The notes under the pieces are model-generated. The model did not search any database, had not been told where the DNA came from, and saw nothing but the letters and a program-made list of their open reading frames with translations. A DNA stretch of 63,980 bases, counting the filler, from Hyphochytrium catenoides (Eukaryota; Protista; Hyphochytriomycota): assembly GCA_900088475.1 (NCBI GenBank). It is 15 parts of 15 records of this genome, joined end to end, with 100 filler letters (N's around TTAATTAATTAA, not from the genome) between each part and the next. Parts side by side here need not be neighbours in the genome. Positions count along the whole stretch, not along the records: positions 49,316 to 54,264 come from FLMG01004078.1; 14 more parts are not named here. One strand, 5' to 3'. Shown here in pieces: positions 1 to 63,980 of the stretch (position 1 is the first letter of the stretch; each line of letters starts with the position of its first letter). The translations under genes were made by a program, and so were the position numbers.

Positions 1-1200
1 TGAAGCCTGATAGTTACACTTGCTCTGAGGTGCTGAAGGCATACATGAAGGTTGGAAAGCTTGAGGAGGCAGAGATGTTCCTGCGTGAGGGCATGCCGTC
101 ACTAGGAGTGAACCCAACTGATATCCACTTCAATCAACTCCTGGGAGGCTACGGCTCTAGGGGTAACTGGCAGACAATGGAGGAGATTCTGTACAAGCGC
201 ATGCCTGAGGCTGGCGTGAGGCCCAATGAGATCAGCTGCTCTGAGGCGCTGAAGGCGTACATCAAGGCTGGAGAGCTGACAAGGGCAGAGGTGTTCCTGC
301 GTGAGAGGATACCATCGCTAGGAGTTGAGCTAACTGATATCCACGTCAATCTGCTCCTTGGAGGCTATGGGTCTCTGGGTAACTGGCAGGCAACGGAGGA
401 GATCCTGTACAAGCGCATGCCTGAGGCTGGCGTGAAGCCTGATGAGATCAGCTGCNNNNNNNNNNNNNNNNNNNNNNNNNNNNNNNNNNNNNNNNNNNNN
501 NNNNNNNNNNNNTAACTGGCGGGCAATGGAGGAGATCCTGTACAAGCGCATGCCTGAGGCTGGCGTGAAGCCTCGTAAGGTCAGCTGCTCTGCGTTGCTG
601 AACGCGTACATCAAGGCTGGAGAGCTCGAGAGGGCAGAGATGTTCCTGCGCGAGGGCATGGTGTGGCTAGGAGTGAAGCCAACTGGTACCCACTTCAACC
701 TGCTTCTGAGTTGCTATAGTTCTCTGGGTAACTGGCAGGCGATGGAAGAGATCCTGTACAAACGCATGCCTAAGTTTGATGGGAAGTCTAGTGAGATCAG
801 CTGCTCTGCGTTGCTGAAGGCATACATTAAGGCTGGAGAGCTTGAGAAGGCAAAGCTCTTCCTGTGCGAGGAAATGACGTCGCGAGGAGTGCAGCCAACT
901 GACATCCATTTTAACCTGCTCTTGAGAGGCTATGGCTCTTCGGATAACTGGCAAGCAATGGAAGAAATCCTGTACAAGCGCATGCCTGAAGCTGGCGTGA
1001 AGCCGAACGAGATCAGCTGCTCTGAAGTGCTGAAGGCGTACATCAAGGCGGGGGAACGCGAGAGGGCAGAGGTTCTTCTTCGTGAAAGAGTTCCGTCACT
1101 AGGAGTGAAGCCTTCTGAGATTCACTTCAACCTGCTCCTGGAAGACGATGGGTTTCTGGGTAATTGGCAGGACGTAGAGGAAATGCTGTACAAGTGCTGA
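1..1200 (+). CDS. Pentatricopeptide-repeat (PPR-like) protein, 5' partial; alternating 36-aa A/B repeats; interrupted by the N gap 456-512
   Basis: Repeats such as EISCSEALKAYIKAGELTRAEVFLRERIPSLGVELT and DIHFNQLLGGYGSRGNWQTMEEILYKRMPEAGVRPN fit the PPR helix-turn-helix consensus ending GVKP(D/N). DNA period is 216 bp (G(G/A)TAA(C/T)TGGCA at about 161/377 and 726/942/1158). Stop TGA at 1198-1200. Confidence 0.9.
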
Positions 1201-1710
1201 GCCGTGAAGAGCAGTTGGCTCTAGGCCTTTGAAGGCGCCATCAAGGCTGGGGAGCTTGAAAGGACAAGTCTTTTCAGCGTGAGCCGTTTTCTGACTGGAT
1301 TGGAACCCGTGACGGGAAGGGAGAGGGCGGGCCATGGAAGCAAGCCACCTCCAGTTGTGGGCTTGGCTCGACGATTTGCTGAGTATATAGCCGGTGATAT
1401 CCCTTGGCGCCAATGAGAGCGTCCTGTACATTCAGATGCCTGAGCCTGGAGTGGAGCCTACTAGGCACACCTGCTCGGAGGTGTTTCTGTGTGGGGACTT
1501 TCTGTCGCTGGGAGCGGAGGCTCTTGTTGGTCACTTCATTTTGCTTCTGAGAGGCTATGGCTCTATGGGTAACTGGCAGGGATAGAAGAGATTCTGTCCA
1601 AGCGCATGCCAGAGGGTGGGATGAAAGCCGATGAGATTAGCTGCTCTGCGTTGCTGAAGGCATACAACAGGGCCTGGGAGCTCGAGAGCGCAGAGTGGTT
1701 CTGCGGCAGC
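1201..1710 (+). pseudogene. Decayed continuation of the PPR repeat array
   Basis: Frameshifted or stop-containing copies of the same units, e.g. HFILLLRGYGSMGNWQG* at about 1530-1585 and AAGCCGATGAGATTAGCTGCTCTGCGTTGCTGAAGGCATAC at about 1625-1665. Confidence 0.8.
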
Positions 1711-3275
1711 GTTTTTCACCTGCTGGGTTGTGGTCCTCGACTGATGAGAGATATAAGGACGGCGATGAGTTGATATGAAAGTCAAGAGCTGGAAACTCTC
1801 CAGGTCAGCTTGGGAGCTCAAGAAGCTGGGAGAAGTCCTTAAGATAGCTCCGCCTGTCCTTGGTAGTCACTAGATGCAGCGGACGACCGTCTCTCTTCCA
1901 TATTGGTGGTGGGGCTGAGAGCATGAATGTACGGAGACCTATCAGGCTTAGACAAACGTTTCCATCATCGCGAGTGCGGAAGGTATTCATAGATCTAACG
2001 AGAGCTTGTGCGAGGGCGATGCAGTGCCAATATCGATACTCTCTACCTCGCCTCTGTACAGTCACCACGTCAGTTCTTCGCGCAATGGCGGCAGGTGATG
2101 ACCACTGAAGAGTGCAGAGTATCAGGTAGCGGCACACAGTCCTTCTGCACTTGCTGGGACCATGCCCCGTTAGTCTAACGCTGTGAGAAGGCGATGGCAG
2201 TGCTATTATTGTCTCACTTATGCTTATAATAGACGGATTCTCAAGGGTACCGGACGATCCATCTACCATTTCCTGTCTATGGAGCTTGGAGAAGAGATAG
2301 CATTCACTAGACGCTTCTCTCGTAGAGCTAGCGCTAACCTCAATTGCTGATTAGAGTTTCGTCATTCGTTATGGGCCTGTCTTCTTATCGGAGAGCTTAT
2401 TTGGCTAATGTTCTGCCCCTTCGTTTACCTTCCTAACACTGAGCATCGACCGTCCAGTGCAGCAGGGACGAGCGCTGTCGTCCTCATGGGACGGTGATAG
2501 ATCTAGCAGGAGCAGCAATAAGGCGGCCATGATCATTAGCGAGCGCCTGTACCAAGAGAGAGAAAGGATGCTGTCAAGAGATGAAGAGGAAGGTGAAAGA
2601 CAGGCCACGAGGCTTTCAAGAGCGCAGACTTGTTTCTCAATCTGGGCCTGTCACCCCATCAGCCAACTCTGTTATGAGGCCATTCTTCTTGTCTGCCGCT
2701 GCACTTCCGAAGCAATGATCACGGTTATTCTCTCCTGCAGGCGACCGTGGCTGGCAGCGGCCCATGGTTGCGGCTCAAGAGCTTGAAGGCAGCGGACCTC
2801 TGGGGAGCCGAGAGATATCCTGCCAAGAGTAGCACGATGCTGGAGAGAGAGATGTTAGACGAGAGAACCGATAGTGTGCCGACCGTCTGCGTGTCTGCTG
2901 AGTAACAGCGGCGCAGGTCAATGGCTACGAGTTCTGACGCTGGGAGCCTTCATTGACTACGACCTTTGCAGCAATCGTCAGCGTGCTTTCCCTGACGGAA
3001 TGCTCGTGAGCTCTCGGCGATGGGTTCCTCACTGCTAAACGTGAATGGGGCCTGAGGGAGAGAAAAGAAAGAGAGAGAGAGAGACAGAGAGAGAGGGAGG
3101 AGAGAGAGACGGCGTCAAAGGAAAGCAGCATCTTATCGTTAAATTAGTGGGGAAAGCGTCTCCAGTGTCAGTCTCGCTCTACGGGGCAGCCGCGGCTCAT
3201 CCCCAAGCGGCGCTTGATGTCTTTTCCTTTCAGAACAACTTNNNNNNNNNNNNNNNNNNNNTCTCTCTCTTTTCT

Positions 3276-3316
<41 letters not shown>

Positions 3317-3689
3317 ACTCTCTCTCTTCATTTGGGTCGTACCCGACAAATGACGTGCCACCTTTCTCTCTCTTCCCTTGTGTTTGGCAAATGACTTCAT
3401 AACCCTCTCAGAAATTAGAGGAGGAGAGAGACATTTCCTCATCCGCTGAGGCTCAGCCATCATTACTTCCTTGTGTCTTCCACGTGCCGCGTTGTGGGAG
3501 TTGTTGTGGGCGTGGGGAGAGGGAGCTTGATGATGATGTCCAATCGCATCTTTTGGGGGAGGATCACAAGTCTCTCCTCTCTCTCTCTCTCCCTCTCTTT
3601 CTCCTATCTTGCGCTCTTCACTCCTCTCTCTTTTCTCTCTCTCTCTCTGTCTCGTTTGCTACTGTATTCTCCTCTTTCTCTCATGTCTC

Positions 3690-3726
<37 letters not shown>

Positions 3727-4748
3727 TTTGTCACTCTCTCTCTGTCACTCTCTCTCCTTTTCATGAGGCCAATCTCCAGCATAACACTGCCAAAAATATT
3801 TCTTATTCCGAAGATGATAACTTATTATTTCGAATCAGTATGGGTTGACAGCTGATCCATCCGACTCACACAGTGCGAATTCAACACCCACCCGCAACTC
3901 GTGTAATAGAACTCCACATTATCATAATGGCGATTGGGATCCTGTCGGTCCACCTCCAGGGGTTTTCAGGGTAGCTGATCAGAACCTCTGAACTCATTGA
4001 CGACCTCTNNNNNNNNNNNNNNNNNNNNNNNNNNNNNNNNNNNNNNNNNNNNNNNNNNNNNNNNNNNNNNNNNNNNNNNNNNNNNNNNNNNNNNNNNNNN
4101 NNNNNNNNNNNNACGAGTCTCTTCGGCTTGCTATCAATCATCTGTCTTTCTCTATCTGCACACCGACTCTCACAGAGTTGACCGCCAGGGGCCGTCTTCC
4201 CTATTTTCCTCCCTCATCAAAGCAATTATCACCTACAATCTCCCACTGTCCAGACTCTAGGCGTGTCTCTTCTCCATTTTTTAACCTCGCTCGTGGCTCT
4301 CTCCCTCTCTCTCGTGGATTCGCTTTCGTCAGCTTCCTTGTCCCTTTCTCTCAGTAGGTTAAGAACGAAGTCTCTCTCTCCGATTTCTCTCCTTTCAACC
4401 ACAAGCTTGTGGTCCTCTCTCTTCCACTCTCTCCCCCCGCGTCCTGTCCTACAGCAGGAACAGGGCCTTAAGTTCTTAGAGTGAACTTTGAAAAGTTATC
4501 GGAGGGAGAAAGAGAGAGACTGACGGAAAGAAGAGGAAAGAAGAGGGGCTGCCTAGCAGGAAGAGACGCAGGGGCGCCCGAGAAGGAGGGAAGAGTGCAT
4601 TTATGGCGGGGAGAGACTTCTGGAGGGCGAATCATTGGCGCCTCTGACGCCAAACAGGATTGGATTAGGGAGAAAGAGAGAGAGAGAGAGAGAGAGCATT
4701 GTAGAAGCTTCGAGCTTCCTCCCTCGCTGTTCTTCCCTCGATTAAAAG

Positions 4749-7700
4749 ATGGGACGAGGGAGACGAACCCGGGCATTCATCTCTTCCTCTCTCTCGCTCT
4801 TGCTCCTTCCCTCTGTCCTTCTCAAATGCTGCGATTGCCTGAGCGTTGCAAGCAGCGTGAGATGGGTGGCGAAAGGAGAGAAGAGAGACACTCAAGAAGC
4901 GGAAAGAGAAGGACCTTTGTCCTTGGTAGCGGAGGGGCTCACCTGGTCCTCTCTGGATCATCTCTGCCACTATCGCTGTTCATCTGGAGCCTCTTCTTCC
5001 TATCTTTCCTACTGCCAGGAGCACTGTGAGCTGGTGGGAGGCGGGAAGAGCGAGGAGAGAGAGAAAGAAAGTCAAAGGAGACTTGTTGGGGATGGAGAGA
5101 GAGAGACGGAGTGGTTCTTCTGCTCTTGCAACGGGCAGAAGCTCACACTGAAGACTGAGGCCGAGCATCCTTTTAAGGAACTGGTAGAGGCGCTGGAGAC
5201 ATATAGAGGAGTAGAGCTGAAGGAGATAGAAGAGAGAGAAGCGGAAGAAAGCCGTGGAGAGAAAGGAGAAGAGGAGAGAAGCCGAAAGGGATGCGTCTTC
5301 CCTACGTCAGGCATCTCTCTTCCCAATCAGGAGAAAGAAGAGACAATCCGTGTGTATCTTCTTAGGCTTTTGCCAGGTCAATCAGTGGACGGCGTCGAAG
5401 AGATCTTGCGGTCTCTCTCTTCTTCGCCACCTTTCCTTCGCTATGTTCCTAACTCCGAGTCAGTGTACGTCGTCTCACTGACGGAGAAGGAGAGAGACTC
5501 TTTAAGGCGATCAAAGAGCGTCCTTTCTCTCTTCGTTCTCCCTCCTTTCTATAGAATCAGTTCTTCTCTTCTCTCTGCTCTGAAGGACGCTGACGCTGCC
5601 TCTCTCCCGTCTATAAACGTTTATCTCGACAAACGAGCTGGCGTCCCTGCCTCTGTCTTTGCAGAAGCGGCCAACACTTACTTCGAGTCCACGCTGGGAA
5701 TCAAGGTTCTATTCTCTCTCTCTTCTTCAAAACGTCTCTCTTTCCGCCCTCTGGAGAACGCAGCGTACCTGCTTCGCATTTTGCAAGATCTAGCAGCTAC
5801 GAGAGGCGTTGATCTAATAGAGACAGCGCCCACTTGGCATCTCTTCAGGGACCGAGAGACGCTGTTCTTTCCCACTATCCGGTCAGGAGAGAGAGCAGAG
5901 AGACAGAGTTGGCGGCGGCGGTTAGATGTAGACTCTAACGCTCTTCTGGGCCTGCCAGAGGCTCACAAGATGGGCTTAGACGGCAGCGGCGTAGTGGCAA
6001 CCTGCTCCGACAGTGGCGTCTATATGTACCACGACCAGTTCCTCCAGCAGGACATTCCGTATAGGAAAGTAGACAAGACTCAGAGAAAAGTCATCCTCTA
6101 TCTCCCTCAGAAGAAAGGGAACGAGTATGACTCTTCAGACGCAGCGAACGACACATGTGGACACGGAACTCACGTCTGTGCAGCGCTGGCTGGTGCTAGC
6201 GCCTCTGGACAGCCCAATCTAGGTGCGGCACCAGGGGCCAAGGTGGCCGTGTACGACATAGGGGGAGACAAGACCGCAGAGAGACAGAGCGTCCCTATCG
6301 AACCTCCACAGAGCGTGTCAGAGACCTTTGGCCCGTTCAACGAGACAGGGAGCAGGGTCTTCTCGTTCTCGTGGGGCTCAGAAGTGAATCCTGAGTACGA
6401 TCTTGCAGCGAACAACTTTGACCGCTTTCTCTATGAGAACCCGGACTTCATTGTCTTCTTTGCTATTGGGAACTTTGGCGGGAGGAGTGCAGCCAACAAG
6501 AACTGCGCTGGAGGTCAGATTGCCTCTCCTGCCCATGCGAAGAACGTTATAAGCGTAGGGGCAAGCGTGAACGTCTTCCCTGAGGGCTCCTGTGAGGCCT
6601 ACCATCCCTCTGCTGTGGCTCACTTCTCCTCTGTAGGGCCAGCGCCTGGAGGGAGACGAAAGCCTGACATTCTCTGTCCAGGCCACCATGTCACTTCAGC
6701 CATGTCTCTCTCTCGCGAGAGCTTCGAGAAAAAAGAGACAACGAGCTCAACGTGCGTTCTCTCTGGAACGTCCCAGGCGTGTCCAACCTGTGCAGGTGCA
6801 GGGGTGCTTATCTATCAATGGCTCACAGAGGGAAGATGGAAGAGCGGTGCGCCTGATAATAGCTTGGCTATCGCGCGTCCTCTCTCTTCGCTTGTCAAAG
6901 CTCTACTTATCTTCTCTGGACAGGCCTTGTCTGTTGTTCTCCCAGACCCAGCCAGCTTCAAAGAGACGCCCACTTGTGCCGACCTTAAGACTCACACACG
7001 GCCCACCGTTCTTGGGGACAATTTCCAAGGCTTTGGCTTAGTAAATCTTCCTTCTGTCCTTGGCCTAGGGACCAATGGATTGCCCTTCGTCATGACCCCA
7101 GATAACGCCATAACGGAGAGCTTGAAAACGGGAGAGAAGAAAACATACTCTCTCTCTTGGAAAGGCTTAGGGAAGAAAGAGAAGAGCTACTACTTTCGCG
7201 CCGTCCTCTCGTGGACAGACCCAGCTCCAGCAGCTCAAGATCTGACAGGGAGCAAGTGCAATCCTATGATTGTCAATGACTTAGACTTGTCTGTCTTTGT
7301 CAGCTATAGTAATGGGACCACAGCTACCTACCTCCCGTTCAATGTCAAAGGAGAGAGAGCGATAGACAGAGGCATAAACAATGTAGAGGTGGTGCAGATC
7401 CCGCCTCCTGAGTCAGGGGTGACGGCGCAGTTCACTATCACGGTCTCCGCTTTCAACGTCAATGGCACAGGTGGGCAGGTCTTCTCCCTTGTGGCAGGAG
7501 GGCTGGAGAGTGTCTCCGTGCCGGTAGGAGACAGCGACAAGGACTCTATTTCTTCCACGTCCGCAGAGTGGATAATCTATGTAGCAGTTGCTGGCTCTGT
7601 CTGCATGCTTGCAATAGCTATCGTCCTTACCTGTTGCAGTAGAAAGAGGAGTAGGGCACGCAAGCAGCTTGCAGCTGTCTCTCTTCCTTCTTCCTCCCCT

Positions 7701-8345
7701 CGACCCTTCTCTTCTCTGGCCACTCCTCACTCTGGGCAAAGTAGAAACAGTGCAGGAGTGCCACGGACGCCTGCTGGCCTTATGGGGGCCTCTCTTCAAC
7801 CCTCTCCGTACGTGGGAGCAGATCATATCCCCACCTTCTCTCCCTCTCCTGCTGTAGACCAAAGCAGGAGGTCGAGTCGGAACCAACCGAGAGACAGTGC
7901 TCGAAGGCAAAGGAATGGACAAGCAGAAATAGAAAAGAGACTACCAAGCGACCCCTCGTCAAGAGGTACCTCTCCTGCAGTAGAGAGGCAAAGCAAGGGG
8001 CTTGCAGTCTCTCCTGCCTCTACAGGGCCGCCCAGACCATCTCCTGCTCGCTCTCCTCCGGCAAGTTCTCCTTCTTCATCTTCACGTGGTTCCTCACCTA
8101 GAAACAAGCCGATGGCCCATCCTGTTGCTGCCCCGCAACTCTCTCCAACATCCCTAACCGGGCCAAGCATACACACTCTTCCTCATCATCATTCGAAAGG
8201 AGAGGAAGGGAGGTTGAGAGACGAAAAGGAGAATGCACCAGCTATGAAGAGTGATGCAGAGAACCGCTACCTGCGGGCTATGTCTTCTCTTTCGGAGCCG
8301 TCTTTCGTCGTTGGGGGAAGAAGCGGGAGCACCGTGGAGCTCTAG
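4749..8345 (+). CDS. Membrane-anchored subtilisin-like serine protease (S8, KP-43/TagC-like), single exon, 1198 aa
   Basis: N-terminal hydrophobic signal; catalytic motifs SDSG (Asp), GHGTHV (His), AIGN (oxyanion Asn), KPDILCPG and SGTSQACP (Ser); C-terminal beta domain (LSWTDP...VNDLDL...NNVEVV); TM helix WIIYVAVAGSVCMLAIAIVLTCC; Ser/Pro-rich tail. Confidence 0.92.
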   Translation: MGRGRRTRAFISSSLSLLLLPSVLLKCCDCLSVASSVRWVAKGEKRDTQEAEREGPLSLVAEGLTWSSLDHLCHYRCSSGASSSYLSYCQEHCELVGGGKSEEREKESQRRLVGDGERETEWFFCSCNGQKLTLKTEAEHPFKELVEALETYRGVELKEIEEREAEESRGEKGEEERSRKGCVFPTSGISLPNQEKEETIRVYLLRLLPGQSVDGVEEILRSLSSSPPFLRYVPNSESVYVVSLTEKERDSLRRSKSVLSLFVLPPFYRISSSLLSALKDADAASLPSINVYLDKRAGVPASVFAEAANTYFESTLGIKVLFSLSSSKRLSFRPLENAAYLLRILQDLAATRGVDLIETAPTWHLFRDRETLFFPTIRSGERAERQSWRRRLDVDSNALLGLPEAHKMGLDGSGVVATCSDSGVYMYHDQFLQQDIPYRKVDKTQRKVILYLPQKKGNEYDSSDAANDTCGHGTHVCAALAGASASGQPNLGAAPGAKVAVYDIGGDKTAERQSVPIEPPQSVSETFGPFNETGSRVFSFSWGSEVNPEYDLAANNFDRFLYENPDFIVFFAIGNFGGRSAANKNCAGGQIASPAHAKNVISVGASVNVFPEGSCEAYHPSAVAHFSSVGPAPGGRRKPDILCPGHHVTSAMSLSRESFEKKETTSSTCVLSGTSQACPTCAGAGVLIYQWLTEGRWKSGAPDNSLAIARPLSSLVKALLIFSGQALSVVLPDPASFKETPTCADLKTHTRPTVLGDNFQGFGLVNLPSVLGLGTNGLPFVMTPDNAITESLKTGEKKTYSLSWKGLGKKEKSYYFRAVLSWTDPAPAAQDLTGSKCNPMIVNDLDLSVFVSYSNGTTATYLPFNVKGERAIDRGINNVEVVQIPPPESGVTAQFTITVSAFNVNGTGGQVFSLVAGGLESVSVPVGDSDKDSISSTSAEWIIYVAVAGSVCMLAIAIVLTCCSRKRSRARKQLAAVSLPSSSPRPFSSLATPHSGQSRNSAGVPRTPAGLMGASLQPSPYVGADHIPTFSPSPAVDQSRRSSRNQPRDSARRQRNGQAEIEKRLPSDPSSRGTSPAVERQSKGLAVSPASTGPPRPSPARSPPASSPSSSSRGSSPRNKPMAHPVAAPQLSPTSLTGPSIHTLPHHHSKGEEGRLRDEKENAPAMKSDAENRYLRAMSSLSEPSFVVGGRSGSTVEL

Positions 8346-8746
8346 AATCAAGCTTCANNNNNNNNNNNNNNNNNNNNNNNNNNNNNNNNNNNNNNNNNNN
8401 NNNNNAGCGTTGTTCATTAGGTAGCTTTATAAAAATAAGATTGATTGTCATTTGAATAGAAGGCAGTCACAAAGCTCGCTACTTCTTAATAGTTGAACCA
8501 GAGCCAAGACAGCTAAGCGCAATGTGACTGATACGACAGGAGAACGTAGAACTAGAGGGGAAGAGAGACGCGCAAGAAGAAATAGATGGCCTCGCGAGAG
8601 AAAAGAAGAGAATAGAGCTTCTAGTGGTCTTGAGTCGAGAGAGAAGGAGATGTCTGATAAGAAGTGGAGGCAACGAGGTACAGAAGGCAAAGAGCCAACA
8701 GGGAAGAGAGAGAGACACGAGAGGGAAGAAATGCACTGATGTCAGG

Positions 8747-9716
8747 TCATTTCTCGGTAAGCACCGTGAGGATAGACGGCAGGACTTCTATCTTGAAAGG
8801 CCCCGGCCCAGAGAGGACCTCACCGTCAATATTGCAGACGTCTTTCGACTCTTCCGGCAGAAAAACCGCTGCTGAGCACTTCAGATAGTCAATTTGACGA
8901 GCTTCTTCGGGCTGTGAAGGTGAAGGTTAAAAGTAGTGACAGCGATGAGGATAAGAAGGAAACAGGAGCGCATACAGAGCGTGGAGGTGCTGGTTCTGAG
9001 CGAGTAGTTGGCACTATGGGAGTAACCGCACACAAGATATAGAGACAAGGAAGAGTGTGAGTGACAAAGAGTGAGTGACAGAGAGAGAGAGACGGTCCGG
9101 GGGAGCAGAGAGCGAGAAGAAACCAGAGATAGCGAAGGGAGAGGTTGGATGGGGAGAGAAGAGGGGGATAGAGAGGGGAAAACGAAGAGAGAGAGAGAGA
9201 GAGAGAAGGTGAAGACAGGCAGAGAGAATACAGCCTATGCTTCACAGCAATGCAGGAGTGAGTGATGTTCTCACTCAAGGTCAATCATGAAGGTGCTACG
9301 AGGGCGGAGCGCGAGAATTATATCAAAATAAAGAGGGCCAATAGCAGTGCTCCTTCTCTGCTCACCTTTCCCCTTATCACGCTCCATAGGAGCTGAACAA
9401 AATCAGCCACGCTTCCTCGTCTCACAACTACGAGGTCGAGGCATCCGTCGGAAGGGTTGAGATAGATCGCGTTATTGACAGTTTTGAAGGCCGCTACCGC
9501 GTAATAATCGCCTTCTTGCTCTCTCCATTGTGAAGAATGGAAGTGTGACTCGTCGGCAGGATGGAGCAGTGTTGCTGGAAGGACAAGAAGAGTTAAGAGA
9601 CAAGGGAGAGAACACTACGGCTTGGAAGTGAGGACAGAAGGAGCGCGAAGTGTCCTGAGACCTAAGGGAACTGTTTGAAGGTTAGAGAAAGACGGAAAGA
9701 CAGAGAGGGCTATAAC

Positions 9717-9761
<45 letters not shown>

Positions 9762-11965
9762 AGACGACAAGCAGAGCTAACATACAGCTATCGCCCTCCC
9801 ACCCATGGTCGGGCGGAGCGTCATAGATGCTGAGCGCTTCTGCAATAAACTGGTCCTCAGCTACGGACGGCTCGTTGTAAATAATATCGTAGGGACGCAG
9901 AGCTGGCTGAGGATCCAGTGGGACGTAGCGAATTGTTCCCCGGTGACGCTTGGGCCGGAAGATCACCCGCTAAAGAGCCATGAGTTGAAGAAGGGGTAAG
10001 ATGACAGAGAGGGAGATACGACGGAGAGAGAGCAAACATCTGCGTGAGGAATAGACAGAATAACCTCGGGGAATAGAGCCTAGAAGGCCGAGATAGAGAA
10101 CAATTGAATAGTTCTCCGGAGAGAGGAGAGCGCAGGATAGCGGCCCCTTCCAGAGACAAAGAAGGGCAAAGTTGCCAAGAAGGAGGGACTTCGAGCAAGA
10201 AGGTTGTCGGGGATCCCAAGAAGTGAAGTTCATGTCCAACCTTGACTCCCAGATAAGCATATCGGTAAACGCCCATGTAGCGGTACTCCTCACTCTCTGC
10301 GGCTACATCTCCGGGCACTCCCCAGATGACCCCACAAAGGCTAAAGCGAACCTAGTGCAGGGTAACGGGCGAAACAGACGAAGTGAGAGAGAGAGAGAGA
10401 GTAAGATACGGCAACATGGTGGCAAAAGACCGAAGGATGGGTAAAAGTGAGTGTAGGAGACAAAGAGAAAGGGACGGAGAGAGAGAGAGAGAAAGGGAGT
10501 AGATACGGCAACATAGTATCACACAGCGAGAGTGATTAGAGGAACGCAAGAGAGCACCAAACCGGAGAGTGTGAAAGGCTCAGATAATATAACCGTGGAG
10601 GGGAAGAGAGAGAAAGGCAAAAGAGAGTGACAGTCCCGCACCTCTCCAGGATTGTGCATACTCGTCGCACAGAGAATATCAATCGGCCTAATCTTCCTCG
10701 TCACAGCAGAGAAGACTGCAGCCTCTAGGGTGGGCACTCCTAGCGCCTGGGCGAAGCCGTTTTGAGTACCTCCGCACACCAATGTCAGCGCTGTGCGGCC
10801 CACAATGCGGCGCCACTGGTCCTCTGGCCGAGAAAGAAGACCGTTGATGAACTGATTGACCGTACCGTCCCCACTGATGAAGACAATAGACTCGTAGCAC
10901 GAGGAGAGAGAGAAGGTCTTTCCCATGTCTATTGCGTGCGACGGGTACTCTGTGACCCACTGCATACCGTTCGTAAGAGGCAGGAGAGGAAGAGAGGGAA
11001 AGAGAGGAACGGAACACAGGTAGTTGAGTGACAACCAGTGCAAAGAGCGCCAAAGGAGAGACTCTTACTTTATCCACGGTTATATTTGCCAACGTGAGCA
11101 GAGGAAGGACTTTGTCCCTGTAGAGAGTCTCTGCATGTTGCTTCCCAGACCGCGGATTGACAATGCAAAGAATCTTCCTCTCCGCCTCTCTCGGCACCCT
11201 CGCTCTCCATTTCACCAGCCAATTGATATGTTCCAACCAGCTCTCGCTCTCCTCCTGCCTCCGAGTCTGTTGGAATGGGAAAGAGTGTGAGTCGGAGAGC
11301 GGGGAGAGAGAGAAAGAAAGGGGAGAGATAGAAAAAAGGGAGAGAGAGAGAGAATAGAGAGAGAGAGCGGAAAAGAGAGAGAGAGACAAAGAGATACGAA
11401 GCAGAAATGCTGATGAGGTCAACCGCAGCGGCAACTAAAGAGCGGAAGGACCAAATGACTTAAAAGTCAGAGCAGGCTACTGTAGGAGAAGCAAGAAAGG
11501 CTAAGAAAGAGAAAAGAAGAAAAGAGAAATGGAGAGAAGCGAAGAGAGGCTATCGCCGATAGGAAAGACGCAGAAGGAAGAGTAAGAATGGATGCTTGAC
11601 CTGCAAAAGAAGTACTTTGTGCTTTCGAAGTGTCCTCCTGCTTCCTTCTTTTCGTCGTCGCTGCGTGAAGATATGCAGCTTTATCTGTCCAACTTTCTCT
11701 CCCTTCTCCGCAGCAAAGATGTCTCCTGCCGGCACTTCTCGCACGACCTTTTCTTTCTTCCCAGCACAGAAAGAAAGAGAGTGCTCCGACAGTCTTGCCG
11801 TCACCTTTCTCCATCTGACGACTGAGAACAGTTCTATTTCACCTTCTTTCGGATCAAAAGGTATGAAGGCGAGGTTGCGGGCATGGGCAAGGCGGATGGT
11901 ATCGCGGACAGTGGCGGAGGCTTCAGGCTGTCCGAGGAAAGGAGATGAGAGGGACAGGGAGAGAC

Positions 11966-12031
<66 letters not shown>

Positions 12032-24140: not shown

Positions 24141-25749
24141 AAAGAGAGAGAGAGAGAGGGAGAGAGAGAGACAAGATTCCAAGCATAATTCTCAAGTGAG
24201 AACAGCTGTATCCAAACGATCCTACTCCGTATTTTGTAACTTCAATTACCCCAAAATAGCCCAATTCGGGTCAGTAACCGAATCTAGAACCAAGGGAAAG
24301 CCCAAGTCTTCCAATTCAAAATAACGAAGTCTCCCTTTAGAGTTTCTTATTTCTTTATAATCGTTTCTAAAGTACTGAAATCGGTTGTCATCCCCCAAAC
24401 ATGGAAAGGTTCTGATGCTCATGCTCATCTCCTCTGCTGTCCCTGCTGCTAGTCTTCAAAGTGCTTGGTCTTCTGAAGTCTTCGTAGGCTGGACGCCGCG
24501 CGAGAGTGGCAGCGCCGCGCCGGTGCCGCTCGGTTGAGAAGCCGATGAGGTCGCCTAGCGGTTGTGAGAAGGCTAAGGAAACAGACATCGCACTTGTGAT
24601 GGTATGAGCGGTGTGAATTGTCCAATGCCCGCTAGTCTATATGCCGATATCGGCCTTCAGTTTCAAGCACGAGGTTTGGCTCGACGTGCACTATGATAGC
24701 TGTCATTGGGAGACGCAGAATAAAGCAAATGAATAGCTGAAGCCCATCTCCTGAAGAGCGTTCTCTTCCTTTTCTTGAGCAGGGGCAACTTATGGCAAGC
24801 TGCGCTATTACTCTTCTCGCCAGGGTGTGAGCGAAGAGGTGTCGAGCCTGGAGAGCCAAAAGCGAATGAGACGTCCCAATGATCTGCCGTTTTCCGTCCA
24901 GACCACTGGTTTCTCGACCTCTAAAGCCGACTCCCTCCGTACCACAGCACCCGTCCAGATGCCGGACGCCAAGTCCTCGTAGCTTCACGAATAGCTCCCA
25001 CTCACTGGCCTAGCTGCATGGTAGAACTGCAGATCAAGTCTGAAAGCGAGCAAACACTGTTGACTAGACGAGTGGACTCCTCTAGAGTATGGATTGAAAA
25101 GCCAAGTCATTTGTCGCTTAGCGCCAGACACGAGCTGGCAGCGGCCCCAGACTGCGGCTGTCGGGCATTAGACGAATCCTTAGCGATCCTACGACTAAGG
25201 CAATGACTGCTGTCAGCGTTTAGAACTTGGCAAAGATGCGAGATGCATCGATGACTACTTAGGTCTTGATCAGTTTCTCTCTCGTTGAGGCTCTCTCGGA
25301 GAGTTTTCAATCCTCTCTAACAGCTGTGTCAAAGACCAAATCCTCATCATCTCTGGCCTGTTATTGCTGCTTCTCCATCCTTCAAGTCCCGTTACGGGCA
25401 GGAAACAAAAATTTCTTCTAACGTTCCCACCGCAACGACTCTGATCGCTGCCTCTTGCCATCATCGTCAAAGGTGGATGGCGTTCAAAGAACAGGCAAGT
25501 GACCAGGATCATACAAGAAATGTAGTGTCATATGGGGAGCTCCAGCACACTACTAGGAATAGGCTAACAGAGCTAACTGGAAGATCCCAATTGTTCTACC
25601 AGTCTCCGATGTAAAAGCTGCAGCCTCACAACAGAGAGATGACAAGGACATCAGGACCGAGAGTAGATGAAAGCAAAGACAGAAGGAAAATCGGAGCTAA
25701 AGACAATTGAGAGGCTTTCTCCAGTAGCCTCAGGCTCCTGCTCATTCAG

Positions 25750-27185
25750 CCGGCAGTGGGACGGGGTATGGCATTAGGTGCTTGAAGTGAACTGCCACTC
25801 GTCTGGGGTGCTTTAGCTTTCGTCCCGTTGTCCACCGTCTCATCAACTCCTTGAATGGCTTGGTCTACCAGGAGACGGAAGATATCTTCTCTAAGACTTC
25901 ATCGCGTCCGCCCACTTCGCTGAAAGATCATCCTACTTGACTCCCTCTGACTGCAGGCGCTTCAGTGAACCCAGTCACCGACAGAGAAGGTGATGACTTC
26001 AGCCTGGGCTGTAACTGGCGTATTCTGCCGGTTCTTGACTCCTTCCGAGTACTGTTCCGAGCGTCTACGACATCTTTCCGATAAGCTCCCAGAGGGTTCT
26101 TGATAACGTCAGAAATCTGGTTGAATCTTCTGGTAGGTAAGTCATCTGGTAACGTCAGCTGCGCAGGGAATCGTGGTTCCCTTACACAATAATGCAGAAA
26201 GAAGGGAGAATAACCGGTCGCGCTGCGTACCGAACTTCTGTAGGCCAGACGTGAGGGTTGTGAAGCTCATCCCAGTCATTTTGCTCTGTGCAGTTAATGC
26301 TACCAATGGAGTTAGCTACTAGGAGACTCAGCCAGGCTTCTGACTTTGTCAAGCACTCTCTGAGAGCTTACCGGAAGGCCCTCAGATAAGCTCGGAACAG
26401 TACTCGAGGAGTCAGGAAGCAGCAGAAATAATATGACAGTTACAATCTTAGCCTAAAGTCATCTCCTCCTCTGTCGGTGATTCAGGAGCTACCGGAGTGG
26501 CAGAGCTTTCTATTAGGTCCTTGCGGAGAAGATCCTGAGTTTTTTGTTGGAAAGGAGCAAAACGACTGGGATGAGCTTCGCAATGCTCACCTAATGGCCT
26601 ACAGAGTCTCGGTACACAGCCGTAGTGCTTCCCTCCTGATAGGCCATTATGGTCTCAACTGGCTAGGTGTTCCCAACCGAGGTCCGGAGAGCCGAAGAGT
26701 AAAGGTAAACGACTCCATCACAGGTGGTAATTGGGTCTCCTCCCTCAACAAGAATTGAAATTGGTGCATCCTAGTAATAGTGGACGTTGTCAGCAAGTGG
26801 TTAGAATTATTTGCTCTTCCGGTCATTGAGACAACGACGGTAGCGAGAACCCCAGTGGAACAGATTCCTCTAGGAGTCCCATGCCAAAGATGGTGCCACC
26901 TCACTCAACGAATCCACGATCGTGGAGGAGATCGATCTCATCTTAGGAGTGGAACGCAATAAGCCATGTCCTCAGCGGCTTATTATAATCAATCGATGTC
27001 CAGAGACCCGAAGAATAAAATTGAACGTCTCCATCTCAGGTGCTAATTGGCATTCCCGCTCAGCAAATGGAAAGTGGTACACCCTAAAAATAGCGGTCGT
27101 TGTCAGCAAGCGGCTAACAGCTTTTGCTCTCCCGGACATTGAGGCAAAGACGGTAGCGAGAACTCCACTGGTCGGTTATCTGTGA
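25750..27185. mobile_element. Scrambled, degenerate Ty3/Gypsy integrase fragments in both orientations
   Basis: Minus about 26170-26300: EQNDWDEL...LAYRSSVRSATGYSPFFL..REPRFP. Plus 26555-26620: EQNDWDELRNAHLMAYRVSVHS. Plus 26760-26870: ILVIVDVVSKWLELFALPVIETTTVART. Plus 27060-27175: NGKWYTLKIAVVVSKRLTAFALPDIEAKTVART. Confidence 0.8.
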
Positions 27186-27609
27186 TTTGTTTCCACGTGT
27201 CGCGCTATTTTTACCTCTTCCTCCGGTCCATACTGCTTCCTGTTCCTCATCGCACCTCAGTAGGGCGTGGTCAAACAATTATCTCTTGCTTGAATCCCTC
27301 ATCGTCCCTCAGTCGTCTGCTCTTGTGCTTCTTCTGTCGCTTTCTCTTGAGCTCCTCATCANNNNNNNNNNNNNNNNNNNNNNNNNNNNNNNNNNNNNNN
27401 NNNNNTTAATTAATTAANNNNNNNNNNNNNNNNNNNNNNNNNNNNNNNNNNNNNNNNNNNNGCTCTAATGTGTCTCTCCCTCGACACATTTCCCTTTCTC
27501 AGCATGCCTCCCCTTCATCTCTCTCTCTCTCTCTCTCTTTCTCTCTTCCAAGCATTAGTCCGGTTACTCGGCCAGTACTAAGCCCTTTCTCTCCTGCCAC
27601 AACCGGTAG

Positions 27610-29374
27610 GAGTCTCTGTCTCCCGGTACAATGTCTTTCGTGGTAGATGCTGAGCTGGTGGCTGTCGACCGGAGAGATAAAGAGAAACCTCCCGTCATTC
27701 TTCCCTTTCAGACTCTCAGTAACCGACCAAAGAAGATGAGGGAAGGAGAGGGAACTGACATCACCGTCTGCGCCTTTCTCTTTGATCTGATGGTGTTGAA
27801 CGATGAGCCATTGCTCACCGCGCCCTTCAGAGAGAGAAGGAAGAAGTAAGCTGGACTCTCACCCACTCTCTCTTTCTGTGTATGTGTGTGTGTCTCTCTC
27901 TCTCTCCCTCGCTCGCTCGCTCTTTTCTCTCTTCCTCACCCCCAATCGCCCCCCGCTCCTTCTCTCTCCTTTTCTCTACCTCCAATCCGCACCGCTCTTC
28001 TCTTTTCTTTCTTCTCTCCTTGTACCTCTTCTCCCCTTCTCTGCGTGCGTCCCTCTCTCTCACTTCCACCACCCGCCGTGAACTTTGCGACCAGGCTGAT
28101 GGAGGCTTTCAAGCCCGTGGATGGATGTCTGACCTTCACCACGAGCCTAGAAGCCAGTGCCATCGGCCCTTCGTCATCTTCTCTCTCTTCTCTCCCTTCC
28201 ACTTCACCAACCCCATCTTCTTCCCTGACGGAAGAGAAAGAAGAGAAGTCAGAAGAAGAGACGGAAATGCTAGTTAGCAGCTTCCTCACAGAGTCAATAG
28301 AAAATAACTGCGAAGGACTGATGTGCAAGGTCTCACTCTTCGTCCCCTTTCTATGCTGTTCCACATGGCGGAAGTTGTTATTCTCNNNNNNNNNNNNNNN
28401 NNNNNNNNNNNNNNNNNNNNNNNNNNNNNNNNNNNNNNNNNNNNNNNNNNTCTCGCCTCTCTCTCTTTGTTCTGCCTGCTGGTTTCCATCTCCACGTCAC
28501 CATCTCTCTACTATTCTTGATGATCGTCCCTCTTCGTAGGTCTCACCTATAACTCTCACTGACTTTTCCTTACCTCCACTCTTTTCTCTTTTCCTCTTCT
28601 CTCTCGTCCCCTCTTCTCTCTCTCTCTCTCTCTGTCTTTCTTTCTCTTTCCTTCTGTCTCTGTCTCCTTTTTCTTCATGTTCAGCTGTTGGATGGTCCTC
28701 AGAGTAGCTATGAGGCGGACAAACGGACCGGTTCTTGGCTAAAGTTGAAGAAAGATTACCTCGCAACGCTGCACGAATCCATTGATCTTGTTCCTATCGG
28801 TGAGTCAAAGAGAAAAATGAAGAGGGAGAAGGAGAAGAGAAAGGTAGAGATTGGAAGGGAGCCAAGAGCATCTAGGGACATTGCGAGAGAGAGAGAGAGA
28901 GCCAAAGCCGGTGCTCACACAAAGGATGGTGGCTAAAGCCTGGTCGCTTAGCTCTCTCCTCTCTCTCTTTCACTCTTTCACTCTCTCACTCTCCCACTCT
29001 CNNNNNNNNNNNNNNNNNNNNNNNNNNNNNNNNNNNNNNNNNNNNNNNNNNNNNNNNNNNGCAAAGCCGGCTGGTTCTCTCCTTTTCTTCTTGCAGCGTA
29101 TAACCGAGAGAAAGGAGAGTTAGAGAGCGTCTGTCGCTGTATGTCCGGCTTCACCGACGAGTTCTATAAGAGAAAGACAGAGGAATATAAGACCAAGATC
29201 TCCGATAAACAGAAGGTAAGAAGAGAGAAGAGCTGGGGCACAGCCAGTGACAGAGAGAGGAAGAAAGAAGCAAAGCGGTGCAGCCTAGTTGTTTCTTCGT
29301 ATTGGACCTGACCCTTCCACTGCCTCTGCACTTCCACGCCTCTCTCTTTCTCTCTCTCTTTTTCTCTCTAATTT

Positions 29375-29417
<43 letters not shown>

Positions 29418-29736
29418 GTCTCTCTCTCTCTCTTTTTTCTTTATGCCTCTATGTCTCCGCTTTTGGTCCAACGTCAGTCCTACATCATCACCAACGAAGC
29501 TCCTTCAGTCTGGTTTGAACCGTGCGAGGTAATGCTTCCGTTCCTCTTTTTGGCTCTCTTTCCTCTCTCTCCCTCTTTCTCTCTTTCTTATACTCTGACA
29601 CTTACCATTGCTCTTGTTTGCTTCTCTCCTGACGTCTTCATCTTTCTGTTCATCTTGATCACTGTTTTCTCTTCTCCCTCCTCACCCTTTGCTTCTTATC
29701 TTTTCCCTTCCCTGTCCCCCAGGTGTGGGAGATCCG
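27610..29736 (+). CDS. ATP-dependent DNA ligase (Lig1 family, LIG6/Adl1-type), internal fragment
   Basis: Exons about 27610-27845, 28095-28329, 28685-28799, (gap)-29214, 29478-29528 and 29723-29736 carry VVDAELVA, FLFDLM, CEGLMCK, WLKLKKDY, DLVPIG, KAGWFSPFLLA, SVCRCMSGFTDEFY and VWFEPCEVWEI. Confidence 0.92.
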
Positions 29737-29836
29737 NNNNNNNNNNNNNNNNNNNNNNNNNNNNNNNNNNNNNNNNNNNNTTAATTAATTAANNNNNNNN
29801 NNNNNNNNNNNNNNNNNNNNNNNNNNNNNNNNNNNN

Positions 29837-29902
29837 GAGTGAAAGGCAGTGAGGGGCGGGTAGTCCAAGCCCCAGTACTATAAAGTGAAGAATAATGCAG
29901 AG

Positions 29903-29956
<54 letters not shown>

Positions 29957-30252
29957 CACAGCAAGGAAGAGAGATATGAGAAAGATAATAAGGACCACAA
30001 TAAAATCAAAGGGAGAGGAAGAGAGGCAGATGAGAAGAGATTACTTCTGGAAGACAAGGGTCAAGGAAGGAAGAGTCTGCTAACGAAGAATAGAGAGACA
30101 CAGAGAGACCGGAAAAAAGACTCTCTCTCTCCTCTTGTCTGTCTGTGTCTCTCTCTACCTCTTCTCCCCTATGCTTTGATCTGCGTCTCCACGATTATTT
30201 GCTTCTCTCTTTCCTTCCTGTCTCTCCCTCCTTCTCCCCTCTCCCCTTCCCA

Positions 30253-30285
<33 letters not shown>

Positions 30286-30701
30286 CCTACCTGCAAGTCA
30301 TTCTGCGGAGTGTCTCTGTACCAGTCACCGAGAGGGAGAGAAGAGGTGATCTCCATCCAATGTCGCTGCGCCTCATAATCCCCGTACAGCGGGGGAGTTG
30401 ACATGCCTAACAGGAGCGGGAGAGGCGGAGTGAGAGATTGATGAGAGAAGAGAGAGAGACAGAGAAAGAGAGAGAGAGTGTGTGTGTGTGTGAGCGAGAG
30501 AGCGAGCGAGCGAGAGAGAGAAAGAGAGAGAGAGAGAAAGAGAGAGCGAGCGAGCGAGAGAGAGAGAGAGAGAAAGAGGAACGGGAGAAGAAGAAACGTA
30601 AGGGGAAAGTGGGTTCCCATCTTCCTAATGAGAGGGAGAGAGGAGAGACAGCGAGAGGAAGCAGCAGTGAAGGAAGAATAGAGGAAGAAAGGAAGGAAGG
30701 A

Positions 30702-30732
<31 letters not shown>

Positions 30733-30866
30733 TGAGAACCTGAGTAGGGATGAAGAGACACGAGGTAGCGGACAAGGAGAGCTGTCAATCCGATGAGGAG
30801 AGAGACAGACTTCGGGTAGTCCTGCAGAATGTTAAGCAAATCCTGAAGAGAAGGAGAGAACGCCAT
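29837..30866 (-). CDS. ALG6: Dolichyl-PP-Man9GlcNAc2 alpha-1,3-glucosyltransferase, 3' partial
   Basis: Exons 30866-30740, 30406-30291 and 29877-29837: VSLHPYSG|MSTPPLYGDYEAQRHWMEITSSLPLGDWYRDTPQNDLQ|YWGLDYPPLTAFH. Confidence 0.93.
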
Positions 30867-31213
30867 GGCTCCACAGGAAAGATATGACTCTTTCCCTTTT
30901 TTACTGTCTCTCTCCTTCTTCTTCTTTTTCCTCTCTCTCTACCGGACGGATGAGGGGTAGAGCGCCAGAGGCAAGCCGAAAGAAAGAGAGCGATGGAAGG
31001 AGAGAGAGAGAGAGAACAGAAGAAACTAAGAGAGATTCTGACCAGTTAGGGAGAAGAGAGAGAAAGAAAGAGAGAGGACAGTCGGCGGATGCTACTCGTA
31101 AGACTGGGAGCGACGCTGGTGAAGGAGAGAGAGAAGAAGGACGAAAGGACAGACAAAGAGACTTCCAAGCAAGACATCTAGTCCCCAAGGCAGAGGATGG
31201 GGGTCGAGAGAAG

Positions 31214-31267
<54 letters not shown>

Positions 31268-31648
31268 GGAGAGAACTGAGAGAGAAGCAAACCAAAGGAT
31301 TTCCCGCTCCATCTACAGAGCCTTCAACGGCTTAATATGTTCGTTGTTGTTGTTGTGCCACGAAACTATGGTCAGGGGACGGTGTACAACTGCCACTACC
31401 GTTTTGGAGCTTGTGACTCTTCTCTTCTTTCGTGTCTTCCGCACCTTCTCTCTCTCTCTCTCTCTCTCNNNNNNNNNNNNNNNNNNNNNNNNNNNNNNNN
31501 NNNNNNNNNNNNNNNNNNNNNNNNNNNNNNNNNNNNNNNNNNNNNNNNNNNNNNNNNNNNNNNNNNNNNNNNNNNNCTCTCTCTCTCTTTTCTCTCTCTT
31601 CTCTCTCTCTCTCTCTCTCTCTCTATTCTCTCTCTATTCTCTCTCTAT

Positions 31649-31679
<31 letters not shown>

Positions 31680-31954
31680 TATCCTCTTGTATCTTCTCCA
31701 CCGACCACGGCTCTACCCTTCTTCGGTTAAGCTCGACCCATCCTCCTCTCGCTCATTTTGCCGCTGTCGTTCATTCTTCCTCCCTCGCTTGCCCATACTG
31801 ATCGTTCTTTCACCAGCATCTCATCACCACCACGTGCCCTCCTCTCTCTCCTCTTTCTCTCTCTCTCTCTTTTTCTTCTCCCTTCCGCAGCAGCCCCGCT
31901 GTCTCTTTCACTCTCGTGTCCTATTCTGGGTCTCTCTCTCCCTCTCTCTCTGTC

Positions 31955-31999
<45 letters not shown>

Positions 32000-32399
32000 G
32001 TCTCTCTTGGAAGATAAATAACGAGGAACCGCTTTGCTCAGCTCTTTTACTTTCTTTGACCATAAGATAGAATGGCAATAAATAATAGCTTAATGTGCCT
32101 TGATAAGACTAAGACAGAGAGAGAGAGAGAGAGAAAGAGACGAGAGAAAGAGCACTGCTGATAAATGGAGAGAGGACAGCGGAGACAGGGAACGGCCTTC
32201 TAACAAAATAGTAATCTCTCTCTCTCTCTCCTTTCCCGCGTTCACTCCTCCTTTCCATCCCTTCTAAGCTTGACATGCAGCGCAACTTGTTTTACCACCG
32301 AAAGAAAGGGAAGCGCGGATATGTCTTTCTCTCTCTCTCTCTCTCTCTCTCCGCCTGGTTTCCAGTTAGTTTCCCTCTTTCTCCGTCTCTTGGTTCTGT

Positions 32400-33859
32400 C
32401 TACATCACCAGCAGCCCTCTCTTGGAGAAGAAAGTCATGGCTCCAGCGAAGAAGAGAATCATGACGACAATCATCAGGCCATTGATAAGGTAGAAGGCTG
32501 ACATACTCTCTTCCCATCCGCTGTAGATATTCATTCCTATCATGCAAGGGAGAGAGATGAGGGAGGAGAGAACACAGGCACAAGCCGTGAGAGAGAGAGA
32601 AGAAAATAGAAAGGCAGAGAGAAAGAAAGAGCAAGAGAGATAGAGAGAGAGCACAGAGAGAGGAAGCGAGAGAAGAGAGAGAGAGAGAAGAGAAACGCAT
32701 GTACATCACTAGATATTGCAATACAACGCAATGAAAGACAAGCGAGAGCAGAAAGGGAGAGAGAGAGAAAAGAGAAACACGCAGGGCGAGAGAGAGACAC
32801 AAAAAGAGAGAGAGAGACAACGAGATAGAAGCCAGAGGGAGAGACCGCGGCCAAACTGATAAGGAGGCTGAAGCCTCGACCCCAAAAAAACATAATGAAG
32901 TCAGAGCTCTGAGTATTCATAAAGTCTTTGGAATAGCATCTGCAGATTTCGACAGGAGATCTGCAGATTTTTCCAGACGGAGACGTACCGAAGATCCCAG
33001 TGATGAGCATGCCAAAGGCCATAGTCAGACCAGAGAGATTCAACACCATGTCTGCCGTCAGGAGATAGTTCCGAACGGAGTCGAGCTTCAGCATCACCAT
33101 GCTCTCAGAGTTATCCACGTTAGACCGCACCAGCTCAATACGGCTGCGTAAGGAATGCATTTCCTGCGTGTTTAGGTGGAGAGCAATGATGAAGAAGTTT
33201 AGCTTCTCTCTTTCGCTCTCTCTCTCTCTCTCGTCGTCCCTCTCTCTCTCTCTCTCTCCCTCTCTCATCCTATCTCTTTCGATCTGTTGAACTATCTTGC
33301 CTTCATGTCTGTCAGTATTTTGGCATCGCAGTTTGGTCAGGCTTTTTGACGCCTCCTCTTTATAGGGGAGTCTCTCTCTCCCTCCCTCTCTCTCTCTCTC
33401 TCTATGTCTCTCTCTCTGTCTCTCACTCCCTGTCTCTCACTCTCTGTCTCTCTGTCTCTCTCTCTCTCTTTCCTCTCTCTCTCTGTGTAGCCCTTTCTTC
33501 CATCCCCTCATCTATCTGTCCAGCTGAAAGTCGGTTCCCTTGTACTCTCGCGTTTACCTGCAAGTACGTCTCAAGTAGCATTTCCGCATCTTCATAGTCA
33601 AGAATGCTGGTGATCTCTCCTTTGGCTAACTGTTGAAGGAGAGCGAGGAGTTAATTGGTCGGAGAAGGAGTGAAGAGAGAGAAAGAGAGAGAGAGAGAAG
33701 AGACACGCCAGTGAAAGGAAGACAGTAATCAACTAAAACCGCGTGAGAGAGAGAGAGAGAGACAGGAGGGGTCGAGAGCGACCGAGAGTATATATCTAAT
33801 TGGGAAAAAGGAAAGAGACAGACCCGGGACGACAAGACAAAGATTAGCGAGAAAAGAAG

Positions 33860-33903
<44 letters not shown>

Positions 33904-34063
33904 AGGGAGCAAAAGAGCGGGAGAGCGACTTACAGTCGGAGAGAATGTAACAACTTTTATAAATATATGAAAAGAGAGACAGAGACCGTAAGAGAGAGAG
34001 AGAGAGTCAACGGTAGGTACCTTGGTAAGGTGTAACATCTGCAGATCTTCCTCATTGTCCATC
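32400..34063 (-). CDS. MRS2: MRS2/CorA-family magnesium transporter, 5' partial
   Basis: Exons: DNEEDLQMLHLTK | ...EDAEMLLETYLQ | ...LKLDSVRNYLLTADMVL...LITGIF | GMNIYSGWEE...RGLLVM*. The GMN motif closes TM1. Confidence 0.9.
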
Positions 34064-34163
34064 NNNNNNNNNNNNNNNNNNNNNNNNNNNNNNNNNNNNN
34101 NNNNNNNTTAATTAATTAANNNNNNNNNNNNNNNNNNNNNNNNNNNNNNNNNNNNNNNNNNNN

Positions 34164-35410
34164 TGCTCGGCGTCAAGATCTTGAGGCTAGTGGGGTCCCG
34201 CTGACTAAAAAGGGACTTCCAGATCTTAGAACTAAAGAGGCCAAACAGTGGGTGCAGGTTCAAGCTGAGACCTACAAAGCATCCCATACGGTCCCCAACT
34301 GGATTCCTAAAAAGAAAGACGGCACACCAGACTTCCGTAAGGCTGTTACTCGAGCCTTCTTCAAAGACGAGGACTCGGCACCGCCTCCCCCTGCGCGTGA
34401 GACGTACTACGAGCGCAGGATCGAGATAGAAGAGTTCTTGCATGAGGTTTTGGAGCAAATGCGCCGGGAGGTGGTACAAGTTCAAGAGCCTATGAGACTG
34501 GAGGCTACGGACCGGCTGCGGCAAGAGTTTGAAAGAGTCAGTGTTTCTCCCGGCACTACTCCAAACGATGCTGAACCCAGCGGTGCGTCGTCCCTACAGC
34601 TGCCACAATCCATTCTGCAGCTCAACTACACCGATTTGGACATGACTTCGGAAAAGCCGCTGGGGAGAGGAAGCTTCGGCGTGGTTGTAAAAGGGCAATG
34701 GAAAGGCAAAGAGGTGGGTGTAAAGCGCTTGCATCAATCTAAGCTCTCAAAGCGAGAGAAGGCTGCATTCATCAAAGAGACAACGATTCTGGCTTGTCTG
34801 GGAGAGCATGAGAATATCGTCCGGCTGCACGGATACACGCTGGAGCCACTGACTCTCGTAATGGAATATGTTGAGCTCGGCAGCCTCTCTTACTTGCTTC
34901 ATTATTGTGAGGAGACTGCCATTGAGGCCAAGATAACGGATGGGCGTATCAAGAAGAATCTTGTCCTGGGAATCGCTTACGGAATGGCCCAGCTGCACTC
35001 TTCGGGAGTAACGCACGGAGATCTTAAGCCTCAGAATGTCTTGGTAACGAATGCCTTCAGCGCAAAAATCGCCGATTTTGGTCTCGCCACACTCAGGTCA
35101 AAAGCAGGGACTTCTGTCTCGTCCCACATCGTTACAGCCTCTTCAGCTGACTTAGATGATGATGACGACGACGCCAACAATCATGGAGTTGGAGGAGTGT
35201 GTGGCACTGCGGGTTATATGGCGCCAGAGCTTCTCAATCCTCAAGTGATGGCGAGTCAGAGCACCGACGTGTTCTCCTTCGGAGTCCTACTTAACGAAAT
35301 ACTGCAAGAAGAAGAGCCTTACTATGAGAAGCTCCATCAATTTCACGGCAAGGGCCCATTTGCAGCGGTTAACTATGCCAAGGAAGGTAATCGGCCCGCC
35401 GTCAACCTCA
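34164..35410 (+). CDS. TKL-group protein kinase (non-RD), intronless fragment open at both contig ends
   Basis: LGRGSFGVV, VGVK, HENIV, HGDLKPQN, DFG, GTAGYMAPE, DVFSFG. The frame is open from the contig edge, so the GTG at 34252 is not the start. Confidence 0.92.
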
Positions 35411-36056
35411 NNNNNNNNNNNNNNNNNNNNNNNNNNNNNNNNNNNNNNNNNNNNTTAATTAATTAANNNNNNNNNNNNNNNNNNNNNNNNNNNNNNNNNN
35501 NNNNNNNNNNGAGGAACAGGGGAAGACAGTAGGATGTGAAGAAGAGTTGATCACGCCTTTCTCTTTCGGTGCTCTCTGCCTCGCTTCATGCCAAGGCTGG
35601 CCCAATGATGAGCTCTTCTCGTCTGTCTCTCTCCTGGGCAAGGAGTTGGCGGAAAGGCTACGAAGAGAAGCGCCTGAGCTGGCCATGCCGGAGAAAGAGA
35701 GAGAGAGAAGGGAAGCAAGGTTGGCTCTACAATGTATAGGGGATAAGAATCAGAGAGACCTCCTTCTTGGGCTCTTTTGCTGATGGGTCAGAGAGAAGAG
35801 AATAGAGTAAAAGGGCCATAGGAGACAGGGATCAAAGGAGAGGAGAGAAAGACAGAGCGAGAGAGAGACCGAGAGAGAAAGAGAGACCGAGAGAGGGAGA
35901 GAGACCGAGAGAGAGGACTGGGGAGGAGGAATGGGGGACTTTGATGGTACGCACTCTTTATCTCGAGGGTAGACGCTATTTATTTAAGTCTAGACGGACT
36001 TCTAAAAGCTGTGTGTTCGTGCAAAGATATGGATAAACTTAGAGAGGGAGAGAGGT

Positions 36057-36247
36057 CTAGACTGGGATGCCAGCAAGCTCTCTCTCTCCCGGCTTCACCA
36101 TTTCTCCATCAATCTTCTGCACTTGAGGAAGTCGCTTCAAGACCTGAGGAAACAGAGGGTCAGAGACAACACTTTCCCAGCTCAAGCGAGCCACCGGCTC
36201 CTTGTGACTGTTCATAATCCTCATTTAATTCCGTCCTCTCTCTCTCG

Positions 36248-36319
<72 letters not shown>

Positions 36320-37073
36320 TCCCTTTCCCTTGCTCGTTTCGCTCCATGGCCTAATGTGCCACGTTCTATAAGTTGCATCGCTCTCCCGTTTATTCCTTTC
36401 TCTCTCTCTCTCTCTTGCTTACCTCAACTCTATAATCCTCTTTAGAGAGTCCTTCGCACATGATGTTTCCCGTGAATAGGACATCCCGTAGTTCGGACAA
36501 TCCTTTCTATAGAGGGGAGAGAGAGAGAGAGGGAGGAGATAGAAGGGACATGGAGGTCGTTTGTCAAAACGAGAAGCATCCTTAAGGACAGAGATAAAGA
36601 TAGCAGGCTTGGATGGAGAGAGAAGCTCTTACCAGCTTGAGAAGTTCATCGAAGTTCTTGATCTGGTTGTTACTCATATAAAGAACCTGCAGTATGGAGA
36701 GAGAGAACGAGCGAGAGAGAGGAGGGGAGAGCCGAAGAGCTACACGGCGTGAGATGGAGAGCGAGAGAGAGAGAGAGACATGGAAAGACTGAGAGAGAGA
36801 GCGGAGAAAGAGAGCGAAGTATAAAGGTGGGAGTGATTGAGAGAAGACGAGAGACAGAGAGGGCGACGTGCCTGCAGCTTGGTGAGTGACTGTAGGCCAT
36901 CTAGAGAGTTGATCTGATTGTAAGAGAGCCAAAGCTCCTGAAGCGTGGCGGCGTTGTCCTCCAGCTTCTCGATCTTCTTCAGCTGATTCCGCCCAAGAGA
37001 GAGAATCCGAAGCTTCTTCATCCCACTCAATGGGATCAAACGGTCGATCGAGTTCGTAGAAAGAGAGAGATGT
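36057..37073 (-). CDS. DNAL1: Axonemal outer-arm dynein light chain 1 (LRR); 5' exon(s) not visible
   Basis: Exons 37073-36872, 36686-36633, 36506-36423 and about 36143-36057: HLSLSTNSIDRLIPLSGMKKLRILSLGRNQLKKIE...ELWLSYNQI...|VLYMSNNQIK...|...DVLFTGN...|VLKRLPQVQKIDGEMV. Confidence 0.93.
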
Positions 37074-37642
37074 CTGCAGGGAGTGAGGGAACGGTACAAG
37101 CAAAGAAGGTCGACCAGCCGACGTCGAGAAAAGAGAGAACATTTGTTAGAAAGAGCATGAAGAGCTATAGAGGAACATTTGGATACTTAACGTGGAGCGG
37201 TACTTAAGAGGATTGGCCAAAGGTTCCCAGAGTGAGGGAAGAGGTGCGGCAGGGAGAGAGAGAGAGAGAGNNNNNNNNNNNNNNNNNNNNNNNNNNNNNN
37301 NNAGAGAGAGAGAGAGAGTAGCCCGAGACTGGAGAAAGAACATCAATGAGAGAGACAGAGCGAGAAAAGATGAGAGATGATAGGGCAGGCAATGAGAGCA
37401 GGAAGAGAGGAAGAGAGCAAGCGAACAGAAGAGAGAGAGAGAAGAGAGAGCGGACTCATCAGGCAGAACTGCCTCTGGGGGTTGTAAAATGAAGCAAAGC
37501 CGGCTAATCTTTGGCTAATTAAGAAGGATATGACTCTATATTAAGCGACAGAGGCGGAACATTGTCAGATCAGACTTGCAGTTCAGCCTTGAGAAGATGG
37601 CACTCGGAAGCTTTCTTACTCTCTCTTACCCTCTCTCTCGTT

Positions 37643-37681
<39 letters not shown>

Positions 37682-37983
37682 NNCTCAGAGGCTCAGTCGT
37701 CCTGCTTCCTTGCTGTCAGTCTCAGACGTAAAGAAAGAAACCAAGAAATAGAGAAGATGCAGATCTTCCGACATTGAGAGTCAGGCAGGACCTCAGAAGA
37801 TAAGGAAAGACAAAGAGAGGGCTAACTCAGTACCATTGCACGGGTGACTTGTCTCTCCTGGTCTTTCCGTGGCGAGAGGCATGGTCTCATGAACTGAAAG
37901 ACTTCTACTGAGAGGAGGAGGCACATCACCGACAGCTTGATGATCGGCTAGGCCTAGAAGCGATCTTCTTCTCGCACGCATCC

Positions 37984-38029
<46 letters not shown>

Positions 38030-38156
38030 GTCTCTCTCTCGCTCTCGCTCTCTAGCTGCAGCAACAGCAGAATCATATGGATTTGCCTATACGTGCTAAC
38101 AGAAGGTTAAACATCTGAGGCGAGAGCAACGCGTGGAAGAGAGGCAAGAATCAGCG

Positions 38157-41100
38157 ATGGAGAAGCCCTCAGGGATCACAAAGATTGAGCTAACCTACGG
38201 CTCAGCCCTCGCGCCGCCCGGGTTCCACCGTGTCACCACTCTGGGCGGCACTGCGGCCGACATCCTCAGCGGAGTCAAGGGCCGAACGCCAACCTATCTC
38301 TGGTACAAAGAAGGGTATGGAGACCTCATCACCGGCTTCTGCGTCGTCACAGGAGACTCGGTGCCGCCCCCGGGCTTCCAGAAGCTGGAGAAGAATGTGA
38401 CGAGAGAGGCCGAGACGCCAACTTATCTCTGCTTCAGTACCGCCACTGGTGGAGCAACAGGAGGGAAGAGAGGCATAAAGGATCTTCGGATACTCTATGG
38501 AGACGAGGCTCCTCCTAAAGACTTTGAGAAGATCCCAATGCCACTTACTTCAGAGGGAAAGACAGTCTTTCTCTGCTTCAAAGCTCTCTCGGAGAAGGAG
38601 CTGAAGGAGGAGAAGTGGACACCTGAGGCTCTCATTGAGGGAGAGCCTGTGGACGTGCGAGACTCTCTCGGCCGCTGGAGCGTTGGGACGGTAGTAGCTG
38701 TGGGCAAATCGACGCTCACCATCAGGTTCAAGGGGCGGCCCGCCAAGTGGGACGTCACAGTCTCCAAAGAGTCCACCACCATTGCCAAGCTGGGCACCTT
38801 CACTTCCGGTACGTTCTTTGCCTTTCTCGCTAGCTCTGTCTCGTCAAGCTCTTTAACCCTCAGGACATTGCTTCTTGTGCGCTCTGACTTGTGCTCGGGT
38901 TCTTATTCGGAGTTGTCTCACTCCTTGCGTTGGCCTCTGCGGGCACGGAAAGGGAACGAGCCATGAAATGGCGAAATATGCCATGATGTGCCGTTCTCTC
39001 CTTCATCGGTCTCCCATTGCTGTCTTCTCTTCGATTGGGTCCTTTGATACCTGCTCTTTAACCTCATCTCAGCCTTTAAGTCTAAGAGAAGACTTTGTAT
39101 TCGTCTATTAGCGTCCACCCAAGAGAAGAGAGTCAAGCCTGGCACGCCGTGGAACGTCAAGACAGAGGAGATCTCCGCCTTGATGGAGCGGATCGAAGAG
39201 AGCTGCGCCCCGGAAGTACCACTTGAGGAGAGAGAGGCCTTCTGGAGCGAAGAGCTGCCGGACATTGTGGAGAAATGTTTAGCGTCAGAGGTACCAGATA
39301 AGGCGGTGCACCCCAAGATAAACCTTCTGCTCCAGCGCGTGCTGTCTTCTCTCATCTCTGAGCTGCAGAAAGACACGCCACTGTCTGAAGTCACTCTGTC
39401 TCTCTTGAACAAAATCTTCATGGGAGATCCTCCTTGCACGTGGTTCTATTCTAAGTGCGGATGGGACGGGACGAAGGACGAGAACGGAGGGCAGGGAGGG
39501 GAGAAGTTCGCTTATGTACCCACCGTAGGACTTAAGAAAACTCCGGCGGTCTCACGCTTCTTCGTCTCCAATATGAACTTCTTTGGCAGGAACAAAGGCT
39601 ACGAGCTCCTTCTGTCTCGCCTCTCTTCTTCCTCTACTGTCGTCTCGTTTCGAGAGATCTCCACTTTGGTTCACATCATCTCCCAACAGTTCAAGTGCTT
39701 CACCTCGGCCTTTGTCAAGGACTTTGTGGCTCAGTTCCAGGCAGGAATTCTCTCTCGTCTTCTCTTCCTCCCAGATGAGGAGCTGAAGAAGGAGCCGCTG
39801 GGCCTGGAGCAGGTTGTGATGGAGCTGGAAGGGGTGATGACCCCCGCGATGAAGGCCCAAGAGGTGGACAAGCTGCTAGAACAGTTCAGCGTGGACATCG
39901 CTAAGCGGTACGGCTGCGTAGCTTGTCAGTTCTAGAGTTGTGCATGACTATGTTACTCTGGTGTCTGTTGTCTTCTTCCCCTTGCTTTTGCTCGTCTGCT
40001 CTATCTCTGTCTCTAAGCCGCGGTCACCCAGGTATTTGCTCTGCCCATTTCTGGGCAAGCGTTTGAAGGCTGTGAGCCATCTCTGCGCCATTATTGATTC
40101 GGTGAGAAAGGGGGCTTCAAGCAAGCCTTCCGCCTTCTCCTATTCCTCCTACACCACCCCATCTTCCTCTTCCTACCAAAGGAATGCAGTCAACGGCTCC
40201 AAGATCATCCATAGGCCCGAGGGCTCCTCACGCTGGCTAACCCGGGAGTGGTTCGCTAATTGGCTGTTGGAGGCACAGATCATGGAAATAGTGTTAGGCG
40301 ACAAAGCGCTACAAGGCACTCTTAAGGCGCCTCCTCCTCACTATGAGGTTATTAGAAGGTAACAGCGCGCGAGCTCCAGTTCTGCTTGCGCCGTCCACGT
40401 ACACGATAGGGGAGGGCCTCTATTGACTCCTTACTCGCTAGAGACAGACAATCGTGGATGCTTGCCCGCTCCTCTTTCTGTTTACTGTCTTATTTGGTAA
40501 GCTAGGATCTGACATTTCGTCACGCCATGTAGGTGTCAGCCCCTGATGGACTTCCTCATTGCCGAAAGGAAGTTCTCTAAAGAACATCTTTCTCTCTTAT
40601 GGTCGGCAACTGAAAGCCAGACGTCGGTGCACGCCCGCGGAATGTACAAGCTTCTTCTTCATGTTGCTCTAAAGCTTCCATGGGCCGCTGCCCTGCAGCT
40701 CTACCGTCTCCTCATTTCCATGCCGCCCAACTATGACGAGTTCTCGATCGATTTCATTAAAAGTATGACCCTTCTGGAGTCGGTGCGCCATAGCCGGCAG
40801 AGTACCTCAGGCTTTCTTCTGGAGAAGGCTCCGGAGGTCCCAGCAGACACAGGGAGGAAGCTTTGGGGCGTCGATCTCCTGCTGAAGGTTGTTATGGACC
40901 CGCAACAGCTATCAGAAGCGAATAGGAAGAAAGCCAAGGAAGCGTTAGTAGATATCCTGGCTAAACCTTTCTTTGTAGACAAGATGCTGGAGATTGCAGA
41001 CCTCTGCGTAGATAATGTTAGGGATGGAAGAGCCATTCTTCCCTCTATTAATGTGCTTGAGATGCTCTTCCAAAGGCTAGCGGCAGGAGGTGTAGGAGGG

Positions 41101-44100
41101 ACGAACGTGACTGGCAGTCTGTCCGCCCAGGAGACCCTTGTCAACCACCTTCAACAGCGTTCTGATCTTATTCATAGTCTAGTCCAGGGAATCTGCCATT
41201 TCTGGGTTGAGCCTAAAGAAGAAGGACGGCGAGGAGAACCACAGAAAGAGCGAATGGAGGCACCCGAAGAAGCCTCGTCGAAGTCTTCCGTAAAGCTGGA
41301 GGGGCTCCGGCAACGCCTTCGCTTCCTTCAGTACCTTGTAGAGCACGGGGCTGGCCATCTCTCTTTCTCCGAAGTTCAGCTTCTATGGCAAACCCTGGTA
41401 AGGGAGGAAGTGGGAAGTCCTCAAGCTGAGCTCTTCATGCAAGTTCTAGCAGAAATGGCCCAAGGAACTGTAGGACGAGGTGCGCTAGAAAGGAGACCAT
41501 GTCTCGAAGGAGACACGATCGAGAAGGTGCTAAAAGAGCTCTTTCTCTCACCTGTAACCTCTATCTTTGACTATCGCAAGGCGAACCTCAAGGGCTTCCA
41601 GTGTTTTAGAGAGTTCTTCCGGCTTCAGAATGTGGCAACCAAGAAGCTCACTGACACTTCAGCTCGGCCCTGGCATGTTGTGGAGCCCGACCTAGAAGGT
41701 CTCGAGGCTCTCTGGCGTCTCTGTCTTTATAATGAGAGCGACAAAGTCTTCCAGGAAGCAGCAGAACTTCTTCTCATCTGTAAAATGAGAGTTCAGAGCC
41801 AGGCCGATAAGGAAGCAGTATGGATGGCGTTCCTTCAGCGTTGCCTGGAGGAGGTTCGGCAGGCTCGGGAGAGTGATGGCACCTTAGAGAAAATGAAGCT
41901 TGAAAGGAGTCTCAACCTCATGTTCCTCTTTCTCTCAAACCTCGATACCGTCTGCTCTGAGCTCCAGGGATCCTCTGGGCCCTTGGGTCCAGACGAGCAC
42001 ATGCTGAAGGTCATTGTACGGCAGTCTGAGAGCGGTCCTGTGGTACGAGAACTGAAGCTGCCCGTCAAGCGATCCGAGGATGTTCGGAGCCTTCGTATTC
42101 GTCTCTCTCAACGATTGCGGCAGCCTCCTCAGCTGGTGCGCCTGTACAACTACAAGAGATCCCGCCTGCACTCTCCCTCACAAGATCATCTGCCACTCGA
42201 GAAGGCAATGGTCCACACATTCGTGGATGTTGTTTTGCTCTCACAGCCTGAGGCAGATACCGCTGGGATGGAGGTAGCGGCAGAAGCAGATGGAAAAGGT
42301 TGGCGTCTCCTGGGTTCACATCTGTTAATGGAAAACCTGACTGCTGAGACAAACTTCATGGTCCTTCTCTTCGAGCTTCTCACTGCTGAAGAAGGGAAGG
42401 TGAGCGAGATAGCCTGGAAGTTGCTAGCCGTCCTTCCTACCTTTCCTCCGCTCGTCCACGACATTCAGACCCTTAAGGGGCGGAGAGGAAGCACCAGGCA
42501 GGCAGAAGGGCTTTCGCATAAGGACTGGGACTCTCTGCTAGACAGTGGGTCGATCCTTAAGCTATTTTATCAGCTGAAAGTGGTTGAGAGTTGCCTCTCG
42601 CCCAGAGCCTCGGCAGCTTTCTCAGCAGCCAGTGGAGAGACATGGGCAGAGAGCTTCGTCCGCTTTGGAGGGTTCGCTCACCTCTATAGAGTGCTTATGG
42701 ATACTGAAGCGAGCTCAATTGCTGATAAAGCATTAAGGAGGAGTGCTCTTGCGCTTCTCCTACGCATCTTTCTCAAGCTCTTGGCGGAGACGAGAGAACT
42801 TGAGGCTCAGACGTTCATTCGGCCTCGTCAGCTTACCCACCGACTACTGGAGCTGCTAAAAGTGCTCACAGTGGCCATAGAGGCGGCCCATGACGGTGGA
42901 GAAGAGAACGAAGATGGGTCTGCCGGCATAGAGTCTCACTCTGCGCTCTTTTCAGGGTTCAGTTTTCCTCAAGTGTCACGGGCCTTCCATTCTACAGAGA
43001 AGAAAGAGGAAGAAGAGGCGAATGCTGAGCCTCTCGTACTCACCTTTCAGCTGCTGACCCGCCTGCTTATGGCCTCTAACGAGAGCTTAGAAGCCCTTAG
43101 ACAAGGTCCTCAGCTGGAAGGCTTCCTCATCCACTCACTTCTACAATCGAGGGAGAGGAAGTTGCGGGGCACTATATGTGGCTATATTCTGGAAACCTGC
43201 AGATACAAACCAAGTTTTTCAGGAGAAGAGCCTGCAGGTGCAGAACAAGTGAGCAAGAGCGCCAGCAACGGGTCGTTGGCGGAGGTTTTCATCTCTTTCT
43301 TGAGTGGCATTCTCCCTCTTGTCTACCAGTACGAGAGTCATTGCGAAGAATACTTCGCTCTTCTTTGTGAACTGCTTGAGGTGCAGGAGGCTCTTTCGTT
43401 CCAAGAGATCGAGCGCCTTGCAGTCTCTCTTTCGCAGAAGATTGTCCTTCATCCGGTCCTTGAGGCCTCAGTAACTGACAGCGATTTGATCCTGAGGGGC
43501 TTCCTCCAGCTTTTATCAAAGATGCTGGAGGTGGTTGATAAGAACAGTGATAAAGAAGAGAGTCGGTGCCTTCGAGAGGCGATCCGTGGCACTGGGCTGC
43601 TGAAGGAGCTTCTGGAGGGCTGTCTGTTCGCCATCCCTTCCACTTCTTTCCTCTCCGGAAGTGGCGAGGACCAGGAGAGTATCCCGCCGCCTAAGTGTAA
43701 AAGCGCAGAGTGTAGGAAAGAGGCCTATCGCCTACTTGCTGGCCTTTGTCTCCACCATGAGGAGATGTGCACAGTCACCGTGGTCTTCCTCCAGGGTCAC
43801 CACTCCCTAGTTCCTCCCATTCCCAAGGCAACAAAGATGTCCTCAACCTCTAGTGAGCTTGGGAAGAAAAGCAAGCTGCTGGCAGGTATGATACAGAAAG
43901 CTAAGAGCGAGACTGGGTATGTCGGCCTCAAGAACCTGGGGAACATCTGCTATATGAACTCCATTCTGCAGCAGTTCTACATGCTTCCCCGCTTCAGGCA
44001 AGAGGTCCTTGCTGCCCCTACCTTTTTGGAGGCTTCCAGTTCTCTCTCCAGCAATGATGGCAAAGGGCAGACTACTGACAACAAAGGAGGTGGGGACGGA

Positions 44101-47100
44101 GAAGCCCCTACAGCTAGCTCGCTGGTGAAGGGAAAATCTTCATCAACCTCTTCACATCTGGAAAGCAGTCTCTTTGACACGGTTCTTTTCCAGTTGCAGC
44201 TGCTCTTTGCTCATCTGCAAGAAAGCGAGAAACCGTATTATAACCCTAAGAGCTTCGTCCACGCCATCAAGGACTGGGATGGCAATCCAACGAATCCTTC
44301 CCTCCAGCAGGACGCCAGTGAGTTCCTTACCAACTTCTTTCAGCAGCTGGAGAGCCAAGTCATGGGCTCACATGCAGAAGATCTAGTCAAGAACAGCTTT
44401 GGAGGGACATTCAGTAATGAGCTGCTGGCAGGAGAAGGGAAATATTCTGAGAGAGAAGAGCCCTTCTTCTTTATCTCTCTTCAGGTGAAGCACAAGGCCT
44501 CTCTTCATGAGAGTCTGAATGCCTGGATAGAAGGAGAGATGGTGGATTACACCTGGGAGACCAAGGACGAAGAAAAGGGAGAAGGAGGGGTGAGGAAAGA
44601 GTCCCTACCCACGCAGAAGAGGATCAGCATCAAGGAGCTGCCACCCCATCTCATCATCCATCTCAAGCGCTTCGAGTTTGACTTTGACACGATGCAGCAG
44701 AGCAAGATCAATGACCGCTTTGAGTTCCCATCGAGCATCAACATGAAGCCATATACGAAGGAGGGAAGGGAGGAGAGACTGAAGAAGAGAGGGAAGGAAG
44801 TGAAAGAGAGCGGCGCATCCAATGCAGAGGAAGGAAAGAATGTTGGGGAAGAAGGCCCCGGAGAAGGGAGAGGCTCATACGATGGCTCAGAAGAAGAGTT
44901 TGAGGAGGAGAGCGCTCATCCTCCTGAATATTATGAGTACGAGCTGGCAGGCATCGTGGTGCACATAGGAACAGCGAACTCTGGTCATTACTACTCTTTC
45001 GTCAAAGAGAGATCGGGGATGAACCCAGGAGCGGAGATGGGAGAAGAAGAGGAGACAGAGGAGAGGAATGGCTGGTTTGAGTTCAACGATACGATCGTCT
45101 CCCACTTCGACCCACGCAGGATAGAGGAGGAGTGCTTCGGGGGCCCACCAGCAGGGAGACCAGGGGGCGCGGGAGGCTTCTCTCAGGGAGGAGGAAAGTA
45201 CTCTGATGGGACTGCCTCCTCACATCTGAAGCTGAAGAACGCGTTTATGCTGATCTACGATCGAAAGCCCTCTCAAAGGAAGAGAGAGAGCGAAGACGAG
45301 ACGCTCTCCAAACGAAAAAAGCCGTATCGTCGCTCTTCCTCTGTTCTTCCTGAACACCGCAACTCTGCGGCAGAAACAGAGCTGCTCATCCAAGAGCTGC
45401 TATCACGCCACAGGAAGAGGAAGAGAAAGGTCGCTGTCCGCGTCCCTCTTCCTCAGCATATCCTAGAGAGAATTCTAGATGAGAATTTGGAGTTCTGGAG
45501 AAGGAGGAACGTCCTAGACAGGGCATACTTTGACTTTATGGACGCCCTCTTCGACAGGGCGATGGAGGCGGACTGGAAAGGAGGGGAGGGACAGAGGACA
45601 AAGTTTGAGCTTGGGAAGCTCGGAGTAGTCTTTGCCTATGGGACGGTGCCGCAGACCCACGACTCCTCGCTGCTTTCTGAATGGGTAGACAAGGTTCAAG
45701 ACTTCTACCTTAAAAAGCCAGCCCCGTGCCAGTGGCTGCTTGAATACTTGGCAGAGGAAGCGAAAGCAGAGGATGGTAAAGGAGGGCTAAGACAGTTTAT
45801 TTTGAGGGAGGAGGAGGTCGCCAGCAAGGGTGCAGAGAGGCTTGCTGCCCTTGCCATGCGCGATGCGCCGGAGCAAAAGGTTCTGGAAGGGCCGGGAAGC
45901 ACACGTTCTCCACAACTCAAGGTGGCGATCTCTGCCCTGGAGCTGATGGAAGAGAGTGATGAGTACGCCGTACGCGTTGGGTCCATTATAGGGGAATATT
46001 GCGCCCGAAGTGAAGGTTCTCCGGCAGCTCTCTTGGCAGAAAAGCCTGAAGTTTTGAATGTCTTAGCCAGAACCTTGGTGACGGCCTCAAAGCAAACTGG
46101 CGGTGGTAGAGGGGGCACAACCAATGTGAAGCGGAGAGTATTCTGTCTCCACGGTGTGGTCAAGGCCCTTGCCTTGCTCCTATCTCATGAATACAGAGGA
46201 GCGCTGACAGAGGAAGCAGCAGCTTCATCTGGCTTACCGGGGGAGGGAAGCGGATTAGCCACAGGTGTCCACCCTTCGGAAGCAAAACTTGGAAAAGACG
46301 ACAAAGGAAGAGAAGAAGAAAGAATATATATTGCCCAGGAGAAAGAGATGCTCGCGAAACTAGAGGAGAGAGCGGATCTTCCGGCTTGGGTCCGCGAGAC
46401 AAGGTCTCTAGAGTCCTTAATAAATCAGGCACTATGGACGGACAATATCCCTCTGGTCAAGCAGATTCTCAGCCTTCTCTGTCGCCTCAGCCCAGCTCTA
46501 CAGCGCCAAGTAAAGGAGCTGGCGCTCAACTCCATTCAGAAGCTGGACTATGACAGAGTTAAGCCTTTCTTCCGCTGCCTAATGGTCCTTCTCTCTCTTC
46601 CTCCTGCTTCCCGTGCGGTAAGTGTTGGAGAGATAATGGAGCCACTGTTAGAAGTCATTGAAGGACAACAGCGCTTCTTTAAAATGACGGAGACCTCCAT
46701 TAACATGCTTCTGCGGATGGTCAAACACTGTCCTGGGGTCCGTTCCTGGCTTCAAGACCATGCGGAGTGGCTCCAGTGGGCTGACCTCTGGCTGACAAAG
46801 GCTTGGAACTCAGGAAGAGCCAGCCCTGGCGTTACTGGTGCACAGTTGCTAAAGAAGTCAGCTCCTACCTCTTTCTATATGCACCCTCCTTGCCCTCCTC
46901 CAACAGCCGCACAGACGAACAGACTGTGGCAGCATATGATGGGCAATGTCAAGGCGCTTCTCCGTGGATTAGAGCTTGTCTATGCTGCCTATAGCAGTGA
47001 CGACGACCCAGAACCCCTGCTTGGAAGGCGGATCTGCGTCAAATGGCAACACGAACAGTGGTACAAAGGCTCTGTAGTGCAGTACGACGCCCCTATGCGC

Positions 47101-47238
47101 TTGCATCACGTCCGGTACGATGACGGAGACTTTCGTAAGTACAAGATGTCAGAGAAGACGTGGGTCTTTGTGTCTAAGGAGGACGAGGAAGCTCCGAATG
47201 GAGCACCTCCGAAAGCTGTTCTATCATTGCAGGTGTGA
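38157..47238 (+). CDS. Large ubiquitin-specific protease (USP9/24/34-like) with N-terminal MABP and Tudor-like domains and a C-terminal Tudor-like domain; 4 exons, 2826 aa
   Basis: Exons 38157-38808, 39112-39907, 40032-40358 and 40533-47238 total 8481 nt in frame. Cys box GYVGLKNLGNICYMNSILQQ, QQDASEF, HLKRFEFD, His box HIGTANSGHYYSFVK, WFEFNDT. Confidence 0.93.
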
Positions 47239-47929
47239 GACCTCGACCCTGTCCTCCAGATAGCCAAGGCAGATCTTGGTCTTCTAGGCTGCCCTGGCAG
47301 ACATTGGTGCTAGAAAGGAGGTTGGGCACACATTCTCATTGTCTCCACAGAGCTATAAAGGAGAGAGAGAGAGCATTCTTGGATGTCCCGACGGCTCTGC
47401 ACCGTAGGCAGCATACAAATGCAAAGAGAAGGAAACAAGTATGACCATTTGCATGTGTTATTGCTTGCCTCTCTCTCGGTAGAGATTGTTGAAGAGACTG
47501 TGACGAAACATCGATCGCGATAGATCTAAGCCTTTACATCCTCAAGAAACCCGGGTACAGTCTGTCTACATCCTCTATAATGTGTCAAGCAAAGTCAGGC
47601 CAGCCCTTGTGAGCTGCGAGCCAATTGCCGGGAGGAGCATCTGAGAGTCAGGCTATTAGATCTCGATTATATAAGAAAATGACGGACATGTCCGTTGCCT
47701 CTTCAACTTCCTAGTTCCTCGCTAAACTAGTGGATGTTCCTCGCCGCTGGAGATGAAGGGTCTATAACTCTGTCAGCTCTGACTCTTCCTCTTGCGCTGG
47801 ATTTGGAGCGAGGGACAAGGGGTTATGATAGAATCTCAAGGCAGAGTCAGTCCCCGCTTATCGCCAGACCGATGTACCATCTGTAGAAGACGCTTATAAC
47901 AAAATGAGACAGCCAAGAATATATTAATA

Positions 47930-48900
47930 TAGCCTTATATTGCTAGCCCTTTGAGTTACCTCCCGAATCTTTGAGTTGCTATCCAGGGTGAATTCATTGG
48001 GACAATCATCAGGTTCGCGTCTCTTTGCTGCGGCTTGTTTTGCCATAAAATGAGGGACTTTCAGTTGCAGGAGGAGCGGGGCGGACAACAGCAAGTCAAC
48101 CCATCAGGTGCCTGATTGTCAGTTGAACTCAATGTCAATCACAGAGTGGGAGGACATCCACTCCCTAAGTTCCTTGTTGACACTTCTGTCTGCCTCACCC
48201 AAGTGTGGCACATCTCCATGAATGCAGTTCTAAGGTTTGACGAAGAGGAATGCGAGTCTTTTCAACTATGAGGGTGACGGCTACCACGACTTTGTCCAAA
48301 GAAGTGCAAATGAGAGTTCTGCCACCAATCGCAGCCTTCTGCTTGACCTCAAAGCTAGGACTGTCTCACCTAAGCTTTAGGTCCGCCAAACGAGCGAAGA
48401 GTCATAGAAGAGGATGGCGCATCGTGGAGGAAAGTCACAGAGCTCGGCTGAGCTACGGTTCTTTACTACTAGGACCAGAAGTTCGATCGTCTTTTCCATG
48501 GCAGCCTCTCCCAAGTGAGTCGTCACAGCTGTAACTGGCAGTGCCCAGCTAATTTTTCTTCTCACAGATGGAAACTACCTTCCAACAGGCAGCCGAAGAC
48601 TCATAATAGTAAGTACCCATCTACTGTCCGCCCTCTAATGCTGCTGCTACTGCTTCTCATTGTTGCACCTCCTACTGCTGCTTTTACACTGCTGCTGCTG
48701 TGACCTACGAGTAGGAGCTCTACAGCCTGATATTGGACCCTGAACGTGGGCCTAGAGCTGAGCCTGGAGCTGGTCCTGGAGCTGGACCTGAGGCTGGGCC
48801 TGAGGCTGTGGAGCTGGTGGATGGCGCGGCGGAAGGTGGGACAGCGCGCGCTCAAAGGGGAGAGAACTGTATAGCCAGAGGCTCTCTCTATTTGGGACAT
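47930..48900 (-). mobile_element. Probable degenerate non-LTR retrotransposon remnant (APE-like fragment), with a 12-bp tandem repeat near 48750-48815
   Basis: Stop-riddled minus translation IHGDVPHLGE...NKELREWMSSHSVIDI...WVDLLLS resembles the APE GDFN and IDY regions. Confidence 0.4.
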
Positions 48901-49315
48901 AATCGATCTATTGTCTTACTTATTACTAAATCTCTCTCTCTAATGGGGCCATTCTGACCGAACTGTATCTTTTGAACCTTTCAGAAGCATCCTTCACCTA
49001 CCCACCGGCTGGGAATTTATCTATATATCTCGGACTCTGTTTATTATATGTGACTTCATGTAGGTTGTTTAATGATATATCATTCAGCGCTGTCCTGCCA
49101 GAGAAAGAGGTGGCTCTTCCGACCACCCACCCCCATCATGAGAGAGTCCTGTCAGACCTTGGACCCACAGCCCCAGCAGCGTCATGAGCTCACCTCAGAG
49201 AGAGAGGGAGAGAGANNNNNNNNNNNNNNNNNNNNNNNNNNNNNNNNNNNNNNNNNNNNTTAATTAATTAANNNNNNNNNNNNNNNNNNNNNNNNNNNNN
49301 NNNNNNNNNNNNNNN

Positions 49316-52300
49316 AAATTAGGGGAGAGGATGGGCGGGTGGTCAATGCCACGATATCTAGGCACCGGAAAGTAGAATCAGGGGCAAGAGGGGCAGCTGT
49401 TAGAGAAAAGAAGACCTTGCAGATACGTGCAAAGTATGAGGTGGATGGAGGTACAAAAGAAGAATCTGAGCACGGCTTTCCGCGCAGGTACTTGACGACG
49501 AGAAGGGACAAGGAGGAGAAGTCTTCAAGCTTGATGACGTAAAGACGAAGGTGCAGCACGGGGGCGTAGGACAGAGAAGTGAATGTTCAGAGAAGAAGAA
49601 AGACTATATGGGAAAGCACCCTGCCGGAGGGTTGGACATTGATGGGAATGGACATCATGGACACACGGCAGCAAGCGCTACGGACGTGTCAAAGGCAGAA
49701 GAGATGGAATCATTCTCCACCTTAGAAAGATGGTTCCTTGCGGCGTGAGCCGGAAAACCATGCTCTCGCCTCTCTTTATGCTTCCGTCCAGGCTCTTGAC
49801 TAGATGGTTAAGACCTTCAAAGTCCCCCCGAACTCGAGGCTGCAGAAGTGCTCTTAACGCTCGCTGGACGCTATAACGGTGCAGAGAGCGAGGAACACAA
49901 GGACGTGAACCCCAAGGATAAGGGTTAGTGGGACGCGAACTGACAAGTCATGACCAGTGGGACGACTAACGATAGAGGATTGAGGGAAGACAAAAAGCTG
50001 GGGGAGAAGGACCGAGAGGACAGCGGCAGGCAAAGAGAACAAAGGGATAGTCAGAAGAGTAATTCATGGAACATGGACAAAACGGAGGTTACGCAGAGTT
50101 CCACCGCTATTCACATCAACCCATGGACATAGAGTCAAGAAGTGACTAAAATAACGGACGATCAGCCAAGCTATATAGGGATCCGATAATGAGAAACAAG
50201 CCTGTCAGTAAAGAGCTGGGCCGGTCCACCAGTTCCCAAGCATAGAATGGCAAGGTTAAAAGTAATGGAAGAACTGAGAATAAGATGGACAGATTTGGAC
50301 AGAAGAGCAGTACCTAGACTTCGACATTCTCCTGCGGAAGGAGACAATGATAGTCTTCCTAAAGTTAGACTCTATCAACGTCTCGTAGAATGTCTAATCA
50401 TCGGCATGAGAGAGAAGATTATCGAGACAGCGGGAGGTAGCGCATTAGATGATTAGAAATTCGGCACAAAGGTAAATGCATCATCCTAAAAACCGGACGC
50501 TGGAGAGAGCAGCAGACGAGAGATAAACCCTGCAGCAGCTTAGTAACCGATCGGGAAACGTGAGAGGAGCCATTGACACTATTCTATCTTATCTTGCGTA
50601 TATCTTGCTCACCTCTTTCTTTGCCAAGTCACTAAGATCATAGCCGCTAAAGTCTGCCAACGCCCTCTCCGCTGTTTCAGCGTCAATATAGAATGCTACC
50701 GGAGAGCTGTCCGACCATGATGCTACAGAGTAACGTAACAAAAGGAGGAGGATCTAAGCCGCGAGAAGGAAAGCAGGATAGCTGGGTTGAGGAGCATTCA
50801 ATGAAGGAGAGAGCTAAAGGAGATGTATAACTCACGGTCTGAGTACCCTGGAATCTGTGTAGCCACTCCTACGAGCTGGTCACCATTCGACAAAGTTGCC
50901 GGGAAAGTGACGCCGGCGACAGGCTCCTTCATAGGGCCGAAGGTCTAAAAAAGGTAAATTAGTGATATAGTGTGACAAACAGACAGAGAGAGAGAGTGTG
51001 TGTGTGAGAGAGAGAGAAGAGAAAAGGAAAGAAGACCGCTTTAGGGGCGATGACCTGGAGCTACGAGAGTAGGAACAGAGAGGAAGCGAAAATCAAGAAA
51101 ATAAACACTTTATAGAACCATTGAGATTGCATGTGAAGCAGGACAAAACGGCAAAAAGAGCGAGAGAAGGGGGAAACTAATAGCAAAGACGTCTTTACGC
51201 TTTCGTACCATCTTTTGCTCTGCTTTGGTGTCTGAGAATAGCTTCATTGAGCTAAGCGAGGCACTTCCTTCCTACAGCACGCAAATTGATTCACAGCGTT
51301 AGGCTAATGAGTGGAAAGGGAGAGGCAAGAAAGAAGGAGAGACAGACACACTACATGGACTCTCTCTGTCTCTCTCATCCTTACTATCTCCTTTCTATGT
51401 TCTTCTCGCAAACGCTCCAGCCTTCCGGTTGCCTGCTTCTCTCTCTTACCTCAAGCGATGCTCCTGCTGCCTTGAAAGCTTTGACCCACTTCTCTCTGTC
51501 TTCCCTGGAAGGCGCACAGAGCACCAGCCTAAAGGCCTGTGAAGTGAGCATCATCCCGTACTCTCCCATGCTATTCATCCCGCGCTTGGGGTCGTCAAAC
51601 AGCTTAAGAGTTGTCTCAGACGCCTTCAAATCGAACTGACAGAGCATTGGAGAGTGGGAGAAAGCAGCAAAGCGATACACCGAAGGAAGAAGCGAGGAAG
51701 GTTAGTTCGTTATACAAACAGGGGATTGAAAGGGCGCCTTGAAGGGATTAAGGTCATTGGTCAGGGAACTACAAGCCGATTTAGGATGAGCGGCAACAAG
51801 CGAAGCGAGAGAGGGGGAAAGGAAGCGGGATCTGTAGAGCCGTACGGAGGACAGAGTACAATGCTTATCACCGCCTGAAAGAAGATTGAGACAGGGTCCA
51901 GAAGAATACATTAATGAAGGCAGTGACTAGGGTCAACCATAGAGAGAGACAGAGGACAAAACACATCCGAAAGAGGTCAGAGGAGCAAGTAAGAAATGAA
52001 TGAAGAGCTGTTCGCGGCTCTACCTCGTTCTTCACTCTAAGTTTATCGTCAACTGAGAGGTGAGACAGGAAGTAAGCGAACAGGAATTAAGCGACTTGAC
52101 GGAGTGATAAGAGACTCTAACGAGAGGAGAAAGATGAAGAAAGACGGGAATGCACCGGGATCAGGGCATACCCTGGAAGCAGCTAGAATCATAGGAGGGC
52201 AAAAGAGGAAGAGAGGAAGAAAAGGACAACCAGAGAAAAGAGAGAAAGAGAGAGATATAGACAACTAAGGACTGATGACAACAAAGGACAAGGGGAACTG

Positions 52301-52734
52301 ATGCTTACTGCATAGCAAGACAGAGTTGGCATAGAGCGCAAAGGTACGAGTCTTCCATGTCTGCAAACCGAGAAACAATCGAGAGAAGACGGCAAAGTTT
52401 AGTAGAGGTCAAGGTCTGTATGAGGGACAAGAAAAGAGATGGAGGAAGTTTGATAGACGGAGGAGATGTCATGGATGAGAGGGAGTCGCAGTGCCGCTCA
52501 GAATGATGGCAATCAGCACGTGACGAAGTCCTCCAAAACGGGCAAAGAGAGCGAGAGACAAACAGACGGACACACAGACAGACATCGTCTATGGAGATAG
52601 AGTAAGGTTACATGAAAGGTCTTTGCTCTCTTCGCAAGTTTGCCGTGCATCAGAAGCTTGTCTCCCACTCCAGAGACTGATGAGCCCTTCGACAGAGTTC
52701 TGCCCGTAAGGGGCATCGTAACGCTGTAGGACAT
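49316..52734 (-). CDS. PH domain + chalcone-isomerase-like (CHI/FAP fold) fusion protein, 10 exons, 3' partial
   Basis: Phase-consistent GT-AG exons: 52734-52612, 52360-52309, 52052-52024, 51635-51450, 51271-51209, 50944-50836, 50722-50613, 50393-50314, 49870-49721, 49357-49316. PH: MHGKLAKRAKTFHTWKTRTFALY...LCAPSREDREKWVKAF. CHI-like: KEPVAGVTFPATL...LVGV...AFYID...FYETLIESNFRKTI...LQPRV...IKRGESMVF...ILSPN. Confidence 0.8.
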
Positions 52735-53661
52735 CCTTCGGCCTCAATTCTGTATCTCTTTCTCTATCTCCTTTTGGCCCTGTGGGCCATTGCATCGAAG
52801 CTTCTTAAAGGTCAGCCTCCAACCTGCTGAAGCCGGCAGGAGAGCAGTGGCAATTTTTAGGTGTGCTGATGGTCAAGGTCCGGGTCGGTGACGGGGGGAA
52901 GGACAGAGCAGACAAGAAAGCATAAAGGACAGAGCAAGACTTCGGACTCAATCAGCAAGTCGAAGAAGCGGACAAGTGAGACAAAGATAGCTTGCCTACA
53001 TAGTTCCGGCCTGCTGAGTCTTCATGCTTGCCAATCAAGCAGTCTGCATCCTCTCATGAGGATCACACGGGAGAGAGATCTTGGGGACAAAAGCCCAGCG
53101 ATTAGCAGCGCATAAGGTTCTGGACAGACAAAGCTGCAGTGACCATCGCTGCTCAAGCTGCGGGAAGAAAGAGAATCACGGAGAGCTGATGGGGGGAGGA
53201 GGAAGAGAGAAGAGAGATAGCTGAGCTTGAAAGGGAGAGAGAGAGAGAGAACAAGGAAGAGACAGTTCCTTTCTTTCTCTTCTCTTCTCTTCCTCTTCGC
53301 TCTGACATTCAACATGTACACATCAATACAGGCCTCCCCCGGTATCAGATAAAGCTACTTGATGAGTGGTCGGTTATTTTATAAAATGCCTATTCAGTTA
53401 TCAAAGCCAAGCTCTCTCATGCCGTATTACTATTTTTAAAGGCTTACTGCTAATCAAGGGAAGAACACTCACATAGATATATTACTAATGATTAGCAGAG
53501 CTTGCTTTCAGTTTCCTTCCCTACTATTTTTACTTCCTCGGGGTAAAAGCAGCCGAATAGACGGAGATCACTGTATTACTAGTGGTTGCCTAGACAGGAA
53601 ATGTGGCCTTCTGACACTACTTCTGGGCACCAAAACCAAAGGGCAAGAAAGGAGCGAAAAA

Positions 53662-53721
<60 letters not shown>

Positions 53722-55182
53722 AAGAGAGAGAGAATGGAAGAGAGAGAGAGAGAATGGAAGAGAGAGAGAGAGAAAGAGAGAGAGAGGAGAGAATGGAGAA
53801 GAAAAGAGAGAAAGAGAGAAAAGAGAGAGTGAAGGAGGGGAGAGAGAGAGACAAAGAGAGAGAGCGAAGCAGAGAGAGAGAGAGGACAGACAGAGCAAAT
53901 GGGCAAGATTAGGCACAAGAAGTTGAACTCGTTTTCTCTCTCCCTCTCGTGTCTGTCTCCTGTCTCCTCACTACACTCCACCTTGCCACTGTGACGCCCA
54001 GTTCATGCAGCCGCAGCCTCTTGTCCCCAGCAGCCTCTGCTGGGTTCCTCCTCCTTCCAAGAGCCAACGTGATTGATCTTCTCTTCTTTGGCAGCACTTG
54101 GACAGCTTCTCTCTCGGTCTCAAGAGCGAACGAGCTGCAGATTTAACAGCCGTAGACAGGCGATTGGCTGTCTTTCCTTTCCTCTGCCCCAGCGGCGTCT
54201 CTCTTCTTCATTAGATCGAGCTGGACGGTCGATGGTGCCCAAGTGGATCATTGCCTGGGGTCTCNNNNNNNNNNNNNNNNNNNNNNNNNNNNNNNNNNNN
54301 NNNNNNNNTTAATTAATTAANNNNNNNNNNNNNNNNNNNNNNNNNNNNNNNNNNNNNNNNNNNNGACAAGACAGAAAGAGAGAGAGAGGGGGGAAACTAA
54401 GAGAGAAAGGAGAGAGAGGGAGAGAGAGGTAAAAAGTGGCTCAGGTGAGGTCTTATACAAAGGATGTGGGTGAGGGTGCAAGAGGGACGATCGAGTGCGA
54501 GAGAGACCTGTGTCCTCAGAGAGAGAGCCAGAATCTATCGTCAGAGCAAGAAAGAAAAGGGAAACAGAGAGAGAAAGAGAGAGAGAGATGGATCTATCCA
54601 GGGTTAATAAGCCTGACAACCAAAGAGAGAGAGAACAAGAGAAGAAAGAGAGGAGAGAGAGGGGTGGAGAGAGAGAGAGAAAAAGAGAGAGAGAACAAGA
54701 GAGAAAGAAGAGAGGAGAGAAAGGGAAAGAGAGAGAGAGAAACAAGAGAGAGAGAGAGAGAAACAAGAGAGAGAGAGAGAAAGAGAGGAGAGAAAGTCCC
54801 AACATCCGGACCAAAAGATATTTGACACTTTTCTGAGAGAGGAGAGGGGGAGCTGGACCGGATATTACTACTTCAAATAACCCTATTAAATCTAGAGTAA
54901 GAATTACACGTACTACTATATGATAGCCGTTACCCTCCCACTGATAAGGAAAGCTATTATTTTGAGCTTAGCTAATAAATCTATAATTCAGATAGTATAT
55001 TATTACTCCTCTTCTTGGTCATTCCCTTCTTGGCACAGTAGCCGTACTGATTACAGTATAAGAGGAACAGTTCTGCATCTTATTATGAATATGTTCACCC
55101 TTTTTGCTCTTTCTAGCTGCATTTTTAGTGCTCGTGGCGTGTCAAGCTGTTGACGTCCAAAGTGGGGCTGCAACTTAGAAAA

Positions 55183-55252
<70 letters not shown>

Positions 55253-56278
55253 TGAGAGAGAGAGAGTTCAAGCTGTTGACGCCAAGTGAACCTTTAGGTC
55301 GAGAGGGAGAGAGAGAGAGAAGAGAGAGAAAAAGAGGGAGTAGTGTAAGAGTGTGAGAGACAGAGGGAGAGAGAGAGAGAGCGTGTGCAAGAGAGAGAAA
55401 GAGAGGGACGAGAAAGAGAAAAAGAGGGGAGAGAGAGAGGAAGAGAGGCGAGAGAGAGATACAGAGAGAGAGGGAGAAGAGGAGAGAGAGAGAAGGAGGA
55501 CCAGAGAGAGAGAGAGAGGGGGAGAGTCAGCCGAGGTACGTCCAAAGTAGGGGGAGTTGAAGAGAGGGAGAGAAGAGACCAGTGTAGCGCGTGGAAAAAG
55601 CGAGAGACAGGAGAGAGAGAGAGAGAAGAGATCTATTGATGGGAGAGAGGGCGAGAGGGAAGGATAATAGTGCGAATGATAGGAAGACGAGCAGAAGAAG
55701 AGCCCTTTGGATGGCAAGCAAGCTTGGNNNNNNNNNNNNNNNNNNNNNNNNNNNNNNNNNNNNNNNNNNNNTTAATTAATTAANNNNNNNNNNNNNNNNN
55801 NNNNNNNNNNNNNNNNNNNNNNNNNNNCCCACCCTTCGCATCGTTGCGCGCGCCGCCAAATATAGAGAAAGAAAGAGAAGAGAGAGACCCAAAGAAAGAG
55901 AGACGCAGATTATCGAGGCTGAGATTTCATCCTTGTTAGCAGGTGCGTCGCAGTCTCTTCCTCAGCCAATAAATCAGAACAAAGAGATTATCCCGACCGT
56001 AAGAGAGAGAGAGAGAAAGAGAAAAATAAAGAGAGAGAAAAATAGAGAGAGAGAGAGAGAGAAAGAGATTCACTCCGCTAGAGAAAACAGTCAAAGAAAA
56101 CCCAGACGCCAGGCATCTCTCCCTCTTTCTCTTCAACCAGACTTCCCCAAGGTCTGTCTTTATAGTAGGACCTTCATCCCGCGAGATATCTGCGGATGAC
56201 AAGCTTGAGCTCTTCGTTTCCACTCTGTCTCGCACCGGTGAAATGTTGATGTCAGTACGCCGAGGCAGTGATCCTACC

Positions 56279-56698
56279 ATGGGCTATCTCTTAGGCTGCG
56301 GAAGAGCGAGAGAGAGACTCCAGGGAGAGAGAGAGACACTTGAGAGAGAGTACGGCGACTCTTCTCTCTCTTCTTCCGAAGAGTTCTCTCCTCCTCCTCC
56401 TTCCCAAGACAGCGGCGGCTATCTCTCTCTTGGGGAGGGCGCAAGCTGGGACAGATTCTCTGTCTCTCGCTCTCAGTTAGAGGAAGAGAGCGGCGATTAT
56501 GAGTCGCAGATGGTCCTGGAAAGTGTGGAAGGAAAGAGCGTGATCTTGAGAAATTATCGGCTGGGCACTGTCTTTCTGACGATTGACTGTCGCTTTCACG
56601 TCGAGCGCATCCTGGGCGCGGGTTCCCATGGCATTGTATGGTAAGACAAGAAAAGGGATAGCAGCTGATGAGGGAGAGAGAAAAAGAGAGAGAGAAAG

Positions 56699-56737
<39 letters not shown>

Positions 56738-56864
56738 AACCGGAGGTTGCTAGCTTTTCTATGGAAGGGTCCTTTTCGAGCTTTCCACTCCTTGGCTTAT
56801 TATTGCTTGATCTCTTATCTCTCGTCTTATGCCTCTCTTTCCGTTCTCTTCTCTCTCCTGTCCG

Positions 56865-56908
<44 letters not shown>

Positions 56909-57384
56909 GATAGTTCCGCAAGAGATAACAGCAGCGGCCACTTCGTTGCCATCAAAAAGATGACGAACGTCTTCAAGACTCTGAGCAGGGCCAAGAGAAC
57001 ACTTAGAGAGCTCCGCCTGCTTCGGTTTCTGAAGCATGAGAATGTACGTTATCTCTCCCCCTCTCTCTCGCGCGCGTTCTCTCTCTCTCTCGTTCTCTTT
57101 CTCCCTCATTTCGTCTCTCTCTGTTCCCTCTGTCTGTATCTCTCTCTGTTGGTGTGCTATTGCTTTGTGCTGTCTTCACATTTTCGGCTTGAATGTACCG
57201 GATTCTCTCTTTAGATAGTCTCTGCTTACCCTAGCTGTCCTCTTCTCTCTCTCTTTCTCTCTCTGTCTCACTCACATTCTCTCTCTCTTTCTCTATCGTC
57301 TCATTTATGCTTTTCTTTTTCTCTCTAGATTATCGACAATAGCATGATTTTGAAGCCAACCGAGGAGAAAACGTTTAGAGACAT
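56279..57384 (+). CDS. Mitogen-activated protein kinase (ERK-like), 3' partial
   Basis: Exons 56279 (or 56243)-56640, 56914-57043 and 57329-57384: ILGAGSHGIVC|SARD...VAIKKMTNVF...AKRTLRELRLLRFLKHEN|II... Confidence 0.9.
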
Positions 57385-57735
57385 GTAAGGAGCTTTCTCT
57401 CTCTCTTTCTCTCTGCGTCTCCTTCCTTGTTTATTAGCTGTCTTTCTATGCCAGTGTCTCCTTTACCAGATTCCCCCCTTTCCTCCAGCGACATCTTCTC
57501 TCTCTCTCGCTGTCTCTCTCTCTCTTTCTACTGCTTTCTCATCATTCTGCTCTACCCTCTCGCTCCTCATCTCTCTTTGTTCGCTTTCTCTCACACTGTC
57601 TCTTTGGCTTGCTCTCTCTTGCTCTCTCTCTCTCTNNNNNNNNNNNNNNNNNNNNNNNNNNNNNNNNNNNNNNNNNNNNTTAATTAATTAANNNNNNNNN
57701 NNNNNNNNNNNNNNNNNNNNNNNNNNNNNNNNNNN

Positions 57736-59194
57736 GCCACTTGAACCTGTCACTAGGTACATGCTGCCTGACGAACTTGCAGACGCAGATCCTGTTGACA
57801 GCGTCAGTGAACCACTCAAACCGCTAGCGCCAGCGTTTGAACTACCAACCACAGCAATACCACTGCCGCTGCCAGTGCTGCCACCCGATACGAGTTCGAC
57901 ATTGCCACCAGATGCAGCGGTAGATAGACCTCCCTGAAGGTGTAAGGATCCCCCAATGCCACCTTGAGCTGCACCAGCAACGATCTCGACGGAGCCCGCA
58001 TTCATACCATTACTTAGCGCTCCGCCAGCTCGGACATCAATCATGCCACCAACAGCATTCGTGCTGTCGCCTACCGACAGCTGAATCATACCACTAGAAC
58101 CAGACTGTGCCTTCCCTGTAGAAAGTAGTACACTACCAGTAGAACCCGTCGCAGCAGCACCACTATTCACTTCTACACGACCACTCACACCAGAGCCGGC
58201 TTTTGCTGTATGAAGCAGAATATTGCCACTACTGGAAAAAACACCGAAGCCAGACGAAAGCACGACAGCACCGCCATATCCACCAACATCCGACGTTTCC
58301 CCGGCAGACAAGAATATATGACCACCAGATCCAGTATTACCGAAACCAACCATCACGTCGATATTACCTCCATGACCTCCTGTGGAAGAGCCAGTCATCA
58401 ACGAAATTCGGCCAGATGAACCCACACTAGAAGCACCGGTATGGATCATAATGTCACCACTGGAGCCCCCAGCTGAATCAGATGAGGACATATCCACACC
58501 TTCACTACTGGTAGACATACCAGAACCAGACCGCAGGCGGACGACACCACCACTTCCGGAAGCAGAAGTGGAGTCACCCGCAATTATATCAATGGCACCA
58601 CCAGTGGACGAAGTTCCATCACCCACAGACAGCACAATAGCACCGCCGCTACCAGACCCTGAGACTCCGGTCGAGATGATTATAGCACCAGATGTTCCCA
58701 ATGACGCAGAGCCACTACTGATGGTAATAGAACCGCTAACACCCGCCGAGCCGGCATCCATACTTCCCAACGTCACAAAGCCACTACTCGTAGACACACC
58801 TGCACCACTCAAAAGACGGATATTACCACCAAAGCTGCTGCCACCTATACCTCCAGCTACTCGCACGGATCCTCCCCTTCCGCCACTGCCATAGCCTCCA
58901 TGAATACTAACAACACCGCCAGCTGATGTACTGGCACTCGATAGTCCCGCTCTTAGCGTAATCGCACCGCCGTCCGCCAGTACGCCATTACCCACACTCA
59001 TTTGGATCCCACCACCAACTCCACCGCCACTTGAACCTGTCACTAGGTATATGCTGCCTGACGAACTTGCAGACGAAAATCCTGTTGATAGTCTCAGTGA
59101 ACCACTCACACCATTAGCGCCAGCGTTAGAACTACCAATCACGGAGTTACCACTGCCGCTACCAATGCTGGATCCCGATACGAGTTCGACACTG
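57736..59194 (-). CDS. Gly/Ser-rich 15-aa repeat protein (predicted beta-solenoid or fibre), fragment open at both ends
   Basis: Uninterrupted frame across the whole contig; unit (S/G)GxhxhxxGxxxxxx; 57736-57903 is a near-copy of 59026-59194 (offset 1290 bp). Confidence 0.88.
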
Positions 59195-59294
59195 NNNNNN
59201 NNNNNNNNNNNNNNNNNNNNNNNNNNNNNNNNNNNNNNTTAATTAATTAANNNNNNNNNNNNNNNNNNNNNNNNNNNNNNNNNNNNNNNNNNNN

Positions 59295-60583
59295 TGCATG
59301 GGGACCGGATCCATCTCCTCGTGTGGAGCCAAGACTGAAAAAGAATTACCGCGCTTAGGCTCGCCAACAACCGTGTTGAGGGGACGCTTACCCTTTCCGT
59401 GGCGAACAACTGTAGGAGAACCTACCGGAGCGGAAGACCGGTTCTTCGAAGGCTCACTTTCCCTCAGTGGGGCAAGAATATGGCTAAAGTCTTTCTTGAG
59501 GAGCCTCAGGAGGCGAAGGAAGTAACCGTTAATAGCGAGGAAACCTCGCTCGAGACTAACCCGAGCCTGGGCTTCATACCGCCGAGAAACAGCGGGAACA
59601 GCATCTCTGAGGTCTTGAGTTTGGCCCGAGGGCGAGGAACGAAGGAGCTCTTCCGCAAAAGGCGATCGAGACACGCATTTACAATGCATGCGCTCACGAA
59701 GGAGACCCTCAATGCGGTCGGCATCTTGCTCCAAGACCACCAACTGAATACCTGCCGCCCCAAAGGGGCACACCCAACGAATTGTGTGGGTTCTAAGCTC
59801 TAACGCCTTCTCAAGGAGAGCCTTAGAGAGAGCAGCAGACTGCCGAGGGAAACCGTCCGGTATAAAAAGGGAACAAAAGGGAGCACGAGAAGGAAGCTTC
59901 CCCTGTTGAAGGGCTGAAACCGCCTCCGAAGAGGAAAGCCTGGACACCCGGGCGGACGGAGGAAGCCTGGAACGAGCAGAGACAGACCGAGGAGCGCCAG
60001 AGGCAGCCGCTTGAGCGTAAGAGCGAGCCGCGCCAGCACGAGCTGCTGGCCGAACGGGCACTGGAGGGGTAGGAAGAGGAAGAAAAGTGGCGGGAGACTG
60101 AGCAGGAGCAAGAGCAGGTAAGGGAAGGAGAGAGTTAGAGGACACAGAGGGAGAAGCGATAGAAGGAAGAAGCTCAGCCTGCGAAGCAGATTCAGGAGCA
60201 GCGGCAGGGACCAAACCAGACGTCTCTACAGCAGAGGAGGAAGCAGAGGACAGAGGGGCAGCAGGCGTTACAGAAGAGGGAGGGGAGGGGTAAGAGCCGT
60301 TAGCAGCTTCTGAACGCGCCAAAGAACGGCGAAGAGACGAGTTGCGCAAAAGATCATCAGAATCGGCAGGAGAAGAATCAGAACTATCCATAGGATCTTT
60401 AGCGGCAGGAAAGCCTCTCGAAAGAGCTGCTTGAAGGTTGGCAACGGAAGCGGTCAAGGAGACGAGGGCAGCATCGAAGGCGTTAGAGCGGCCGATCAAT
60501 GAGATGACCAGCTTTTCCAACGTGCGGGCATGCATAAGGAAACGATCCAGATCTCTTCTGGAAATCGGCACGGGTTGATCCAT
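59295..60583 (-). mobile_element. Probable non-LTR retrotransposon ORF1 (gag-like), 3' partial
   Basis: Intronless ORF of about 430 aa: N-terminal coiled coil (LVSLTASVANLQAAL), S/P/A-rich linker, RSYAQAAAS motif, globular middle region and C-terminal NSFSVL motif. This layout is typical of LINE ORF1. No RT is on the contig. Confidence 0.55.
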
Positions 60584-62880
60584 ATCGGCAGAGTTCTCCT
60601 CACTGGAGACATCGGGATTCTGGGACNNNNNNNNNNNNNNNNNNNNNNNNNNNNNNNNNNNNNNNNNNNNTTAATTAATTAANNNNNNNNNNNNNNNNNN
60701 NNNNNNNNNNNNNNNNNNNNNNNNNNCGCGGGCCGCCCCTCCCCAGTCTTTTTATTGTGAACAGTTAGTTTCGGTTGTTACTTCATAGGCTAGGGCTCGA
60801 TGTGCCCTTGAGGAAAACCTCATAAAACTATTTTCAGTACGAGTAGTAGCAGTAATAACAGCGGTTAGCGGCTGCCTGCGCTGGGATGTGCGGGGATCTT
60901 CACAAGGGTGACGGTGAGTCCTAACTGCGGCCCGCCCCATGTTGGGACCCGCTCTCACCCCCTTCTGCCTAGTAACCTTCCTCCTGCTGTGCACAAGGGG
61001 AACTTCCCACAAGGCCAACGGTACTCACAATGATGCACTACCGCTGAGTGTGCATGTAGATATCTAGTAGTAGGTAGAGCTTTATTTCTGCAGGCCTAAT
61101 GTTGAGCACTGCCATCATCCCCTCGTCCAGCCGTTGTTGAAAGGCGTGATGATGCTTCTTGGACTTCGTCGTTCCTTTGGCGGCGATGGCCAATAAGTCT
61201 GGGCCATCTGCGGCCTGATGTTCAAGTTCCTACCTACTTTCTTGTACTCTCCCTTCTTCCCCAAAGTTACTATAAAGGGTTTGTCTCCGTCTTCATGTTG
61301 CTTGGCACTTGCTCCTCTTCTTCATCTTCCCCTCCTCCTTCGTCCTCTTATGATTGCTTAGCAAGAAGAGAAGAAGAGTGATGATCAGATATATGTGCCA
61401 AAGAACAAGCAAGCGACAGCACTGGGCTGAGGGAAGATAGGAGGAGGATGGGAAAGGATAATAGACAACCATGAGATGCAAGGATGATGACCATGGTTGG
61501 TGGAGTCTCAGCAAAGACGACGGGACCGAGACCAAAGAGGGAAGAAGAGAAATCGCCTTCTACTACTTGCTCATATAACAACAGTGGTAATGGAGAATTG
61601 AGCAATAGAACGAAGAATCCTTAAAAGGTCGGACATCATCTTAGTTGTTGACAAACATCCATATCACAGGAAGGCATCTTGGATGGCTGGCCTTTGCTCA
61701 TCAGTCAAAAGACCTGGAGAACATAAGACTGATGCAGCTGTTCGTGTCATCTTTCTGCCCACAAACCACCTTACTTCTTCTCTTGATTCCCAACGAAACA
61801 CAGGGGAAAGAATTCGGCCTTTGGGTGCTTGCAGGATCTGAATAGCTTGTGCTAGATGCGAGGACTGATCGTTGTCCTTTATAAAGAATTTTCTTCCTTC
61901 CTTGGTGACTGTCTTCCCTAAGAATTCTCTTCCTTTTGATAACTGTCTTCCTATGCGTACGGAGGAGACGACGATGTTAGCCTGACCCAGTCGCAACGCT
62001 TCTCCACAAGTAGCCGCCACTCAACAACGCTTCTTAGCAATGCAGCAGAGAGCGGCACCAAAAGAGGACAAACTTGACAGCGAACAATCCTGTTAGATGC
62101 TTTTACACGCGTTCGTGAAGATAGGATCAGGATCGCAACTTCTTACATTACCGATGTTAATGGAGCCAAGGTCCCTCGTAGCCAACGTCGTGGGGAGAGG
62201 AGGAGGACGATACAAAACTTCAGTTCAGCTTTGATGATGAGATGCTGGAAGAAGGACGAGTCAAGCAAAGTGGAGGCCATGATGCCAGCAAGGAGCACGC
62301 AACGCTAGAGACGAGATGGCGAGGTATGCGTCGTGGAGCTGGATAAAAAAGGTGATGTGAGCATGGAGAATGGAAGACAGAAAAGGAGGCAACAAACCAA
62401 GGATACACATGGAAGAGGGAGGCGATGGGCAGAAGAGGAAAGCAAGTACAGAGGAAGAATGATGGTCACCATCATCAGAGCTCTGTCCCTCCTTGATTGA
62501 ACTTGTGAAGGCGGGTGCTGCTGGTGAATGCTTGTTCGCAATTTCAAGCGATGATCTGAGGTAAGAAGCTGACCAAGGCGCCAAAATATCCTGTTTATTG
62601 ATTCTTATCGTCCTAATCNNNNNNNNNNNNNNNNNNNNNNNNNNNNNNNNNNNNNNNNNNNNTTAATTAATTAANNNNNNNNNNNNNNNNNNNNNNNNNN
62701 NNNNNNNNNNNNNNNNNNACGAAGAGGACATAGATAGAGCTCCTAGAGGAGCTTGCTCTGATGGACGGACGGAGCGCCGGTTCCTCAGTCATCATCTGTC
62801 CCTGCTGCGGCTTGCCTGGAGCCTGGAGAGCAGAGTTGAGATCCATCGGCGCCGAGGACACAAGCCGCAAATCCTGTCCT

Positions 62881-63155
62881 GTCCATCCTGCTGAGTGATT
62901 GTACCCGGGTTAGCGTCTACCCGGGTTGTTTCGTGTTGGTCAAAACCTGACCAAACCCGGGCTTCGTATTACTGACCCGGGTCACAAAACTTTCCCATAG
63001 ATAATGTGGTTGTGGTGCTACGAGTAATGTCTCCACGGTTCTGAGGTCCATCCTGATAGCGATTGAACCCGGGTTAGCGTCATCCCGGATTAGCTCGAGC
63101 TGCTTAGGCCCTGACTTGACACAAATGTTGATTCTCTGACCCGGGTCACAAAGAG
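62881..63155. repeat. Two diverged direct repeats (about 165-bp period) rich in CCCGGG-centred palindromes
   Basis: GTCCATCCTG...ACCCGGGTTAGCGTC...CTGACCCGGGTCACAAA occurs at about 62881-62988 and 63046-63152. Confidence 0.8.
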
Positions 63156-63489
63156 TCCCCGTAGCTCTGTTATAAAGGATAATAAAGTGGTCTCTACAAC
63201 GCCTCGAACTGCAAAGAAGAGGAAGCGCGTCTCGACAGGTGAAGACAGCTCATCGGGCTCATCCGCTAACAAAAGGTGTTTCTTATTACTGAGCTGGTGA
63301 TGTGGGCCTCTGCACTGTCCTGAGATGGGATGACGACATCAGTTGCTCTTATCGGTTCCATCATCATTGGCCTGCGGACAAGGTAAGGGCTTCATGAGGA
63401 AGTCAGTCAAGAACGGTTACCCAGTGCCGGGAGCCAGTTACCGCCCTGAAAAGACGCACCTTCGATTTAGAGGAAAGGACTGACTCTGA

Positions 63490-63980
63490 TGGGTGGGAGA
63501 CAACGCCTCGAACTGCAAAGAGGAAGCGCGTCTCGACAGGTGAAGATAGCTCATGGGCTCATCCTCTAAAGAAATGTGTTTCCAACTGCTGCCTTCTTCC
63601 ACGCGACTTGTCTCTTGGTTCTTATCATGCAGAGAATGCTAGGACACCTGCCTTCTTCAGAGGTCGTACGTTCTAGACAAACAAGGGGTCATCAAGTAGG
63701 ACTCGTTTGTCGCCAAGGGAAGCAGCTACTAGGGCAAAAAGGAAAAAGCACCAGGAGAGGCTCCCACCGTCCCCAGAGAGCTACTACTTGATGACCCCTT
63801 GTTTGTCTTAGAACCTATATTACGACCTCTGGAGAAGGCAGGTGTCCTAGCCCGCATGATAAAGAACCAAGAGACAAGCCGCAGTTAGAAACACATTTCG
63901 TTAGAGGATGAGCCCATAAGCTATATTCACCTGTCGAGACGCGCTTCCTCTTTGCAGTTCGAGGCGTTGTCTCCCACTCA
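63490..63980. repeat. Long imperfect inverted repeat (arms about 200 bp, loop about 84 bp)
   Basis: 63490-63699 matches the reverse complement of 63784-63980. A partial third copy lies in direct orientation at about 63196-63283. Confidence 0.92.

Follow-up and report, generated by a model that had tools for sequence, protein, structure and literature searches.

A split gene on the minus strand of the Hyphochytrium catenoides genome may well encode a pleckstrin homology (PH) domain followed by a divergent chalcone isomerase (CHI)-fold domain that lacks the conserved arginine of its family, and its product would then be a membrane-recruited binder of some hydrophobic ligand. The gene was found in a window of 63,980 nucleotides, which joins 15 parts of assembly GCA_900088475.1, and it lies in the part that comes from record FLMG01004078.1, at positions 49316–54264. 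Three-frame reading and an explicit check gave nine exons between positions 52734 and 49721, with GT..AG borders and matched phases (Table 1). The spliced exons 1 to 9 amount to 902 nt, that is 300 codons, and an in-frame stop count found them stop-free. The exon phases, from the first to the ninth, are 0/0, 0/1, 1/0, 0/0, 0/0, 0/1, 1/0, 0/2 and 2/2, so that the chain is unbroken. All introns between these exons, which measure 113 to 443 nt, have GT at the 5' end and a pyrimidine-rich (C/T)AG at the 3' end, and an in-frame stop is present upstream of the start codon of exon 1 (52746–52744). An earlier note on this DNA had claimed ten short exons in phase; the nine GT..AG exons with their 300 stop-free codons were recovered, and the tenth is also in phase.

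Table 1. Exons of the gene and candidate 3' pieces, in positions of the window.
Feature	Position	Strand	Content and borders
Exon 1	52734–52612	-	Start codon 52734; 24-residue N-terminal stretch and PH beta1, basic loop GKLAKRAKTFH; donor CAT|GTAACC; exon-like composition
Exon 2	52360–52309	-	TWKTRTFALYANSVLLC, PH beta2-beta3 with the W-K-x-R-x-F hallmark; 3' phase 1; acceptor ggtttgcag, donor GTAAGC
Exon 3	52052–52024	-	29 nt; (I)DDKLRVKNE, PH beta3-beta4 region; phase 1 to 0; acceptor cctctcag, donor GTAGAG
Exon 4	51635–51450	-	62 aa; second half of PH, its conserved Trp in the helix REDREKWVKAFKAAG
Exon 5	51271–51209	-	63 nt; 21-aa linker EGSASLSSMKLFSDTKAEQKM; phase 0/0; exon-like composition (0.40)
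Exon 6	50944–50836	-	KEPVAGVTFPATLSNGDQLVGVATQIPGYSD, start of the CHI-like domain; internal ATG 50932; lacks the NGAGxR Arg; strong acceptor ttttttag
Exon 7	50722–50613	-	(P)SWSDSSPVAFYIDAETAERALADFSGYDLSDLAKKE
Exon 8	50393–50314	-	TFYETLIESNFRKTIIVSFRRRMSKS; 3' phase 2
Exon 9	49870–49721	-	(S)VQRALRALLQPRVRGDFEGLNHLVKSLDGSIKRGESMVFRLTPQGTIFL; 49 aa used as query
Candidate last exon (tenth)	49316–49360	-	(R or V)YRGIDHPPILSPN..., cut at the edge of the piece; resembles the W-L-G-x-x-P motif of the family
Candidate continuation of exon 9	49665–49723	-	KVENDSISSAFDTSVALAAV, -1 frame; a missing base at 49723 is required for it to fit the final strand and helix of the fold

The nine exons were chosen by protein reading, yet they stand out as sharp islands of composition. 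The pyrimidine fraction of the coding strand was 0.461 in exons versus 0.665 in introns, a contrast that was not matched once when nine intervals of equal lengths were placed at random 20,000 times (z 4.5). The nine-exon chain is above chance. Three other segments were considered as exons and rejected: a micro-exon of 10–11 nt near 52170, the segment SSSITFNLAILCLG... at 50270, which lacks a donor in a compatible phase, and YVIKLEDF...RGKP (49540–49316), a long open frame that has no acceptor and an intron-like composition.

The N-terminal half is very probably a PH domain, as had been claimed for it. Exons 1 and 2 read GDKLLMHGKLAKRAKTFH | TWKTRTFALYANSVLLC, the beta1-beta3 hallmark of PH domains with K..K-x-R, and the basic motif of phosphoinositide type, K-Xn-(K/R)-X-R in beta1/beta2, can be read from the sequence across the same two exons (GKLAKRAKTFH | TWKTRTF). 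The C-terminal amphipathic helix with its conserved Trp is present at the end of exon 4 (REDREKWVKAFKAAG). Exon 4 alone matched the Pfam PH profile (PF00169) with 19.5 bits (E 0.0015, profile positions 80–103 of 105), which is under the gathering cut-off of 25.1 bits, as would be expected for one piece of a domain split across four exons. A phmmer search of the PDB with exon 4 found the same helix in the PH domains of cytohesin and GRP1, at E about 1. The AlphaFold2 model of exon 4 alone consists of three strands and a helix (pLDDT 66.8), and Foldseek matched it to the PH domain of dynamin (TM 0.66). Exon 1 alone gave no Pfam match at E up to 10 and no relevant PDB match by phmmer.

The PH and CHI-like halves are probably fused in one transcript. 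Since exon 4 ends and exon 6 starts in phase 0, joining them directly or through exon 5 keeps the frame in both cases, and skipping of exon 5, which is symmetric, would leave the frame intact. The intron between exons 5 and 6 has a pyrimidine fraction of 0.71, like other introns; a stretch that is clearly intergenic (53300–53660) is AT-rich and unskewed. The phases and the intron-like composition of the interval favour the fusion asserted in the earlier note, and it is weakened by an ATG internal to exon 6 (50932) and by the read-through of exon 4 to a stop at 51384.

These two features could also be read as the marks of two neighbouring genes of the same orientation, one for a small PH-only protein and one for a stand-alone CHI-like protein that starts at the internal ATG (MKEPVAGVTFP...), a reading that we consider unlikely. 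The ATG sits 12 nt into exon 6, right before the first conserved CHI-like motif, the mature domain of bacterial family members starts at the same motif, and the stand-alone form is the usual architecture of the CHI family. The intron between exons 4 and 5 is moreover the sole one with an exon-like composition (0.44, purine-rich), and exon 4 is open through its donor up to the stop. However, two genes would leave just about 450 nt for a 3' end and a promoter, in an interval between exons 4 and 6 that is for the most part intron-like (pyrimidine fraction 0.71 to 0.80); exon 5 is an open frame with good splice sites, and exons 4, 5 and 6 are phase-compatible. In a layout with two genes, the PH-only gene would comprise exons 1 to 4, ending by read-through at 51384 or else after exon 5.

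In the single fused gene that we prefer, the C-terminal half is quite likely homologous to the CHI fold. The motif strings claimed for it were all found (EPVAGVTFP, LVGV, FYID, FYETLIESNFRKTI, LQPR and KRGESMVF). In a protein language-model search with exon 9, the ten best named matches fell in one family/clan (163 shared features, recognition 2365), with a score of 0.85 that is a lead only by the calibration of the search itself; the four matches listed were all to Chalcone families (PF02431, PF16036 and PF16035). The same search with exon 6 was uninformative (recognition 1577).

For comparison with a profile, bacterial genomes were searched for L-N-G-A-G-x-R, a motif of bacterial CHI-like proteins, by means of a degenerate pattern of 21 nt. 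The scan gave 57 ORFs of about 170 residues, and the six ORFs that were checked all belonged to PF16036 (Chalcone_3), over the full length of the profile and with E values of 1e-41 to 1e-56. An HMM, called hereafter the Chalcone_3 profile, was made from 55 of the 57 ORFs (alignment A1). The best local alignments of the exons to this profile were colinear, at positions 5–19 for exon 6, 45–48 for exon 7, 60–61 for exon 8 and 95–128 for exon 9. VAGVTFP in exon 6 aligns on VaGVkld, and IKRGESMVFRLTPQGT in exon 9 on vkkGdvltldyvpgtGT. With 3,000 shuffles for each exon, the empirical p was 0.008 for exon 9, 0.023 for exon 6, 0.18 for exon 8 and 0.62 for exon 7. The summed score of exons 6 to 9 was matched by seven of 3,000 shuffled sets (p about 0.002), their colinearity by 17 of 3,000, and both together by none. 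Alignment by hhalign to the same profile gave P 0.0067 for exon 9 (columns 101–128) and P 0.015 for exon 6 (columns 4–19); no signal was obtained in this way for exon 7, exon 8 or the -1 frame piece that follows exon 9. A match of exon 8 in hhalign was discarded as an artefact from the tail of a single sequence.

Searches of broader collections were negative for this half. Pfam, queried exon by exon at E up to 10, gave no match except PH on exon 4, and phmmer searches of the PDB with exons 1, 6, 7, 8 and 9 and with the -1 frame piece returned nothing relevant, the solved CHI/FAP structures included. The 49-residue fragment of exon 9 folded alone reached a pLDDT of 59, and its matches in the PDB and in the structure atlas are meaningless. 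Two independent leads, the language model with exon 9 and the profile alignment of exons 6 to 9, nevertheless point to the CHI family. The CHI/FAP domain proposed in the earlier note keeps, on this evidence, the language-model neighbours of exon 9 and the weak colinear profile matches of exons 6 to 9, and it falls short of every family threshold.

A different alpha+beta fold for the C-terminal half, as a true domain fused to PH whose likeness to CHI arose by convergence or chance, is distinctly unlikely. Such a fold would account for the lack of any threshold-level match to Chalcone families or to solved CHI/FAP structures, for the absence of the defining Arg motif, and for exon 7, exon 8 and the 3' pieces being unrecognised by the profile, but two unlike methods would then have named the same family among thousands, with matches placed and ordered as expected.

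Within the CHI-like domain, the loss of the conserved arginine put forward in the earlier note is borne out by reading: between K6 of exon 6 and the Arg of AERAL in exon 7, there is no Arg or Lys. The claimed ATQIPGYSD|PSWSDSSPVA was found across the junction of exons 6 and 7, and the stretch equivalent to the Arg-bearing strand of the family is LVGVATQIPGYSD|PSWSDSSPVAFYID, rich in S, P and D. The Arg of NGAGxR is invariant in A1, in part because the pattern used for fishing demanded it. In plant FAPs this residue holds the fatty-acid carboxylate. It is catalytic in CHI, and its mutation in Aim18p/Aim46p lowers haem binding (PMC9996372). Given its absence, the CHI-like domain is predicted to be neither a CHI enzyme nor a carboxylate binder of FAP type, and it is not obviously a haem binder of Aim18p type. 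With the Arg missing and its strand swapped for an S/P/D-rich stretch, the ligand or the binding mode should differ from those of CHI, FAP and Aim18p/Aim46p.

The 3' end of the gene is cut by the edge of the piece at 49316, and it can be read in more than one way. The splice of the earlier note (49721|49360) joins the donor AG|GTGGAG (49721|49720) to the acceptor tgcctag| (49361|49360); it leads in phase to a tenth exon that reads R-YRGIDHPPILSPN up to the edge and holds the claimed 'I.SP' motif. No base correction is needed for this splice, which drops 19 residues resembling a last strand and helix. The candidate last exon is uncertain because of its intron-like composition: its pyrimidine fraction is 0.67, and that of the -1 frame piece, 0.61, is intermediate. 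Read through without correction, exon 9 ends ...GTIFLRWRMIPSLLPLTRP* at 49680–49678.

Immediately downstream of ...GTIFL stands, in the -1 frame, KVENDSISSAFDTSVALAAVCP* (49723–49658), a piece that presumably resembles the last strand and helix of the family (plant CHI 'IENK..SSAV', bacterial 'I.G..F..AL'). If one base is missing at CTA^AAG, a donor GCCGT|GTGTCC (49665|49664) comes in phase with the candidate last exon, and the corrected reading ...ALAAV-YRGIDHPPILSPN echoes W-L-G-x-x-P, of which G153 and P156 are invariant in A1. The near-invariant F143 of A1 has a possible counterpart in the -1 frame piece (SSAF). For the whole C-terminal F...W-L-G-x-x-P, near-invariant in A1, possible counterparts are the same SSAF and, within the candidate last exon, YRGIDHP. 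A sub-profile of the bacterial C-terminus gave no significant match and does not separate the alternative 3' readings. The -1 frame piece has no statistical support from PDB phmmer, from this sub-profile or from hhalign.

Searches for relatives returned little. Among 1.8 billion representatives, exon 9 found seven repeat proteins only (YadA stalk, RRM repeats etc.), with neither a copy of itself nor an orthologue, and as a query of 49 residues it detects only close relatives. There is therefore no close orthologue in that sequence library. Word searches with the open frame over exon 4 and with exon 9 within its open frame, under a length filter that excludes full-length proteins, gave no match, and a metagenome scan with exon 4 gave just chance matches of 18 residues in gut bacteria. 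A word search from a Verrucomicrobial Chalcone_3 protein retrieved only relatives of at least 74% identity. A decaying or lineage-restricted pseudogene, with a true one-base frameshift in exon 9, is very unlikely: the helix-like KVENDSISSAFDTSV lying one base out of frame immediately after exon 9 and the missing orthologue among those representatives would suit it, but nine exons have intact frames and splice sites, the splice of the earlier note restores the frame with no correction, an error in the assembly would explain the missing base just as well, and the short query reaches close relatives only.

In the papers searched, no relevant connection between 'chalcone isomerase' and 'pleckstrin homology' turned up, in keeping with the claim that the architecture is undescribed. 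With moderate confidence, and on the basis of this absence from the literature and of general knowledge, PH plus CHI-like is a plausible new domain architecture.

Taken as a functional gene with both domains, the locus would be a spliceosomal gene whose product is soluble, has two domains but no signal peptide, and is at least 314 to 335 residues long. Its PH domain would occupy about residues 25 to 130 (exons 1 to 4), followed by a linker of ~25 residues (exon 5 and the start of exon 6) and by a predicted non-catalytic CHI-fold domain, made from exons 6 to 9 and a 3' piece. The PH domain, with K..K-x-R in beta1/beta2, would recruit the protein to a phosphoinositide-bearing membrane, where the predicted CHI-fold pocket may hold a small hydrophobic ligand and act as sensor or carrier. 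It is conceivable, if still doubtful, that the gene specifies a CHI-fold protein, soluble and targeted to phosphoinositides, with an Arg-less pocket that would take a different hydrophobic ligand, and that CHI would be a further cargo domain in PH-guided sensors and carriers of lipids or metabolites at membranes.

Plant FAP1-3 and the bacterial Chalcone_3 proteins (PF16036) share with the C-terminal half a non-catalytic domain of ~170 residues that opens with E-[PV]-x-G-V, a basic strand in mid-domain and a K-[KR]-G-[DE]...G-T hairpin, and exons 6 to 9 are colinear with the Chalcone_3 profile, with a similarity that stays under every family threshold. In contrast to the protein described here, they keep the conserved Arg (NGAGxR in bacteria) and are stand-alone behind a transit or signal peptide. 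The yeast proteins Aim18p/Aim46p, likewise from outside plants, are mitochondrial CHI-fold haemoproteins without CHI activity or fatty-acid binding of FAP type, and they show that the fold is functionally plastic (PMC9996372). Aim18p/Aim46p retain the Arg and have an anchor in the inner membrane, whereas the protein here has no targeting sequence, no such Arg, and a PH domain.

CERT, OSBP/ORPs and FAPP2 are soluble proteins in which a PH domain, a flexible linker and a lipid-binding domain follow in this order. The same order of PH, linker and putative pocket domain is found here; the pocket is START, ORD or GLTP in those proteins, whereas a CHI fold is predicted here. No convincing FFAT motif was read by eye in the linker, where LFSDTKAE matches only the F and D spacing.

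CHI-fold proteins serve as plant enzymes, plastid fatty-acid binders, chalcone synthase enhancers, haemoproteins of fungal mitochondria and proteins secreted by bacteria, and to our knowledge all of them are single-domain. The value of the present case is limited for now, since it is a single locus for which orthologues were not found. If the proposed protein is real, a cytosolic CHI protein tied to a PH domain, and devoid of the Arg that all those activities require, would broaden the known uses of the CHI fold and would give a handle on the ligands of ancestral non-catalytic CHI-fold proteins. It would also give the lipid-transfer field a candidate new cargo domain within the familiar design of PH, linker and pocket.

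Immediately 3' of exon 9, which encodes the CHI-like (chalcone-isomerase-like) portion, the strand of the gene carries a 22-codon open stretch, KVENDSISSAFDTSVALAAVCP, whose frame is offset by one base. As read from its sequence, this stretch looks like the last strand and helix of the CHI fold. Such a likeness, out of frame, suggests that at CTAAGG there is either a true frameshift or an assembly error of one base.

Exon 4, the C-terminal half of the PH domain, reads through into the E4-E5 intron as VRERSRQPEGWSVCEKNIERR before reaching a stop, so that it may possibly end a PH-only isoform, or the gene itself. The part of this intron next to exon 4 has a pyrimidine content of 0.22 to 0.30 and is the sole intron segment in the gene that is purine-rich, as the exons are.

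The exon 5 linker contains LFSDTKAE, in which F and D are spaced as in the FFAT core (EFFDAxE). No acidic tract was seen around it in the linker sequence, and the likeness is too weak for a FFAT motif to be called.

When L-N-G-A-G-x-R was sought with a degenerate pattern of 21 nt, secreted Chalcone_3 proteins of bacteria turned up by the dozen, with a predominance of Burkholderiales (loci L024, L037, L029, L075, L083 and L059). The verrucomicrobial protein, L059, also passes Chalcone_2, with 31.3 bits.

Upstream of the gene, an AT-rich segment without skew, probably intergenic or promoter region, adjoins an imperfect (GA)n microsatellite. Beyond it, pyrimidine excess on the plus strand hints at a divergent transcription unit leaving the piece at its edge; no convincing ORF was seen on that strand of the segment.

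Features and their positions
Feature	Position	Strand	Detail
KVENDSISSAFDTSVALAAVCP	49658-49723	-	
CTAAGG	49723		
Exon 5 linker	51209-51271	-	LFSDTKAE
Purine-rich intron segment	51380-51449	-	E4-E5 intron
Read-through stop	51384	-	
ACAGGAAGTAAGCGA duplication	52065-52094		15-nt unit
AT-rich segment	53300-53660		
(GA)n	53664-53895		~120 copies, 74% matches
Pyrimidine-richer strand	53896-54264	+	0.60

Within intron 2, ACAGGAAGTAAGCGA is duplicated in tandem 13 nt 5' of the exon 3 acceptor. Introns within 49721-52611 contain CT/GA low-complexity runs and are strongly asymmetric between the strands, with pyrimidines making up about 67% of the transcribed strand; this asymmetry may help in delimiting exons elsewhere in this genome.
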